Assembly: GCA_035512595.1 (NCBI GenBank)
Contig: DATKDU010000207.1
Location: 4,889 to 68,888, forward strand
Reading direction: 5' to 3'
Source of the DNA: Pirellulaceae bacterium
GTDB lineage: Bacteria; Planctomycetota; Planctomycetia; Pirellulales; Pirellulaceae
Length of the DNA: 64,000 bases
Shown here: positions 1-64,000 of the stretch, one piece after another
Numbering within the stretch: the stretch's first letter is position 1
How the letters are laid out: the number at the start of each line of letters is the position of its first letter
Notes under the pieces: generated by a model
Database searches by the model: none
Told to the model about the DNA's origin: nothing
The model's input: the letters and a program-made list of their open reading frames with translations, nothing else
Position numbers and translations under genes: made by a program

Positions 1-1007
1 GATCGGCGCGACTTCGTCTTCAGTAAAGTGGACGCAAAACATGCTCGCGCCGCACCGCTCGCAGGCCAGCGGCTCGAGGGTCTTGAGCAGCGAGTTCCAG
101 TAAACGACGAACTCCCGTCGCGACCGCTTGCGGGTCACGTCGAGCTGCATGGCCAATGCCGGCAATTGGCAGCGGACGACGGCAATCGGCGTCAGCGTGG
201 CGGTCATGGCGTACCGCTCGCGGACTTCGGCCTGCTTGCGGCGGAGTTCCAATTGCACCGCCTCGCGCTTGGCCCCGATCATCTCCGGCGTAGGGGCGGT
301 CTTGGTCCGGCGGTTGACGGCCCCTGCTTCCTTGAGCAGGGCGCTATAGTAATCCTTCAGCCGATTGAGGTCGCGGGCCAGCCGCGCGTCCAGCCGCGCC
401 AGAAACGGCGCCGCGGCCGCCATCACCCGCGACGTAGCCAGGCGGCCGGCTTGTTCGAGCAGCGCGGACAGGTCGCCGGCCGTTTCCACAGCAGGGGCCA
501 GGTCATACTCCTCCAGCAGATCGGGCAGCTCGATCGCCGCCAACGACCGCCCGTTGAGCGACACCGACACGTGCGTTTCGAAGCAATCCTCCGAGCGCAG
601 CGACGCGTGGAAATGCCACGTCTGGTACTCAACCATCGCCGCCCCGGCCCCCAGCACGCGGACGCGGGCGTTGGGCCAACTGAACGTCCGCACGACCATC
701 TCCGCCATGTCCGCCTTTTTGAGATAACGATCCGCAATCCGAAACGCCGCCACCCGCGGCACTGCCGCCTGGAGCACCTGCCCCGCCAGGTCCAGGAACT
801 CGCCCCCCAAGGAAACGTTCAGTCCGCCGCGCGCCGGCTGCGTGGACAGGACAAACGATTCGGCGGGGACGTGCAATGCCGCGGCCACCGGAGGCGGGGC
901 CAGCGCCGTTCCTTCCGCACCGTCCGCGGACCACTCGACGATGCCGCCGGTCGCTTCCAGCAACTCGGTAGTGAACTGCTTGACGTCGTCCTGCACGGTG
1001 GAGGCGG

Positions 1008-1011
<4 letters not shown>
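1..1011 (-). CDS. conserved hypothetical protein (3' end cut by window edge), translationally coupled to the SNF2 helicase
   Basis: Not in the ORF track because it runs off the window. My translation of the minus strand from ATG 1011-1009 reads MTASTVQDDVKQFTTELLEATGGIVEW... through ...LACERCGASMFCVHFTEDEVAPI at the edge. The ATG overlaps the helicase stop (ATGA, 1008-1011). Track ORF 28..1017(+) is its Arg/Gly-rich antisense shadow. Confidence 0.6.
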
Positions 1012-2882
<1,871 letters not shown>

Positions 2883-3138
2883 CCTGCTGATAGCGAGCCA
2901 TCGCGGCGGCTGGCGATAGTCAATGTGGCTATGTTATGGCACGCTCGCCTGGGCCATACAAGACAGGATGTCGGTCGAAGGGGGTCGGGAATCGTTGCGG
3001 GCCGAAGCCTTCTCCACAGGCAAAGCGATGGGCCCGAAACGACGGAGGGCCCCTTGGCTCCCTTCCGCCTGACGGCAGGTGCGAACACAATGACGCTCAG
3101 CGCTGTCCCTTCAGTCAGCCAGTCGAACACCGTCTGCG

Positions 3139-4497
3139 ATGACGAACATGCCCCTAGCAATCTCGCGTATCGACACCCGCCGCGACGACGTCGAGGCGGC
3201 ACTCGACGCCCTGCGCCGAAAGCTCAGCCCGGCGGGGAACGTCGTCAGCGAGGCGGGGCGGAAGAAGACGATCGAGGTCTTCGGCGAGCCGCTGTCGCCG
3301 CAACAAGTCGTGGAGCGGATCTGCGGCGACGTGCAGGCCCGCGGACTGGCTGCTGTGCTGGAGTATTCGCGAAAGCTCGACCGGGCGGAACTGACGGCGC
3401 AGACTGTTCGCGTCTCGACCCAGGAACTGGCCGCGGCACATGCCAAGGCGGAGCCAGAATTCCTGGCGACGGTCCGTCAGGTGCGGGACAACGTCCTTGA
3501 GTTTCAGCGGGCCATTCTGCACCGCGACGTGGAAGTGCGGAGGCCCGGCGTACTTCTCAAGCAGCGCTATGTGCCGCTAGCACGCGTCGGCATTTGCGTT
3601 CCCGGCGGCGCGGCGGCTTATCCTTCGACCGTGCTGATGACTGCCGTGCCGGCGCAGGCGGCCGGCGTCAAAGAGATCGCCATCGTGTCGCCGCCGACCG
3701 CCAATGGGGCGAACAATCCCGACGTGCTGGCGACTTGCCACGAACTGGGAATTACCGAGATCTATCGCATCGGCGGCGCACAAGGGGTCGCAGCGTTGGC
3801 CTACGGCATCGACGGCGTTGAAAAAGTTGACAAGATCGTCGGACCGGGCAATCTGTTCGTCGCGCTGGCCAAGCGGCACGTCTTCGGCGAGGTTGATATC
3901 GATTCGATTGCCGGGCCGAGCGAGGTCGTGGTGATTGCCGACGACTCGACGCGCCCCGATTTCACGGCGGCCGATCTGTTGGCCCAGGCGGAGCATTCGC
4001 CTGGGGCGAGCATCCTGGTCACTTGGAGCGAGCGGATTCTGGAGGCGACGGCCGCTGAACTTGAACGACAAGTGGCAAAGCTTTCCCGCGCCGAGCTAAC
4101 CGTCCAATCGCTGCGGGACTTCGGCTGTTTGATTCTCGTTCGCGACGAAGACGAGGCGTGCCGGATCACGAATCTGATCGCCCCCGAGCACCTGCACATT
4201 GCCACCGATCATGCCGAGCGGTTGCTCGCCAAGATTCGCAATGCGGGGGCCACCTTCCTCGGCAATTACAGCCCGGTCGCCCTCGGTGACTATGCCGCCG
4301 GCCCGTCGCACGTGCTGCCGACCGGCGGCACGGCCCGCTGGGCATCGGGGCTGTCGGCCAACCACTTTTTGCGCTCCAGCAGCCTGATCCAGTACGACTC
4401 CGAGGCGCTAAAATCCATCGCCCCGCACGTGCAGCGGCTGGCGGACAAAGAAGGACTGACGGCGCATCGGGCGAGCGTGGACGTGCGGCTGGGTTGA
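3139..4497 (+). CDS. hisD: histidinol dehydrogenase
   Basis: 452 aa. IGGAQGVAALAYG, QAEHSPGASILV and APEHLHI motifs, with hisC/hisB downstream. Confidence 0.95.
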   Translation: MTNMPLAISRIDTRRDDVEAALDALRRKLSPAGNVVSEAGRKKTIEVFGEPLSPQQVVERICGDVQARGLAAVLEYSRKLDRAELTAQTVRVSTQELAAAHAKAEPEFLATVRQVRDNVLEFQRAILHRDVEVRRPGVLLKQRYVPLARVGICVPGGAAAYPSTVLMTAVPAQAAGVKEIAIVSPPTANGANNPDVLATCHELGITEIYRIGGAQGVAALAYGIDGVEKVDKIVGPGNLFVALAKRHVFGEVDIDSIAGPSEVVVIADDSTRPDFTAADLLAQAEHSPGASILVTWSERILEATAAELERQVAKLSRAELTVQSLRDFGCLILVRDEDEACRITNLIAPEHLHIATDHAERLLAKIRNAGATFLGNYSPVALGDYAAGPSHVLPTGGTARWASGLSANHFLRSSSLIQYDSEALKSIAPHVQRLADKEGLTAHRASVDVRLG

Positions 4498-4530
4498 ATC
4501 CGACGTAGAATTGGTTTCGGAGGACTTGCG

Positions 4531-4806
4531 ATGTCAACTGCCACATCCACATCGGTTGGACATTCCATTTATAGCGACATCATCGCTGCGGCAGAGACTC
4601 CGCTCAGCGAGGAAGGGGCGAACTGGATACTCAGCCTTCGCTTTCCCCAGGCACATGTCGATCGAATGCTGGTGCTGGCCGAGCGCAACAACGCCGGAAA
4701 GCTAACATCTGAGGAACGCGAAGAAATGGATCAGTATCTTCACACGGGTCACGTGCTTTCGATGCTACACGCCCTCGTCCGCTTGGCGCGTCGTCACCAG
4801 GAGTAG
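4531..4806 (+). CDS. small hypothetical protein, first gene of an HNH cassette
   Basis: 91-aa ORF starting 33 bp after the hisD stop, with a GGAGG-like RBS, ending 12 bp before the HNH gene. No family recognised. Confidence 0.5.
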   Translation: MSTATSTSVGHSIYSDIIAAAETPLSEEGANWILSLRFPQAHVDRMLVLAERNNAGKLTSEEREEMDQYLHTGHVLSMLHALVRLARRHQE

Positions 4807-4818
4807 GCGAGCGCACGA

Positions 4819-5223
4819 ATGGAAACGACTCTCATTCGACTCGTCTGGAAACGTGCGGAGTCGTGTTGCGAGTATTGCCGTCTTCCCGCACACCACCACG
4901 ATCTCCCATCTTGCATCGATCATATCATCGCACGAAAGCACGACGGTCCGACGGAAGAGGCGAACTTGGCTCTCTCCTGCTATCGATGTAACGCATTCAA
5001 GGGAGATAACATTTCGGGAATCGACCCCGAGACCGGCAAGTTGACACGACTGTTCCACCCGCGTCGGGACGCCTGGCGTCGCCACTTCAAGTGGGACGGC
5101 CCGGTGCTCGTAGGACGAACTGCCGTAGGACGCACTACGATCAAAGTGTTGAACATCAATTCGCCGCAGCAGCTTGAATTGCGACAAGTCCTACTGCTGG
5201 CTGGCGGAATCGAATTGGCGTGA
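4819..5223 (+). CDS. HNH endonuclease
   Basis: 134 aa. CEYCRLP ... DHIIARKHDG ... NLALSCYRCNAFKG, i.e. a CxxC-H-N-CxxC His-Me finger signature. Confidence 0.85.
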   Translation: METTLIRLVWKRAESCCEYCRLPAHHHDLPSCIDHIIARKHDGPTEEANLALSCYRCNAFKGDNISGIDPETGKLTRLFHPRRDAWRRHFKWDGPVLVGRTAVGRTTIKVLNINSPQQLELRQVLLLAGGIELA

Positions 5224-5254
5224 GTATGCGATTGGCGGCTCCCAAAAACAAACT

Positions 5255-6313
5255 ATGACTTACTTCCGCGACAACATCCGCGCCATGGCCGGCTATGTTC
5301 CCGGCGAACAGCCGCAATCCGGGAAGTTCATCAAGCTGAATACGAACGAGAATCCTTATCCGCCGTCGCCGCAGGTCGCGCGGGCCGTGGCGGAGGTGCT
5401 CGAGCGCGGGCTGCAAAAATATCCCGACCCGCTGGCCGACGCCTTCCGCACCCGGGCCGCCGAGGTGCTCGGCCTGCCGGGCAAGGACGGGATCCTGTGC
5501 GGCAACGGCAGCGACGACATCCTGACGATCTGCACGCGAGCGTTCGTCGGCGAAGGGGACCTGCTGCGATTGCCGTACCCCAGCTACATCCTTTACAAGT
5601 CGCTGGCACAGATTCAAGGGGCACGGTCTGAGGAAATCCGCTTGGCGGACGATTGGTCGTTGCCGCCGGAGTTTGCCGCATCCGCCGACCGGCTGAAGCT
5701 GGCGTTTCTGCCCAATCCCAACAGTCCAACGGGAACGACGATCGGCCGCGAGGCGATCCTCGCACTGGCCGAGCGGCTGCCGTGCCCGCTGGTCGTGGAC
5801 GAAGCGTACGTAGACTTCGCGGATTTCCACTGCGCCGATTTGCCGGCCAAGAATGAAAAGATCCTCGTCAGCCGGTCGCTCTCCAAGTCGTTTGGCCTGG
5901 CCGGCCTGCGGTTCGGGTTCCTGATCGGCCAGCCGCAGATCATCGAGCAGCTCATCAAGGTCAAGGACTCGTACAATTGCGACGCCCTGTCGATTGCCGC
6001 CGCGACGGCCGCCATCGACGACCAGGCCTGGCTCGCGGAGAATCGGGCCAAGATCGTCGCCACGCGCCAGCAACTGACCGACGGGCTGACGCAGCTCGGC
6101 ATGACCGTCATTCCCAGCCAGGCGAACTTCGTCTGGTGCACCCATCCGTCACAGCCGGCAAAACCGATCTACGAGCGGCTCAAAGCAGAGCGCATACTTG
6201 TGCGGTACATGAACTACGCGAACTGGGGAGACGGCCTGCGAATCAGCGTGGGGACGGACGGGGAGATTGAGGCGCTGCTGGGGATGCTCGCCGCAATGCT
6301 CGGGAACAAATGA
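5255..6313 (+). CDS. hisC: histidinol-phosphate aminotransferase
   Basis: In-frame ATG at 5255 (MTYFRDNIRAMAGYVPGEQ) is preferred over track start 5174, which overlaps the HNH gene. NENPYPPSP and SRSLSKSFGLAGLRFG (PLP-lysine) motifs. Confidence 0.9.
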   Translation: MTYFRDNIRAMAGYVPGEQPQSGKFIKLNTNENPYPPSPQVARAVAEVLERGLQKYPDPLADAFRTRAAEVLGLPGKDGILCGNGSDDILTICTRAFVGEGDLLRLPYPSYILYKSLAQIQGARSEEIRLADDWSLPPEFAASADRLKLAFLPNPNSPTGTTIGREAILALAERLPCPLVVDEAYVDFADFHCADLPAKNEKILVSRSLSKSFGLAGLRFGFLIGQPQIIEQLIKVKDSYNCDALSIAAATAAIDDQAWLAENRAKIVATRQQLTDGLTQLGMTVIPSQANFVWCTHPSQPAKPIYERLKAERILVRYMNYANWGDGLRISVGTDGEIEALLGMLAAMLGNK

Positions 6314-6388
6314 CCAATGACCAAGCACCAATGACCAATGCACCTTGACCAGAAACATTGGTCATTGGGACTTGGTCATTGGTCATTT
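6308..6388. repeat. 33-bp-arm imperfect inverted repeat built from tandem AATGACC-like units (hisC-hisB spacer hairpin)
   Basis: aaatgaccaatgaccaagcaccaatgaccaatg (6308-6340) pairs with cattggtcattgggacttggtcattggtcattt (6356-6388), 2 mismatches. The hisC stop lies in the left arm. Confidence 0.85.
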
Positions 6389-6400
6389 AGGAATTTCGCA

Positions 6401-6988
6401 ATGCCCCGCACCGCCACCATCGACCGCCAAACCCGCGAAACCCAAATCCGCCTGGAGCTGAACCTCGACGGCTCCGGCCAGGGTTCGTGGAACACGGGAG
6501 TCGGCTTCTTCGACCACATGCTCGAGCTCTTCACCCGGCACGGGGCCTTCGATCTGAACGTCGAGGCCAAGGGGGACCTGCACGTCGATCAGCATCACAC
6601 GGTCGAAGACGTCGGCATTTGCCTGGGTCAGGCGATCCGGCAGGCGCTGGGCGACAAGCAAGGAATCCGCCGCTACGGCCACTTCACCCTGCCGATGGAA
6701 GAGACGCTCTGCACGACGGCATTCGACCTTTCCGGCCGCTACTACCTCGTCTTCCAGGCGCAGTTTCCCAGCGCCAGAATCGGCCAGTTCGACACCGAGC
6801 TGGTCGAGGACTTCTGGCAAGCCGTCGCCGCCAACGCGCTGGCGAACCTGCACATCCTCGTCCCCTACGGCCGCAATAGCCACCACATCAGCGAGGCGAT
6901 CTTCAAATGCGCCGCGCGGGCGCTGCGGATGGCCGTGGAAGCCGACCCTCGCATGACCGGAGTGCCGAGCACGAAGGGGACGCTCTGA
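6401..6988 (+). CDS. hisB: imidazoleglycerol-phosphate dehydratase
   Basis: Start taken at [38 protein letters not shown] and [11 protein letters not shown] motifs. Confidence 0.9.
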
Positions 6989-7056
6989 TTGCGGATTGCG
7001 TGCTACCGGCCGCTGCGGCATTCCTTCAGCGCTCCTGTTAGAAACTCCAGCAGTGT

Positions 7057-8049
7057 TCACGCTTTGGCCGCCATCTTGCTGATCCGCAATTGCCGGTCGT
7101 AGTGCGCCGTCGCGATCTGCATCGAGTCGGGCGACAGGTCCATGTCGCGAAACAGGCTCGGCAATTCGAACCGGTGGAACTCTTTGTTTGAGTCGGGCTT
7201 CCAGAAGAGCAGGTGCTTGCCCGCCGAGCCGCCGCAGCCGCCGACGAGCGTCCCGTCGGGCAGATAGACGACCCGCCAGATCGGGCCTTTGAGCCCCTCG
7301 GCAATGTGCTGCTGGGCGACTTTTTGCGATTCCCACTTAAACAGCAGCACCAGCGGCTCGAGGACCGCGCCGAGCGGGTTGGACGCTTTGTGCAGGCCGC
7401 CGCAGGCCAGGTATTTGCCGTCGGGGCTGAGGGCCATGCTCCGCACGCCGCCGAAATCGACCTGCTGTCCGCCGTTGTAGGAGTGCAGCATCTTGGCGTC
7501 GAACGAGCGGGCCAGCGTCCCGGCCGGCACGTCCCACTGCTTCACATTGCCGCGGAGATCGCCCGAGAGCAGAAACTGGCCCCCCGGATGCCACAGCAGG
7601 CTGTAAACCGGCACTTCGTGACCGGAAAACTCCTTGACCTTCGCACCGTCGGCCGCATTCCAAATCCGGACGATGCGGTCATTGCCGCCGGTGGCGATCT
7701 GTGTTCCGTCGGGGCTGACCGCCAGGCAGCGGACCCAGCCTTGATGGGCGTCGATGGTGCGGGCCGGCTTGGGATCGTCGGCCGCCACCGGCCAGGAAAT
7801 GAGCTTCCCTTCACTGCCGCCGGAGTAGAGCGTTTCGCCGTCCTTGGAGAAACCGAGGCACCAGACCCAGCTTTCGTGACCGGAAAGAACGATCTTTTTG
7901 CCGTCGGCGAGGGTCCAGCGCTCGATCTTGTTGTCTTCGGAGGAGGAGAAAACGAACCGCGACTGCGGCTCGAAACGGCAGGCGATCAGCGGGCTCTCGT
8001 GCTGCCACTGCGTGGCCAGGTGGGTCTGCGTCGGTTGGGGCGTGTTCAT
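7057..8049 (-). CDS. WD40-repeat beta-propeller protein
   Basis: 330 aa with repeated ...GH...V..L.(F/W)S.DG....SGG.D..I..W... units. Confidence 0.85.
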   Translation of the reverse strand: MNTPQPTQTHLATQWQHESPLIACRFEPQSRFVFSSSEDNKIERWTLADGKKIVLSGHESWVWCLGFSKDGETLYSGGSEGKLISWPVAADDPKPARTIDAHQGWVRCLAVSPDGTQIATGGNDRIVRIWNAADGAKVKEFSGHEVPVYSLLWHPGGQFLLSGDLRGNVKQWDVPAGTLARSFDAKMLHSYNGGQQVDFGGVRSMALSPDGKYLACGGLHKASNPLGAVLEPLVLLFKWESQKVAQQHIAEGLKGPIWRVVYLPDGTLVGGCGGSAGKHLLFWKPDSNKEFHRFELPSLFRDMDLSPDSMQIATAHYDRQLRISKMAAKA

Positions 8050-8120
8050 AAACGGCGAGAGGTTGCGGCACGGCGCTGGGGTGGGAAGAAAGGCGCCGCA
8101 CCTGGTGGGTTGTATGCTTG

Positions 8121-8216
8121 TAACCCGACGCGTAAGCGAGGGAATTGGCCCTGGTCACGCGGCCCTCGCTGACGCTTGCGGTTAGTAGCGGCCCTCGCTG
8201 ACGCTTCGGGTTACTA
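8121..8216. repeat. REP-like element cluster (GCCCTCGCTGACGCTTCGGGTTA family): one inverted copy plus two tandem direct copies
   Basis: gcggccctcgctgacgcttgcggttagta (about 8159-8187) and gcggccctcgctgacgcttcgggttacta (8188-8216) are tandem. taacccgacgcgtaagcgagggaa (8121-8144) is a degenerate inverted copy. Confidence 0.7.
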
Positions 8217-8228
8217 TGAGAGACCACC

Positions 8229-8729
8229 TTACCTTACCGGCGGCTTTCCCAGCAAGCGACGAATCAGGCCGATCTGCCCGGCGTGCAGAAATTCGTGGTG
8301 CGAGCACATCAGCAAGGCCCCGAGCTTGTTCGGAAATCCTTCGACGTAGGGCATGTCCACCGGCTCGCTCAGGGCAGCCTCGCTGACTTGCGGCAGCTCG
8401 ATCATCACCTGCTGGTAAACGCGGTCGAACGTGCCGCGAATCTCCGCCGGCGGCGGATACTTGCTCGCGTCCGCATCGGGAGTCGAGCCCTTGCTGAACA
8501 GCTTGCGGAACGAGCTGCTCATCAGCTCCGCGTCGATTTCCTGCCGGCCGCGGATGCGAAACAAACAGAGCCCGTACTGGGCCATCGCCACGTGCCCCAC
8601 CTGCCACGCCAGGTGGGTCGGCAATTGCGGCGGCATGGCGAACCAGTCGCGGTCCTCGATGCCCTCCAGGAGGGACGAGGTGTAGGTGCGGGCGAACTGG
8701 ATTTGGCGGATAGCGAGTGCGAGGCTCAT
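8229..8729 (-). CDS. DinB-family (four-helix bundle, metal-binding His triad) protein
   Basis: 166 aa. HLAWQVGHVAMAQ near the N-terminus and CSHHEFLHAGQIGLIRR near the C-terminus are typical of DinB/YfiT-like proteins. Confidence 0.75.
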   Translation of the reverse strand: MSLALAIRQIQFARTYTSSLLEGIEDRDWFAMPPQLPTHLAWQVGHVAMAQYGLCLFRIRGRQEIDAELMSSSFRKLFSKGSTPDADASKYPPPAEIRGTFDRVYQQVMIELPQVSEAALSEPVDMPYVEGFPNKLGALLMCSHHEFLHAGQIGLIRRLLGKPPVR

Positions 8730-9550
8730 GAACTCTTCGCTTCGCGGAGGAAATTTGCCAGCAGGACCGATTCCTCGTGACGGAGCGAAATCCCGGCGGG
8801 CTGGTCATACTCAAAATCAGCGTAGTATCGGGAGCGCCTTACGATGTCATTGACGATGGACTGCAGATCGATGGTCACGTCTTCGTCCGACGGCAAGAGC
8901 GGAATTCGCAGCTCGGGAAGCGGCAAATGCGAGTACGCCGGCAGGACTTCGCACTCAGGCACTCGCACTTTGCGGGAAACGAGGATGTAGTAGGGGCTTT
9001 CGGGCCAGGGTTCGCGCAGCAGCCGGCGGCGGCCGCCGCGCAGCAGGTCAAGCTCGACGAGATTTGCCGCTCCTTCCAGCAGCCACTCGCGCTTGGCGCT
9101 GTAAGCCTTCCACCCCTCGCTGCCGAGGCGCTTGTTCGTCGGTGACATGAGTTCCAGGCACGTCACCAGTCCGCGGTTCTTTTCGATTTCGCGTATCTCG
9201 AGATACACTTCGCGCTCCTCGACCTCTGCGATCGAGTGCATCAAGAGGGCGTTGGGATTGACGGCCGCCGCGGAACCTTCCCAAGTCGGGGAGGCCGCCG
9301 AGGAACGCGTGAGTTGCACCCGCACATCGGGCTCCACGTACTTCACCGGTCGATCGGGGTCGGCAGGGTCGATCCAGTCGATGTACGTCCGCTCGTCGAG
9401 GCGAATGGCGTACCGCGGCGGCAACAGACCGGCCAGCGTCCGCTCCAAGTCCCCGATCAGCTTGTCGTGAAAGTCCCGCCACAGACCACGGGCCTCGATA
9501 AACGGGTCCATGCCGGGAAACGGAGAGCGGGTCATGCGGATTCGTCCCAT
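8726..9550 (-). CDS. DUF4058-family protein
   Basis: N-terminus SPFPGMDPFIEARGLWRDFHDKLI matches my memory of the DUF4058 signature. 4-bp overlap with the downstream DinB gene. Confidence 0.75.
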   Translation of the reverse strand: MGRIRMTRSPFPGMDPFIEARGLWRDFHDKLIGDLERTLAGLLPPRYAIRLDERTYIDWIDPADPDRPVKYVEPDVRVQLTRSSAASPTWEGSAAAVNPNALLMHSIAEVEEREVYLEIREIEKNRGLVTCLELMSPTNKRLGSEGWKAYSAKREWLLEGAANLVELDLLRGGRRRLLREPWPESPYYILVSRKVRVPECEVLPAYSHLPLPELRIPLLPSDEDVTIDLQSIVNDIVRRSRYYADFEYDQPAGISLRHEESVLLANFLREAKSS

Positions 9551-9619
9551 CGCGGTGCCTGTGACGTGCTCTCCATCTTAGCGTCCAGCCGACTCTCCGG
9601 CCAATGCACGCGGCTGAAG

Positions 9620-9799
9620 CTACGCCTCCTTCGCCTCGCGCCGCAGCGACTCCTTCAGCCGGTCGCGCATCCACTGCGAAAGGCTCAGGCCGCAGCGCTC
9701 GGCGCATTTCTGGAACTCGATCCGCTCCGACTCGGAAAGCGTCACCGCCACCGTGCAAAGCGGCTCGTCATCGGGCGGTTTTGCAGCAGGTGCTTCCAT
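9620..9799 (-). CDS. ribbon-helix-helix (CopG/Arc-like) small DNA-binding protein
   Basis: CTVAVTLSESERIEFQKCAERCGLSLSQWMRDRLKESL has a strand-helix-helix pattern. Start is uncertain (ATG 9799 or track start 9865). Lies 69 bp upstream of the DUF4058 gene. Confidence 0.55.
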   Translation of the reverse strand: MEAPAAKPPDDEPLCTVAVTLSESERIEFQKCAERCGLSLSQWMRDRLKESLRREAKEA

Positions 9800-9863
9800 G
9801 CGGGTATTGTTGCCCGCCAGGCTTGCCCGGCAAGCGTGCCTCAGGCGTATCATGGAAGTCGCC

Positions 9864-10850
<987 letters not shown>

Positions 10851-11046
10851 AGCCCTGACCTTCGAGGCCGAATTGGAGTGCGTCGTCGAAGAGAAGTTTG
10901 ACGTCGTCGGGCGGTTTCGCCTTGGCGGGGTCGAGCGAATCCGCCGCCGAGACACCTGCTGCCCGAGCAAGGAAGAGAGACAGGAAGATGGGGGGACAGG
11001 AAAATGGGAGGAAGGGAGGAAAAGGGAAGCGCCATTTCTTCTTCAT
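10851..11046 (-). pseudogene. orphan 5' fragment (start codon plus signal peptide plus ~35 codons) of an SGNH-hydrolase paralogue
   Basis: MKKKWRFPFPPFLPFSCPPIFLSLFL...DSLDPAKAKPPDDVKLLFDDALQFGLEGQG parallels the N-terminus of gene 11137..12303. Similarity stops at the deacetylase stop codon. The rest of track ORF 10771..11046 is read-through. Confidence 0.65.
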
Positions 11047-11136
11047 TTTCCTGTCGTTGATTTTCCTGTCTTCATTCCTGTCGCCGGGCGTATACCGGTG
11101 GGTCGGCGCGTCGCTACTGCTCCGCTGGACGCCACC

Positions 11137-12303
11137 CTACGGCAGGATCGGCTGTAGCACCTTCATGAACGCCTCGGCTTGCCGGTAAAAGCCCAGGTCG
11201 GTCGGGTGCGAGCTATCGACGGTTCCCTCGCTGTCGTCGCCGATCATGCCGGCGCCTTCGATGTAATAGAGGTTCTTGTCGCCGGCGGCTTTCAGTTCGC
11301 CATAAGCTTTCTTGAGTGCCGCCTGGTTGGTTTCGTTGCGCTCGCGTTTTCCGGGCAGCAGGAAGCCGTCGGTGTAGTTGCGGTCCTCGACCAGGACGAT
11401 CGGCGTCTCGGGCCGCTTTTCGCGGAGGATTTTCACCAGCGGCACGGTTCGCTCGGCGACCTGGTCGGCGGCCAGGTTGGGGAGGCAATCGATGACGAAG
11501 GCGGACGCATCAATCTCGGCTAGAAGCTCGGCCACTTCCTTTTCCATTCGGCCGTTGCCGGAAAAACCCAGGTTGATCACCGGCCGGTCGAGCCAGCGGC
11601 CGAGGATCGCCGTGTGAACCATGCCGGGGCGCGAGGCACAGCCGCCTTGCGTGATCGACGTGCCGTAGAAGACGATCGGTTTGGCGTGCGCGGCGTCTCG
11701 CGGCGGCGCATTCTCGAGCGCACTCTCCTTGGGAATGCCGATCTCCAGCGATTCGGTGCCGTTGTAGAGGGGGAGGTAGAGTAGAAATTCGTGCTTGCCA
11801 GCGGGAATGCCGCTGACCAGTGCGACGGACGAGGTCTTGGCGGTCGGCGACTTGTTCGCCAGCCAGCGGGGTTTGCCATCCGGCAGCTTCACGTACAAGT
11901 CCAAGCCGCTGACGCCCGTGCTCGGCATGTGCGGCATATCGAGCCGGTCGGAGGTGAGGGTCCAGCGGGCGTGGATCGTGGTCGCATCGGTCACGAACCG
12001 CACGGCCAGCCCGGCGCTGTGGCGGCTCAGTCCCCACACTTCGGGCCGCACCTTTCCTTCGGCCCTTGCTGGCAGGCGGTCGTACGACGCTTTGACGTCG
12101 GCAAAGCCTTGCCCTTCAAGGCCGAGCTCGAGGGCGTCGTAAAACAGCAGCTTGCCATCGTCGGACGGTTTGGCTTTGGCCGGGTCGAGGGAGTCACCAG
12201 ACCAACCCGTTGTGGCCAAGGTGAGGAAGAGAGACAGGAAAATGGGGGGACAGGAAAATGGGAGCAAGAAACGGAACGTAGGCCTCAAGTTCCTTTTCAT
12301 CAT
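11137..12303 (-). CDS. secreted SGNH/GDSL-type hydrolase (carbohydrate-esterase-like)
   Basis: FYGTSITQGG (block I Ser), GFSGNG (block II) and DSSHPTD (block V). Signal peptide present. Start taken at ATGATG 12303 rather than track start 12396. Confidence 0.85.
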   Translation of the reverse strand: MMKRNLRPTFRFLLPFSCPPIFLSLFLTLATTGWSGDSLDPAKAKPSDDGKLLFYDALELGLEGQGFADVKASYDRLPARAEGKVRPEVWGLSRHSAGLAVRFVTDATTIHARWTLTSDRLDMPHMPSTGVSGLDLYVKLPDGKPRWLANKSPTAKTSSVALVSGIPAGKHEFLLYLPLYNGTESLEIGIPKESALENAPPRDAAHAKPIVFYGTSITQGGCASRPGMVHTAILGRWLDRPVINLGFSGNGRMEKEVAELLAEIDASAFVIDCLPNLAADQVAERTVPLVKILREKRPETPIVLVEDRNYTDGFLLPGKRERNETNQAALKKAYGELKAAGDKNLYYIEGAGMIGDDSEGTVDSSHPTDLGFYRQAEAFMKVLQPILP

Positions 12304-12399
12304 CTTCCTGTCCTTTATTTTCCTGTCTTGATTCCTGTCGGCTGCCGTATTCCGGTGGGTCGGCGCGTCGCTACACCGCTTGACGCCAACGTACATTTT

Positions 12400-12591
12400 C
12401 TATCGCCGGAAGATCGCACCAATCAGCACAAGTCCCGCAATACCCACTCCAAAGAAGCCAAGCACTGCCCATGTTGGTATCCTCCCATTCGAGCGTAATC
12501 CCGGCGGAAAGAAATACAAACCTGCCATAAGGCTGAGGGACCATGCTGCAACGGCCCATGTCACGGGTTCAAATAGAAAGTCCCACATCAC
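12400..12591 (-). CDS. small two-TM membrane protein
   Basis: 63 aa with two hydrophobic stretches. Its ATG overlaps the upstream DUF1080 stop (TGATG), suggesting coupling. Confidence 0.45.
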   Translation of the reverse strand: MMWDFLFEPVTWAVAAWSLSLMAGLYFFPPGLRSNGRIPTWAVLGFFGVGIAGLVLIGAIFRR

Positions 12592-13964
12592 AGGTCTTTG
12601 ACGAAAACATTCGCAAACTCAATCGGCGTGCCGTGGTGCTGGAGGCCGATCGGGCCGCGGGAGGGAATGCCCTGGAGCTGGGCGTTGTCGATGACCGTTT
12701 CGCCGTTGAGGACGACGGTGAGCCGGTCCCCCTGGAGCGTGATGTGAAAGCGGTTCCATTGTCCGGCCGGCTTGTCGGCTCGCTTTTTGGGAACGCACGC
12801 GGCGCGGACTTCGGCCGGCAACGCCTTGTTCTTGCGGAAGGCGACGATCTCCCCCGAGCCGCTGGGATAGCAGGAGATGTTCGCCTGCGCGTCCTCGCTG
12901 CCGCGGAGCAGGATGCCGCTGTTGCCGTAATCGTCCACTTCCACCAACTTCGGCGTGCCGTCGGCATTGACGGCCTCGTCGCCGCTGGGCAAGACAACCG
13001 GATACGACTTCTTCTCGGGCTTACCGACCAGCCGCCAATCGACGATCATTTCGAAGTCGCCGTATTCCTTGGCGGTCCAGAGGTGCTTGTCGTTGGCCTG
13101 GGCCGCTTCGCTTTTCCCGTCATATTTGAGAACCCAGTCGCTCGGCTGCCAGTGCCCTTCGCTCCCTTTGCCGACTTTCCAGCCATCCAGATCGACCCCC
13201 GTATAGAGCGTGACGAACTCCTCGGCGACGCGGCCGGTCTCTTCTGCTGACGGATTGGTGCTCGGCAGTTCCTTGATCTTGATGTTCCGGAAGTGGCACT
13301 CGGAACCTTCCGACTCCAGGGAGATGTAACCCTTGCGCGGGCTGCACAGCGAGCCGCCGGAGACTTCCTTGCCGTTGACGGAGAGCTTGATCACGCCGTC
13401 ATTACAGACGACGCGGTAGTGATTCCACTCGCCGAAGGGCTTCGCCCTGAACTCGCTCGGCAGGCAGCGCTGCGAGCCGCTGGGATGCGGCCGGTCGGGC
13501 TTCATCGTCGCACCATGAATCGGAAACACGTCGCCGTGCCCTGTGAATCCCTCCTGCTTCTTGCCCGTCTTCCTTTCCCGCTCGGCGACGTACTCATGAT
13601 CGAGGATCTGCACCTCAATGCCGCGGGTGAAGGGGGTTCCCTGGGCGATCATCGGATCCCCCCAGATGAACAGCCCCGCGTTGCCGGCCGGATGGATGTG
13701 CTTCCACTCCAGCTCGATGACAAAATTCTCGTACTGCTTCTCGGTGCGCATCACGCCGGTCGGTATGCCCGTGCTGACGATGATCCCGTCCTTCACCGTG
13801 AACGTCCCCGGCGCGACGTTGACCGGCACCCAGCCCGACAAATCCCGCCCGTTGAACAGCGGCACAAATCCCTCGGCATCGGGTTTGGTCTCGTCGGCGA
13901 AGCACAGTCCAACGCAAAGAATCACGGAGGTCAGAGACGCGGTGATGGCAGTAGTTTTGGTCAT
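12588..13964 (-). CDS. secreted protein with two tandem DUF1080 (3-keto-disaccharide hydrolase-like) domains
   Basis: 458 aa. Signal peptide, then two copies of ...F(V/T)PLFNG.DL.GW....G.F.V.DG.I... ending in ...FRNI.IKEL / FANVFVKDL. Confidence 0.85.
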   Translation of the reverse strand: MTKTTAITASLTSVILCVGLCFADETKPDAEGFVPLFNGRDLSGWVPVNVAPGTFTVKDGIIVSTGIPTGVMRTEKQYENFVIELEWKHIHPAGNAGLFIWGDPMIAQGTPFTRGIEVQILDHEYVAERERKTGKKQEGFTGHGDVFPIHGATMKPDRPHPSGSQRCLPSEFRAKPFGEWNHYRVVCNDGVIKLSVNGKEVSGGSLCSPRKGYISLESEGSECHFRNIKIKELPSTNPSAEETGRVAEEFVTLYTGVDLDGWKVGKGSEGHWQPSDWVLKYDGKSEAAQANDKHLWTAKEYGDFEMIVDWRLVGKPEKKSYPVVLPSGDEAVNADGTPKLVEVDDYGNSGILLRGSEDAQANISCYPSGSGEIVAFRKNKALPAEVRAACVPKKRADKPAGQWNRFHITLQGDRLTVVLNGETVIDNAQLQGIPSRGPIGLQHHGTPIEFANVFVKDL

Positions 13965-14006
13965 GGCGATTCCGGATCTGTTTTGGGTTCAGGGTTAAAT
14001 GAATCT

Positions 14007-14168
14007 CCACCGACCCTGGTCGGTGGGAATTACGACTGACAAGCTAGACCGAAACACCGGCACTCACTCCCCTTCCCGCCGCTTCGCGGCGGGAAGGGGT
14101 AAGAAGATAGTTTCGGGGTAGCTGCGTTCTAGCTGGCCAGTCGGGATACCACCGACCAGGGTCGGTGG
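14007..14168. repeat. cluster of three GC-rich hairpins downstream of the beta-propeller gene
   Basis: ccaccgaccctggtcggtgg (14007-14026) and ccaccgaccagggtcggtgg (14149-14168) are the same palindrome with the loop inverted. ccccttcccgccg-cttcg-cggcgggaagggg (14069-14099) has a 13-bp stem. Confidence 0.8.
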
Positions 14169-14230
14169 CGTAAGGTTGCGTCTTTGATTCAAAGCTTTGG
14201 ATCTACGGATTCTCTGAATTCCATATTCAG

Positions 14231-15139
14231 CTACGGTCCCGCTGGAATCTTGAGCTCCACCGGCTTTGCCTTCCAGTCGAGCGTCACGTGAATCAGCGGC
14301 GACTTGGCTCGCGGATCGACCACCAGCAGTTGCTCGCCGCGCCACAGGAGCCAGACCGGATGCACGAGCGGCTCCCCTTCGACGAAAATAGCCGGCGCTT
14401 CCCCCGGCGGCACTTTCCAGACCGCACGGTTGTAGCCGTCGGCCAGGTAGGCCGTGTTATCCTTGCCGAGCACGATGCCGGCGGGGAATGCCGGGCTCTT
14501 CAGCGGCTGCCCTGCGACCAGCACTTCGCTTTTACCCTCGGCATCCAATCGGATGAGCAGATCGCCGACGTGCTGCACGACGTACAGCCGCCCCTGGTCG
14601 TCGATGGTCATGCCTCGCGGCGCACCGACCTTGGCAAACTCGACCGCTTCGCCGCCGCCGGCGGGAATCTTGCGGATCGCGTGCCGCCCCGGCTCCAGGT
14701 CGGCGACAAAAATGTCCCCGGCCTTGTTCACCGCGATCGCCGTCGGAATGCCGACGCGGCCGGTGTGCACCGGCTGCGGCTTTCCTTCGTCATCGAAACG
14801 ATAGACCGTGGTCGTGGCGCTGTCTCCGGCCAGCAGCTTTCCCTCATGATCGAGCGCCAGGCAGCGGACGGCATTCAGCGGAGTTCCCAACTTGTTGGAC
14901 GCCTGGAAGTAGATGGCGGGGGTGTTATCGACGATCTTCCACACCCCCGGCAGCTTGCGATCGGCGACGAAAATCGCGCCGTCGCCGTCCACGACCGCCG
15001 ACAGCGGATAGAGCGGCTGCTTGGGCGGGACCGCCGGCTGGGGGGCCTTTGCCCCTTTCTCGGGAGCGGCCTGCTGTGCGATCAGGGGCGCAGCGAGCGC
15101 CGCGGCAACTGCGGCGCAGAGAAGGAGGTGGCGGGACAT
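14231..15139 (-). CDS. secreted NHL/SMP-30-like beta-propeller protein
   Basis: Start moved to ATG 15139 (MSRHLLLCAAVAAALAAPLIAQQ signal peptide). Repeated ...G.P.(A/G)I.(V/I)...G.(I/L)(F/Y)V(A/V)D... blades. Confidence 0.75.
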   Translation of the reverse strand: MSRHLLLCAAVAAALAAPLIAQQAAPEKGAKAPQPAVPPKQPLYPLSAVVDGDGAIFVADRKLPGVWKIVDNTPAIYFQASNKLGTPLNAVRCLALDHEGKLLAGDSATTTVYRFDDEGKPQPVHTGRVGIPTAIAVNKAGDIFVADLEPGRHAIRKIPAGGGEAVEFAKVGAPRGMTIDDQGRLYVVQHVGDLLIRLDAEGKSEVLVAGQPLKSPAFPAGIVLGKDNTAYLADGYNRAVWKVPPGEAPAIFVEGEPLVHPVWLLWRGEQLLVVDPRAKSPLIHVTLDWKAKPVELKIPAGP

Positions 15140-15228
15140 GCAGAATGCATCCAGAGGAACGACGATGGACCCACAAGCGAAGCAGCACCAGTCTACCCCG
15201 CCGGCGCAGGGGGTTCTACGGCTGCCGG

Positions 15229-18144
15229 TCACTGGTAGTTCTCGTCGTCGCCGTCCAGCAGCCCCGACTGCCGCAGGGCCTGGCCGGTGAACGACGCCTC
15301 GCAAGCCGCCACGTCTTCCGGCGTGCCGGCGACGACGACCCGCCCCCCTTCCTCGGCGGCCCCAGGCCCCAGATCGATCAAGTAATCGGCCGAACGCATG
15401 AGCTGTACGTTGTGCTCGACGACGATCAGCGAATGCCCGACGGAGAGCAGGGCGTCGAAGCAATCGAGCAGCTTGATCACGTCGGCAAAGTGCAGCCCGG
15501 TCGTCGGTTCATCGAGCAAGAACAGCGTCCGGTTGCGCGACGCTTCCGACAGGTAGCCGGCCAGCTTCAGCCGCTGGGCTTCGCCGGCGGAAAGCGTGCT
15601 GACCGGCTGGCCCAGCCGCAGGTAGTCGAGCCCGACGTCGATGAGCTGCTTGAGCCTGGCCTGCACCTTCGGCTGCCCGCGAAAGAATGAAAACGCCTCC
15701 CGGACCGTCAGTTCCAGCACCTCGGCAATGTTCAGCCCGCGGTAGCGTACCGCCAGGATCTCCTTGCGATAGCGGGTGCCGCGACAGTCGGGGCATTTGA
15801 CGAACACGTCGGAGAGGAACTGCATGTCAATTTTTTGGTAGCCGTCCCCTTCGCAGGCGTCGCAGCGGCCGCCGGGGACATTGAAGCTGAAATGCCCCGC
15901 GGAGTAGTTGTGCGTGCGGGCGTCGATGGTCTCGGCGAAGACCGCGCGGATCGCATCGAAGGCTTTGATGTAGGTCACGGGGTTCGAGCGGGGTGAGCGG
16001 CCGATCGGAGCCTGATCGACGAGCATCACGTCGTCGATCTGGCCGTCGCCGACGACGTCGTCGTGCGGCAGCGGCTTGTCACAGTCCTTGCGTTTGCGGC
16101 GGCACAGAGCGCCGTACAGCGTCTCCTGGACGAGCGAGCTTTTCCCCGCGCCGCTGACGCCCGTAACGAGACACAGGACTCCCAGCGGGAACTCGACCGT
16201 CAGGTTTGTGAGGTTATGGCCGCGGGCGTTGAGCAGTCGAATACGGCCGCGGTTGGGTTTTCGCCGCTCGCTGGGGAGCGAAATGCCTCGGCGCCGGGCG
16301 AGGAAGCTGCCGGTCAGGCATTTTTCGTCGGCAATCATCTGGCCGGGCGTCCCCTGGAACGTGATCTGGCCGCCGTTTTCGCCAGCGCCCGGTCCGATTT
16401 CGACGAGCTGGTCGGCCGCGCGAATCACCGCCTCCTCATGCTCGACGACCACGACCGTATTGCCCCGGTCGCGAAGGCGAGCGAGCGCAGCGACCAGCCG
16501 CGCCACGTCACGCGGATGCAGGCCCACCGACGGCTCGTCGAGGACGTAGAGCATGTTGACGAGGCTCGAGCCGAGCGTCGCGGTCAGCGCCACGCGCTGC
16601 GCTTCGCCGCCGGAAAGGGTCCGCAGCGTGCGGTCGAGCGAAAGGTATTCCAGCCCCACAGACTGGAGAAACGCCAGCCGGGCGGCAATTTGCTCGCGAA
16701 CGAACTGGGCGATTTTTGCCTCGGCTTCGTCAAGCTGAAGCGACTGCCAGAACCGGGACCCTTCGTCGATCCGGAGCTGCGTCACCTGGGCGATTGTTTT
16801 CTCGCCGATGCGCCACGCCAGCGCTTCGGGCTTTAGCCGCGTGCCGAAGCAGGTGGGGCAGGGTCGAGGACTTTGGTAGCGGGCGGCCAGCGACCGATAC
16901 TGCACCTTCCCTTTCCGCTCCTCGAGCGAGCGAAAGAATCCGGCCAGCCCGCCGAAGGAACGCTGCGGCACTCCCTCGCGAATCAATCGCACGTGCTCGG
17001 CCGACAGTTCGTGAAACGGCACATCCAGCGGCAGACCATACTCCGGGGCCAGGGCGAAGAGCTCCTGAAGATAGTGTTCGTGCTCCGGCGTGCTCCACGG
17101 GGTGATTGCCCCCTGCCGCAGCGAGCGGTGCGGTTCGGGAACAATCAGCTCCATGTCCAGATCGATCACCTGACCGAGCCCTTCGCAGGTGGGGCATGCT
17201 CCCAGCGGGCTGGTGTAACTGAAGCTCTTTGGCTCGGGGGTTTGATACTCCCGGCCGCAGGACGTGCAGCGCAAATCGACCGTGAATTGCAGGCGGCGAA
17301 ACGGCTTGCCGTCCACGATATGTGGTGCACTCGCTCCGCGAGTGCCCTTCGACTCGCGGAGCCAGTCGGCCACATTTTCCACCAGCGCGAAACACTCGCC
17401 CCCCCCCTGCCGGAATGCGGTCTCCAGCGAATCGGCCAGCCGCTGGCTGGAGCTGCCGCCGGCGGTCAAGCGATCGACAATCACCGAAGTAGGCACAGTC
17501 CGTATGCCGTCGTTGACCAATTTTGCCGGCGGTTCATCCGCCAAGTTCACGATCCGCTCGCCGATCAGGACGCGCGTGAACCCCTGCGCTCGCAGTTCCT
17601 CAAGCCCTGCCGCTTCGTCGCCGTCGATCCGGCGCGCAAAGCCAATCATCAGCCGCGTCCCCGCCGGCAATGCCGATAAATGGGCCGCCGCCGACTGCGG
17701 CGTCTCGCGGCGCACTTCCTGGCCGCACGTGAGACACACCAGCCGGCCGATCCGGGCAAACAGCAGCCGCAAATAATCATCGATCTCGGTCGCCGCGCCG
17801 ATCGTCGTCCGCGGCGAGCGGCTGGCCCCGTCGTGCGTCACCGCCACTGCCGCCGGCAAGTGATCGATCCGCTCCGCCGCCGGCTTTTCCAGCCGCTCCA
17901 GGAACTGCCGCGCGAACGCAGAGAAGCTCTCGATGTATCGCCGCTGCCCCTCGGCATACAGCGTATCGAGTGCCAGGCTGGTCTTGCCGCTGCCGCTGAC
18001 GCCGCAGAAGACGGTCAGCTTGCCGAGGGGAATGTCCAGATCGACGGACTGGAGGTTATGAACCTCCACGCCGCGGAGCTCGATATGGCCTTGGGGCACG
18101 GCAGCCGATCCAAGCGGGATTTTGGATGGGGACGAATCCCGCAA
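15229..18144 (-). CDS. uvrA: excinuclease ABC subunit A
   Basis: 971 aa. GVSGSGKTSLALDTLYAEGQRRYIESFS, two LSGGEAQR signatures and CxxC zinc modules. Confidence 0.95.
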   Translation of the reverse strand: MRDSSPSKIPLGSAAVPQGHIELRGVEVHNLQSVDLDIPLGKLTVFCGVSGSGKTSLALDTLYAEGQRRYIESFSAFARQFLERLEKPAAERIDHLPAAVAVTHDGASRSPRTTIGAATEIDDYLRLLFARIGRLVCLTCGQEVRRETPQSAAAHLSALPAGTRLMIGFARRIDGDEAAGLEELRAQGFTRVLIGERIVNLADEPPAKLVNDGIRTVPTSVIVDRLTAGGSSSQRLADSLETAFRQGGGECFALVENVADWLRESKGTRGASAPHIVDGKPFRRLQFTVDLRCTSCGREYQTPEPKSFSYTSPLGACPTCEGLGQVIDLDMELIVPEPHRSLRQGAITPWSTPEHEHYLQELFALAPEYGLPLDVPFHELSAEHVRLIREGVPQRSFGGLAGFFRSLEERKGKVQYRSLAARYQSPRPCPTCFGTRLKPEALAWRIGEKTIAQVTQLRIDEGSRFWQSLQLDEAEAKIAQFVREQIAARLAFLQSVGLEYLSLDRTLRTLSGGEAQRVALTATLGSSLVNMLYVLDEPSVGLHPRDVARLVAALARLRDRGNTVVVVEHEEAVIRAADQLVEIGPGAGENGGQITFQGTPGQMIADEKCLTGSFLARRRGISLPSERRKPNRGRIRLLNARGHNLTNLTVEFPLGVLCLVTGVSGAGKSSLVQETLYGALCRRKRKDCDKPLPHDDVVGDGQIDDVMLVDQAPIGRSPRSNPVTYIKAFDAIRAVFAETIDARTHNYSAGHFSFNVPGGRCDACEGDGYQKIDMQFLSDVFVKCPDCRGTRYRKEILAVRYRGLNIAEVLELTVREAFSFFRGQPKVQARLKQLIDVGLDYLRLGQPVSTLSAGEAQRLKLAGYLSEASRNRTLFLLDEPTTGLHFADVIKLLDCFDALLSVGHSLIVVEHNVQLMRSADYLIDLGPGAAEEGGRVVVAGTPEDVAACEASFTGQALRQSGLLDGDDENYQ

Positions 18145-18200
18145 TGTACCGCGGCTGGGCTGGATTGGTAATCAGCCGCGGAAAGCCGGCCTAACGCAAG

Positions 18201-18419
18201 CTAACCGGCCTGGCTCGTGGTTGCGGCCGTTTCGGTAATGCCCAGGTAGGCGTCGATGTCGCGCTGCAGTCGGGCGATCTCGTCAATCGGGCCTTCGGCC
18301 AGAACCTGGTAATTCGTGAAGTTTTGCGGGGCGATGTCACGGTGCAACGATACGAGCGCGCGGTACATGCCGCCCATGAGCTCGATACTTTGCAGCACTT
18401 CTGCATCGGACTTGATCAT
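18201..18419 (-). CDS. small helical protein, partner of the NTase-fold gene
   Basis: 72-aa ORF whose ATG overlaps the upstream gene's stop (ATGA 18416-18419). No HEPN Rx4-6H motif seen. Confidence 0.5.
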   Translation of the reverse strand: MIKSDAEVLQSIELMGGMYRALVSLHRDIAPQNFTNYQVLAEGPIDEIARLQRDIDAYLGITETAATTSQAG

Positions 18420-18862
18420 AGGGTAATCCTCAACATACCTTTGCGTATCGACGCATCACCGCGAATCCGGCTGAAAAACTCGATATGCTCCGCGAGATCT
18501 TCGCGCCCGTCTCGCCCCACGAGAACATCAAACCGGAACATCTGGCGGACACGTCGCCGCGACACGACATTATACTCCCTGGGGCGGAGTTCGGCAGAGA
18601 AATCGTGGTTCCGTTCCACGACGAGGACTAAATCCACGTCGCTGGGGGCCTCCTTGCTGGTCACAAAGCTGCCGTCCACGATCACCGCCTTGATCAGCCC
18701 GCAGGCCTTTGCCTCGCGCAGAAAGGCCTCGAGTTTTTCAAACAATCGGCACCGCCGATCCGATCCTTGAAATTGCCCAAATCGTTCGCGAATCTCTGCG
18801 GGTGTGCAATCGTAGACTCCCTCTGGAAGAAGTCCGTGGTCGTTGAGAGCCGGGATGGGCAT
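18416..18862 (-). CDS. minimal nucleotidyltransferase-fold protein (DUF6932-like)
   Basis: 148 aa. VDGSFVTSKEAPSDVDLVLVV fits the pol-beta NTase motif G[SG]-x10-D-x-D. The family name is from memory only. Confidence 0.65.
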   Translation of the reverse strand: MPIPALNDHGLLPEGVYDCTPAEIRERFGQFQGSDRRCRLFEKLEAFLREAKACGLIKAVIVDGSFVTSKEAPSDVDLVLVVERNHDFSAELRPREYNVVSRRRVRQMFRFDVLVGRDGREDLAEHIEFFSRIRGDASIRKGMLRITL

Positions 18863-18892
18863 GGAAGTTCGACGGGGCGCCAGTCAAGGTTG

Positions 18893-19669
18893 TCACTTCT
18901 TGGATGATGTCAAAACGCCTGCCAGCTTCCCCCAATCCACCTCTCGATCAAATCGCTTCGCCCCAAACGCAAGCTGCGCCACCACCGGCGGCACGCACCG
19001 CAGCTCCAACTCCAGCCGGTTGCTGATCACGCTCGGATCGGCAATCTGCTCCGGCGGATAAATGTCGTTGAGCACGATGCCGGCGACCTTCAGCCCGCCG
19101 CCATACGTCTCAGCGGCAATCAGCGTCTGGAGCGTCTGGTTGATCGTGCCGATCCGGTTCGGCGCGACGACGATCAGCGGGAAACCGAACTCCTTGGCCA
19201 GATCGGCGACGTACTCGCTGTCGCCTAGCGGGGACATCAGCCCGCCGGCCCCTTCGACGACGACGATCTGGCTCCGCTTGCGCCAGTAGTCGAGGCCGCG
19301 GCGCAAGAGGCGGCTGTCAATCTGCTTTTGCTCCTCGCGGGCCGCCAGGTGCGGCGACAGCGGCGCGGAAAATCGCTGCGGGCAGACGCGGTCGATCTGG
19401 CCCGGCTTGCCAGCCGCTTCCCAGAGAGCGAGCGCATCGGTCGAGATCAACTGCCGTCCCTGCCGCAGGCAGCCGCTGGCCGCCGGCTTGTAGACGCCAA
19501 CCTTCACTTTCCGCCGCGCCAGTGCGGCGGCAATCCGGGCGGCAACGTAGGTCTTGCCGACCCCCGTGTCGGTGCCGACGACGAACAGGCCGGCGCAGGG
19601 GGTCAACTCGCCGTTGCTGGCCTTGGCCCGGCTGGTGACTCGCTTGGTCGCAGAATGGCTTCCCCTCAT
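18893..19669 (-). CDS. bioD: dethiobiotin synthase
   Basis: VVGTDTGVGKTYVAA P-loop, EGAGGLMSPL and overall length. Confidence 0.9.
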   Translation of the reverse strand: MRGSHSATKRVTSRAKASNGELTPCAGLFVVGTDTGVGKTYVAARIAAALARRKVKVGVYKPAASGCLRQGRQLISTDALALWEAAGKPGQIDRVCPQRFSAPLSPHLAAREEQKQIDSRLLRRGLDYWRKRSQIVVVEGAGGLMSPLGDSEYVADLAKEFGFPLIVVAPNRIGTINQTLQTLIAAETYGGGLKVAGIVLNDIYPPEQIADPSVISNRLELELRCVPPVVAQLAFGAKRFDREVDWGKLAGVLTSSKK

Positions 19670-19891
19670 GCTTCCACGCTACAAAAAGGCTGGCCAGGCG
19701 GACAGCGGGGGAGCTTCGCGGCTGGTCCCCCCTGTTCAGGAATCTGAACATTTCCCTCCCAGGAAATTCTCGCCGATTCGCACGCCGACCATTGAGTCCC
19801 GCCCACACCGTAATTAGGGTGGAAGGAAGCAGGAACAACTTTGTCGGCATTGAGGCTGGAACACAACGCTTTGCATCGGGGAACTACGACC

Positions 19892-20335
19892 ATGACTGGA
19901 CTTTCGAAGTGGCTGCTGGCGATCGCTCTCGTGTGCGGCGCGCTGCCGGCCGCAGCGCAGGCTCAAGGCCCGTACAACTGGGGCTACGGCTGGGTGGACG
20001 GCTACGGCCAAGGGGACGTGGTGACCTACAACGACAACATTCCGTACTTCGCGGCCCACCCGCCGGTGTACTACAGCCTGGACATCGTCCGGCGACCGAT
20101 GGGCCCCAGCCCGTTTGCGTATCCGGGCTACTTCGCGCCGATGCAAACCGAAGTGCAGATCGTGCCGGCCGTGGCCGCCGCCCCGCAGAAGATGGCCCCG
20201 GTGATGATCAACAACTCGTACTACGTCCAGAAGGCGAATGCCGCGGTGAAAAATGCCTCGTACGTTCAGCCGCTCGATCGGGAGGCCGCCAGCCGCGGCA
20301 CGCTGCTGATCGTCAATCCGTTCGTGAAGCGATAA
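19892..20335 (+). CDS. small secreted hypothetical protein
   Basis: ATG 19892 gives MTGLSKWLLAIALVCGALPAAAQAQG signal peptide. Followed by a strong terminator. Confidence 0.65.
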   Translation: MTGLSKWLLAIALVCGALPAAAQAQGPYNWGYGWVDGYGQGDVVTYNDNIPYFAAHPPVYYSLDIVRRPMGPSPFAYPGYFAPMQTEVQIVPAVAAAPQKMAPVMINNSYYVQKANAAVKNASYVQPLDREAASRGTLLIVNPFVKR

Positions 20336-20402
20336 GCCGAATACCAATCGCCGCCCGTCGAAACCGACGCCTTGGCGGTTGATAAGAAAAGCCATCCAGT
20401 CC

Positions 20403-20442
20403 AGCGGCGCTGCCGAAGCTCTTCGGCGGCGCCGCTTTTTTT
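20403..20442 (+). terminator. Rho-independent terminator
   Basis: agcggcgctgccgaag / cttcggcggcgccgct stem (one G-U) followed by T7 (20436-20442). Confidence 0.85.
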
Positions 20443-20490
20443 GCGCCGCGAAGGGCTCCGCGGGAGAGGCAACAGTCAACGGCGCAGCGT

Positions 20491-20724
20491 TTAGTACCGC
20501 ACGACGGCTTTGACCGTCATGTTGTCGATCACCCGCCGCACTCCCATCACGCTATTGGCCGCCTGCACGGCGGCACTCTTCTGATGGGGGAACTGGACGA
20601 CTCCGGACAGCGTCACTTCCCCGCGATGGGATTGCACGCTGACCTGCGAGGGGGTATTGATGCCGCGGTTGGATAATTTCTGCGCCACCTGCTGATTGAG
20701 GGTGCGGTCGGGAATTTCGGCCAT
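20491..20724 (-). CDS. BON-domain protein
   Basis: 77 aa. VSVQSHRGEVTLSGVVQFPHQKSAAVQAANSVMGVRRVIDNMTV is a typical BON pattern. Confidence 0.8.
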   Translation of the reverse strand: MAEIPDRTLNQQVAQKLSNRGINTPSQVSVQSHRGEVTLSGVVQFPHQKSAAVQAANSVMGVRRVIDNMTVKAVVRY

Positions 20725-21191
20725 TTTGAGGCTCCTGAAAAGAGACGGGAATGGGCGCGGCAGCGGAAGTTCTTCTCGCTCGCGCTCCCACTCCCAAGGA
20801 TCGGGATTTAGCCGCCGGCAGGGGGAGGCGTCGGGCCGTGCCGGCGGCAGGTGCGGGTGGCAGTCTGCCGCTCGCCGCTCCGATCTATGGAGGGAGGCTC
20901 AGGAGGTTTGTCAGGCTGCTTCAAGTCAGCCTTCATAGATGAAGATGAGTTCAGTATGACCGCGGCCGTGAGGGAAAGCAACTCCCGTGGGCGGCAGTGG
21001 GCCAAGCGGCAATCCGGGGCGCGGCTGACGGATTGTGGCACCGTCGGCCGCAGGCGTGGGAGCACCCTTCATTCTTGGATCAAAGATTGCTGCGGCTCGT
21101 GCGAATTGTAGGATGAATGCTCGCGTACGGCCGCCAGTCCCGTCTGGCTTCCCAACTGCCAGGTCGTCGCCCCCTAGGCTGAGGGTGATTT

Positions 21192-22937
21192 ATGCCACAG
21201 CTCGTTGCCTGCTACGGCTGCGGCCAGCAATTCATGGCCGCGGACGAGATTCTGGGGACGGTAGTGCCCTGCCCCAATTGCGGCAGTAATTTGCCGATTC
21301 CCGCCCCGCCGTTGGCGGCGACGCAGCCGCTGAGTCCGCTGTCGCCGGCGCGCACACTCCCCTCGGCGAGCTTCCGCCAGTCTTCCGGTTCGAATCCGCA
21401 GTGGCGGACGATCATTCTGGGAATCGTCGGCACAATATGCCTGCTGTGGCTGGTGTTGGCTCTGCCCAACGCGCTCTTCTGGGCCATCGGCCGGCCGGCG
21501 GCCAGCCCGGAAAAAGTTGGGGCCGGCGCAGTCATCTTCTGGATCGGCGTGCTGCTGGCCTGCGGCGGCATCTTCGAGTGGCCGCTGTTCAAATACTCGC
21601 GCGACATGCGCGTCACGCGTGAGTGGTTCGGTGAGCACGGCGCTAAATGGTTTTATGCCGGCATTGGCGGACTCGCGGCAGTGATGGGCCTGGGGGTTAC
21701 GGTGTCGGCCACGGCCTACTCGCTATTTGGCACCTCGGTCAACACGTCGGAAAGGCCCGACTTCGCGGCCCAGCAGACGCTGCCGCAGCCGCTGGCCGGC
21801 CCGCAGGTCTCCGTCCCGCCGCCAGAGAACGCCTCGGGACGACTGGATGCGGTTGGGCCAAACGCCGCCGCAGCCACTTCGCCCGCATCGGCGCAAGCCG
21901 CCGCGGAGAAAACTGCCGCCAGCACCCTGCCGGCCACGCGAAAGGAGTTCAGCGAGCTGCCGGGTCAGTGGCGTTATCTCGAAGGGGGCTACTGCATCAA
22001 GATTCCTGAGTCGATCGTGATTGACCGCGATAGCAAGACGCAGCATGACGGATTCATCCAGCACGACTTTGGCGGTTGCACCGCGACGGGAAAGCCGGAA
22101 GGGGTGAATTTCGCCGTGTACGTTCAGATCCAGCCGCGCAACCGCGACATGGACAGCAAGTCGCTGTTCGACTTCAAGCGCCGCCAGCCGCCGCCGAACG
22201 AATTGAGCCAAGAGCTGCTCGCTGTGAACGGCCTGGAGGTCGTGAAAACCCCCACGCGAAAGACGCAGGCGAGCGCGTTCCGAAACAGGCCTGCTTACAC
22301 CCTCAACGGCATGACCTATCACTTTGCCGACAAGAAGTGCCTGATCACCCTCTCGGTCTATTCGCAGTTGCCGCTGGATCATGCCGATCAGCAGGCGATC
22401 AGGCGGTATTTGGACACGTTTCAGCGAATGCCGGAGCAACCCGCGATAGCTCAAACCGGCGATGGTGCAGCGAGCGCCGAAAATTGGCAGCTCCTGGAAG
22501 GGGGCCTGCGGATTCGCCTGTCGCCCTCACTGGAAGTGCGCGTGAACAATATCCACCGCGGCGGCGCTAGCCGCGACGAGACGACGCACAACCTTCACGG
22601 CCAGACGGCCGACGGCGTGGAATTCAAGGTTGATGTGATCCGCGTCCCGGCGTGGAACAAGCCCAACGAGGCCCGCCGGAATGCGGCCGCACGTTCCGAG
22701 CGTCCGCGGCCGGACTATGAGCACGTGGCGGTGGACGTACACGGCCTGGTGATGGAGCGGATCACGCACCTGCCCCACAATCGGGGCCCCGGCACGACGC
22801 GGGTCGAATACCGGCACCAGGAAGGGCAGCACCAGATCATCATGTTGGCCTCGTCGAAGCTGCCCCTTGATCACCCGTCGTTCCAAACGGTGCTTCGTGT
22901 TTTCGAATCAATCGAGCGTGCGCCGGCGGTTCGGTAG
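21192..22937 (+). CDS. membrane protein with N-terminal zinc ribbon and duplicated C-terminal domain
   Basis: CYGCGQQF...CPNCGS ribbon, 3-4 TM segments, then two ~150-aa paralogous modules each ending (S/Q)(K/L)LPLDH....(L/I)..F(E/Q). Confidence 0.75.
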   Translation: MPQLVACYGCGQQFMAADEILGTVVPCPNCGSNLPIPAPPLAATQPLSPLSPARTLPSASFRQSSGSNPQWRTIILGIVGTICLLWLVLALPNALFWAIGRPAASPEKVGAGAVIFWIGVLLACGGIFEWPLFKYSRDMRVTREWFGEHGAKWFYAGIGGLAAVMGLGVTVSATAYSLFGTSVNTSERPDFAAQQTLPQPLAGPQVSVPPPENASGRLDAVGPNAAAATSPASAQAAAEKTAASTLPATRKEFSELPGQWRYLEGGYCIKIPESIVIDRDSKTQHDGFIQHDFGGCTATGKPEGVNFAVYVQIQPRNRDMDSKSLFDFKRRQPPPNELSQELLAVNGLEVVKTPTRKTQASAFRNRPAYTLNGMTYHFADKKCLITLSVYSQLPLDHADQQAIRRYLDTFQRMPEQPAIAQTGDGAASAENWQLLEGGLRIRLSPSLEVRVNNIHRGGASRDETTHNLHGQTADGVEFKVDVIRVPAWNKPNEARRNAAARSERPRPDYEHVAVDVHGLVMERITHLPHNRGPGTTRVEYRHQEGQHQIIMLASSKLPLDHPSFQTVLRVFESIERAPAVR

Positions 22938-23084
22938 GTGCATTTGCCGCCTGGAGCGCGTGACAAAGTAGGATTGTCTCCTTTCCTGTCTCCCGACATC
23001 TGGCGTGATGGCTGGATCACGCGCGGGTCCGCACGTGCAAGTGTACGTGCCACCCTTTTCAAGACGTGCCATTTGGCCGGACTC

Positions 23085-23122
23085 TTGACCCGGGTTGGGA
23101 ATATTTGTATACTGTACAGTAT
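23085..23122 (+). promoter_or_regulatory. sigma70-like promoter with overlapping 14-bp perfect palindrome
   Basis: TTGACC (23085-90), 17-nt spacer, TATACT (23108-13). ATACTGTACAGTAT (23109-23122) is a perfect palindrome over the -10 and start site. Confidence 0.55.
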
Positions 23123-23267
23123 CCTACCTATGGCGGATTGCCCGGTCTCGGCCGCCGATTTTGTTGCGGCGGGAGGGACAAACTGGGCAGTTCACCCCGG
23201 ACGGACGAGTGCCGTCCGCGAAGATCTTTGACAATCTGGAAACACAGTCCACAGTCAGGGCCAGCGG

Positions 23268-23342
23268 CCAGGAATCAGGGGCCGGGAGCCAGGAAGCCAG
23301 GAAGCCAGGAATCCAGGAGCCAGGAATCCAGGAGCCAGGAAT
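23268..23342. repeat. CCAGGAA/CCAGGAG microsatellite
   Basis: ccaggaatcaggggccgggagccaggaagccaggaagccaggaatccaggagccaggaatccaggagccaggaatc. Confidence 0.85.
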
Positions 23343-23398
23343 CAGCGGCCGGGGGCCACTTTGATAAGGAGCGAGCCGAAAAACAACGCTGAAGCGGG

Positions 23399-23592
23399 CT
23401 TATCCAAGGAAAATCCGTCCGTTTCTATAAGTGACTGGCGCGTAAGGGGTTAAGTGATTTCAGAAACGGCGATTAAAGCACCGATCACTTATTAAAGAAA
23501 AATCCTTCGATTTCTATAAAGGATTGGCAGACAAAGGGTTACGGGCATTTTTTGGCCGTGGAAAAAGCCCCAAAGTGCTTATCACTTATCCA
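23399..23592. repeat. AT-rich tandem repeat, two ~89-90-bp units plus the start of a third
   Basis: Units start at CTTATC/CTTATT (23399, 23488, 23578). The first ~54 nt of the units align (..gaaaatcc.t.cg.tttctataa.g.a.tggc....aa.gggtta). Confidence 0.7.
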
Positions 23593-23856
23593 CCTCATGC
23601 TCCAAATCCACCGTCCTGGACCCCGAGAAGGCGGAAGGGGCGAATTGGGCGTGCGCAAACGCGCTAGCGCCGACCACTGCAAAACGGGGATTTTTTTAAC
23701 GCAACGTCTATTCAGCAAAGAAGTTGTGTCACGCCGCCCACTGCCAAATTCGCGCTGGCAGCCTGCGGGCGACGCGAGCCGGAGGGACCCGCAGCCAGGT
23801 TTCTGGCCCCGGCCCCCGGCACCGGAGTGGTGAGAGCGTGTGAATGAATTGGGGGA

Positions 23857-23956
23857 AATGCAAAATGATCAATGCAAAATGCAAAATGCAAAAGTCAGCA
23901 AGGCATTTTCATCGACGCATTTTGACTTTTGCACGTTGCATTGGACATTTTGCATT
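23857..23956. repeat. imperfect hairpin built from ATGCAAA repeats
   Basis: aaatgcaaaatgatcaatgcaaaatgcaaaatgcaaaagtca pairs with tgacttttgcacgttgcattggacattttgcatt. Confidence 0.8.
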
Positions 23957-23958
23957 AC

Positions 23959-24095
23959 CATCAGGGGGCTGACGCCCCCCGCTCGCCAGTCATCAGGGGG
24001 CTGACGCCCCCCGCTCGCCGATCCCCCGCTCGCCGATCCCCCGCTCGCCAGTCATCAGGGGGCTGACGCCCCCCGCTCGCCGATCCCCCGCTCAA
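23959..24095. repeat. tandem array of a 29-bp GC-hairpin unit (CATCAGGGGGCTGACGCCCCCCGCTCGCC) and a 15-bp subunit
   Basis: Unit A at 23959, 23991 and 24052. Subunit GATCCCCCGCTCGCC at 24020 and 24035, degenerate at 24081. Lies immediately 3' of the minus-strand gene ending at 24104. Confidence 0.85.
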
Positions 24096-24103
24096 CGATC
24101 CTC

Positions 24104-25519
24104 CTACCGCTGTCCCCGAATCACCGGCTGGGCTGCTGTCCCCTGGCGGGCCGCCATGCGAGCCTGGCCCGTCGCTTTCGCTTCGGCCAGGATCTGCTGG
24201 ATGAGTGCCGCCGAGGCGCCGTCGATCACGAGCACCTCGCTTTGACCCTGCGGGTTGTCCGCCGATCGCAACACGCAGACCAGTTCCGTCCGCGCGCCGC
24301 CGGCGGGCGGAGTGAGTGGCGACGTGATGCCGGCGGCAAATGGTTGCGGTGGAGCGACGTCGGCATTCGGCGGTGTTTCGAGGGGCGCAGTGGCCACGGC
24401 GGGACTGGACTGAACCAGGCCACGATCCGCCGCCGGCTCTTCGTGCGACACGAGGCGACCCTCACCCCGGCCCTCTCCCAATGGGAGAGGGGGAATAGCG
24501 CGCTGATAGACCGCCTGCAAGTTGAACTTGTCGAGCTGAGAGTGGATTGCCGCCGGGCCGGCATAGATCCCTTCGCCGTCGGCCGGATCGTCGGCATTGC
24601 AGACTCCGATGAGCTGTCCGGCCGCGTTGAACAGGCCGCCGCCGCTGCGACCCTGGGCCGGCCGGCCGCCAACGGTCAGATTGGGCCGGTTGGCGTAGCG
24701 ATTGACCGCGTGAATCTTCGACCGCTCGACGGTTGGATCCTGCCCTTCGCTACAGCCGACCGTGAACACCACGTCCTGCGGCCGCACGATGTCGCTGGGC
24801 GCGGCCACGATTGCCGGCGCGACCTTCACACCCGGCCAGATGGAGAGGAGTGCGATATCGAGGTGTTCGTCGTAGTCGAGCAGCTCCCCGGCCACCGGCG
24901 AGCGAGCCCCCGGTGCAAACAGCTCGACCTCGATCTTCCCTTTGCCGCCGCTGCTCTTGAACAGATGGCCGCAGGTCAGGACGAGCGCTTCGTGCTGCTG
25001 CGATTGCTCGTCGAAGTGGGTGTCGATGATCGTCCCCGTGCCGACGCCCCAGCTCCCTTCCTCTTGCACCTTCAGTCGCACCGTGGCCGCCAGGGCCCGC
25101 TGCTCGGCAGTGGGTGTTTGCGCGGCCGCCTGCGAAGGATCGGGGGATTGCCCGCGAACCAGCGGCGCACTGCCGGCGGTTGCCAGCGACCGTTGATCGA
25201 GTTCGCGGGGCATTTGCCCGCGGGAGATCATCTGCACCAGGTCGTCGTACGTCGTCACGCCCGCGAACCGCTGCACCTCGCGATCGCCGGCAAACAAGAC
25301 GAACGTCGGGTAGGCGACGATGCGGTACTGCCGGGCGAGCTGCGGCTCGCGGGTCACATCGACCTGCCGGATAGGAAATTTTTCGCTGGCCAGCCGCTGC
25401 ACGACCGGCTGCATCGCCCGGCAGGGCTGGCAGCGGGGATCGGTGAACTCGACCAGGGTGACGTCGCTGGCGCCGCCGGACAGCGCAGCGAAAAGCACGA
25501 GACTGTAGCAGCCGCTCAT
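24104..25519 (-). CDS. secreted thioredoxin-domain / trypsin-like serine protease fusion
   Basis: Start at ATG 25519 (signal peptide). CQPC thioredoxin motif, then CGHLF (His), DIALLS (Asp) and GRSGGGLF (Ser). Confidence 0.85.
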   Translation of the reverse strand: MSGCYSLVLFAALSGGASDVTLVEFTDPRCQPCRAMQPVVQRLASEKFPIRQVDVTREPQLARQYRIVAYPTFVLFAGDREVQRFAGVTTYDDLVQMISRGQMPRELDQRSLATAGSAPLVRGQSPDPSQAAAQTPTAEQRALAATVRLKVQEEGSWGVGTGTIIDTHFDEQSQQHEALVLTCGHLFKSSGGKGKIEVELFAPGARSPVAGELLDYDEHLDIALLSIWPGVKVAPAIVAAPSDIVRPQDVVFTVGCSEGQDPTVERSKIHAVNRYANRPNLTVGGRPAQGRSGGGLFNAAGQLIGVCNADDPADGEGIYAGPAAIHSQLDKFNLQAVYQRAIPPLPLGEGRGEGRLVSHEEPAADRGLVQSSPAVATAPLETPPNADVAPPQPFAAGITSPLTPPAGGARTELVCVLRSADNPQGQSEVLVIDGASAALIQQILAEAKATGQARMAARQGTAAQPVIRGQR

Positions 25520-25972
25520 GGCTTCCCTCCTTGGATCGTTCCGCAGGGAAGCCGCGGCAAAGCGGGTCAGCATCCCTGCTGTCGTGGGACTCGCGCCGAG
25601 GCGCGAGCTGCCGCCGGCATCCCATCCTGGGTGCCGACGGCGGGTTAAGAACCGGCGTGGTTGCGGGGTCGCCGGTTCGCGGAAGGAGCAATGTGTGCCA
25701 GCCTGGAGAAAAGGGCAAGAGCAGTTTTTTTACCGATCACCTGTCAGCGAGTGACTGATGATGGACTCGATTCTCAAGACGCGACCAGGTCACGCTAGCA
25801 GCAGGACGGCCGACGTCAGAATCCGCGGACGATGCGAACTTCGCCCCCATCTCGCACGTTTCGTGGTTCTCTTGCCGGCCCGGCGGCAACACTGCGGGTA
25901 CTCCCCGTTGCCCGCCGCGGCTTTCATAATGCGCCATTGTCCGCCGGTTCACATTCACTGCGGAGGCTCACC

Positions 25973-27148
25973 ATGCGACGATTGACTGCCGTGCTCTCGC
26001 TGCTGTCCTGCTGGCTGCTGGCCTCCGCGATAGGCCAGGACGACCAGCCCAAGAAACCCCGTCCGCTCCAGAACCCAAGACCGAAAAACGCTGCCATGGG
26101 AATCGAGAAATCCAGCTTCGGCAAAACCAAAGCAGGCGCCGAGGTCCAGCTTTACACGTGCCGGAACGCCAATGGCCTGGTCCTCAAGGTGATGACTTAC
26201 GGCGCGACGGTCGTCTCGATGGAAACCCCCGACAAGTTGGGGAACGTGCGGAACATCCAGCTCGGATTCTCCAAGCTCGACGGGTATCTCGCGCGGCATC
26301 CCTACTTCGGCTCGACCGTCGGCCGCTACGGCAATCGGATTGCCGGCGGGAAGTTCACGCTCGACGGCCAGGAATACAAGCTGGCCACGAACAACGGCCC
26401 CAACCACCTGCACGGCGGGATCAAGGGCTTCGATGCCGTCGTGTGGAAGGGGGAGGAAGTGAAAACCGCTGACTCGGTCGGCGTGAAGTTCTCGTACACG
26501 AGCAAGGACGGCGAGGAAGGTTATCCCGGAACGCTGCACGTGACCGCAACCTACACGCTGACCAATGCCAACGAGATGCGGATCGATTACGCGGCGACGA
26601 CCGACAAGCCGACGGTGCTGAACCTGACCAACCATTGCTACTGGAACCTGGGGGGCGCGGGGAGCGGCCAGATTCTGGAGCACGTGCTGACGATCCATGC
26701 CGACAAGTACCTGCCGATCGACGCCACGAGCATTCCGACCGGCGAGCTGGCGGACGTCAAGGGAACGCCGATGGACTTTACTTCGCCGCACAAGATCGGC
26801 GCGCGGATCGGCGAGCTCAAGCAGCCGCCGCACCAGACGAAGGGGTACGACCACTGCTACGTCCTGCGGGGTCAGGAGGGAAAGCTATCGCCGTGCGCCT
26901 TCGCCCACGATCCGGCCAGCGGCCGAACGATGGAGATCAGCACCACCGAGCCGGGGGTGCAGCTCTACTGCGGCAATTTCCTCGACGGCGGGGAAGGCAC
27001 CGGCGGCTACAAACAGCACGACGCCTTCTGCCTGGAGACGCAGCACTTCCCCGACTCGCCCAACCAGCCGGAATTCCCCAGCACGGTCCTGCGGCCGGGT
27101 GAGACGTTCAGGTCTACGACGGTACACAAGTTTGGGGTGCGGAAGTAG
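25973..27148 (+). CDS. galM: aldose 1-epimerase (secreted)
   Basis: ATG 25973 with GGAGG 7 nt upstream. NHLHGG, TNHCYWNL and CLETQHFPDSPN motifs. Confidence 0.9.
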   Translation: MRRLTAVLSLLSCWLLASAIGQDDQPKKPRPLQNPRPKNAAMGIEKSSFGKTKAGAEVQLYTCRNANGLVLKVMTYGATVVSMETPDKLGNVRNIQLGFSKLDGYLARHPYFGSTVGRYGNRIAGGKFTLDGQEYKLATNNGPNHLHGGIKGFDAVVWKGEEVKTADSVGVKFSYTSKDGEEGYPGTLHVTATYTLTNANEMRIDYAATTDKPTVLNLTNHCYWNLGGAGSGQILEHVLTIHADKYLPIDATSIPTGELADVKGTPMDFTSPHKIGARIGELKQPPHQTKGYDHCYVLRGQEGKLSPCAFAHDPASGRTMEISTTEPGVQLYCGNFLDGGEGTGGYKQHDAFCLETQHFPDSPNQPEFPSTVLRPGETFRSTTVHKFGVRK

Positions 27149-27215
27149 AACGGACCGGCTTGCTGCTGCGGACCGCATGACGGCTGAAAAATCGCTGACC
27201 AGCGGCACTCCCGTG

Positions 27216-28238
27216 CTACGACACCAACACTCCCCGATGACGCCGCAGCCGGTTGAGATGCGGCTTGTCGAGGATCTGAAACGGACTGGCGAGCGGCCGC
27301 CATGATTCGCCGCACTGGCTGATCAAGGAATCGTCAATCGGGCCCAGTCGATTGGCGGCAAGCTGAAGATACGGCACTTGTGCCGGGTCGAGGTCCATCA
27401 GCCGGCAGACGGTGGCATCGACGGCGGCGGGAACGGTGCCGACGACGAGCAATCCCATCGACTTCTTGGTTCCCATGATCGGCCCGTCCCCCTCCATGCA
27501 GTCGATGCCGTCCACGATGGCGATCGTCTTGGGGAGCGAGGCGTTGATGTCGTAGACCGTCTCGGGAATGCCGTTGTGGTGCAGGACGTTCTTGGGCCAG
27601 CCGTACTTGATGCCGGGGATGACGCCATACATGTTCTTGAGCGCGGCGGTGACCCCCATCCAGTGGTGCGTCTTCATCTTGGGCATCGAGACGATCAGAT
27701 CGGCTTCGAGGACCGCTCGCGGAAAGTGAAATCCCGGCAGCTTGCACATGCGGCCGCCGTTCTTGACGAAGCCAAGCTCGTCGTAGTTCAGATCGGCAAA
27801 TGTGAGCTTACCGCTGTCGAGGGCGTCGGCGACCCCCGACTCGACGAGAGCCATCTCCGTATCGCGGAGGTGTCCCGGCCCTTCGCCGACCGTGACGGCC
27901 GCTCCCCACAAGCGAAAGACTTCGGCCGCGGCAAGGATCACGGCCGGATGCGTCGTCATGTGGGGCGCTGATCGCGTCGGCTCGACGAGGTTGGGCTTGA
28001 GGAGCACGCGTTTGCCACGAACCTCCTCGACATTCAGCCCAGTTGCCACCAAGCCATCACGAATCGGCCGCACCAGATCGCCGTCGTAGCGTTGGTGCCG
28101 GGCGATGAAAACGCCGGCCCTTTCGCGAAACCAGCGGCGCACAAGCCCCGCGCCAAAGAGCGCGCCGGCGCAAATGCCGCCCCCCACGAGGAGCGTCCGG
28201 CGGGAAAGGTTTCCGGGCTGGTTGGCAGGTAAGGTCAT
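27216..28238 (-). CDS. DUF362-domain protein with twin-arginine signal
   Basis: LSRRTLLVGGG Tat-like N-terminus. LLKPNLVEP ... HP.V ... MKTHHW pattern typical of DUF362. Confidence 0.8.
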   Translation of the reverse strand: MTLPANQPGNLSRRTLLVGGGICAGALFGAGLVRRWFRERAGVFIARHQRYDGDLVRPIRDGLVATGLNVEEVRGKRVLLKPNLVEPTRSAPHMTTHPAVILAAAEVFRLWGAAVTVGEGPGHLRDTEMALVESGVADALDSGKLTFADLNYDELGFVKNGGRMCKLPGFHFPRAVLEADLIVSMPKMKTHHWMGVTAALKNMYGVIPGIKYGWPKNVLHHNGIPETVYDINASLPKTIAIVDGIDCMEGDGPIMGTKKSMGLLVVGTVPAAVDATVCRLMDLDPAQVPYLQLAANRLGPIDDSLISQCGESWRPLASPFQILDKPHLNRLRRHRGVLVS

Positions 28239-28249
28239 GCGATCTCCGC

Positions 28250-29194
28250 TTAGCCCGCTCGTCCACGATCGGAAACAAGCAACGCCAGGGAATTGTTCTG
28301 TGCGGCCAGCGCCAAGAGCGCCAGCTTGTGCGGCGAGCGGTCGTGCGCTTGCACGCGCCGATGCGCAGCAGCGAGCAGCTCCGCACCATTGGCCAGCTCG
28401 ATGCCGTGCGCCCGCAGCCCGAGCAGCGCCCAGGCCCCAGACATCGCGGTGCTGGGCCGAATCAGCGAGCGCTGCAAGTACGCCAGCGACCGCTCTAAGT
28501 AGGTCCCGGCTGCCGGGCGGGACCTTGCGGCGCGGTCACTAACCTGGTCAGGTCCCGCCCGGCAGGCGGGACCTACTTCTCCCGCCAGCGCCAGCATGGC
28601 CAGCCCCGTTGGCTGCACGTGCGGACGCAGCGTCTGGCCAAGGACGACCGTATTGCCGTAATTGCAACCGCCGACAGGGAGCAGCCGGTCCACGAGCAGC
28701 CTGATCGCCTCGCGGACGCGGGCGTGCGTTCCCAAACCGGCACGCTTGAGTGCCAGTACGTTGAGTGCGGTCGGCTCGATCCACGAATGGGTCTTGTCGG
28801 CCCAGCTCCAGGCGACGAGCTGCGTGTCGTGTCCCATCTCCGGCGACCGCGGCATCGCGGTCCCTTTGGCTTCGAGGATCCAGTCCACGGCGCGGCGACG
28901 ATGAGCCGCGTAAGCATTCCGGCTGCTGGCATCGTCCGCCGCTCGCCAGGCCAGAACTGCAAGGCCGGTTGGCCAACCGGGGGACGGCTCACTGTGGCGA
29001 ATGCCGACGGCGCCGTCGCTACCCTGGCAGGAAGCAAGGAAGTCCAGCGCTGGGGCGGCTTGTCTCGCTTTACCGGCGGCAATCAGGGCCAAGGCAGCCA
29101 ATGCGGTTGGCTCCGTAGCCGGCGACTGCGCAGGCGCGTAGCCGATGACCGGCTGCGCGGCGAGACTCGCGAGTGTCGAAGCAAGCCAATCCAT
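28250..29194 (-). CDS. prenyltransferase/squalene-oxidase-repeat (alpha-alpha toroid) protein
   Basis: Repeated ...T(A/G)LA(A/V)LAL......A...L...Q..DG... units. 11 bp upstream of the DUF362 gene. Confidence 0.7.
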   Translation of the reverse strand: MDWLASTLASLAAQPVIGYAPAQSPATEPTALAALALIAAGKARQAAPALDFLASCQGSDGAVGIRHSEPSPGWPTGLAVLAWRAADDASSRNAYAAHRRRAVDWILEAKGTAMPRSPEMGHDTQLVAWSWADKTHSWIEPTALNVLALKRAGLGTHARVREAIRLLVDRLLPVGGCNYGNTVVLGQTLRPHVQPTGLAMLALAGEVGPACRAGPDQVSDRAARSRPAAGTYLERSLAYLQRSLIRPSTAMSGAWALLGLRAHGIELANGAELLAAAHRRVQAHDRSPHKLALLALAAQNNSLALLVSDRGRAG

Positions 29195-29456
29195 GACGCT
29201 CCTAGCCGGAGGCTAACAGCCTCCGGGATCGACCCGGAGTTCCCGGAGGTCATTGACCCCCGGCTAAGAGCATCTATCGGCTCGCCTCAATTCTGGACGG
29301 GTTAAAAACCTGTCCTACGTGCTAAACCTTGGCGGTGGCTGCGACTGAACGATTTCGTCAATTTGTGCCGGCGAGAGTTCGCGAGGACTTGGTGGGGTAG
29401 CGAATCACCAGCGGCAGGATATCGCAGCGAATGCCGAAGTCGGTATCGCGAACCAT

Positions 29457-29497
29457 GTTCAAAGTTCAAAGTTCAAGGTTCCTCAACTTTGAACTTG
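29457..29497. repeat. GTTCAAA-repeat hairpin
   Basis: gttcaaagttcaaagttcaagg ... caactttgaacttgg. agttcaaagtt pairs with aactttgaact. Confidence 0.75.
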
Positions 29498-30089
29498 GAA
29501 GCGGACGTTCGTGCGGCAATCCGCCTCGCGCAGAACGATTGTCAAACCTTGCCGGCCAGTCAAACCGTGCCGCTTCACAATGTAGCGGTGAGGGCGGCGC
29601 TAGCGATCAACGTGGAGGCTGCGGGGGCCATTTTACCGGCAAGGTTTGACCACCTTTCGGCAGCGTCAAAGTCTACGCAACGGTCGCCCTAAAGCGTGGC
29701 AGGAAAATTGTTTGCGAACGTTCAAGGTCGCTGCGCAAGGGGGACGATACCGTACTTGTCAACCGGTTCAAGCAGCCCAGCCGTCGCCGGACGGAGGAGG
29801 CTGGACCGGGCCAAGTCCGGCGGTTTTTCGGGTCAGCGGAAGACCCGACCGGCCTTGGCGGAAGACACACCCCACGTGCGAGCGACACCCACCTACCTGA
29901 AGCTCGCACCGGACCTACCTGGTAACCGCAACCCCGCATGATACCTCCGCCTATCGGACGGGCGGAGGATCTGTCCACCGTGGAAGGGATCGCCACGCTC
30001 TTGTCGCGCGCGGCAAACCGTTCACGCAATCCGGCCGGACCGGGACATGCGCCAGTTCGATGGTTCCATCGTTAAGGAGACGTCGCTCG

Positions 30090-30875
30090 ATGAAATGGAA
30101 CATTCTGGTTGGATCGTTGGTACTAAGCGCTTGCGCTTGTACCCAGAGTTATGGTTTTGAGCTGCTGGACCGCATGCTCGGTGTCAGTGGCTGCGGCTGC
30201 GAAAGCAGTTGCTGCGAATCGAAAGGCTGCCGGTCGCGTTGCGTGCGCGTAAAGTGCTGCAACTCGTCCTGTGGCAATGGCTGTGCGAAAGCCGCGCCGA
30301 GCTGTGCAGCTCCGACGTGTGCCGCCCCAGCCCCCACGTGTGCGGCTCCCGCCCCCACCTGTGCCGCGAAGGCCCCGACCTGCGCCGCTGATCCTAGCTG
30401 CGAAGCGAAGGCCGGCTGCAACAACGGCTGCCGCGACCGCTGCAAGCGTGGTTGCCTGCTCGATCGGCTCTTCTCGTGCAACAAGCGCTGCCACAACGGT
30501 TGCGGCAATGGTTGTGCGAAGGCCGCCCCGAGCTGTGCCGCGAAGGCCCCGACCTGCGCCGCGGCTCCTAGCTGCGGAGCCAAGGCCGCTTGCCACAACG
30601 GCTGCCGTGACCGCTGCCATCGCGGTTGCCTGCTTGATCGGCTCTTCTCGTGCAACAAGCGCTGCAACAACGGTTGCAGCAACGGTTGTGCGAAGGCCGC
30701 TCCGACCTGTGCCGCTCCGGCCCCGGCTTGCGGCTGCGACGCTGCGGCTCCCGGCAAGGCGCACGCCGCTGGTGGGGACATTGCCCCGATGCCGCCGGCC
30801 CCGGTGGTCGATCCCTCGGCCTACCTGTCCGCTCAACGTCGGGTCGTTCCGGCCTCGGCGACCTTGGTCCGCTAA
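30090..30875 (+). CDS. secreted cysteine-rich tandem-repeat protein
   Basis: ATG 30090 (MKWNILVGSLVLSACA signal peptide). About 40 Cys in 261 aa. Two near-identical 58-aa (174-bp) repeats CxNGCRDRCxRGCLLDRLFSCNKRCxNGCxNGCAKAAP(S/T)CAA plus a degenerate first copy. Confidence 0.75.
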   Translation: MKWNILVGSLVLSACACTQSYGFELLDRMLGVSGCGCESSCCESKGCRSRCVRVKCCNSSCGNGCAKAAPSCAAPTCAAPAPTCAAPAPTCAAKAPTCAADPSCEAKAGCNNGCRDRCKRGCLLDRLFSCNKRCHNGCGNGCAKAAPSCAAKAPTCAAAPSCGAKAACHNGCRDRCHRGCLLDRLFSCNKRCNNGCSNGCAKAAPTCAAPAPACGCDAAAPGKAHAAGGDIAPMPPAPVVDPSAYLSAQRRVVPASATLVR

Positions 30876-30909
30876 GGTCACGAGCAGCCTGTAAGGCTTT
30901 GACCATTAC

Positions 30910-30948
30910 GGCCTGCCACGGTGAAAACCTGGCAGGCCGTTTTTTTTT
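30910..30948 (+). terminator. Rho-independent terminator
   Basis: ggcctgcca-cggtgaaaacc-tggcaggcc followed by a T9 run. Confidence 0.9.
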
Positions 30949-31106
30949 GCGCTGACCTGTCGCCTGAGTCAGGGGTCAGGAGTCAGGGGTCGGGTGTGAT
31001 AACGAATCGGCGCTTTTTCTGCGCCAAAAGACGGCCACTAAGTCATCCTGCAACCGCTTAGAGAAATCACAGGATTTTCTTTAATAAGCTCTTCTGCCTC
31101 CAACGC

Positions 31107-31598
31107 ATGCGCATCGGAATCTTTGCCGACACTCACGACCACCTGGCCAACATCCGTTTGGCCGTGGAGCGGTTCAACGACGAGGAAGTCGAACTGGTCC
31201 TTTTCGCCGGCGATCTAGTCTCGACGTTTGCCGTGCCGCCGCTGAGAAAGCTCCACGCGCCGCTCGTCGCCTGTTTCGGCGACAACGAAGGGAACAAGCC
31301 GGGACTCCTGGCCGGCTTTCGGCTCGTCGGCACGCTGAGCGAGCCCCCGGTGCGGCTGGTCACCGACGACGGCACGCGTTTCGTCCTGGCGCACATGAAG
31401 CGGCAATTGCGCAGCCTGGATGCCGACTACGACGTCGCCATTTTCGGCCACACGCACAAGCCGCGCATCGAGCGCGACGAATCCGGCCGGCTCCTCATCA
31501 ACCCCGGCGAAACGAGCGGCTGGACCTTCGGCCGCTCCACGATCGCCTTGTATGACACCGTGTTGCGGCAAGCGGAGTTGTGGGATTTGGGGCAATGA
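31107..31598 (+). CDS. YfcE/MJ0936-family metallophosphoesterase
   Basis: MRIGIFADTHDH, FAGDLVS, GDNEGN and FGHTHKP motifs. Confidence 0.85.
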   Translation: MRIGIFADTHDHLANIRLAVERFNDEEVELVLFAGDLVSTFAVPPLRKLHAPLVACFGDNEGNKPGLLAGFRLVGTLSEPPVRLVTDDGTRFVLAHMKRQLRSLDADYDVAIFGHTHKPRIERDESGRLLINPGETSGWTFGRSTIALYDTVLRQAELWDLGQ

Positions 31599-31831
31599 AA
31601 TGCCGCCGAATGGAGATTTCAACCGGCTCGCCCGGTTGGCAACCCATTCGGAGGGCTCGTAGCGACGCCCCCCAGGATCCCCTTCCATCGGTGATCCGGC
31701 CCGAAAGATCGGCAAACTTCGCACGACCGTCCCGGCAGAAGAGCTACTAGCGACCTAAACTTTCGTAGCGCAGCGACCGCCCGCGGTTGCAAGGGGCGTC
31801 TGGGACAACTCCGGCAAGGGAGAACGGCTTG

Positions 31832-34057
31832 ATGAACGGTCGAAGACCGCAGTGCGCGGTTCGTCACGGCGACCCGCGCGTGCTGAGCCTCCGCCGTCAA
31901 TTGATCATGCTCGGCGCGGCCCTGCTGATCGGGACTGGCGCGGTAGTCTCGATGGCGCTCTGCGCGTTTGCCTCGGCTGGCCTGTGGCGCAGCGCTGGCG
32001 TGGCCGGCGCGATCTTCGCCGCGCTCGTGCTGTGCCTGGTGCTGGCCTGGCGATTGGTCGCACGGTGCCTGGGAATTCTCGATGATCTGGTGCGGGCACT
32101 GAAGCGGGTGGCGCTGGGCGACTTGAACCACCGGTTGGACGAGGGGGGGTGCGCCGAGATGCGCCGCGTGGCGAGCGCCTTTAACCTTGCCGTCCAGAAC
32201 TCCGCCCGCCGGGCGGAAGACCTGAAACGATCTTCGGTCAAGCGGGTGCAAGCGGCAATCGAGCTGCGCGAGTCGCGCGAGCTGGCAATCGCAATCCAGG
32301 AGACGGCCCTCGACTCGATCATCACCATCGACTCCCGCGGCATGATCGTCGCCTTCAACGCGGCAGCCGAGGCCACGTTTGGATTCAAAGCGTCCCAGGC
32401 GATCGGCCAGGACGTCGCCGGATTGATTGTGCCCGAGCGCTTTCGCGAGCCTTATCGCCGCGGCCTGGCCCACTTTCTGGAGACGGGCGAAGCGCCCATC
32501 CTGGGTAAGCGCGTCGAAATGCCGGCCCTCCGCGCCAGCGGCGAGGAGTTTCCCGTCGAGGTGGCGATCGTCGCCAACCAGCTCCGGGGGCTCGTCTGCT
32601 TCACCGCCACGATCCGCGACCTTACCGACCGGAAACGGGCCGAGAAAGAGCTGGCCCGCGCGGCCATGTACGACAGGCTGACCGGTTTGCCTAACCGCTC
32701 GCTGCTGTTGGACCTGGTGCAGCAGGCCCTGGACCGGGCCGGCCGCTGGCGCGGAATGCTGGCCCTGATGTTTCTCGACTTCGACCGGTTCAAGCTTATC
32801 AACGATGGCCTGGGGCACGACGTCGGCGACGCCCTGCTGTGCGAAATCGCCGCCCGGCTGACGAGCGAGCTGCGGTGCGGCGATTCCGTGAGCCGGTCGG
32901 AGTCGGGGACTTCCGCGGCGCGGATGGGGGGGGACGAGTTCGTCGTGATGCTCGAGCCGATCCGCGAGGCCGAGGACGCGCTCACCGCGGCCGATCGGCT
33001 GCTGGCGGCCCTATCGCGGCCGTACCGCCTGGGCCCGCACGAAGTTTTCGTCACGGCGAGCATCGGGATCGTCGTGGCGCAGGGAGACTACGAGCGGGCG
33101 GAAGACCTGATCCGCGACGCTGACACGGCCATGTACGAAGCCAAACGCGCCGGCAAGGCCCGCTATGCGGTGTTCGACGAGGAAATGCGGATGCGGGTCC
33201 AAAGGCGCCATCTGCTCGAGAACGAGCTGCGGCGGGCCATCGAAGGGGAGCAGTTCACGCTCGCCTATCAGCCGATCGTGTCGCTCGAGAACGGCCGTCT
33301 GAAGAGCGTCGAGGCTTTGCTCCGCTGGCTGCACCCGGCGCAGGGGTCCATCTCGCCCGCGGAGTTCATTCCCATCGCCGAGGAATCCGACCTGATCTTG
33401 CACATCGGGCGGTGGGTTCTGAAGGAAGCCACACGGCAGATGGCGGAGTGGATCCACCGGCTGGGGCCGGCCGCGCCCCCCACGGTCAGCATCAACCTTT
33501 CCCGCAAGCAGTTCGCGCAAAGCGACCTGGCCGAGCAGGTCCACGCCGCGGCCGCCGACGCCGGCTTGCCTCCCAACCGCATTCAACTCGAAATCACGGA
33601 GGATACGTTCGCCAGCGACGTTCGCTCGGCAATTGCCACCATGAATGAAATCAAGGGGCTGGGCTTCTTGCTGGCCATCGATGATTTTGGCTCCGGCTGC
33701 TCGTCGTTCGCGTCGCTGCACGAGTTTCCTGCCGACGTGCTGAAGCTCGACCGTTCGCTGCTCCTCGATATCGAGACCAGCAAGCAGACGGCGGCCCTGG
33801 TTCATGCCCTGGCCATCCTCGCCAATAATCTGGGATTGGCGATCGTCGCCGAGGGGGTGGAGCGCGAGTCCGAAGTCATCATACTCCGCGAACTCGGATG
33901 CCATTTCGGCCAGGGCTTCTACTTTGCCCGGCCCCTTTCGCCGGACGCCTTTGCCGAGTTCGCCCTGCGGCGAATCGCCGAAGAAAGCAGCGTGATTCCC
34001 GCGGCATCGCTGGAGCGACGCTGGGCGGAACTAGAGTTCCCCGCGGTCAAGGTCTGA
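31832..34057 (+). CDS. membrane HAMP-PAS-GGDEF-EAL signalling protein
   Basis: ATG 31832 with AAGGGAG RBS. RMGGDEFVV (GGDEF), VEALLRW (EAL), DDFGSG and a PAS segment (IDSRGMIVAFNAAAE). Confidence 0.9.
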   Translation: MNGRRPQCAVRHGDPRVLSLRRQLIMLGAALLIGTGAVVSMALCAFASAGLWRSAGVAGAIFAALVLCLVLAWRLVARCLGILDDLVRALKRVALGDLNHRLDEGGCAEMRRVASAFNLAVQNSARRAEDLKRSSVKRVQAAIELRESRELAIAIQETALDSIITIDSRGMIVAFNAAAEATFGFKASQAIGQDVAGLIVPERFREPYRRGLAHFLETGEAPILGKRVEMPALRASGEEFPVEVAIVANQLRGLVCFTATIRDLTDRKRAEKELARAAMYDRLTGLPNRSLLLDLVQQALDRAGRWRGMLALMFLDFDRFKLINDGLGHDVGDALLCEIAARLTSELRCGDSVSRSESGTSAARMGGDEFVVMLEPIREAEDALTAADRLLAALSRPYRLGPHEVFVTASIGIVVAQGDYERAEDLIRDADTAMYEAKRAGKARYAVFDEEMRMRVQRRHLLENELRRAIEGEQFTLAYQPIVSLENGRLKSVEALLRWLHPAQGSISPAEFIPIAEESDLILHIGRWVLKEATRQMAEWIHRLGPAAPPTVSINLSRKQFAQSDLAEQVHAAAADAGLPPNRIQLEITEDTFASDVRSAIATMNEIKGLGFLLAIDDFGSGCSSFASLHEFPADVLKLDRSLLLDIETSKQTAALVHALAILANNLGLAIVAEGVERESEVIILRELGCHFGQGFYFARPLSPDAFAEFALRRIAEESSVIPAASLERRWAELEFPAVKV

Positions 34058-34138
34058 ACCAGGAGTGACTGCCGTAAAGGGTCAGTCGGTAGTTGGGCGC
34101 TAGATCGGGAGAGACCTGGTGCGGGTCTCCATTTGGCT

Positions 34139-34160
34139 AAAAACGGTATGTACCGTTTTT
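34139..34160. terminator. bidirectional A5-stem-T5 terminator hairpin
   Basis: aaaaacggta-tg-taccgttttt, 80 bp after the GGDEF-EAL stop. Confidence 0.7.
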
Positions 34161-34233
34161 CTTGCCGGGAAAACGCCGCACTGCCCAACGTGAGCAGGTA
34201 ATCTAACTCGTGACTTCAGCTTGAGTTCCAACC

Positions 34234-34279
34234 AGAGCGACGGACGGGGCTCGAACCCGCGACATCCAGCTTGGGAAGC
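34234..34279 (-). repeat. att repeat: partial copy (3' half, anticodon loop to discriminator) of tRNA-Gly(CCC)
   Basis: agagcgacggacggggctcgaacccgcgacatccagcttgggaagc matches 54503-54548 at 44 of 46 positions. The 5' half of the tRNA is absent here. Confidence 0.9.
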
Positions 34280-34498
34280 AATGAGCAGGATGCCGCAAGT
34301 GAGAACCTGCCCGAACTTACGACGAGCAAATCGGCAGCTTGTACCAACGCTTGTACCGGCGAGGCGAAAAACGCCGAATTGGTGGCACCCGATCCGCAAG
34401 TGACGTTGATCATCGAGCGGTGGCCGCAGCTCACGCTCGCTGCCCGCCAAGCGGTGATGCAGATCGTGCTCGCCAACGCGCCGCACGGGGACGTCTGA
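34271..34498 (+). other. orphan ORF in the integrase reading frame across the att repeat (possible detached integrase 3' end)
   Basis: Begins TTG GGA AGC inside the att copy, the same codon phase as TTG GGA AGC TAG at the integrase end (54540-54551). Encodes ...ELVAPDPQVTLIIERWPQLTLAARQAVMQIVLANAPHGDV. Confidence 0.4.
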
Positions 34499-34722
34499 TG
34501 CCCACCGTCCGACATGGGCCAAATCCTGCTGGTGGTGTCCCAGCGACGATGACCGATCAGGATCCGGCCTTTCCACACTGGCGGCAAGCTGCGCCGTCCC
34601 TTCGCGGTCCAGCACAGCGGCAGAGGAACCTCCAGTGGCCAGCGTCGATTCGTTGTGGTTTTATCGTCGTCTGCTCGACCAGCCTGTTGGCGAGCCCCAA
34701 CTACCTCAGCGGGAAAGGACGA

Positions 34723-35151
34723 ATGATGGAACTGACAACCAGAGAACAAGCTACCGCCGTGCGGCTCGGAGAAGCATTGGCACAATTCCTCGTGGCGCTG
34801 GAAGAAGGTGCGGCCGCCCGCCAGGCGAAGCGACTGCTGAAGGACTCGCCCCCTTCGAGGGACCGCTCGACTACCAGCGAGCCGCAAAGCGGGAAGGAGC
34901 CGCCGGCGATGAAGGCGACGCCGACGACGATTCCAATTCAGCCGACAATCGGGATAGGCAGGGCGGAGCCCGAGCGGTTGCTCGTTGGCAGCCGAGAAGC
35001 AGCAAAGCTTCTTTCGATCAGCACTCGCTGCTTATGGGGGATGACCGCGCCCCGCGGTCCGCTACCGGCCGTCTACATGGGCAGGAGGGTCTTGTACGCC
35101 GTCGCCGACCTTGCCGCGGCCGTCGAGAAGCTGACGAAACGACAACGATAA
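34723..35151 (+). CDS. excisionase/MerR-like HTH DNA-binding protein
   Basis: C-terminal LLVGSREAAKLLSISTRCLWGMTAPRGPLPAVYMGRRVLYAVADLAAAV resembles excisionase-family HTH. Start is uncertain (ATG 34723 with RBS; alternative 34498). Confidence 0.6.
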   Translation: MMELTTREQATAVRLGEALAQFLVALEEGAAARQAKRLLKDSPPSRDRSTTSEPQSGKEPPAMKATPTTIPIQPTIGIGRAEPERLLVGSREAAKLLSISTRCLWGMTAPRGPLPAVYMGRRVLYAVADLAAAVEKLTKRQR

Positions 35152-35292
35152 GCCGGCGCCAAAAGGGGGGCCCCAACGCTCGGCGGATTTTGAGCCAGAC
35201 CCCCGGGGCTTCGCGGGTCCCCAAGGGCTGGCATAGTACCCTCGCAGAAATGTGCGTTTTTTGACCCTTCCACAAACCAGAAAGGACTAGAC

Positions 35293-35880
35293 ATGAACGA
35301 GAGCAAGATCGCGGCCACGGACCGCCTGCGCAAGGAAGGCCGCTGGGATGAAGCGTCCCGCTTTCGGGACGACGTCCGCAAGAAATTGCGGGAGGAGGGC
35401 TTGGCCCGAAATGAGGCCAGTGAAAAGGCGTGGCAGTCAATGCTCGACAAATTTCCGCCAAACCAGGAACCGGCCAACACGCGGAGCCTGCCGCGCCTGG
35501 AAATAGACGACGAGTCGTTGAAGGCCCTTGCTGAGCGAACACGAGACAAACGTGTGAATCTGGACGAGGACATCATCTGGGCCTATCTGAACTTGCGGAA
35601 CGAGAAGGTGTGCTTGGAAACGGCGCCCTCGATGGGTGCATTGACGATGCTGGATTACGCACGGGAGTTCCCCGACAACTTCTATCGCAATGTCCTCACC
35701 AAGGTTCGCGACTCCAAGACCAGCGAGCCGGAAAGTGGAGCGGAGATTCCGCGCAAAAGCATTGACGAGCTAAGGGCCTTGGCGGTGAGTCTCCGGGAAG
35801 AGTTGGAGCGGGAGCTGGCATCGAGGGAAGGCGAAGGAATGGCGTCCGTCCCGACGGTAGGCGGCCGTCTGACGCCTTGA
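35293..35880 (+). CDS. hypothetical island protein
   Basis: 195-aa charged/helical ORF starting MNESKIAATDRLRKEGRWDEASRFRDDVRKKL. No family assigned. Confidence 0.55.
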   Translation: MNESKIAATDRLRKEGRWDEASRFRDDVRKKLREEGLARNEASEKAWQSMLDKFPPNQEPANTRSLPRLEIDDESLKALAERTRDKRVNLDEDIIWAYLNLRNEKVCLETAPSMGALTMLDYAREFPDNFYRNVLTKVRDSKTSEPESGAEIPRKSIDELRALAVSLREELERELASREGEGMASVPTVGGRLTP

Positions 35881-36056
35881 AGGTTCGCCGCTCCTGCGTG
35901 GAAAGCCCGTGCGCCAACTCGTCACTCCGGCTCCGCGATTTCGACGCACGGGGGCCCGAGCCATACCCACGCCCCGACCCTACTGATCCCGTCGTTGGCT
36001 CGCTAGGTGAACTCCCTTGATGCGCAGTGGACTATCAACTTCCGTCGTGAGCGGGA

Positions 36057-36296
36057 CTACGAACACGTCTTCGCACGCTTCGAGTTCGTGTGCTGCCCGC
36101 GGATTGCATGGTGAAGGCCGGCAGTATTTGCGCCACTGCGCTTTGGAAAGTCGGCAGCCACTCCCAGGCAGAGCCCCTGATCCAGAACCTGCTGGGCGAC
36201 GCGACGCCAGAGTCCTGACGCCGTCGTTAGCGACAACAGCCCCGAGTTCTTGATGCCCTGCGACTTCTTCTGGTTGACCATGCCCGGTAGCCTCAT
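36057..36296 (-). CDS. possible 79-aa coupled ORF, or a frameshifted continuation of the disrupted gene upstream
   Basis: ATG 36296-36294 overlaps the TGA of the upstream frame (ATGA). MRLPGMVNQKKSQGIKNSGLLSLTTASGLWRRVAQQVLDQGL. Confidence 0.3.
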   Translation of the reverse strand: MRLPGMVNQKKSQGIKNSGLLSLTTASGLWRRVAQQVLDQGLCLGVAADFPKRSGANTAGLHHAIRGQHTNSKRAKTCS

Positions 36297-36953
36297 CGCC
36301 GGCCGCGGAAAACCTTCGGACACGTCGGCGGGGACGGGAAGAAGCTGAACATGCCACCAACCGGATCCCCGGCCGTCGCCCCTTCATAAAGCCGGAAATC
36401 CATAGGTATATCCAGCGGCGCGATGGCCGCGTTGTGGTACAGCGCCGGCACGGGAAGCGATCGATGGTTGTGGCGGTTGTAGGTCCACCCCCGCGACACC
36501 ACGAAGACGGTATCGAGGACGAAATCGCCCTGCCGGCGGGAGCCGAACAGGACCACCGACCCTGGCGCCAGCGTCAGCAGACTGGGGTGCGACGGCTGCT
36601 GACAGATGCAGTAGCGAAAACGGTCGCCGAAGACGCAAGGGTCACTATTGGTGTGCCCATTGAATCGCTTCCTGGGGCGAATCCACGGCCGAAACAGGAA
36701 TTGGGGATGACCCGCACTCGGCCGCGGGTCGAACCGGCCGACCGCTTCCGCCTCGCATTCCCATTCGCACCAAAAGTGGAGGTCGGCCCGCGTGGGCTCG
36801 TCATCAAGTCGTCGCAGGAACTTTCCACGCTGGACGACGAATGTCCGCCGGTGCTGGCCCGTGTTCCACGGCTTCCAGCCGTTGGCCTCGGGCCGGTGCT
36901 CGACGCCGGGATGGAGGAATTGGACGAAGCGGACGGATTCGGGGGGGAGTCAT
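36293..36953 (-). pseudogene. disrupted conserved ORF (frameshift at a C7 tract after codon 2)
   Basis: My translation of the frame of track ORF 36293..36556, extended upstream, reads ESVRFVQFLHPGVEHRPEANGWKPWNTGQHRRTFVV...LHFWCEWECEAE...DPCVFGDRFRYCICQQ... It has no ATG/GTG/TTG for ~130 codons. The only ATG (36953) is one frame off, separated by CCCCCCC (plus-strand G7 at 36941-36947). Confidence 0.6.
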
Positions 36954-36961
36954 CAGCACTG

Positions 36962-37747
36962 CTACGGCATTGGCGCGATTACAACCTTTACGCAGAAACC
37001 ATCGGTTGTCCTCGAAAGGTCCGCCTCCAGGCCCGCTGGATTCGCAATGCGGTTTTCGGGGTCGTACACGAAACAGATTAGGTACTTGCAGCCAGGGTGT
37101 CTTTGATACTTGGCGATATCCAAAATCAGTTCTTCCCCGATCTTCCTTGCGTCCAGTCCTTTTCGCGTCTTTTTCAATTCAACGACGATCTGTGAATCCT
37201 TGAGCAGAAAGTCCATCCGTGCGGAACCACCCGCATAGCTTGGCGTCCATTCCTCGGCACGAATGTCGTCGAAGAACAACCTCAAGAGCGAGTGCATTAG
37301 GTCCTGCACGTCGTATTCATCAGTAATGTCGAGCGTGGGACGATCGGCGTGTCGCGCACGAAGCTGTCGAACCACGGCATGAAAGCGATTGCAAATCTGC
37401 TCGACAATCGCCACGGATTCCTCAAGATCGGCCTCCGCGTGGCGAACCTCAGGCATTCCAAACTGTTCGATCTCCCAAATAAACGAGCGAAGAACTTTTT
37501 TAGACTTGTCAACTCCCGCCTTGAAAGCTTGGATCTCTGGATTAGGATCACCGAGTCGGCAGATGCCGTAAAACTGAAAATCGACCGTCATTAAGTCCTG
37601 GGAATGGTGGGAGTCTTCCCCGAAGATCTGATCGAGGACTGTGCGGCACTTTCGTCGCCAGGCATCGACATTCGTCGGCTTCCGCTTTACGGCATCGGCC
37701 TCTTCGATCAAGCCTTTGATCAGGGTAGTTGCGGCGGCTGCATCCAC
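36962..37747 (-). CDS. PD-(D/E)XK nuclease-fold protein
   Basis: 261 aa. C-terminal half YDVQDLMHSLLRLFFDDIRAEEWTPSYAGGSARMDFLLKDSQIVVELKKTRKG fits a D...(D/E)xK core (D in MDF, ELK). Helical N-terminal half. AT-richer than its surroundings by eye. Confidence 0.7.
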   Translation of the reverse strand: MDAAAATTLIKGLIEEADAVKRKPTNVDAWRRKCRTVLDQIFGEDSHHSQDLMTVDFQFYGICRLGDPNPEIQAFKAGVDKSKKVLRSFIWEIEQFGMPEVRHAEADLEESVAIVEQICNRFHAVVRQLRARHADRPTLDITDEYDVQDLMHSLLRLFFDDIRAEEWTPSYAGGSARMDFLLKDSQIVVELKKTRKGLDARKIGEELILDIAKYQRHPGCKYLICFVYDPENRIANPAGLEADLSRTTDGFCVKVVIAPMP

Positions 37748-37787
37748 GGAGGTGGTTACTCCCTTCCCATCCAGAACCCGGTCATCG

Positions 37788-39278
37788 TCATTTACCTAGC
37801 TTCCCCGCAATCGCCTGAAACTGCTCTAGCGCCGTCTCCAGGTCGTCGGCAATCTCTGCCGCCAGAACGTCGGGCTCGGGCAGATCCTCGGAGTCCTCCA
37901 GGCTCTTGTCCCTGAGCCAGAAGATGTCCAGGTTCACCTTGTCCCGCTTGATCAGCTCTTCGTAGTCGAACTGCCGCCAGCGCCCCTCCGGGTTCTTGTC
38001 CGCGTCCCACTTGGCTTTCCGCTGGTGGCGCTTGCCGGGCCGGTAGCACTCAACGAACTCGTCCAGGTCGGCTCTGCTCATCGGGTTCGTCTTCTGGGTG
38101 AAGTGCATGTTGGTCCGCAGGTCGTAGACCCACAGCTTGCTCGTCCACGGCTTCTCCTGCGCCGGCTTGGCGTCGAAGAACAGGACGTTGGCCTTCACCC
38201 CCTGGGCGTAGAAGATGCCGGTCGGCAGCCGCAACAGCGTATGCACGTCGCACTGCGTCAGAAGGTTGCGGCGGACCGTCTCGCCGGCCCCTCCCTCGAA
38301 CAGCACGTTGTCCGGCACGACGATCGCGCAGCGGCCGTTGATCTTCAGCAGCGTCTTGACGTGCTGCACGAAGTTGAGCTGCTTGTTCTTGGTCGCGGTC
38401 CAGAAATCCTGCCGCTCGTAGGCGTGCTCCTCTTTTTCCAGGTCCCCCTCCTCGTTGACGATGGCGATGCTGCTCTTCTTGCCGAACGGCGGATTGGTGA
38501 CCACGACGCTGAACCGCTCCCCCGGATCGCCGGCCAGGCTGTCCACCCCCGACTTGATCGGGCACGGGTCGGCGTCGATGCCATGCAGGTACAGGTTCAT
38601 GATGCAGAGGCGGGCCGTGTTGGGGACCAGCTCCCATCCCTTCACGAACTTCGTCCGCAGGTGCTTCTTCTGGTCCTTGTCCAGTTCCTTGCCGAAGTGG
38701 GACACGACGTAGCTGTATGCCGCCAGTAGAAAGCCGCCGGTCCCCGCCGCCGGATCGCAGACCGTGTCCCCCGGCCCCGGCTGCACGCAATCGACGATCG
38801 CCTTGATCAGCTCCCGCGGCGTGAAATACTGCCCGGCCCCTTTAGGGGACTCCTCGGCACTCTTGGCCAGCAGCCCCTCGTAGATGTCCCCCTTCACGTC
38901 GGCATCCATGCTCGACCACTTGACCGGCTCGATCAGATCCACGATCAACCGCCGCAGCGTCGCCGGGTTCTGGATGTCCATCCGCGCCTTCTTGAAGATT
39001 TCGCCGAGCATCCCCGGCTGCTTCCCCAGTTCCTCCAGGCAGTGGCGGTAGTGGACTTCCAGCTCGTCCCCCTCGAGCTTGAGGAGCGCCTCCCACGAGT
39101 ATTTTTTGGGGACGATGGGGGGCCGGTTGTACGGGGCCTTGGTCAGCTCGTCGGCCATCTTCAGGAAGAGCAGGAAGGTGATCTGCTCGGTGTAGCCCAT
39201 GTACGACAGCCCGTCGTCGCGCAGGACGTGCGCGAAGTTCCAGGCTTTGGAGACGATTTGCTGGGAGAGGTTGCTCAT
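37788..39278 (-). CDS. hsdM: type I restriction-modification N6-adenine DNA methyltransferase subunit
   Basis: 496 aa. HsdM N-terminal domain, DPAAGTGGFL (motif I) and VVTNPPFG (motif IV). Confidence 0.95.
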   Translation of the reverse strand: MSNLSQQIVSKAWNFAHVLRDDGLSYMGYTEQITFLLFLKMADELTKAPYNRPPIVPKKYSWEALLKLEGDELEVHYRHCLEELGKQPGMLGEIFKKARMDIQNPATLRRLIVDLIEPVKWSSMDADVKGDIYEGLLAKSAEESPKGAGQYFTPRELIKAIVDCVQPGPGDTVCDPAAGTGGFLLAAYSYVVSHFGKELDKDQKKHLRTKFVKGWELVPNTARLCIMNLYLHGIDADPCPIKSGVDSLAGDPGERFSVVVTNPPFGKKSSIAIVNEEGDLEKEEHAYERQDFWTATKNKQLNFVQHVKTLLKINGRCAIVVPDNVLFEGGAGETVRRNLLTQCDVHTLLRLPTGIFYAQGVKANVLFFDAKPAQEKPWTSKLWVYDLRTNMHFTQKTNPMSRADLDEFVECYRPGKRHQRKAKWDADKNPEGRWRQFDYEELIKRDKVNLDIFWLRDKSLEDSEDLPEPDVLAAEIADDLETALEQFQAIAGKLGK

Positions 39279-39305
39279 TTTGTCTTTCGATGCATGGAGT
39301 GCGGC

Positions 39306-40817
39306 TTAGGCCCCCCCGACAAGTCCGAGCCCCGGCGCGAACATTGGATGCACGGCGAACCAGCGAGTGGCGGTTAACTCAACAGGATTGCTTGGATCGT
39401 AGGGAACCGCTTCGTCCGTTCTGCTCAACTTCACCCATAGAATGCCGCATTCAAGCAAGAGGCGGGCGAAAGCGCAGGGATCCTCGGAATAACCTCTTGC
39501 CCACGCATACCGATCTGCGCCGGGCTCATTCAAATCGACCTCCAGGGCTATGATTTCAAGGATGTTTTTCAAAGTGCCTAGTGGGAACTCCTTTTGACCT
39601 CCATTCATCTTTTTCACAATCCGCTCTAGGCCGGGATACTTGTACTCGAATTCGCCCGTAATCTCCTTGAGACGCTCGATCGAAAAGTCGCGGATGGCAG
39701 TTTCCATATCATGCTGTGTTATCTGCTTGTGTCCGTTGGTGTCTGCCGTGACCGCCGCGACTGTAGCCAATCGAATGGCTTCCCGCGGACGCCCATTCGA
39801 GTGCTTCCAAATTGCCTTGAAGGCGTCTTCTGGGAAAAGACCTCCCCATATTTCCTTGCGTTGCACCTGAAGTTTGAACAGGATTCTTTCCTCGACGATG
39901 GTACGAACCGAATCGAAGTCCCACCGCACTGGAATTACGACGTCGTGGAGTTTGTCTCGGTCAACGAGCGGCAAGGAGTTGTAGATATTCTCACGTAAGG
40001 CAACGATCGCCTTTAGGCGTGGTGGTCTGCTGAAGTGGCTCAAGCTGGTAAATAGCGATGCCAAGAAGGCGTTCTGCGTGGGAGTGTCGTTCCAGTAAAG
40101 ATCGAGATCGTCGATCAAGAGGTAATAGGAGTGCTTCACGTTATCGCGAAGTTTTCGCGCCACCGAATTCACCAGCGAAAGCAGATGGAGCGGCTCACCT
40201 GATTTCGCGTTCTCTTTATCCAGCACGGCCTTTCCCGTGATTTTTGCTCCGGCGTACTCGCCTGAAAGTTCGACTTCCTTTACTAGCTGAAGAATGCGGA
40301 CTGTCAGCGATGTTTCTTCGCCCTGGCTCATTGAGATGAGCTTTCTGGCTTCCTTTTCGAATTGGCCCCGAAAGATGTTAGTGAACCATCCGCTTAGTTC
40401 TGATGCGTTCGGAAACTCTCTTCTCAGGACCTCCATTGCGAGGACATAGTCCCAAAGGGCCTTGAAGAGCCACTGGTTCTTAGCCGACTCTGCGATGATG
40501 GGTGACGTTGCTTCCACGTTCGCGAGCGCCGAGAATGCGAGGTCGTCGGGACGGATGCTGATCACCCTGCATTCGCTTCCCGCCTTTGTAAGCTGCACCA
40601 TCTTCAGGATTGCCGATTTGCCCATGCCCTTTGGGCCGACAAAGAACGTAGCCGGGTCCTCGATGTCGATCGCGCGTCGCAAGTAGCGCTGTTCCGAAAC
40701 GTAATACTGGGCGAGATGTTCATCGTTCTCAGCAACAAGCCGCCCAAAATCGAGCGTGTCGTCTTCGGCGTTGAGCTTTAGGAGATTTCGTTCGCGGTCT
40801 TTGTTCTTCTTAGTCAT
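39306..40817 (-). CDS. P-loop NTPase of unassigned family embedded in the R-M operon
   Basis: 503 aa. Walker A GPKGMGKS (res 61-68) and Walker B YYLLIDDLD (res 231-239), about 165 residues apart. Helical C-terminal region. Visibly AT-richer. Confidence 0.85.
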   Translation of the reverse strand: MTKKNKDRERNLLKLNAEDDTLDFGRLVAENDEHLAQYYVSEQRYLRRAIDIEDPATFFVGPKGMGKSAILKMVQLTKAGSECRVISIRPDDLAFSALANVEATSPIIAESAKNQWLFKALWDYVLAMEVLRREFPNASELSGWFTNIFRGQFEKEARKLISMSQGEETSLTVRILQLVKEVELSGEYAGAKITGKAVLDKENAKSGEPLHLLSLVNSVARKLRDNVKHSYYLLIDDLDLYWNDTPTQNAFLASLFTSLSHFSRPPRLKAIVALRENIYNSLPLVDRDKLHDVVIPVRWDFDSVRTIVEERILFKLQVQRKEIWGGLFPEDAFKAIWKHSNGRPREAIRLATVAAVTADTNGHKQITQHDMETAIRDFSIERLKEITGEFEYKYPGLERIVKKMNGGQKEFPLGTLKNILEIIALEVDLNEPGADRYAWARGYSEDPCAFARLLLECGILWVKLSRTDEAVPYDPSNPVELTATRWFAVHPMFAPGLGLVGGA

Positions 40818-40875
40818 CGTGACTGCTCGTCGTAGTTAAGAAACTCGTCCGCGAAGCGACAGGAACTCCCAAGGA

Positions 40876-42444
40876 TTACCCAGCCGTTCGCGCAGCGGGA
40901 TTGGTTCGATTACGACCGGCCTTCGACCGGCCAGCAGCGCTCGCCCCATTCCTCTCGTCTCCCAAACCTAACCGTATTCGCTCCAGCAGCACGCTGGCCG
41001 GTTCGTCGTGGGGGTCTTGGGGGACGAGTTTCCCCTCGAAGGCCCGCTTGAGGATGCTCTGGCGGAGACGGGCGGCGCGGTGCAGTCCGTGGTCGATGGC
41101 AGTATCGGCCGCCTCGATCTGGGAGAGCCGCTCATCGAGTTGGGCGACGATTTCTCGCTGTTCGGAGGGGGGCGGAACTGAAACCGGGAACCGACGCAGA
41201 ATGCCGAGGTTGATCGAGGCCAGATTCGTTGTCTGCTTGCCAGCTTTAGTGAACCATTCCTGTCCAAACGTATTGCCGTGGTGCGAAACGAACCGGGATT
41301 GCATTTGCTTTGAGACCAGCCGGGCGCGGAAAATGTGGTTTTGGTGAATACACTCCAAGATTTCGCCTTCCCAAACCCACCCGCGACCGAGCTTATCCCG
41401 GTCGCCGCCTTCAGTGAAAAGGACGTCGCCAACTTCAAGTCGCAAGTCAACAATGTCCTCCTCGGGGGCAAAGATGTTTTTCATCTCGGAGAGGTCGAGA
41501 AACCCTCGCTGCACATTGGCGACTCGCAAATATGGAACTTCCCGCATCCCAGGTTGGTTGGACCGCTTTTGATCTTTTGTGATGCCGCCGACTAGATTGG
41601 CCAGCGCTTCAAGGGTCGCCCAGCACCAGCCCTTGGGCAGCTCGGGCAGGTTGGTCGTATCCGGCGACGCGGGCTCGACGTACTTGGCCCGCCAGTTCGT
41701 GGGGGGCGGTTTGCCGGCGGCGGCGAACTTGGCGAGTTGATCGGCTTCCCACTTGCGGCGGCGTTCGGCCAGGATCCGCTCCAGCAGCTTCGAGGCGGGC
41801 TCCACGTCCTTGTGCTTGGCCCGCCAGGCCGCGGTCAGCTTCCCCTTGACGGCCGCATTCAGGACGGCCGCCCGGTAACGCTTCAAGTTCGCCTTGGCCC
41901 GCTCCAGTGCCGCCACGCCCGCATCCAGGTCGGAGAACAGTTCCTCGATCTTCTCGACGATCCGGCGCTGCTCGCTGAGCGGAGGTACGGGGAACTCCAC
42001 TCGTGACAGTGCCTTTCCGGTCAAGTGCTTGATGGTCGTCCCCGTGTAATGCGGCGCGAAACGGTTGGTGATCGTCCCGTAGTAGAGGTAGTACATCGCA
42101 AACGAGGGGTCATATTCCTCGGGGCGAAAACGAATCCGATGGAGCGCCTTTTGGATTTTGGCGGATGCCGCTTGACCCTTCCAAACGGCTGCCCGACCGG
42201 GTTCGCCCCCTTCGCAAATCACAAGGTCGCCCGGCTGAAGGCCGAACCGCGATTCCTCGTCGGCCTCGAATCGCATTTCTTTCATGTCGCTAAGATCGAA
42301 TGTAAACCACCGCACGTTGACGTTACGCAGGTAGGGTTGCAGTGAGCCGCGATTCTTCTGCTTGTCGAGCATCTTCCCGAGACACATTTCGGCAGCAACC
42401 AAGGTCAGGGGCAACGCTGGCCACGGAAATCCATTTGCACTCAT
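40876..42444 (-). CDS. hsdS: type I R-M specificity subunit
   Basis: 522 aa. Two target-recognition halves separated by conserved helices (PPLSEQRRIVEKIEELFSDLDAGVAALERAKANLKRYRAAVL; PPPSEQREIVAQLDERLSQIEAA). ATGA overlap with hsdR. Confidence 0.9.
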   Translation of the reverse strand: MSANGFPWPALPLTLVAAEMCLGKMLDKQKNRGSLQPYLRNVNVRWFTFDLSDMKEMRFEADEESRFGLQPGDLVICEGGEPGRAAVWKGQAASAKIQKALHRIRFRPEEYDPSFAMYYLYYGTITNRFAPHYTGTTIKHLTGKALSRVEFPVPPLSEQRRIVEKIEELFSDLDAGVAALERAKANLKRYRAAVLNAAVKGKLTAAWRAKHKDVEPASKLLERILAERRRKWEADQLAKFAAAGKPPPTNWRAKYVEPASPDTTNLPELPKGWCWATLEALANLVGGITKDQKRSNQPGMREVPYLRVANVQRGFLDLSEMKNIFAPEEDIVDLRLEVGDVLFTEGGDRDKLGRGWVWEGEILECIHQNHIFRARLVSKQMQSRFVSHHGNTFGQEWFTKAGKQTTNLASINLGILRRFPVSVPPPSEQREIVAQLDERLSQIEAADTAIDHGLHRAARLRQSILKRAFEGKLVPQDPHDEPASVLLERIRLGLGDERNGASAAGRSKAGRNRTNPAARTAG

Positions 42445-45194
42445 GCCGCCAGCCTCCCATTCAGCTCCGCCAGGAGTGCCGGCAGCGCTTCGCCGAACAG
42501 TTCAAACGCCTTCCCCAGCCCGCCGATCTGGTTGAACGGCACTTCGTCGAGATCTTCCTTCTCGATCGTCAGGCTCGTGGCGACGTGGTCCTTGATCGCA
42601 TCCAGCCAGCGCCGCTGGTCGGGGGTGAACTTGCGGCCCGCGGCCGTCTGCTCGGCCAGCCACGCCTCATACCGCTCGTGGACCGTCTGCCCCATCGGCA
42701 CCAGCGGCGTCGCCGGGTCGAGTGCGTGCCGCACCAGGGCGATCAGGTCCACGATCTTATTGCCGCCGTCCGCCTTCACCTTGGCCGGCGCCACCGCCTT
42801 GTACGCCTGCCACAGCCGCAGCGGATCGAACCGATGCGGCGGCTGGGCCAACTCCTTGGCCAGTTCTTTCACCTGCGCGTACCGCAGCCCGGCCCGATAC
42901 GGCCTGCTGTAGAGGAGCTGGAGCGCCTCGATCTCATCCTTGTGCTCCTCGATGAACTGCCGAAAGCTGGTCACCAGGGCCTGCGCCTTCTCCTTGGAAG
43001 CCGCATCGAACCCCGCCTTGAGCAGCTTGTCCCGCGTCTGCTCGTCGATCACCTGCTCCAGCGACTGTTTCGCCTTCAGCACCTTGTCCCGCAGGACCGG
43101 ATTGTGGAACGGCTTCAGCGCCTGCCGCATCCGCTCGTGCTCGATCGTATCGAGCTGCTGCTCGCTCGGTTCCGTGCCGGCGGGCAGGGTGAATTTCGTC
43201 TTCGCCTGGGCGGCGACCGTGTCCGGGTCGATGCTCGCCAGCAGATCCCGGCTGAGCGTGGCCAGGTCCTTGCCGCCAGCCGCAGCCGTAAGTTCGGCCT
43301 CCGCGTCGGGCTCGATCTCCCGCTCCAGCCGGGCCAGCCGTGACGCCAGGGTAGAAACAATGTCGGCACTGGCGGCTCCCGCCCCGACCAGATTGAGAAT
43401 CTTGTCCAGCGGCACGCTGGGCTGCCGGTCGAGCGGTTTGGTGGCCGACTTCTCGCTTTCGCAGACGCCGATAGCATCCACGATCACGAAATGATCCTTG
43501 TGCCGGGCGTCGGGGGTCACGCTTTGCAGCGCGTCGCCATCGATCACCCGGCAGCCGCGCCCCTTCATCTGCTCGAAGTACGACAGCGAGCGGATATTCC
43601 GCAGAAAGAGCAGGCACTCCAGCGGTTTGACGTCGGTCCCCGTGGCGATCATATCCACCGTCACGGCGATCCGCGGATTGAATGCCGTGCGGAACTGCGC
43701 CAGCAAGTCGTCCGGCTTGTGCGCTTTGGCCGTGATCTTCTGGCAGAAGTCGTTCCCCTTGCCGAACTCTTCCCGCAGGATGCGGACCACGTCCTCGGCA
43801 TGCAGGTCGGTCTTGGCGAAGACCAGCGTCTTGGGGACTTCGGTCCGCCTCGGAAAAATCTCAGGCAGCTTGTCCCGGAACGTGCGGACGACCAGTCGAA
43901 TCTGGTCCTCGGCGACCACGTCCCGGTCGAGCTGATTGGCCGTATAGGTCAGGTCGTCGTCCAGCTCCCGGTACTTTTTCTGCTTGGTGCGCCGGTCGCG
44001 GTGGGGGACGAAGATGCCCGGCTCCTTGGCCAGCTTCGCCCCGCTGGCGCTGATTTGCGTCTCGATCCGGTACACGTCGTAGCCGACATTGACGCCGTCG
44101 GCGACTGCTTTCTCGTGCGTGTATTCCTGCACCAGGTTCTGATTGAAAAAGCCGATCGTCTGCGCCGTCGGCGTGGCGGTCAGGCCGATCAGGAAGCCGT
44201 CAAAATACTCCAGCACCTGCCGCCACAGGTTGTAGATCGACCGATGGCATTCATCGACCACGATGAAGTCGAACGTCTCGATGGGGATGCGCGGGTTATA
44301 GGCGACCGGCAGCGGTTCCTTGACCAGCGGCGTCTCGGTCTCGAACAGTGAGCTTTCCTCGTTCTCCTCCAGGTACTCGTCTTCGCCTTGGAGCATCGAG
44401 TACAGCCGCTGGATCGTGGTGATGCAGACCTTCGACGCGGCATCGATCGTGTTCCGCTTCAGGTGCTGGACCGTGTACTCCTCGGTGAACTTGTAACCGC
44501 TGGGGCCAATAAACTGCTGAAACTCGTTCAGCGTCTGCTTTCCCAGGTTGTTGCGGTCCACCAGGAACAGAATCCGCTTCGCTTTTGCGTGCTTGATCAG
44601 CCGGTAGCAGAAGTTGACGGCGGTGAAGGTCTTGCCGCTGCCCGTGGCCATCTGGATCAGCGACCGCGGCCGATTGTCCGCCAGAGACCGCTCCAGGTTA
44701 ATGATCGCTTCCTGCTGCACGCGCCACAGTCGCCCCTCTTCAAGCGGCGGCATCCCCCTCAGCAGCGACCGAACCTGATCGTCGAGCTGCACGAGCCGAA
44801 TCAATTCCTCTGGCCGGTGGAACGTGAAGACCGGCCGGCTGCGGGCGTCCGGTTCCAGGATGCTCGTGAACTGCGTCTCCGTGCCGGTCGATTCGTAGGC
44901 GAATGGCAGCGGCAGGCGGTAATTGGGCAGGCCCCGCGGCAGTCCTTTGACGTACTTATCCGACTGCGGCTCAATCCCTTTGAGCGTGTGCCCTTCCGGC
45001 TTGGCCTCGACGACGCCGATCGCCCGCCCGTCCGCATAAAGCAGATAGTCCGCTTCGCCGCTGGTGAGGGGAAATTCCCGCACGGCGATGCCATTGCCGG
45101 CCGAAAGGTCGATCTGGCGATAGTCCTGCACCTGCCAGCCGCATTCGGTCAGCTGCCGGTCGATGTTTTGTCGGGCTCGTTCTTCGGGGGTCAT
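42441..45194 (-). CDS. hsdR: type I restriction enzyme R subunit (EcoEI-type C-terminal region)
   Basis: MATGSGKTFTAV (motif I), VVDECHRS (II), LTATP (III), QMKGRGCR (VI). Start set at MTPEERARQNIDRQLTECGW (ATG 45194) rather than track start 45503. Confidence 0.93.
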   Translation of the reverse strand: MTPEERARQNIDRQLTECGWQVQDYRQIDLSAGNGIAVREFPLTSGEADYLLYADGRAIGVVEAKPEGHTLKGIEPQSDKYVKGLPRGLPNYRLPLPFAYESTGTETQFTSILEPDARSRPVFTFHRPEELIRLVQLDDQVRSLLRGMPPLEEGRLWRVQQEAIINLERSLADNRPRSLIQMATGSGKTFTAVNFCYRLIKHAKAKRILFLVDRNNLGKQTLNEFQQFIGPSGYKFTEEYTVQHLKRNTIDAASKVCITTIQRLYSMLQGEDEYLEENEESSLFETETPLVKEPLPVAYNPRIPIETFDFIVVDECHRSIYNLWRQVLEYFDGFLIGLTATPTAQTIGFFNQNLVQEYTHEKAVADGVNVGYDVYRIETQISASGAKLAKEPGIFVPHRDRRTKQKKYRELDDDLTYTANQLDRDVVAEDQIRLVVRTFRDKLPEIFPRRTEVPKTLVFAKTDLHAEDVVRILREEFGKGNDFCQKITAKAHKPDDLLAQFRTAFNPRIAVTVDMIATGTDVKPLECLLFLRNIRSLSYFEQMKGRGCRVIDGDALQSVTPDARHKDHFVIVDAIGVCESEKSATKPLDRQPSVPLDKILNLVGAGAASADIVSTLASRLARLEREIEPDAEAELTAAAGGKDLATLSRDLLASIDPDTVAAQAKTKFTLPAGTEPSEQQLDTIEHERMRQALKPFHNPVLRDKVLKAKQSLEQVIDEQTRDKLLKAGFDAASKEKAQALVTSFRQFIEEHKDEIEALQLLYSRPYRAGLRYAQVKELAKELAQPPHRFDPLRLWQAYKAVAPAKVKADGGNKIVDLIALVRHALDPATPLVPMGQTVHERYEAWLAEQTAAGRKFTPDQRRWLDAIKDHVATSLTIEKEDLDEVPFNQIGGLGKAFELFGEALPALLAELNGRLAA

Positions 45195-45818
45195 GCGGTC
45201 GTCCGGCAACTGCCTGCCGACGAGGAGAGCCAGCGACCCCACGAAAACCGCCGCGCCCGCCCATTGCCAGCCAGAGACAGAAAGTGACAAGGCGACGCCC
45301 ATTGTGGAGTCACCCGCCGCGGGATGCAAGCACTTTTCTGCCAGGACCGGGGCCAATATCGCGGGGGGCGCAACAAAAACGGCCCTCCGGTGGGGCAGGA
45401 ACCGGAAGGCCGCGATGCGTAGCCGCAAGCGGCCAGCACTCGACACAATATTCGTCGCCCGAGTCAATTGAAGCGCGGGAATGCCGGCATTTGTTCGCGG
45501 CATTCGGCCGCAGTAAGATGGACCTCACCCACGCACGGGTGAGTGTGAATCCAAACTCGATTTGAGGACCAACCTAGCGCAATAACGAACCAGAGCACAA
45601 GCGTGTAGTGAAGTTTCTGCTTCCCAGTAAACAGCCAACCTGAGCCGCAAGGCTCTTGATCTACAGAAGCAGTGCTTGCGCCACGCTCCCGCAAGGGAGC
45701 GTCGGCCAGGTGCTGTTCTGTAGGCCCCTTGGCTGGGGTACTGGGAGCGGCCCTGCGTTCGGCGCTCCTTTTTTCGTCGGCTGATCGAATGGCGGTCAGC
45801 AGCGGGAGATTCCTGACG

Positions 45819-47795
45819 ATGCCACTCCATCTCTACTGTCCCCGCTGTGGCGAACTTCGGCCGGCGGGCGAGGGGGCGGTAGTTAATCATTTCACCTGCC
45901 TGCGATGCGGCCAATTCGTCGGCGCCATTCCGCGTTCGGTGGAACCATTACCGCCGCCGCTCTCCGAACCTCCGCCGCGCCTTAGTCCCGATGACCCCCC
46001 GGTAGATAAAGGTCGCAGTTTCGCCGCCCCGATCTGGGCCTTGGGCGTGTTGGCGGCGCTCCTGGCCACAGTCTTGATCACGGCCGTCGTCGCGGGACGC
46101 TTGCGGCGGCCGGGTAATCCGCCTACGTGGCGTGACGCACCGGCCGTGTCGAGTGCTGAGGATGGTGGGGCCGTTGCGGAGTCGTCCATACCAAACCAGC
46201 CGCCGACGCCAATCGCCGCGGTAAGGGGCATCGGGCCGTCTCTGGTAGCGGACCAATCGCAGCCCACTTCACCTGTCCAGGCAGACCCGCCAAAGGAGTT
46301 GACGCCGGCGCAGCTCTTCGAGCTGGCCCGCCCGTCGATCGTCACGATTGAAACGTTGGACGATAACGGCCGGCCGATTGCAACGGGGACGGGGTTCGTG
46401 CTGGACGACTCAAAGTTTCGGCTGCCGAGTTGGTATACAGTGTCGGTTGCTGCTGAGGGGCTGCACTTAGTGGTCACGAACTTTCACGTGATCGACTCGG
46501 CTGCGACCGCGAAGGGAACGTTTGCGACGGGGGAAACGGAACATGCCCTTTGGGTGTTGGCCGAAGATTCAAAGTCGGATCTGGCGCTGCTTGCATTTGC
46601 CTTGGAGAAGCCCGTCCAGGGGCTCCGCATCGCAACTGCACCGCGCTCACGAGTTGGTACGACGGCGTATGTCATGGGCAATCCGTTGGGCCTGGAAAGC
46701 ACGCTCAGCGATGGATTAATCAGCGGCTATCGGAATTTCGCTGATGGCAGCAACCGGATGCAGCTCACCGCGCCGATTAGCCCCGGCTCCAGTGGCGGGC
46801 CGGTTCTCGATTCCAAGGGGCGAGTCATTGGCGTCGTCAGGTCCACCGCAGTCGGCGGGCAGAACCTCAACTTTGCCTCGCCGGCCGATGTGATCCCGCC
46901 ACTGTTTGCGGGCGAACTCGACAACAAGCGTGACGTATGGCGTGGGCGGAGCATCTCCCGCGCCCGGGATGCCGCCTACCGCGACGTGTGGATGGAGGCA
47001 TGGTCACATTCCTTGGCTTTGGGACGCATCTCCCTAGATGACGTCGAGCGCGACCAGATCAAGATGCTTTGGCGAAAGAACCGCAGAGTTGGAATTACCG
47101 CACCCATCTCGCCCGCTGAGCAAATGGCAGACCTAGAGAAGCTCTGCACGTTGGTCCCCGGTCGATACGAATGGCTGCTGGCGTTTGCCAAAGCGGAGGC
47201 GGTTTTTGATCCGTTGGCGACAGTGAAGGGGAAGGGGCGCGTCACCAGCGACGACCTGAAGTCCAGTGCCAAGGAACGAGTGCCGCTGCTGGACGAGTGC
47301 GTGCGTCTCAAGCCGGACTTCGCCCCCGCCTACGCTCGATTGGTGGACGACCGTGGGACGCTGAATGAGTTGCCGGAAGCATTGACCGCCGCCGAGCGGC
47401 TGGTGAGCCTGTTCCCGATGTGTTCTGAGGCATACAGACTTCGCGGTGATTCGTTTCGCAAACTCAAGCGCCCAGAATCAGCGATCAAGGATTATGAACG
47501 TGCCGCTGAACTCGCGCCCAACGACGGCAACAACTTCAGGGGCATCGGGCACACCCACAGTGACCAGGGGCACTACCGTGAGGCGATCGAGTTCTACAAA
47601 GCAGCCAAGACCCGAGAGACCAACAATGGATCGAGATCTGTTTTGGAGGCCGACATTGCGGATTGCTATCGTAGGTTGCGGCTCTACGCCCAGGCCATTG
47701 AGCATTACTCGACTGCGAAAGCACTCGGTCTACCGCCAGAATGGGTTGACCCCCACATCGCCGAGTGCCGCCGGCTGATGGCCGGACAGGAGTGA
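45819..47795 (+). CDS. zinc-ribbon / single-TM / trypsin-like serine protease / TPR protein
   Basis: CPRCG...CLRCG ribbon. TM segment FAAPIWALGVLAALLATVLITAVVAG. NFHVID (His), DLALLAF (Asp) and SPGSSGGPVLD (Ser). C-terminal TPRs (AIKDYERAAELAPND, AIEFYKAA). Start at 45819 (GGGAG RBS) or 45789. Confidence 0.8.
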   Translation: MPLHLYCPRCGELRPAGEGAVVNHFTCLRCGQFVGAIPRSVEPLPPPLSEPPPRLSPDDPPVDKGRSFAAPIWALGVLAALLATVLITAVVAGRLRRPGNPPTWRDAPAVSSAEDGGAVAESSIPNQPPTPIAAVRGIGPSLVADQSQPTSPVQADPPKELTPAQLFELARPSIVTIETLDDNGRPIATGTGFVLDDSKFRLPSWYTVSVAAEGLHLVVTNFHVIDSAATAKGTFATGETEHALWVLAEDSKSDLALLAFALEKPVQGLRIATAPRSRVGTTAYVMGNPLGLESTLSDGLISGYRNFADGSNRMQLTAPISPGSSGGPVLDSKGRVIGVVRSTAVGGQNLNFASPADVIPPLFAGELDNKRDVWRGRSISRARDAAYRDVWMEAWSHSLALGRISLDDVERDQIKMLWRKNRRVGITAPISPAEQMADLEKLCTLVPGRYEWLLAFAKAEAVFDPLATVKGKGRVTSDDLKSSAKERVPLLDECVRLKPDFAPAYARLVDDRGTLNELPEALTAAERLVSLFPMCSEAYRLRGDSFRKLKRPESAIKDYERAAELAPNDGNNFRGIGHTHSDQGHYREAIEFYKAAKTRETNNGSRSVLEADIADCYRRLRLYAQAIEHYSTAKALGLPPEWVDPHIAECRRLMAGQE

Positions 47796-47850
47796 AATGG
47801 ACGGGGGCCGCGGGGGTGTTTCGGGACCTGACAGCCATTGGAGACAAGCC

Positions 47851-48855
47851 ATGCCAGCCAACGTCGGCGAGATGTTCTACTACGGAGAGATTCCCTGGCA
47901 CGGCAACGGAACCGAAGTGGAGGCGCCGCTCGATTTCGCGTCTGCTGTCAAGTCTGCGGGCCTCGACTGGCAGGTGGCAAGCATCGACTTGCAAACGGCG
48001 GAAGATCCGCCCTCTCCCGCGGCCAGCCGGCAGGCGATTGTCCGCACCGACCGCCAGCCCGGCGACGTGGGCCGAGTGGTCGGGGTCGTCCATCCTGGCT
48101 TCCGTACGCTTCAGAACCATGACGCCGCGATGATCTTTGATTCGCTGTTTGGCCACGGTGAGCGGGTTTACCACACCGGCGGCTACTTGAACGACGGCCA
48201 GGTGGTGTGGCTGATGGCCAAACTGAACCGGCGGCTGTCGATCGGGACCAAGGACGACGTCGAGCCCTACGCCCTGATGGTCAACAGCCACGACGGCTCG
48301 TATCCCTTTTCGCTGAGCCTGACCACGATCCGGGTGGTCTGCCAGAACACGATCAACTTTGCGCTCCGGGAGTGTGACGTGCCCAAGTTCCGCCGGGCAC
48401 ACAAGGGGACCCCGAAGATGCACAAAGAGGCGGCCGCTGCCTATTGGAATCAAGTGCTGGGGGAGCTGGATCGGTTGGAGCAGGAGTTTCGCCAGCTCGC
48501 CCTTCGCCCCTGCTCGGACGAGCAAGTCCACCGGGCGCTCGAGAGTTTGTTCCCCTTGCCCAAGCCACTCGGCCTCGACCCGTCATTGCAACAGCAGCGG
48601 GCCTATGAGACTCGGCGAGAAACCGTCGAGCGCAGCCGCGCCATGATCCGCACGTTGCGGGAGTCCGGCGTGGGGTCCGACTTGACGACGGCCAGGGGCA
48701 CATTCTGGGGGGTACTGAACGCGATTACCGAGTACGTCGATCATCACCACGACTGCCAGGGGAGCCGGCTGGCGTATTCCTTGCTGGGGACGGGGAGCGC
48801 CATCAAGGCAAAGGCGTACCGGGTGATTCACGAGATGGCAAATCCGCCCGCGTGA
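47851..48855 (+). CDS. DUF932 (phage/plasmid-like, TIGR03299-type) protein
   Basis: MPANVGEMFYYGEIPWHGNG N-terminus and NSHDGSYPFSLSLTTIRVVCQNT core as I remember for DUF932. Confidence 0.8.
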   Translation: MPANVGEMFYYGEIPWHGNGTEVEAPLDFASAVKSAGLDWQVASIDLQTAEDPPSPAASRQAIVRTDRQPGDVGRVVGVVHPGFRTLQNHDAAMIFDSLFGHGERVYHTGGYLNDGQVVWLMAKLNRRLSIGTKDDVEPYALMVNSHDGSYPFSLSLTTIRVVCQNTINFALRECDVPKFRRAHKGTPKMHKEAAAAYWNQVLGELDRLEQEFRQLALRPCSDEQVHRALESLFPLPKPLGLDPSLQQQRAYETRRETVERSRAMIRTLRESGVGSDLTTARGTFWGVLNAITEYVDHHHDCQGSRLAYSLLGTGSAIKAKAYRVIHEMANPPA

Positions 48856-49036
48856 ACTAACACTGCTGTTTTCGCGCCTAGGGCATGCGACCTCATTCTG
48901 TAGGCGCGCTCGGTGTCAACGGGATACCTTATAAGTCGGCCCGCGACATCGCCTAGCGAGTGCTGGCGGTGTGAAACTGGGGAAGACGTGCATGCGCGAC
49001 CGGACCTTAGAGGGCGGCTGAAGGTAAACCCAAACG

Positions 49037-50119
49037 GTGGAGCTGTCCGCCGGGGCCCCTCGGGCGCGGGCGCGCGAGGGCAATCGAGCGGAGGAGATCG
49101 TGCAGGGCCGACCACCCAAAGAAGGTCCTCGGCGACCATCACAACTTACCGCAGGGCAGTTGAAGGATCCGCAGACGCGATTGCAGCGGCTGGCAGGCGT
49201 GCTGCAGATTTACTGCCGTTCGTTGATTTGGTCAATGAACGAGTTGCGCGGCTGGAAGCTCGGTGAGCCGCGCTGCCGCTTTGTGCTCTTGGAGGAAGAG
49301 TTGTGGGACCTGGGGATCGAAACAGTGGAGGATTTTTACTTTGCCGGCTGGGGCCAGCACACGGCAATTCTCAGGGCCCGCAAGCGCAGCCGGTCATTTG
49401 AGGGAAGTTTCAGCAAGTGCCGACTGAGGGAAAACTTAAAGCGCGTTAAGGGTCGGCGACGGCCGCAAATCACCCTAGTGCCGATAAGCTTGATCGACGT
49501 GTCTAGGGGTAAGAAATCCCGCGGACCGCAAAAGGTCGTGTTCACGAATCCGGACTGGGTGAAGCTGGTCGAGTTCATTCCTGGAGTCGAACATGTCCCC
49601 TCTTACGGGATTGCGCAGCATCTCCAGCACGCCTTTCATGATGCCGAGACGCCGCTGCTAGTCGCGGGATTCAAATGGGGGGGAACGCCGCTTTTCGAGC
49701 AGTGCGGCGACTGCGTTGCGTTTGACCAGTACGCGAAATCCCGCAGACTTCGGCCAACAACGGCGATCCGAAATCTGATTACATTCCGCGACAAGCAACT
49801 GGCCGAAATCGAGTCCGCCAGCCGGCAGCATGCGCAGCGTCCGCCGCCGACGCCCGAGGAGGAGGATGTGCTCATTGCCATGCTCGAACTTGGTGCGACG
49901 GACGCAAATCGGCGAACAACGAGCGACAAGATTGCCACTCATCGATCGAAAGGAGCTGGGAAAATGTCGCCACCATTGCGTGTCATCGCCCGTCTGGGGC
50001 GCATGGGTCTCGTGGAGAGCAAAAAGGGTGTTGGCGGCGGGTGCTGGCTGACCTTGTCCGGCAAGTGCCGAGCCGAACAGATACTGCATGCCAAAAAAGA
50101 TGTCATAAATCGAGCATAG
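49037..50119 (+). CDS. hypothetical island protein with C-terminal winged-helix-like region
   Basis: C-terminus VLIAMLELGATDANRRTTSDKIA...VIARLGRMGLVESKKGVGGGCWLTLSG looks MarR/wHTH-like. Start uncertain (GTG 49037, ATG 49235). Confidence 0.55.
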   Translation: MELSAGAPRARAREGNRAEEIVQGRPPKEGPRRPSQLTAGQLKDPQTRLQRLAGVLQIYCRSLIWSMNELRGWKLGEPRCRFVLLEEELWDLGIETVEDFYFAGWGQHTAILRARKRSRSFEGSFSKCRLRENLKRVKGRRRPQITLVPISLIDVSRGKKSRGPQKVVFTNPDWVKLVEFIPGVEHVPSYGIAQHLQHAFHDAETPLLVAGFKWGGTPLFEQCGDCVAFDQYAKSRRLRPTTAIRNLITFRDKQLAEIESASRQHAQRPPPTPEEEDVLIAMLELGATDANRRTTSDKIATHRSKGAGKMSPPLRVIARLGRMGLVESKKGVGGGCWLTLSGKCRAEQILHAKKDVINRA

Positions 50120-50197
50120 TTCGTCGTCGGGGTTGGTCACACAATTCGCCTGAGAGTACGGCAGGCACTGGGCTTGCCGAGAACTTCCTCAGGGAGA

Positions 50198-50440
50198 ATG
50201 AAGATGACCACTTCTTTGCCCGAACCCCAGGGGCGCCTTCTCGATGTTCGGGAAGTGTCAGCGATTTGCCACTGCAGCGTCAGGCACGTGTACCGCATGG
50301 CCGACGCCGGAAAAATGCCCCCGCCCGTGAAGCTGGGGGCGCTCGTCAGGTGGAGGGCCGCAGAAGTCGAAGCCTGGATCGCCGGCGGCTGCCGACCGGT
50401 CCGCTCCGTCGCCGCGAAAAGGGTCGCCCACCATGCGTAG
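50198..50440 (+). CDS. AlpA/excisionase-family HTH protein
   Basis: LLDVREVSAICHCSVRHVYRMADAGKMPPPVKLGALVRWRAAEVEAWI. ATG 50198 with AGGGAG RBS. Confidence 0.75.
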   Translation: MKMTTSLPEPQGRLLDVREVSAICHCSVRHVYRMADAGKMPPPVKLGALVRWRAAEVEAWIAGGCRPVRSVAAKRVAHHA

Positions 50441-50879
50441 CGACGATCCGCGCCGCGACGGTGCTGCTGAGGGTCGCCGCCGCAAGGATGCGGCCCTCTC
50501 CCACCTGGAACTCCGGCGGGCCGCCTTCATCCGGCGTGCCCGCCGGGAGTTTCTCCACGTCCTCTTGGCCCGCGGCTCGGCGACCAGCGACGACCTGCGG
50601 CAGCGGCTGGAGCTGCCGGAGGGGATCGATCCCAAAGTCTTCGGAGCAGTCCCTGGCGCGCTGGCAAAAGCCGGCATCATCGCCCAGGACGGATTCGCGA
50701 CGACCGCCCGGCCGGAGGCACACGCCCGGCCGGTGGGGATCTGGAAGCTGGTGAACCGCCAGCTTGCGGAGAAGTGGCTGGCTGAGAATCGCGACTGCGG
50801 CAGTCAGGCCAGCCGCCACGACGGCGACCAGGGGCTGCTGTTCGATCAGATCCCGAAACGCCAGGAGCCGCGGTGGTAG
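50433..50879 (+). CDS. hypothetical island protein
   Basis: 148-aa ORF overlapping the AlpA stop by 8 nt, directly upstream of PrimPol. Confidence 0.5.
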   Translation: MRSDDPRRDGAAEGRRRKDAALSHLELRRAAFIRRARREFLHVLLARGSATSDDLRQRLELPEGIDPKVFGAVPGALAKAGIIAQDGFATTARPEAHARPVGIWKLVNRQLAEKWLAENRDCGSQASRHDGDQGLLFDQIPKRQEPRW

Positions 50880-50906
50880 CCGCGGCTCCTGGCAGGAGGT
50901 TGTGCA

Positions 50907-52316
50907 GTGCCTCCAAAGAGTGCAATGCGTAGTGTAACTACGGCCGCCGCCGCTTCGCAATCGTCGGCGGCTGTTTTGATTCCAACTCCGCAACGGTCGT
51001 TACTCGACGCTGCCCGCGGTTATCGGCGGTGGGGCTGGTCGGTGATTCCCACGCGGGCCGACAATTACAAAGAGTCGTTGGTGCCATGGACGAAGTACCA
51101 GCAGGAATCGGCGCCAATCCGGGACATCGAGAAATGGTTTGCCAGCGACGCGACTGGTGGGGTCGCCGTGATACTCGGGCCTGCTTCAGGCGGGTTGGCA
51201 TGCCGCGATTTCGACGACCCTGCTGCCTACCAGTCGTGGCAGAGCAAAAACACAGATCTGTCGAGCCGGCTCCCTACGGTCAAGACGCGACGCGGCTACC
51301 ACGTGTACTTTCGGGTAGCGCCCGATGCGATGTTCAATCTACGCAGCGGGCTAAAGAAGTGGGGAGTTGGCGCTATCGTGCTCGGCGACGGTGAACTGCG
51401 TGCGGATCATGGGTGCTATACGGTATTGCCGCCGACGCCGTTTCCGGACGGTCGGTACACATGGTTGATTCCTGCGACAGGAAGTCCGTCGCAAGTTGAT
51501 CTATTCACGTCGGGATTACTTCCCCCAAAGGTGGTAGACCAAGTTCTTTTGAAAGTTGACACAGAGGACACAGACGACGCAGGACTACCCAGAAGACTCA
51601 AGCCATTGGTGGAGCCCTGTCTGACTGCGAGAAATGAATCACCAAACCACCATCACCACCATCTGCCGGCCCCCTCGCGCGCGGCCCCTGACGGATTCCC
51701 GAAGCAGCAACAATCCAACCCCAAGGGGTCGCCTCACTGGACACGCGACGGACAAGGGACGCTCAAGCAGGAGATTGACCAGATCATCGCTCGCACGATC
51801 CCGACTTCTGAGCACACGCGGAATCGCCAGCTCTTTTTGCTGGCCCGTGAGTTGAAGTCGCTGCCACAGTATTGCATGGCGTCTCCTGAAGGCATGGAAG
51901 GCGTTGTGCGGGAGTGGCATCAACGTGCGCTGCCCGCAATCGCGACGAAAAGTTGGCTGGTGACTTGGACGGAGTTCAAGCAAGCCTGGAAAAAGGTGAA
52001 GCATCTCAAGGGACGGGAGCCGCTGCGGATGATGTTCTCTCAGGCTATGCAACGGGATCTGCCTAAATGTGCAGAGCGGTTCGCCGACGATCCGCAGGCG
52101 CAGTGGCTGATTGCCCTTTGCCGCGAACTCCAGGAGGCGGCGCCTGGCAAGCCCTTTTATTTGTCCTGCCGCGCCGCCGGAGAACTGGTAAAGCTCAGTC
52201 ATACCGCGGCGAACACACTGATTTGCGGACTGGTCGAGGAGGAAATCCTCAAGCTGGTCAAAAAGGGAGATCATCGAGCGCGACAGGCCAGCGAGTTTCG
52301 GTACCTCGGGGATTGA
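50907..52316 (+). CDS. bifunctional DNA primase/polymerase (PrimPol N-terminal domain) protein
   Basis: LLDAARGYRRWGWSVIPT...KESLVPWTKYQQESAP...IEKWF...GVAVILGPASGGLACRDFDD pattern. Start at GTG 50907 or ATG 50925. Confidence 0.8.
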   Translation: MPPKSAMRSVTTAAAASQSSAAVLIPTPQRSLLDAARGYRRWGWSVIPTRADNYKESLVPWTKYQQESAPIRDIEKWFASDATGGVAVILGPASGGLACRDFDDPAAYQSWQSKNTDLSSRLPTVKTRRGYHVYFRVAPDAMFNLRSGLKKWGVGAIVLGDGELRADHGCYTVLPPTPFPDGRYTWLIPATGSPSQVDLFTSGLLPPKVVDQVLLKVDTEDTDDAGLPRRLKPLVEPCLTARNESPNHHHHHLPAPSRAAPDGFPKQQQSNPKGSPHWTRDGQGTLKQEIDQIIARTIPTSEHTRNRQLFLLARELKSLPQYCMASPEGMEGVVREWHQRALPAIATKSWLVTWTEFKQAWKKVKHLKGREPLRMMFSQAMQRDLPKCAERFADDPQAQWLIALCRELQEAAPGKPFYLSCRAAGELVKLSHTAANTLICGLVEEEILKLVKKGDHRARQASEFRYLGD

Positions 52317-52327
52317 CGAGTAGTGGA

Positions 52328-52356
52328 TTGACAGCCACCAATGAAATGTGTAATAT
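52328..52356 (+). promoter_or_regulatory. consensus-like sigma70 promoter of the XRE-like gene
   Basis: TTGACA (52328-33), 17-nt spacer, TAATAT (52351-56). The ATG lies only ~11 nt after the -10. GTGTAA-n6-TTACAC inverted repeat spans the -10. Confidence 0.6.
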
Positions 52357-52366
52357 CTGTTACACT

Positions 52367-52729
52367 ATGAGCAAGCATCCTTTGATGACTGACGTGTTGC
52401 GGAAAACAATCAATAAAAGCGGCGAGTACTTCTTGACGCTGGAACAGGCGACCGGAATCAAGCGGCAGTCGCTCATGAAATTCGCCCGTGGCGAGCAGTC
52501 GCTGCGGCTGGACATGGCTGACAAGCTGGCGGAGTTTTTTGGGTTGGTACTCACGGAAGATTCCCGCCGGCCCGCCAAAGGGAGCAAGCAGTTGCAGCAA
52601 GCAGCGAGGACCAGGAAGCTGCGGAGTCTCGCTGAACTGGCCAAGCAGGGGCTGGAGGCCGTGAAGGTCAAGGATTTCGGCACGGTGAAAAAGATCCTCA
52701 ACAAGATTCAGAGGCTGGGGGACGTCTAG
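52367..52729 (+). CDS. XRE/Cro-like HTH regulator
   Basis: 120 aa. YFLTLEQATGIKRQSLMKFARGEQSLRLDMADKLAEFFGL is an HTH_XRE-like pattern. Confidence 0.65.
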   Translation: MSKHPLMTDVLRKTINKSGEYFLTLEQATGIKRQSLMKFARGEQSLRLDMADKLAEFFGLVLTEDSRRPAKGSKQLQQAARTRKLRSLAELAKQGLEAVKVKDFGTVKKILNKIQRLGDV

Positions 52730-52763
52730 CGTTCTCCGTTACTTGACGAAGGTCAGAATCAAC

Positions 52764-54551
52764 ATGGCTAGTGTATACCGCGAAACGTTCACTAAACCGC
52801 TGCCGGCTGGCGCCGAGACCATTGTCCGCAAGGGGGAGCGATTGGCTCGGTGGAAGGACGCCAAGGGGAAGGTGAGGACCTCGCCCGTTACGACCGGCAA
52901 GGACGGTACCGAGCGGATTGTGGTCATGGCGGCGACGTACACGGCGAAGTACCGCGACGCCAACCACAATTTGTGCAAGGTCTCGACTGGTTGCCGTGAC
53001 GAAACGAATGCGCGCCAGGTGCTGGCCGAGCTGCTCAAACGTGTCGAGCGGGTCAAGGCATTGATGCTGACGCCGGCGGAAGACGCCATGATTGATCACC
53101 GGAAGCGACCGTTGGCGGAGCACATTTCGGCCTACCTGACCTACTTGGAGTCGTGCAACGCCTCGCCAGTCCATCGGGAGAACGTCGAGCGCTGCCTGAC
53201 GGTCCTGGCTGCCGACTGCAAGTTCGAGAATCTGTCGGACTTCCGACGGGAGTCTCTGGAAATCTGGCTCGTCCAGCAATCGAAGGTGCGGAAGAGCCCC
53301 GAAGGGAAGGAGATTTGGACCAAGAGCGCTCGGACGCGCAATTCTTACCGGGCAGCCATCGTCGCCTTCTGCAACTGGTGCGTGGCCACCGAACGGTTGC
53401 TGGCCAACCCGTTCACACGGGTAGCCAAGGCTGACGAAAAGTCCGATCCACGGCGGCACCGGCGGGCGCTGACCGAGGAGGAGCTCGGGCGGCTGCTTGT
53501 AGTGGCGAGGATGAGGCCGCTGGCTGAGTGCGGCCGCGACACGGTCAAGCGGCAGGAGCCCGACGCCGACGAAGGGAAGCGGGGCGGCTGGACCTATGCC
53601 CCGCTCAATTACAAAGACCTGGAGTCGGCAACGGCCAAGGCGCGGGAGCGGCTCGCCAAGCACCCGCTCAAGATCGCGGAGCTGGAGGCGGTTGGCCAGG
53701 AGCGGGCCATGATCTACAAGACGCTGGTGCTGACCGGCCTGCGGAAGGGAGAGCTGGCGTCGCTGACTGTGGGGCAATTGCACCTTGACGGCCCGCGACC
53801 TTACGCCGAACTTGATGCCGCCGACGAGAAGAACCGCCAGGGCTCACAGATTCCGCTACGGCGCGATTTGGCGGACGAACTTGCTTTGTGGGTTGAGGAG
53901 AAGCGAAATCGCCTCCAAAGTAGTCCAGGAGCGTCTGAGGGGCATATTTGTCTGCCGATGACTGCAGCGACCATCCTGCCAGCCGATACTCCCCTGTTCG
54001 ACGTGCCGGACGGGCTAATCCGGATTCTCGATCGCGACCTGAAGGCCGCCGGGATTCCCAAAAAGGACCAGCGGGGAAAGACGGTCGATGTTCACGCCCT
54101 GCGGCACAGCTTCGGCACGCTGCTGTCGAAGGGGGGCGTGGCGCCGCGGACCGCACAGGCGGCGATGCGGCACTCGTCGATCGACCTGACCATGAACACG
54201 TACACCGATCCGAAGCTCTTGGACGTGCATGGTGCCCTCGACGCGCTCCCGCAACTCCCTCTTTCGGCGGATCCTTCTGCACGCGCAATCGATGCAAAGG
54301 CAACTGGCACCGACGACTTCGGTCCCTCGCCGCTTGTACCAACGCTTGTACCAGCGGCTGACAATCGCGGTGATTTGCTGCCATTTGCTGCCCCATCGGC
54401 AAGCGGAGCTATGAGCAGCGAACGTCGCCAGAGCCGCGACGTAAGTGGTTGCGGTGACAAAAGAAAAAACCCGCTGCCACATTCAGACAGCGGGTGTCAT
54501 CGAGAGCGACGGACGGGATTCGAACCCGCGACATCCAGCTTGGGAAGCTAG
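52764..54551 (+). CDS. tyrosine site-specific integrase
   Basis: VHALRHSFGTLL and AMRHSSIDLTMNTYTD (H-x-x-R ... Y catalytic set). A long Ala/Pro/Ser-rich tail reads antisense through the tRNA (RTGFEPATSSLGS) and stops immediately after the att repeat. Confidence 0.9.
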   Translation: MASVYRETFTKPLPAGAETIVRKGERLARWKDAKGKVRTSPVTTGKDGTERIVVMAATYTAKYRDANHNLCKVSTGCRDETNARQVLAELLKRVERVKALMLTPAEDAMIDHRKRPLAEHISAYLTYLESCNASPVHRENVERCLTVLAADCKFENLSDFRRESLEIWLVQQSKVRKSPEGKEIWTKSARTRNSYRAAIVAFCNWCVATERLLANPFTRVAKADEKSDPRRHRRALTEEELGRLLVVARMRPLAECGRDTVKRQEPDADEGKRGGWTYAPLNYKDLESATAKARERLAKHPLKIAELEAVGQERAMIYKTLVLTGLRKGELASLTVGQLHLDGPRPYAELDAADEKNRQGSQIPLRRDLADELALWVEEKRNRLQSSPGASEGHICLPMTAATILPADTPLFDVPDGLIRILDRDLKAAGIPKKDQRGKTVDVHALRHSFGTLLSKGGVAPRTAQAAMRHSSIDLTMNTYTDPKLLDVHGALDALPQLPLSADPSARAIDAKATGTDDFGPSPLVPTLVPAADNRGDLLPFAAPSASGAMSSERRQSRDVSGCGDKRKNPLPHSDSGCHRERRTGFEPATSSLGS

Positions 54552-54577
54552 TGCTCTACCAACTGAGCTACCGTCGC
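54505..54577 (-). tRNA. tRNA-Gly (anticodon CCC)
   Basis: Hand-folded GCGACGG-TA-GCTC-AGTTGGTA-GAGC-A-CTAGC-TTCCCAA-GCTGG-ATGTC-GCGGG-TTCGAAT-CCCGT-CCGTCGC-T. Perfect acceptor stem, discriminator U, CCA not encoded. Confidence 0.9.
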
Positions 54578-54590
54578 AATTGCTCCCTCA

Positions 54591-54620
54591 AATATACCTG
54601 ACCGGTTCGGCGGCGTGCAA
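54591..54620 (-). promoter_or_regulatory. possible tRNA-Gly promoter
   Basis: On the minus strand TTGCAC, 18 nt, TATATT, then 13 nt to the tRNA 5' end. Confidence 0.4.
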
Positions 54621-54712
54621 GGAAGTGGCCGCGGCCGTTGCAGGAGCCGATGAATGCCGCCAAAATAGGCGGACGGTTTTAAGGACCTTGGCAAACAGAA
54701 CAGGTTCGCAAC

Positions 54713-54741
54713 CATCAGGGGGCTGACGCCCCCCGCTCGCC
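54713..54741. repeat. fourth copy of the 29-bp CATCAGGGGGCTGACGCCCCCCGCTCGCC element
   Basis: Identical to the three copies at 23959-24080. Followed by two degenerate GACGCCCC...CGC units. Confidence 0.85.
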
Positions 54742-54803
54742 TGCAGACGCCCCCCCGCTCACCTGTTGACGCCCCGCGCACCTTATTCACGAAAGGGTTC
54801 CTC

Positions 54804-55805
54804 ATGGCTCGTCCCGTCACGCTCTTTACCGGCCAGTGGGCCGATCTGTCGCTGGAAACGATGGCCCGCAAGACCAAGGAATTCGGCTACGACGGCATCG
54901 AGCTAGCCTGCTGGGGGGACCATTTTGAGGTCGATAAGGCGCTGTCTGACGATGGTTATTGCCGGCGGAAGCGGGAGCTGCTCGAGAAGCACGGGCTCCA
55001 GTGTCATGCGATTTCCGCCCACCTCGTCGGCCAGGCGGTGTGTGACCTCATCGACGAGCGGCACAAGGCCATCCTGCCGCCGCACGTGTGGGGTGACGGC
55101 AAGCCGGATGGCGTCAACAAGCGGGCGGCCGAGGAGCTCAAGAACACGGCGAGGGCCGCCAAGCGGTTCGGCCTTGGCGTGGTCAACGGCTTCACTGGCA
55201 GCAGCATCTGGCATCTGCTCTATAGCTTTCCGCCGGTGTCGGCGAAGATGATCGACGACGGCTTCAAACTGTTTGCCGATCGCTTTAACCCGATCCTCGA
55301 CGTGTTTGCCGAGTGCGGGGTGAAGTTCGCCCTGGAAGTGCATCCGACCGAGATCGCATTTGACATTTACACGGCGGAGCGGGCTTTGGAAGCGCTGGGG
55401 CATCGCAAGGAATTTGGCTTCAACTTCGATCCCAGCCACCTCCATTGGCAGGGGATCGATTCGGTCGAATTCATCCGCGCGTTCCCGGACCGCATCTATC
55501 ATTGCCACGTCAAGGACGCGATCTCCACGCTCGACGGCCGCAGCGGGATTCTGGCCAGCCATCTCAATTTCGGCGATCCCCGCCGCGGCTGGGACTTCCG
55601 CAGCCCGGGGCGCGGCACGGTCAACTTCGAGGAGATCATCCGGGCCCTCAACCAGGTCAACTACCAGGGGCCGCTGTCGGTCGAGTGGGAAGACAGCGGC
55701 ATGGACCGCGAATTTGGCGCCCGCGAGGCCTGTCAGTTCGTCAAAACCAAGGATTTTGCCCCCAGCGGCCGGGCCTTCGACGCGGCATTCGAGAAGGACA
55801 AGTAG
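54804..55805 (+). CDS. sugar phosphate isomerase/epimerase (xylose-isomerase-like TIM barrel)
   Basis: 333 aa. [31 protein letters not shown] and SVEWED pattern. Confidence 0.88.
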
Positions 55806-55907
55806 AATAAGGGGTGGGCCGGCGACCCGTGGCGGAATGTCGCGGCCCGCATCGGAAACTTGTTCCTCAGGGTCCGCACAAGGGCCAGCACCTTGGATTT
55901 CTCACAG

Positions 55908-55999
55908 AGGCACCGAGGCACAAAGGCACAGAGAGAGAGATGCTGTGGGGTGTCGTGTTTATTCGAATGCTGCTCCGTCGCCTCGGTGCCTCGGTGCCT
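55908..55999. repeat. 14-bp perfect inverted repeat of GGCAC-type units
   Basis: aggcaccgaggcac (55908-21) and gtgcctcggtgcct (55986-99) with a 64-nt loop. Confidence 0.8.
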
Positions 56000-56015
56000 G
56001 CCTGGTCAAGAACCA

Positions 56016-57839
56016 ATGACGTCCTTGGCGGCACTCGCCCTGGCGATCGGACTTGTCATCGTCGTCCCTTGGTGCCAGGCCGAGGACGCTCCACTTCGTC
56101 ACCAAACGGATTTCGCGCAGCAGCTCGAATCCCTCGCCAAAAAGTGCGACGAGCTGAAGCTCGCCGACCAGGCGGCAATCACTCGCCGCTGGATCATCCC
56201 GCGGCATTCGGGGCGGCAGTATTTCTTTGTGCCGGAAACGACGGACTCGACCGCGCCGGCCAAGAACGCGCCGCAGGTTGTGCAGCAGTGGCACGCCAAG
56301 TTCCTGGAGCTGCGGCGCGAGCAGGCGGCGCGGCTGCTGGAGCAGGCTGAGAGCGAATTGGCCGCGGATCAGCCCGTGCGAGCGTACCGGCTGTTGTTTG
56401 AAGTCCTGCACGAAGACCCCGACCATGCCGAGGCGCGCCGCATCCTGGGTTACGAGAAGCTGCGGTCGGGCGAGTGGGCCAGCCCGTACGGCAAAGGGGC
56501 GAGCGTTGCAACGTTCGATCATCCGCGATTTGGATGGCGGCGGCGGACCTACTGGCGGCTGGAGACGGAGCATTACTCGATCCAGACCAATCACAGTGCG
56601 AAAGAGGCGCTCGAGCTGGCCCGGCACCTGGAAGATTTGCACGCCATCTGGCGGCAGGCGTTCTTCTCCTATTGGACGAATGCGGACGCACTGAAGCACC
56701 GCATGGACGGCGGCAGTGAGCCGCTCTCCAGAAAAGAAGCAAAGCTCAGGGTCGTGCTCTTCAAGAATCGGCAGGAGTACGCCGGCCAGCTTGCGGAAGC
56801 AGAGCCGAAAATCGGCCTGACGACCGGCATTTACCGGGCGTCGGACCAGACGGCCTATTTCTACGGCGGCGACACGTCGGTGATTCCCACCTGGTATCAC
56901 GAGGGAACGCACCAGCTCTTTCAGGAAATGGACCGCTTTCCCGCCGAGCCGGGGCAGGAGCGGAACTTCTGGATCATCGAGGGAGTCGCGCTATGGATGG
57001 AATCGCTGGCGCGGCACGAGGGCTACTGGACGATCGGCGGCTTCGATGCCGACCGGCTCCAGTTCGCCCGCTACCGGGTGCTGTCGGGGGATTTCGAAAT
57101 GCCGCTGGCGAAGCTCGTCACGCTCGGCCGCGACGAGGTGCAGCAAGCTGCCGACATTCGCAAGCTGTACGCCCATGCGGCGGGGGTGACGCACTTCCTG
57201 ATGGAAGCGGACGCTGGAAAGCGTGCGGAGGCGACGACCCGTTATCTCCGCACGGTCTACGAGCAGACCGATAAAACGGATACGCTCTTCTCGCTGGCTG
57301 GTGCGGACGGTCCCGCGCTCGATCTGGATTACAAAGAATTCCTGCACGTCGCCGACGTGGACCTGGCGACGATCATTGATCCGCTGCGCATCCGCAACTT
57401 GTCGCTGGGCCGCACGGCAGTCACCGACGCAGGGATGAAGCACCTGGCGGGCTGCACCAACCTGGCCTGGCTCGACCTGTCGCTGACCCGCGCCGGCGAC
57501 GAGGGGCTCGCCTCCATCAAGGACTGCCGGCAGCTCAAGCAGCTTTTTCTGGAGGGAACGAAGATCACGGACGCGTCGCTGCCGCTGATCGGCGGGCTGA
57601 AGGAACTCGAGGAGTTGGATTTGTCAGCGGTCCGCGTTTCCGACGAGGCGCTGGCGGCGCTGGCAAACCTCAAGAAGCTCAAAGTGCTGTACCTGACGAA
57701 CTCCCCAGTCAGCGACCAGTGCCTGACGCACCTCAAGGGGCTCAAGCTGCTGGAAACGTTGGAGACATCGGGCACCAAAATCACCCCAGCCGGACGGAAG
57801 AACCTCAAACTGTCGCTGCCAAAGCTGGCCTCACCTTAG
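56016..57839 (+). CDS. secreted HExxH metallopeptidase-like (DUF1570-like) protein with C-terminal leucine-rich repeats
   Basis: ATG 56016 signal peptide, WYHEGTHQLF, and C-terminal LRRs (LDLSLTRAGDEGL, LFLEGTKITDASL, LYLTNSPVSDQCL). Confidence 0.75.
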   Translation: MTSLAALALAIGLVIVVPWCQAEDAPLRHQTDFAQQLESLAKKCDELKLADQAAITRRWIIPRHSGRQYFFVPETTDSTAPAKNAPQVVQQWHAKFLELRREQAARLLEQAESELAADQPVRAYRLLFEVLHEDPDHAEARRILGYEKLRSGEWASPYGKGASVATFDHPRFGWRRRTYWRLETEHYSIQTNHSAKEALELARHLEDLHAIWRQAFFSYWTNADALKHRMDGGSEPLSRKEAKLRVVLFKNRQEYAGQLAEAEPKIGLTTGIYRASDQTAYFYGGDTSVIPTWYHEGTHQLFQEMDRFPAEPGQERNFWIIEGVALWMESLARHEGYWTIGGFDADRLQFARYRVLSGDFEMPLAKLVTLGRDEVQQAADIRKLYAHAAGVTHFLMEADAGKRAEATTRYLRTVYEQTDKTDTLFSLAGADGPALDLDYKEFLHVADVDLATIIDPLRIRNLSLGRTAVTDAGMKHLAGCTNLAWLDLSLTRAGDEGLASIKDCRQLKQLFLEGTKITDASLPLIGGLKELEELDLSAVRVSDEALAALANLKKLKVLYLTNSPVSDQCLTHLKGLKLLETLETSGTKITPAGRKNLKLSLPKLASP

Positions 57840-57876
57840 TCGGCACCACTCACCACTCACCACTCACCCTCGCCGC

Positions 57877-58656
57877 ATGCGTCCCTACATCCTCGCCGAA
57901 GCCAACTACGCCTACACCAAAGCCAACCCCTATGAAGTGGCCGTCCTGCCGCTGGGGGCCACGGAGCCGCACAATCTGCACCTGCCGTACGGCACCGACA
58001 TGTTCGAGGGGACGCTCGTCGGCGAGCGGATTTGCGAGGCGGCCCACAAGAAAGGGGGCAAGGTCGTTCTGCTGCCGACAGTCCCTTACGGCACCGAGAC
58101 CAACATGGCCCGCTTTCCGCTGGCGATCAACGTCGATCCGCTGACGCTGTATGCCTTCGTGACCGACATCGTCAAGTCGTGCGTCAACTCGGGCGTGAAA
58201 AAGATCGTGCTGCTCAACAGCCACGGCGGCAACGAGATGAAGCCGCTCCTGCGGCAATTGGCCGACAAGATCGACGGGCACCTGTTTCTCTGCAACTGGT
58301 ACACCGTGTGCGGCGACGAGTATCCCAACATCTGCGAACACGGCGACGATCACGCCGGCGAGATGGAGACGTCGTTCATTCTCTATTCGCACCCGCATCT
58401 GGTCGCCAAGAATGCCGACGGAACCCTCGCGGCCGACGACGGCGCGACCGCCAAGACTCGCTTCCACGCCATCAACAAGGGCTGGGTGTCGATCACCCGC
58501 CCCTGGCACCTCTTGACCACCAACAGCGGCAGCGGCTATCCGCACAAGGCGAGCCCCGAAAAGGCGGCGAAGTTGCTCGACCTGTTGGCGGAGCGGCTGG
58601 GGACGTTTCTGGCGGAGTTGTCGGCAGCGAAGGTGGATGAGCGGTTTCCGTTCTGA
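57877..58656 (+). CDS. creatininase-family amidohydrolase
   Basis: VAVLPLGATEPHNLHLPYGTD, NSHGGN and DHAGEMETS motifs. Confidence 0.88.
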   Translation: MRPYILAEANYAYTKANPYEVAVLPLGATEPHNLHLPYGTDMFEGTLVGERICEAAHKKGGKVVLLPTVPYGTETNMARFPLAINVDPLTLYAFVTDIVKSCVNSGVKKIVLLNSHGGNEMKPLLRQLADKIDGHLFLCNWYTVCGDEYPNICEHGDDHAGEMETSFILYSHPHLVAKNADGTLAADDGATAKTRFHAINKGWVSITRPWHLLTTNSGSGYPHKASPEKAAKLLDLLAERLGTFLAELSAAKVDERFPF

Positions 58657-58659
58657 AGT

Positions 58660-58683
58660 AGGACGGCCTGGAAAGGCCGTCCT
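58660..58683. terminator. hairpin shared by convergent genes
   Basis: aggacggcc-tggaaa-ggccgtcct. No T tract. Confidence 0.6.
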
Positions 58684-58689
58684 GCGAAC

Positions 58690-60015
58690 CTAGAACCGGC
58701 AGCTCGTCCCGATCGTCAGCCCCTGCACCCAGAAGCTCTCGTCACGGAAGACGAGCGACACGTCATCACCCTGGACAAAGTCGATCATCGCCTCCGGCCG
58801 GGCGACGCTCGACCAGTACATCAGCGAATAGCCGATGTTCATGCTCCAGCAGTCGTTGATGGCATACGACCAGGCCACATCGAGTTCCGGCACCGCTGCG
58901 AACTCGTCGCGGGTGACGGTGGTCGGCTCTGCAACGAGCAGGCCCCCCGGCTGGCCGTTTTCAAATCCAGTCGCCTCGGCCGTCTGCCGCATCGTTCCCA
59001 GCCCGACCTTCACCAGGCAAGTCGTCGTCCAGCAGCCGCGGCATGATTCGTAGAGCAAGCCGATCGAGCCGCCGTGAAATTCGTTGCGGGTCCGCCAGTT
59101 GTCGCTGACGATCAGCGTCCCTTCCTGCGTGTTGGAATCGATCGAAAGCTCCTCGTTGATTCGGGAAAACTGATAACCGCCTACAAAATCGATGCGGAAA
59201 TCGCACATCCGGCACCACCCCAGCCGGGCGTAGGCGTCGGCCCCAAACACTTCCGACGTGCTGACCACGGAGATGCTGCCGTCAAACGGCGTGAACGGAT
59301 CGGAAATAACGAGCGAGTCGGGATTGCCGCTCACATCGACAAACGGCCGCTCGATGGTCTGATTGGGGAGTGAATCGGAATCCGCGGCAAAACGGAGCCG
59401 CTCCTTGCCGATCCCCCAGAACCGGCCGCCCAGGCCGAAGCATTCGTCGGGGCCGAGCCATGTGCCGAAATCAATGCGTGCCCCTCCCTGGGGAGAGCCC
59501 CCTTCGATCTCACCGCCGTACAGGACGATCTCGCCGGACGGCGGAACCTGTTCCGTGCTGCTCGTTACCAGCACCGGCAGATCGCGCCCTTTGCGCCACC
59601 ACAAGAGGCCGTCGGACCGCAGCCACCACATCGGCGGCCGGCACGACATGCAGGCGAAGCAGCCGGGATCCTTGCCGATGTCGCGAAAGCGCAGTCCACC
59701 GCAATCGCCGGCACACTGGCCCCCGCATCCGCCATCGCAGACGCAATTGCCGCAGCCCTCGGCCGGTTCCGCAAAAGCCGCTGATCCTTCCGCATAGTAG
59801 GTCGCCGGCTCCACATCGCCGGGACTGGCGGCCTGGACTGCTTGAGCAGTTCGCACGGATTGCGGCTGCTGCCAGGCAGCCATTCGGGAGCGGAATTCCG
59901 GGTTTTGACCCTGACAGGTGGTTGCTAGCAGTCCTGCGAGGCTGATGGCCAGTGTAGGGGCAAGTAGCGAGTGCCGCGGCATGGTGAGCTTCCGTAAGAA
60001 CGGCGGCTGTCTCAT
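58690..60015 (-). CDS. BBP7-type outer-membrane beta-barrel candidate
   Basis: Signal peptide, Cys/Gly-rich EGCGNCVCDGGCGGQCAGDCGG segment, alternating beta-strand pattern, terminal ...TIGTSCRF. Confidence 0.75.
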   Translation of the reverse strand: MRQPPFLRKLTMPRHSLLAPTLAISLAGLLATTCQGQNPEFRSRMAAWQQPQSVRTAQAVQAASPGDVEPATYYAEGSAAFAEPAEGCGNCVCDGGCGGQCAGDCGGLRFRDIGKDPGCFACMSCRPPMWWLRSDGLLWWRKGRDLPVLVTSSTEQVPPSGEIVLYGGEIEGGSPQGGARIDFGTWLGPDECFGLGGRFWGIGKERLRFAADSDSLPNQTIERPFVDVSGNPDSLVISDPFTPFDGSISVVSTSEVFGADAYARLGWCRMCDFRIDFVGGYQFSRINEELSIDSNTQEGTLIVSDNWRTRNEFHGGSIGLLYESCRGCWTTTCLVKVGLGTMRQTAEATGFENGQPGGLLVAEPTTVTRDEFAAVPELDVAWSYAINDCWSMNIGYSLMYWSSVARPEAMIDFVQGDDVSLVFRDESFWVQGLTIGTSCRF

Positions 60016-60151
60016 AGCGCAGCGTCAGCCGTCCAAGGGGGATGCGAATCTAGCGGTTATGTCGGTTATGCCGAGAGTGCCGGTTGAGAAAACCTGGCAG
60101 TTGGCGAAGAGTTTTTGGCCGCTAGCAGTCTGAAGTCTGCGACTTGGGCGA

Positions 60152-61132
60152 CTATGCTAGCGGCAGCCGCACGACTTCGGCCGCGCCGCAGGCGGATTCC
60201 AGTCGCGTGCCGGCGGCTGCTTGCGGGCGGCGAACGAGCGCGAACCCCAACGGCTGAGAAAGCCGCGGCGACCAGGCGGCACTGGTGACCTGGCCGACGA
60301 CTTTGTCCCCGCTCTTTAGCTCCGTGCCAAATGGCGGCACCGCGGGCGAATCGAGGAAGCGCACGCCGGCCAGCAGACGATTGACATGCCCCATCGCGTC
60401 GATCCGGGCGACCGTTTCCTGCCCCAGATAGCACCCCTTGGTGAAGCTGATCGCCTGGGCGTCGCGGCCAATTTCCTGCGGCAGATTGTCGGCGGTGATG
60501 TCGCTACCAAACAGGGGCGTACCAGATTCAATTCGCACCGCCTCCATAGCCTCGCTGCCGCATAGCCTGGCCCCGGCATCATCCAGCGTCTGCCTCACCT
60601 CCTCGAACTCCCCTGCGGCAGTCACCAGAAAGAAACTCTCCGGCAGCAAAAAGTCGGCGGAGATTACCTGCACGCCAATGCCACGCAGTCTTCCCGGACG
60701 ATGATCCCACGGCTGTGAGGGCAATTCATCGCCAATTGGCCCAGCCAGCAGATAGCGGGAGTGTGGTCCGGCCAGCAGCCAATGGCCGGTTGCCCCCGAA
60801 ACGTCCTCAAAAGTCACATCGTCGGAGATGACAAATCGGTCAAAGTGCGAGATGAGTGAGGCCGCCTGACTTGGGGCCGTATCGAGCAAGAGCGCGTCTT
60901 CCGTGCAAAACACATAGACGTGCCCCACCGTCTTTCCCTGATGGTTGGTGACGAAGGCCTCGCATCCCATACCCGGCGATAGCCGCTGGATGTCGTTGGT
61001 GCAAAAACTGTGCAGGAAATGCACGCGGTCGTTGCCGCGGATCGCGATCCGCCCGCGGCCGGTCAGGTTGCTGACGCCGACGCCCGACGAAAGGGCCTGA
61101 TACTCGGCAATCCACGGAATCTCGGCGGCCAT
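60152..61132 (-). CDS. YgfZ/GcvT-family folate-binding protein
   Basis: FTKGCYLGQETVARIDAMGHVNR signature. Confidence 0.85.
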   Translation of the reverse strand: MAAEIPWIAEYQALSSGVGVSNLTGRGRIAIRGNDRVHFLHSFCTNDIQRLSPGMGCEAFVTNHQGKTVGHVYVFCTEDALLLDTAPSQAASLISHFDRFVISDDVTFEDVSGATGHWLLAGPHSRYLLAGPIGDELPSQPWDHRPGRLRGIGVQVISADFLLPESFFLVTAAGEFEEVRQTLDDAGARLCGSEAMEAVRIESGTPLFGSDITADNLPQEIGRDAQAISFTKGCYLGQETVARIDAMGHVNRLLAGVRFLDSPAVPPFGTELKSGDKVVGQVTSAAWSPRLSQPLGFALVRRPQAAAGTRLESACGAAEVVRLPLA

Positions 61133-61232
61133 CGCTCTCCTCGCTGGCAGAATGATACGGGGACTCGATTTTGCCGGTCAACGGCCCGCAGTTGACATTT
61201 GCCGCCGCGAGCATCTGCGGCACAATGGGGGG

Positions 61233-63662
61233 ATGAGCAGCGGCAAGCACATTAGCTACATGCAGCGAACCTGGTGGGCAATCTTCCTTGGCCTGTTTAT
61301 GGCGGCCGGCGGCTGCGGACCGAGCGCTTCGACCACCAAGGACGGTTCTCCGCAAACGCGCACGGCCGCATCTGCCGCGGACCTGGGGCCGCAGCAGATT
61401 TTCCGGCGGCTCTTGGACACCTATCGTCAGGCCGATTCGTATGCCGACGATTCGGTGGTGCGGCTGCACTTTTTGGAACAGGGGCGACCGATTGAGGAGG
61501 AATGGAAGTCGTCCGTCCGGTTCGCGCGACCCAATCGCTTGGCGCTCGACGCCTTCCAGGCCACGGTCCGCTGCGACGGAAAGGAATTGCGGGCCCGGAT
61601 CGAGGATGAGGCGACGGGCGACATCGATAACCAAGTTCTCGTCCGGCCCGCCCCGAAAGAGCTGACCCTCGGCGATCTGGCCTCCGATCCACTGCTGTAC
61701 GACATCCTCGCCAGCCAGATCCATCGCCAGCCGATTCAGCTCGAGCTGCTGCTCGAATCCGCCGGGCTGGCGGCCGCATTCGGGGAGGACATCGCTTGCA
61801 AACGGCTCGCCGATGGCGAGGAACGAGGAGAAACTTGCTTCCGCATTGAAGTCCCTTCTCCTGGGGGTGCGTTCGTCTTCTGGGTCGATCAGCAGAAGTT
61901 TTTGCTGCGCCGGCTCGACTATCCGGCCGCGGCACTCGTGCCGGAGCTCGCCCAAAACCCGGACGTGTCCGATCTGGCGCTGTGGGTCGAACTGCGGGAA
62001 GCGCGATTGAACCCTCCGCTGGCGCCGGATGAATTCCAACTCGCAATGCCGGCCGGCGCCAAGCGGATGCAGTCGTTCGTAGTGCCGCCGCGTCCGCTTC
62101 CTTCCAGCCTGTTTGGCAAGGAGCCAGCCGACTTCTATTTCACGACGCTCGACGACAACCAGCTCAGCCGCAGCGACTTGATGGGAAAGGTCTCGCTGCT
62201 CGTCTGGTATCGAGAGCACGAAGCGTGCCGGCCCGCGCTGGCCGAAGCGAGCAAACTGCGACAGGAATTTGCCGACAACCAGGACGTCGCCATCTACGCC
62301 GTCAGCACCGATCCGACCACCGCGAGCAACGACGACCTCTTGCGTGTTCTGCGTAACTGGGAAACAGACCTTCCCGTGGTGCGCGACCTGGAGGCGTTCG
62401 GCCGCAGCGTGTTTGCCATCGAGTCGCAGCCGACAATCGTCGTTCTCGATGGGCAGGGGCGCGTGCAAATCTACCAGGTCGGCGTCAATCCGGAGCTGGC
62501 GGCGCAGCTATCGACGATCGTCGGGCAGCTCCTGCGCGGCGAAGATGTAGCGGCGGGAATTCTCAGCCGGGTCGAGGCCGAGCGCCAAGAATACGAGCGG
62601 CTCGTCGCTGCCGGCGGACCAGCGCCGCAAGCGGCTATGGAGATCCCAGAGGCCGCGATCAAAGCCCGCAGCGAGCCGGCGAAGCTGAAACTGAAGCGGC
62701 TGTGGAATTGCCGGGAGCTCAAATCCCCCGGCAATATTTACGTCGTCGGCGAGGGGGACGACGCGCGAATTCTCGTCTGCGACGGCGTGCGAACGGTCGC
62801 CGAACTCAGCCGCGCAGGAAAGCTGCTGGCCAGGCACGAATTGGATCTGCCCACCGGCGCTGCCGTCACTTACTTGCGGACGGGGATGGATGCCGAGGGA
62901 AAGCGATGGTACGCGGCCAGCGCGCCGCTCGCCGGGCAGCTCTTCGTGTTCGATGAAACGTGGCAGACGGTGGCCGCCTACCCAGCGGCGGCATCACCCG
63001 CGCCAATCTACGACCTGCTCTTGGCCGACTTGGGAACCGACGACGGACTGAGCTTGTACGTCGGGTTCGTCGGAGAGGCAGGGCTGCACGCCGCGACGCT
63101 CCGGGGGAAATCTCGCTGGAACAACAAAACGTTCCCTAACGTGGTGTCCATCGCCGTCGCACCACCGGCGGACGACCTGGAAAGACCCAGGCTGCTTCTC
63201 ACCGGCGAGGACGGAACCATCCTCCCCGTCAATCGCTTCGGCAATGCCGAACCGCGCAAAACCGTCGGTCAGCGCCCCATCGCCCGCCTGGCGACCGCAG
63301 CCTTTCGCCGTTCGGCGGAGACGATCTTCCTGGGGATGTCCGGCGACTTGCAGGGAAGTCTGTTTGCCGTCGGCATTGACGCCCAGGTCAAGGAGCAATG
63401 GAGCTATCCGCTGCCGCCGGCCATCCATCAAGTGCCGATCGAGGCGGTCGCTTCCGGCAACCTGTTGTCGGGCAGCAGCGGCGTCTGGGTCATTGCCGCG
63501 GCCGACGGCTCGATCCACATCGTCAGCGACGACGGACGATTCACCGACACCTGGAACTATGGAGCGGCACTGTCGGGCATTGCCGCGGCGCGGCTCGACG
63601 ACCAGCCGGTGATTCTCGTCGCTACACCACAGGACGGCGTGACGGCGTGGTCAGTGGAGTAG
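61233..63662 (+). CDS. large lipoprotein with thioredoxin-like and beta-propeller-like regions
   Basis: LFMAAGGCG lipobox. The central segment resembles the redoxin fold without a CxxC. The C-terminal third has repetitive beta pattern. Start at 61233 or 61260. Confidence 0.7.
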   Translation: MSSGKHISYMQRTWWAIFLGLFMAAGGCGPSASTTKDGSPQTRTAASAADLGPQQIFRRLLDTYRQADSYADDSVVRLHFLEQGRPIEEEWKSSVRFARPNRLALDAFQATVRCDGKELRARIEDEATGDIDNQVLVRPAPKELTLGDLASDPLLYDILASQIHRQPIQLELLLESAGLAAAFGEDIACKRLADGEERGETCFRIEVPSPGGAFVFWVDQQKFLLRRLDYPAAALVPELAQNPDVSDLALWVELREARLNPPLAPDEFQLAMPAGAKRMQSFVVPPRPLPSSLFGKEPADFYFTTLDDNQLSRSDLMGKVSLLVWYREHEACRPALAEASKLRQEFADNQDVAIYAVSTDPTTASNDDLLRVLRNWETDLPVVRDLEAFGRSVFAIESQPTIVVLDGQGRVQIYQVGVNPELAAQLSTIVGQLLRGEDVAAGILSRVEAERQEYERLVAAGGPAPQAAMEIPEAAIKARSEPAKLKLKRLWNCRELKSPGNIYVVGEGDDARILVCDGVRTVAELSRAGKLLARHELDLPTGAAVTYLRTGMDAEGKRWYAASAPLAGQLFVFDETWQTVAAYPAAASPAPIYDLLLADLGTDDGLSLYVGFVGEAGLHAATLRGKSRWNNKTFPNVVSIAVAPPADDLERPRLLLTGEDGTILPVNRFGNAEPRKTVGQRPIARLATAAFRRSAETIFLGMSGDLQGSLFAVGIDAQVKEQWSYPLPPAIHQVPIEAVASGNLLSGSSGVWVIAAADGSIHIVSDDGRFTDTWNYGAALSGIAAARLDDQPVILVATPQDGVTAWSVE

Positions 63663-63830
63663 GGAGGGTTCAGGGTTCAGGGTTCAGGGTTCAGGGTTCG
63701 GAGGTCAGAGGTCAGAGGTCAGAGGTCAGAGGTCAGAGGTCGGAGAGGCAATTGCGAATTGATCATTGCAAATTGCAATGAGCAATTTGCAATCGGTTCG
63801 AGCAACTTTTCCCCTGAACCCTGAACCCTC
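63663..63830. repeat. compound microsatellite hairpin (GGTTCAG x4-5, AGGTCAG x5-6, nested ATTGCAA palindrome)
   Basis: gagggttcagggttcaggg... pairs with ...cccctgaaccctgaaccctc. Inner attgcaaattgc / gcaatttgcaat stem. Lies between convergent genes. Confidence 0.85.
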
Positions 63831-64000
63831 ACACCGCCGCCAGATGGTGCAGAGGGGCTGGAGCAGGCGACGTCTGCAAGCCGTCGTGGACAAAGATCGT
63901 GCCGCCGCCTGCGTCGCACGCCGCGTCGAGCGCCAGCAGCGACCGCTCGAGCAACCGCTGGGCATCGTTCCCTTCAATCACTTCGGCCGCTCCCACGCTG
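63829..64000 (-). CDS. 3' end of an unidentified gene entering from beyond the window
   Basis: My translation reads ...SVGAAEVIEGNDAQRLLERSLLALDAACDAGGGTIFVHDGLQTSPAPAPLHHLAAV-stop (TGA at 63831-63829). Confidence 0.45.
   Translation of the reverse strand, partial: SVGAAEVIEGNDAQRLLERSLLALDAACDAGGGTIFVHDGLQTSPAPAPLHHLAAV

Follow-up and report, generated by a model that had tools for sequence, protein, structure and literature searches.

X, the gene that lies between hsdS and hsdM in a type I restriction-modification (R-M) operon of this Pirellulaceae bacterium, is best read as an accessory gene, autonomous and carried in a swappable R-M slot, whose product is a P-loop NTPase of the ORC/Cdc6-STAND-like type, a reading that we hold at a probability of about 55%. 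X is probably a defence gene on indirect grounds, namely its remote homology to DS-41, the TIR fusions among its relatives, and the embedding of relatives in DISARM-like, type IIG, and type III loci, and it is rather likely, by analogy with the remote relative DS-41, to act as a single-gene anti-phage protein. Autonomy is suggested by the patchy occurrence of relatives without hsd genes and without a shared neighbour. The genes concerned, all within the window (the whole stretch of 64,000 nucleotides analyzed here), are as follows.

hsdR: 42441..45503 as listed, minus strand; ResIII, EcoEI_R_C, and REase_I domains
hsdS: 40876..42444, minus strand; upstream flank of the cargo slot; Methylase_S, PADLOC Specificity_I (E 3e-121)
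X: 39306..40817, minus strand; Sll1717-family P-loop NTPase (NF047389), 503 aa, from ORF and HMM
hsdM: 37788..39278, minus strand; downstream flank of the cargo slot; N6_Mtase, PADLOC MTase_I (E 8e-186)
Y: 36962..37747, minus strand; 261 aa, helical N-domain plus DpnII/MboI-type PD-(D/E)XK domain (PF18742, E 5e-58)

Identity and predicted architecture of X

The open reading frame that the original prediction had placed between hsdS and hsdM was recovered intact, separated by 58 bp from hsdS and by 27 bp from hsdM. No X-specific promoter or terminator signal exceeded shuffle expectation, and X is probably co-transcribed with the hsd genes. Relatives of hsdR align only from query residues ~88-106 (tblastn), so the listed hsdR frame is probably over-extended at its 5' end, with the true start near 45194. 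BREX genes are absent from the X operon in the window.

X had been described as unassigned, a description that no longer applies. As judged from its profile match, it belongs to the Sll1717 family over its full length: the NCBIfam HMM NF047389 ("P-loop ATPase, Sll1717 family") scores 215.9 bits (E 1e-63) against a curated cutoff of 75 and aligns end to end, X residues 24-497 covering model positions 1-454 of 454. A profile search of the genome confirmed this match and identified X as single copy. No architectural difference separates X from the NF047389 family, and what sets this locus apart is only the embedding in R-M. A literature search for 'Sll1717' found no paper, Pfam gave no domain in X besides weak P-loop/ORC matches (an effector domain being absent), PDB sequence searches with the single protein and with a profile returned only trivial P-loop matches (E ~0.1 or weaker), and tblastn against 50,697 phage records yielded no match. 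Homology to a housekeeping or already characterised R-M accessory ATPase, which would have spoken against the original view, was found in none of these searches for X. The features of the protein are listed below.

Walker A, GPKGMGKS, residues 61-68: 40614..40637, minus strand; P62, K63, G64, K67, and S68 invariant
Helical insert, residues ~90-228 (~135 residues): 40134..40550, minus strand; from AF2 secondary structure
Walker B, YYLLIDDLD, residues 231-239: 40101..40127, minus strand; Y231, D236, D237, L238, and D239 invariant
G-R-P-R-E motif in the lid, residues 342-346: 39780..39794, minus strand; P344, R345, and R349 invariant
Predicted AAA+ lid plus winged-helix-like C-terminal module, residues 296-503: 39309..39932, minus strand; domain model pLDDT 93.8

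Invariance was judged on an alignment of 38 homologs with identity down to 37%. Walker A and Walker B are invariant in these homologs, so they are no chance matches, and the signature of AAA+/STAND P-loop NTPases (Walker A GxxGxGK[ST] plus Walker B hhhhDD) was found at residues 61-68 and 231-237. The distance of ~165 residues between the two motifs agrees with the earlier description, as does its attribution to an inserted domain: the AF2 model places helices 90-226 between strand 84-88 (beta2) and the Walker B strand 231-235, so that a real helical insert accounts for the long spacing; in it, loop 189-207 is predicted to be disordered. The first part of the insert, PDDLAF...NQWLFKxLWDYVL...E, is the best conserved stretch of X, with P90, F118, D123, and E134 invariant, and the insert is also kept in the TIR-fused relative P0167. 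KAP-type NTPases have a long Walker A-B spacing too; this assignment was rejected for X, as no KAP match was obtained in Pfam at E ≤ 0.1.

The C-terminal 200 residues had been taken as helical with no recognised motif, and here the second half of the statement gave way to a predicted lid carrying the G-R-P-R-E motif and a winged-helix-like module. This motif aligns with SPRELIKL of DS-41 and RPRDII of P0167, and from what is known of Orc1/Cdc6 we infer that it is sensor-2 or GxP-like. Farther along, K463 is invariant and R466, H490, and P491 are nearly so, and the C-terminal half gives weak Foldseek matches to the lid plus winged-helix regions of RuvB and Orc1/Cdc6 (best E 7e-3, TM 0.46 to 2qby_A). 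The AF2 model of the whole protein (pLDDT 85.6, pTM 0.82) has as its top Foldseek matches archaeal Orc1/Cdc6-DNA complexes (E 1.5e-6), SSO1545, BrxC, and RuvB. X is accordingly modeled as a short conserved N-segment, an ORC/Cdc6-type AAA+ core with an insert, a lid, and a winged-helix-like tail.

Cargo and base composition of the hsdS-hsdM slot

In a survey of 15 related Planctomycetota hsdR-hsdS-hsdM operons, the hsdS-hsdM junction measured 0-120 bp in seven, while in the other eight it was filled with 0.9-3.3 kb of unrelated genes, including PIN, HEC-01A/B, Mrr_cat (Mrr-like), FRG/PDC-S15, a TRD protein, and unknowns; several inserts lacked any known domain. Even the closest operons, with hsdM 80% identical, carried cargo other than X, and a comparison of 16 operons over the 90 nt preceding hsdM showed no conserved boundary or leader motif. 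X is one of many interchangeable cargo genes in this slot of a Planctomycetota type I R-M subfamily. Defence genes embedded in type I R-M, BREX, and DISARM loci are a published pattern (HEC/PDC candidates, Payne et al. 2024). Like PrrC, TgvAB, and the HEC/PDC genes of that study, X is an R-M-unrelated gene inside a type I operon, and HEC-01 and PDC-S15 occupy the very same slot in sister operons, although X has no sequence similarity to the PADLOC v2 models of any of them.

X is clearly more AT-rich than its hsd neighbours, as the original prediction had proposed for checking by GC and codon usage, with GC 0.532 and GC3 0.635 against 0.630 and 0.911 in hsdM and 0.638 and 0.844 in hsdR (genome GC 0.630), so that its composition is readily distinguished from theirs. 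Among 1512-bp segments of the genome, just 0.07% reach such an AT content (z = -4.0), and the GC3 falls in the lowest 7% of long ORFs. Since FYMINK and GARP fractions are about the same in X and hsdM, the gap between them is synonymous. All of the 16 full-length homologs tested, among them a syntenic, apparently long-resident pair, were also AT-rich relative to their own flanks, and the low synonymous GC is persistent (GC3 0.47-0.56 versus 0.72-0.95 in syntenic neighbours). As the whole family shares the low GC and the syntenic pair has retained it, AT-richness alone does not suffice to prove a recent insertion. The proposal of a separate module is supported by the slot, which is empty or holds unrelated cargo elsewhere; the family is patchy, being present in 17 of 401 Planctomycetota genomes. 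In that syntenic pair the X homologs are 61% identical where RNase R is 65% identical, indicating purifying selection.

Gene Y shares the odd composition (GC 0.531, GC3 0.611), and a two-gene system of X and Y was considered and rejected: no Y relative occurs near X homologs, and neither an X nor an hsd relative was found near the three close Y homologs examined. Y homologs stand alone in surroundings of a defence or mobile kind. Y follows hsdM as another AT-rich cargo gene, independent of X and not its partner.

The Sll1717 family and its resemblance to known systems

The family comprises ~3,600 representatives at 50% clustering and is distributed patchily over many genera of Planctomycetota. 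The same architecture occurs in Planctomycetota homologs, in an Asgard MAG protein (P0075), and in proteins of enterobacterial IncF plasmids. In ~200 such plasmids the family member lies close to the replication region, with repFIB and an integrase gene a few kb away; this would also suit a role in plasmid maintenance, a point against the defence reading. In 19 close X-homolog loci, tblastn detected no relative of hsdR, hsdS, hsdM, or Y, and no neighbour cluster was common to at least three of them. Close homologs are mostly solitary, many lying between housekeeping genes without mobile-element genes nearby. Two further observations argue against defence: among the ±3 neighbours at 19 representative-genome loci the top-ranked families are mostly housekeeping, and of ~30 sampled contexts no more than roughly one quarter to one third contain recognisable defence genes.

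Some contexts are nevertheless of the defence type. P0005 and P0006, the homologs most similar to X, are embedded in DISARM-like loci; elsewhere a homolog overlaps an MmeI-type (type IIG) enzyme by 8 bp (L007), adjoins HEPN-DUF499 (L012), stands beside a type III R-M system on a relaxase/resolvase element (L027), lies near CBASS plus DUF4145 (L083), or is directly followed by a separate TIR_2 gene (L030). Moreover, in three relatives (P0167, P0169, and P0244) an X-like body is extended by a C-terminal TIR domain. The body is complete in these proteins, and TIR follows the C-terminal module rather than replacing it. The longer TIR-bearing relatives also give weak nSTAND3 matches.

DS-41 ('AAA2', WP_033812887.1) is a single 502-aa E. 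coli gene from the DefensePredictor study that was validated against BASEL phages and placed by the authors among remote homologs of Avs1B (PMC13092281). The DS41_1 anti-phage HMM (NF053860) matches X residues 24-394 (E 1e-13) with 51.2 bits against an equivalog cutoff of 370, so X is no DS-41 ortholog and only a remote relative; hhalign gave a probability of 68% over 124 columns that cover only Walker B to the lid. Both are single genes of ~500 aa with an N-segment, Walker A, an hhhhD(D/K)LD-type Walker B, an (S/R)-P-R-E lid motif, and a long helical insert (~200 residues from Walker A to B in DS-41, by eye on sequence), the HMM match ending before the tail, at X residue 394.

Among structures, archaeal Orc1/Cdc6 initiators (2v1u, 2qby) are the best matches (E 1.5e-6 to 2.8e-6); X would share their order of AAA+ core, lid, and winged helix and likewise has a helical elaboration after beta2, where the initiator-specific motif of the ORC/Cdc6 clade sits. 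In contrast, identity is 12%, TM is 0.41-0.56, the insert of X is ~100 residues larger, and X has no replication-origin context; TIGR02928 (Orc1/Cdc6) gave 24.4 bits, in the lid region only, against a cutoff of 181.3. Despite the fold resemblance, X is not an Orc1/Cdc6 family member. A resemblance to STAND/Avs NTPases is seen in a Pfam AAA_16 (PF13191) score of 30.3 bits, just under the gathering threshold of 32.6, and in the relatives with weak nSTAND3 and C-terminal TIR. Unlike them, X is far smaller than Avs and has neither a repeat-type sensor (TPR, WD40, LRR) nor an effector; rather than the tripartite STAND layout, its model holds the core, insert, lid, and winged-helix-like tail only, TIR being confined to some longer relatives. 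PrrC-type proteins combine an ABC-type ATPase N-domain with a C-terminal anticodon-nuclease domain, and the X family, unlike PrrC, is found mostly outside R-M loci. None of the PADLOC v2 defence and candidate models matches X convincingly: at E ≤ 0.1, GajA, AriA, and PtuA were hit weakly through the P-loop and PrrC not at all, and the HEC/PDC candidates contributed only PDC-M62A (E 6e-4, 33 residues around Walker B).

Alternative explanations and a possible mode of action

X could be a guard of the R-M system, either kept silent by the type I complex or sensing anti-restriction proteins (DNA mimics) and firing once a phage disables restriction, for which PrrC is the precedent in EcoprrI. The position of X within the operon, closely spaced and free of promoter or terminator signals above chance, is in line with this, as is the recurrence of the family in methylation-based systems (type I here, MmeI-type at L007, DISARM-like for P0005 and P0006), and the predicted DNA-binding-type fold could in principle read DNA mimics. 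However, hsd genes occur at no close homolog locus, most homologs are solitary, the slot accepts unrelated cargo, X resembles neither PrrC nor any PADLOC model of R-M-linked sensors, and DS-41 was cloned as a single-gene system, so we regard a guard role as unlikely. The original suggestion of a defence-type NTPase embedded in R-M is thereby split: a defence role is plausible from the DS-41 HMM, DISARM-like loci, and TIR fusions, but the tie to R-M as an anti-anti-restriction sensor is unsupported. Much the same neighbourhoods (type I, type IIG, and DISARM-like) would suit an ORC-like ATPase that is a helper of methylation-based restriction machines, perhaps in their loading onto DNA or their regulation there, and Foldseek matches to BREX BrxC (9zll_B, E 2e-4; 9zdx) point this way. 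The likeness is structural only, BrxC being ~1200 aa in a BREX context, and the BrxC/PglY ORC-CDC6-like match (PF24389) is weak, with 22.7 bits over 45 residues under a threshold of 27. Furthermore, related operons function with nothing or with other genes at the junction, most homologs have no methylase nearby, and TIR fusions point to an immune switch instead, which makes such a helper very improbable.

The predicted ORC/Cdc6 fold and the IncF members close to repFIB and an integrase gene also accord with a DNA-binding ATPase that maintains or replicates an integrative island or plasmids. X sits inside an R-M operon rather than an island replication module, the many homologs single between housekeeping genes have no mobile-element genes around them, the TIGR02928 score is far under its cutoff, and TIR fusions and DS-41 relationship fit immunity better; such a role of X is quite improbable in our view. 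That X is a mere passenger, selfish or decaying, and at present without function in this genome would be consistent with its atypical codon usage and with the turnover of slot cargo between related operons, yet the intact 503-aa frame, catalytic motifs invariant down to 37% identity, and purifying selection in the syntenic pair leave this with hardly any probability.

If X is an autonomous anti-phage NTPase, ATP binding would make it oligomerise in response to a cue from the phage (DNA or protein) that the insert and the winged-helix tail perceive, and the assembly would then block phage DNA replication or trigger abortive infection; in the C-terminal TIR relatives the output would be NAD+ depletion. 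The output step of X is pure conjecture because X has no effector domain, and the chain as a whole is doubtful. A broader idea, that the Sll1717 family is an effector-less immune switch, either assembling ORC-like on phage DNA or a phage replication protein and thereby halting replication directly, or recruited to methylation-based restriction loci as an anti-restriction sensor, has a low likelihood. In its anti-restriction version, sensing of factors such as DNA mimics would explain preferential recruitment. Under the broader idea as a whole, the persistently low synonymous GC would result from selection to keep a toxic sensor at strictly limited expression.

The seemingly unassigned X now has a family name and a fold, and its R-M embedding appears incidental, that of cargo in a swappable slot. 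The Sll1717 family is a reasonable single-gene defence candidate covered by no defence catalogue searched here, and, if this is true, an ORC/STAND-like defence protein that lacks an effector would be of mechanistic interest. Moreover, the Planctomycetota hsdS-hsdM slot offers a small, ready-made place for finding more defence genes by embedding.

Operon layout, family and predicted fold of the embedded NTPase

The P-loop NTPase gene (X) lies within a tightly packed minus-strand operon, in the order hsdR, hsdS, X, hsdM and Y, the last encoding a 261-aa PD-(D/E)XK protein. The ORF of X between hsdS and hsdM proved to be real, and Pfam and PADLOC confirmed its hsd flanks.

Genes of the operon
42441-45503, minus strand: hsdR (Pfam and PADLOC)
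40876-42444, minus strand: hsdS (Pfam and PADLOC), overlapping hsdR by 4 bp
39306-40817, minus strand: X, 503-aa ORF, 58 bp from hsdS
37788-39278, minus strand: hsdM (Pfam and PADLOC), 27 bp from X
36962-37747, minus strand: Y, ORF, last of the operon

Since relatives of the mechanically called hsdR ORF (1,020 aa) align only from query residue ~88-106 onward, ~100 codons inside, its true start is probably a Met near 45194, with 45195-45503 (minus strand) being an over-extension. X is probably cotranscribed with the hsd genes; promoter and terminator signals in the hsd-X operon did not exceed chance.

The original prediction had left the NTPase unassigned, which did not hold: X, a single-copy gene in its genome, is a full-length member of NF047389 ("P-loop ATPase, Sll1717 family"; NCBIfam), with residues 24-497 matching model positions 1-454 of 454 at 215.9 bits (cutoff, 75). 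By sequence, it thus belongs to a named but uncharacterized ATPase family, for which our literature search under Sll1717 found no paper. In Pfam, AAA_16 (30.3 versus 32.6 bits) and an ORC-CDC6-like family stayed below threshold, and no solved structure was detectable by sequence search. The Walker A (GPKGMGKS, residues 61-68) and Walker B (YYLLIDDLD, residues 231-239) motifs were located correctly at the outset, and their key residues are invariant in an alignment of 38 homologs (37-67% identity). The structure search proposed earlier was run on an AlphaFold2 model built from that 38-sequence alignment (pLDDT 85.6, pTM 0.82), and the best PDB matches were archaeal Orc1/Cdc6 with DNA (2v1u and 2qby; E 1.5e-6 to 2.8e-6), along with archaeal ATPase SSO1545, BREX BrxC and RuvB.

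Predicted layout of X (residues of the model)
1-55: conserved N-segment
58-88: strand, P-loop, helix, strand
~90-228: all-helical insert with a disordered loop (189-207)
231-235: Walker B strand
268-275: strand ending at the nearly invariant R275
~296-390: helical lid with an invariant G-R-P-R-E motif (P344, R345)
~395-503: helix-strand-helix-helix-helix-strand-strand module

The inserted domain suspected between Walker A and Walker B is therefore present in the model, and its first 45 residues (PDDLAF...NQWLFKxLWDYVL...E) form the most conserved stretch of X in the 38-homolog alignment. In the AAA+ classification, members of the ORC/Cdc6/DnaA clade have their initiator-specific motif at this position, as an insertion after beta2. 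The Walker B of X (hhhhDDxD) and its GxP-like lid motif presumably also resemble those of STAND NTPases. When modelled separately, residues 296-503 (pLDDT 93.8) matched only the lid and winged-helix parts of RuvB and Orc1/Cdc6 (best E 7e-3; TM 0.46 to 2qby_A), and, because these matches are weak, a winged helix is at most a plausible reading of the C-terminal module. No effector domain (nuclease, TIR, protease or other) is present in X.

The hsdS-hsdM junction as a variable cargo slot

Relatives of hsdM were found in 42 of 401 Planctomycetota genomes, and the junction was compared across 15 loci, each with all three hsd genes. The unusual hsdR-hsdS-hsdM order was kept in all 15 loci, and the hsdS-hsdM junction varied, spanning 0-120 bp in seven loci and 0.9-3.3 kb in the other eight.

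Inserts at the hsdS-hsdM junction, by locus
L063: PIN protein and a protein of unknown type
L064: 724-aa protein with a TRD-like domain
L065: PADLOC HEC-01A/B, an AAA_21 ATPase with DUF4276 (E 1.6e-94)
L069 (6299-9624, 3.3 kb): 309-aa protein without Pfam or PADLOC match
L071: Mrr_cat protein
L076 (8296-9997, 1.7 kb): 360-aa protein without Pfam or PADLOC match
L077: FRG/PDC-S15 protein and an IS200-like gene
L078: PIN_4 protein

Because the junction is either empty or filled with unrelated genes across the 15 operons, it is a variable cargo slot in this Planctomycetota type I R-M subfamily, and X is the cargo of the window's own slot (39279-40875). Two operons share 80% identity with the window's in hsdM, and their cargo is unlike the window's and unlike each other's. 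Relative to its own locus, the insert has a higher AT content in seven of the eight cases; no conserved leader or boundary motif was found upstream of hsdM at the slot. The insert proteins of L069 and L076 are candidates for as yet unrecognized embedded defence genes. Embedding in an R-M operon is itself an already described type of arrangement, as in TgvAB of a Vibrio cholerae type I system (PMC11411939) and in the "guilt-by-embedding" survey by Payne et al. (bioRxiv 10.1101/2024.01.29.577857), which covered BREX, DISARM and type I loci.

Relatives of X are independent of hsd genes. Searching representative genomes with the X profile gave 19 close loci, nearly all of them in Planctomycetota, none of which had hsdR, hsdS, hsdM or Y relatives within 10 kb (tblastn, E 1e-5), and no neighbour family was common to at least three of the 19. 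The family is patchily distributed (17 of 401 genomes, many genera), and many homologs are solitary amid housekeeping genes, including those for RNase R, MutS, tRNA synthetases, GcvT and ribosomal proteins.

As first noted, X is more AT-rich than its hsd neighbours (GC 0.532 and GC3 0.635, versus 0.630 and 0.911 for hsdM and 0.638 and 0.844 for hsdR), and only 0.07% of equal-sized windows in the 6.9-Mb genome are as AT-rich (z = -4.0). This does not stem from amino acid composition, since the FYMINK and GARP fractions of X equal those of hsdM. All 16 full-length homologs tested were more AT-rich than their flanks (mean GC difference, -0.10). In two distant Planctomycetota, the homologs are syntenic (HD/OB protein, X, RNase R; L013:10001-11506 and L015:10001-11506), with flanking proteins 65-85% identical and X 61% identical, and their GC3 values are 0.56 and 0.47 versus 0.90-0.95 and 0.72-0.79 for the neighbours. 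Low synonymous GC is thus a persistent, long-maintained trait of the family rather than simply the footprint of a recent transfer, and it does not suffice to show recent insertion. That X was inserted as a separate module stands on the slot comparison, not on the AT-richness originally offered as evidence. The low GC may reflect selection to keep expression low, or alleles replaced time and again at one site.

Y has a helical N-terminal domain followed by a DpnII/MboI-type PD-(D/E)XK domain (PF18742, E 5e-58), also matches PADLOC Argonaute-associated helical-REase models, and is similarly odd in composition (GC 0.531, GC3 0.611). Its family is large (>5,000 matches); its close homologs stand alone, in defence or mobile surroundings, for instance with BrxL, Kiwa KwaAB and AIPR (L080) or AlpA-like and PRiA4 genes (L081). 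No X or hsd relatives occurred near the three examined and no Y near X homologs, ruling out a two-gene system; X and Y flank hsdM as cargo genes independent of each other.

A putative anti-phage role for X

Together, remote DS-41 homology, TIR fusions, repeated embedding in defence loci and an accessory-gene distribution suggest that X is an anti-phage protein (probability, roughly 0.6). DS-41 ("AAA2", WP_033812887.1), a one-gene system (502 aa) from E. coli, was validated by the DefensePredictor study (PMC13092281) against BASEL phages, its plaque-assay log10 reductions being about 3.6 (Bas63) and 2.3 (Bas19). Its NCBIfam model, DS41_1, matched X residues 24-394 (E 1e-13) at 51 bits, far under the 370-bit equivalog cutoff. 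The printed DS-41 sequence shares the layout of X, and hhalign joined the two from Walker B to the lid region only (68% probability, E 5e-5).

Run against 1.84 billion representatives, the profile found 3,590 relatives of X at E <= 1e-3 (2,038 at E <= 1e-10), mostly of 470-580 aa. Among ten longer ones, three end in a TIR domain (P0167, P0169 and P0244) and one in OST-HTH/LOTUS (P0163). The alignment of P0167 to X spans residues 25-421 and takes in the insert (28% identity, E 2e-33); because P0167 apparently retains the winged-helix-like module ahead of the TIR, the latter appears to have been added to an otherwise complete X-like body. A separate TIR_2 gene lies 194 bp downstream of the L030 homolog.

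Recognizable defence genes occurred in only about one-quarter to one-third of ~30 sampled contexts. P0005 and P0006 (63% and 62% identical to X) have a ~1,500-aa Eco57I/MmeI-type methylase on one side and a trio of Helicase_C, DUF1998/MZB and PLD on the other, loci that are DISARM-like by gene content. Other homologs overlap an MmeI-type enzyme by 8 bp (L007), come after a HEPN-DUF499 protein (L012), adjoin type III R-M genes carried by a resolvase/relaxase element (L027), adjoin an XRE regulator and PIN toxin-antitoxin pair (L082), or lie 5 kb from CBASS genes and beside a DUF4145 protein (L083). Besides the many homologs in housekeeping surroundings, it counts against the anti-phage reading that none of the PADLOC v2 models convincingly matches X and that tblastn found no relatives in 50,697 phage records.

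In the DISARM-like locus L024:180-13732 (~1,500-aa Eco57I/MmeI-type methylase; Helicase_C, 1,145 aa; MZB/DUF1998, 608 aa; PLDc_2, 264 aa), the X homolog and a YhcG/DUF1016 gene are embedded between methylase and helicase. The P0005 contig shares this layout apart from the YhcG/DUF1016 gene; farther upstream it encodes a 1,265-aa reverse-transcriptase protein and carries CTD10/MC6/DUF2326 genes.

A 557-559-aa family member (WP_000026497.1; 213 bits to NF047389) is encoded by about 200 plasmids of enterobacteria, most of them conjugative and of the IncF type. It is annotated as "hypothetical" or "DNA repair protein"; the latter label has no visible basis.

Plasmid-borne family members
L031:6959-8632, E. 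coli IncFIA/FIB plasmid NZ_CP081687.1
L032:6962-8641

This solitary gene lies within a few kb of both repFIB and a gene for an integrase, a position compatible with a mobile-element maintenance factor, a reading we consider improbable for X. A guard of the R-M system is slightly less improbable but still unlikely, and a BrxC-like helper falls a little below the maintenance factor; that X is a functionless passenger is the least credible of these. For the anti-phage reading, one tentative mechanism is that X, driven by nucleotide, would assemble on a phage cue recognized by its insert and winged-helix tail, and would thereby block replication or bring about abortive infection; as a whole it is rather doubtful. 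We regard the Sll1717 family as a reasonable candidate, open to testing, for a defence system made up of one gene and lacking an effector; more defence candidates can be sought in the compact hsdS-hsdM slot of Planctomycetota.
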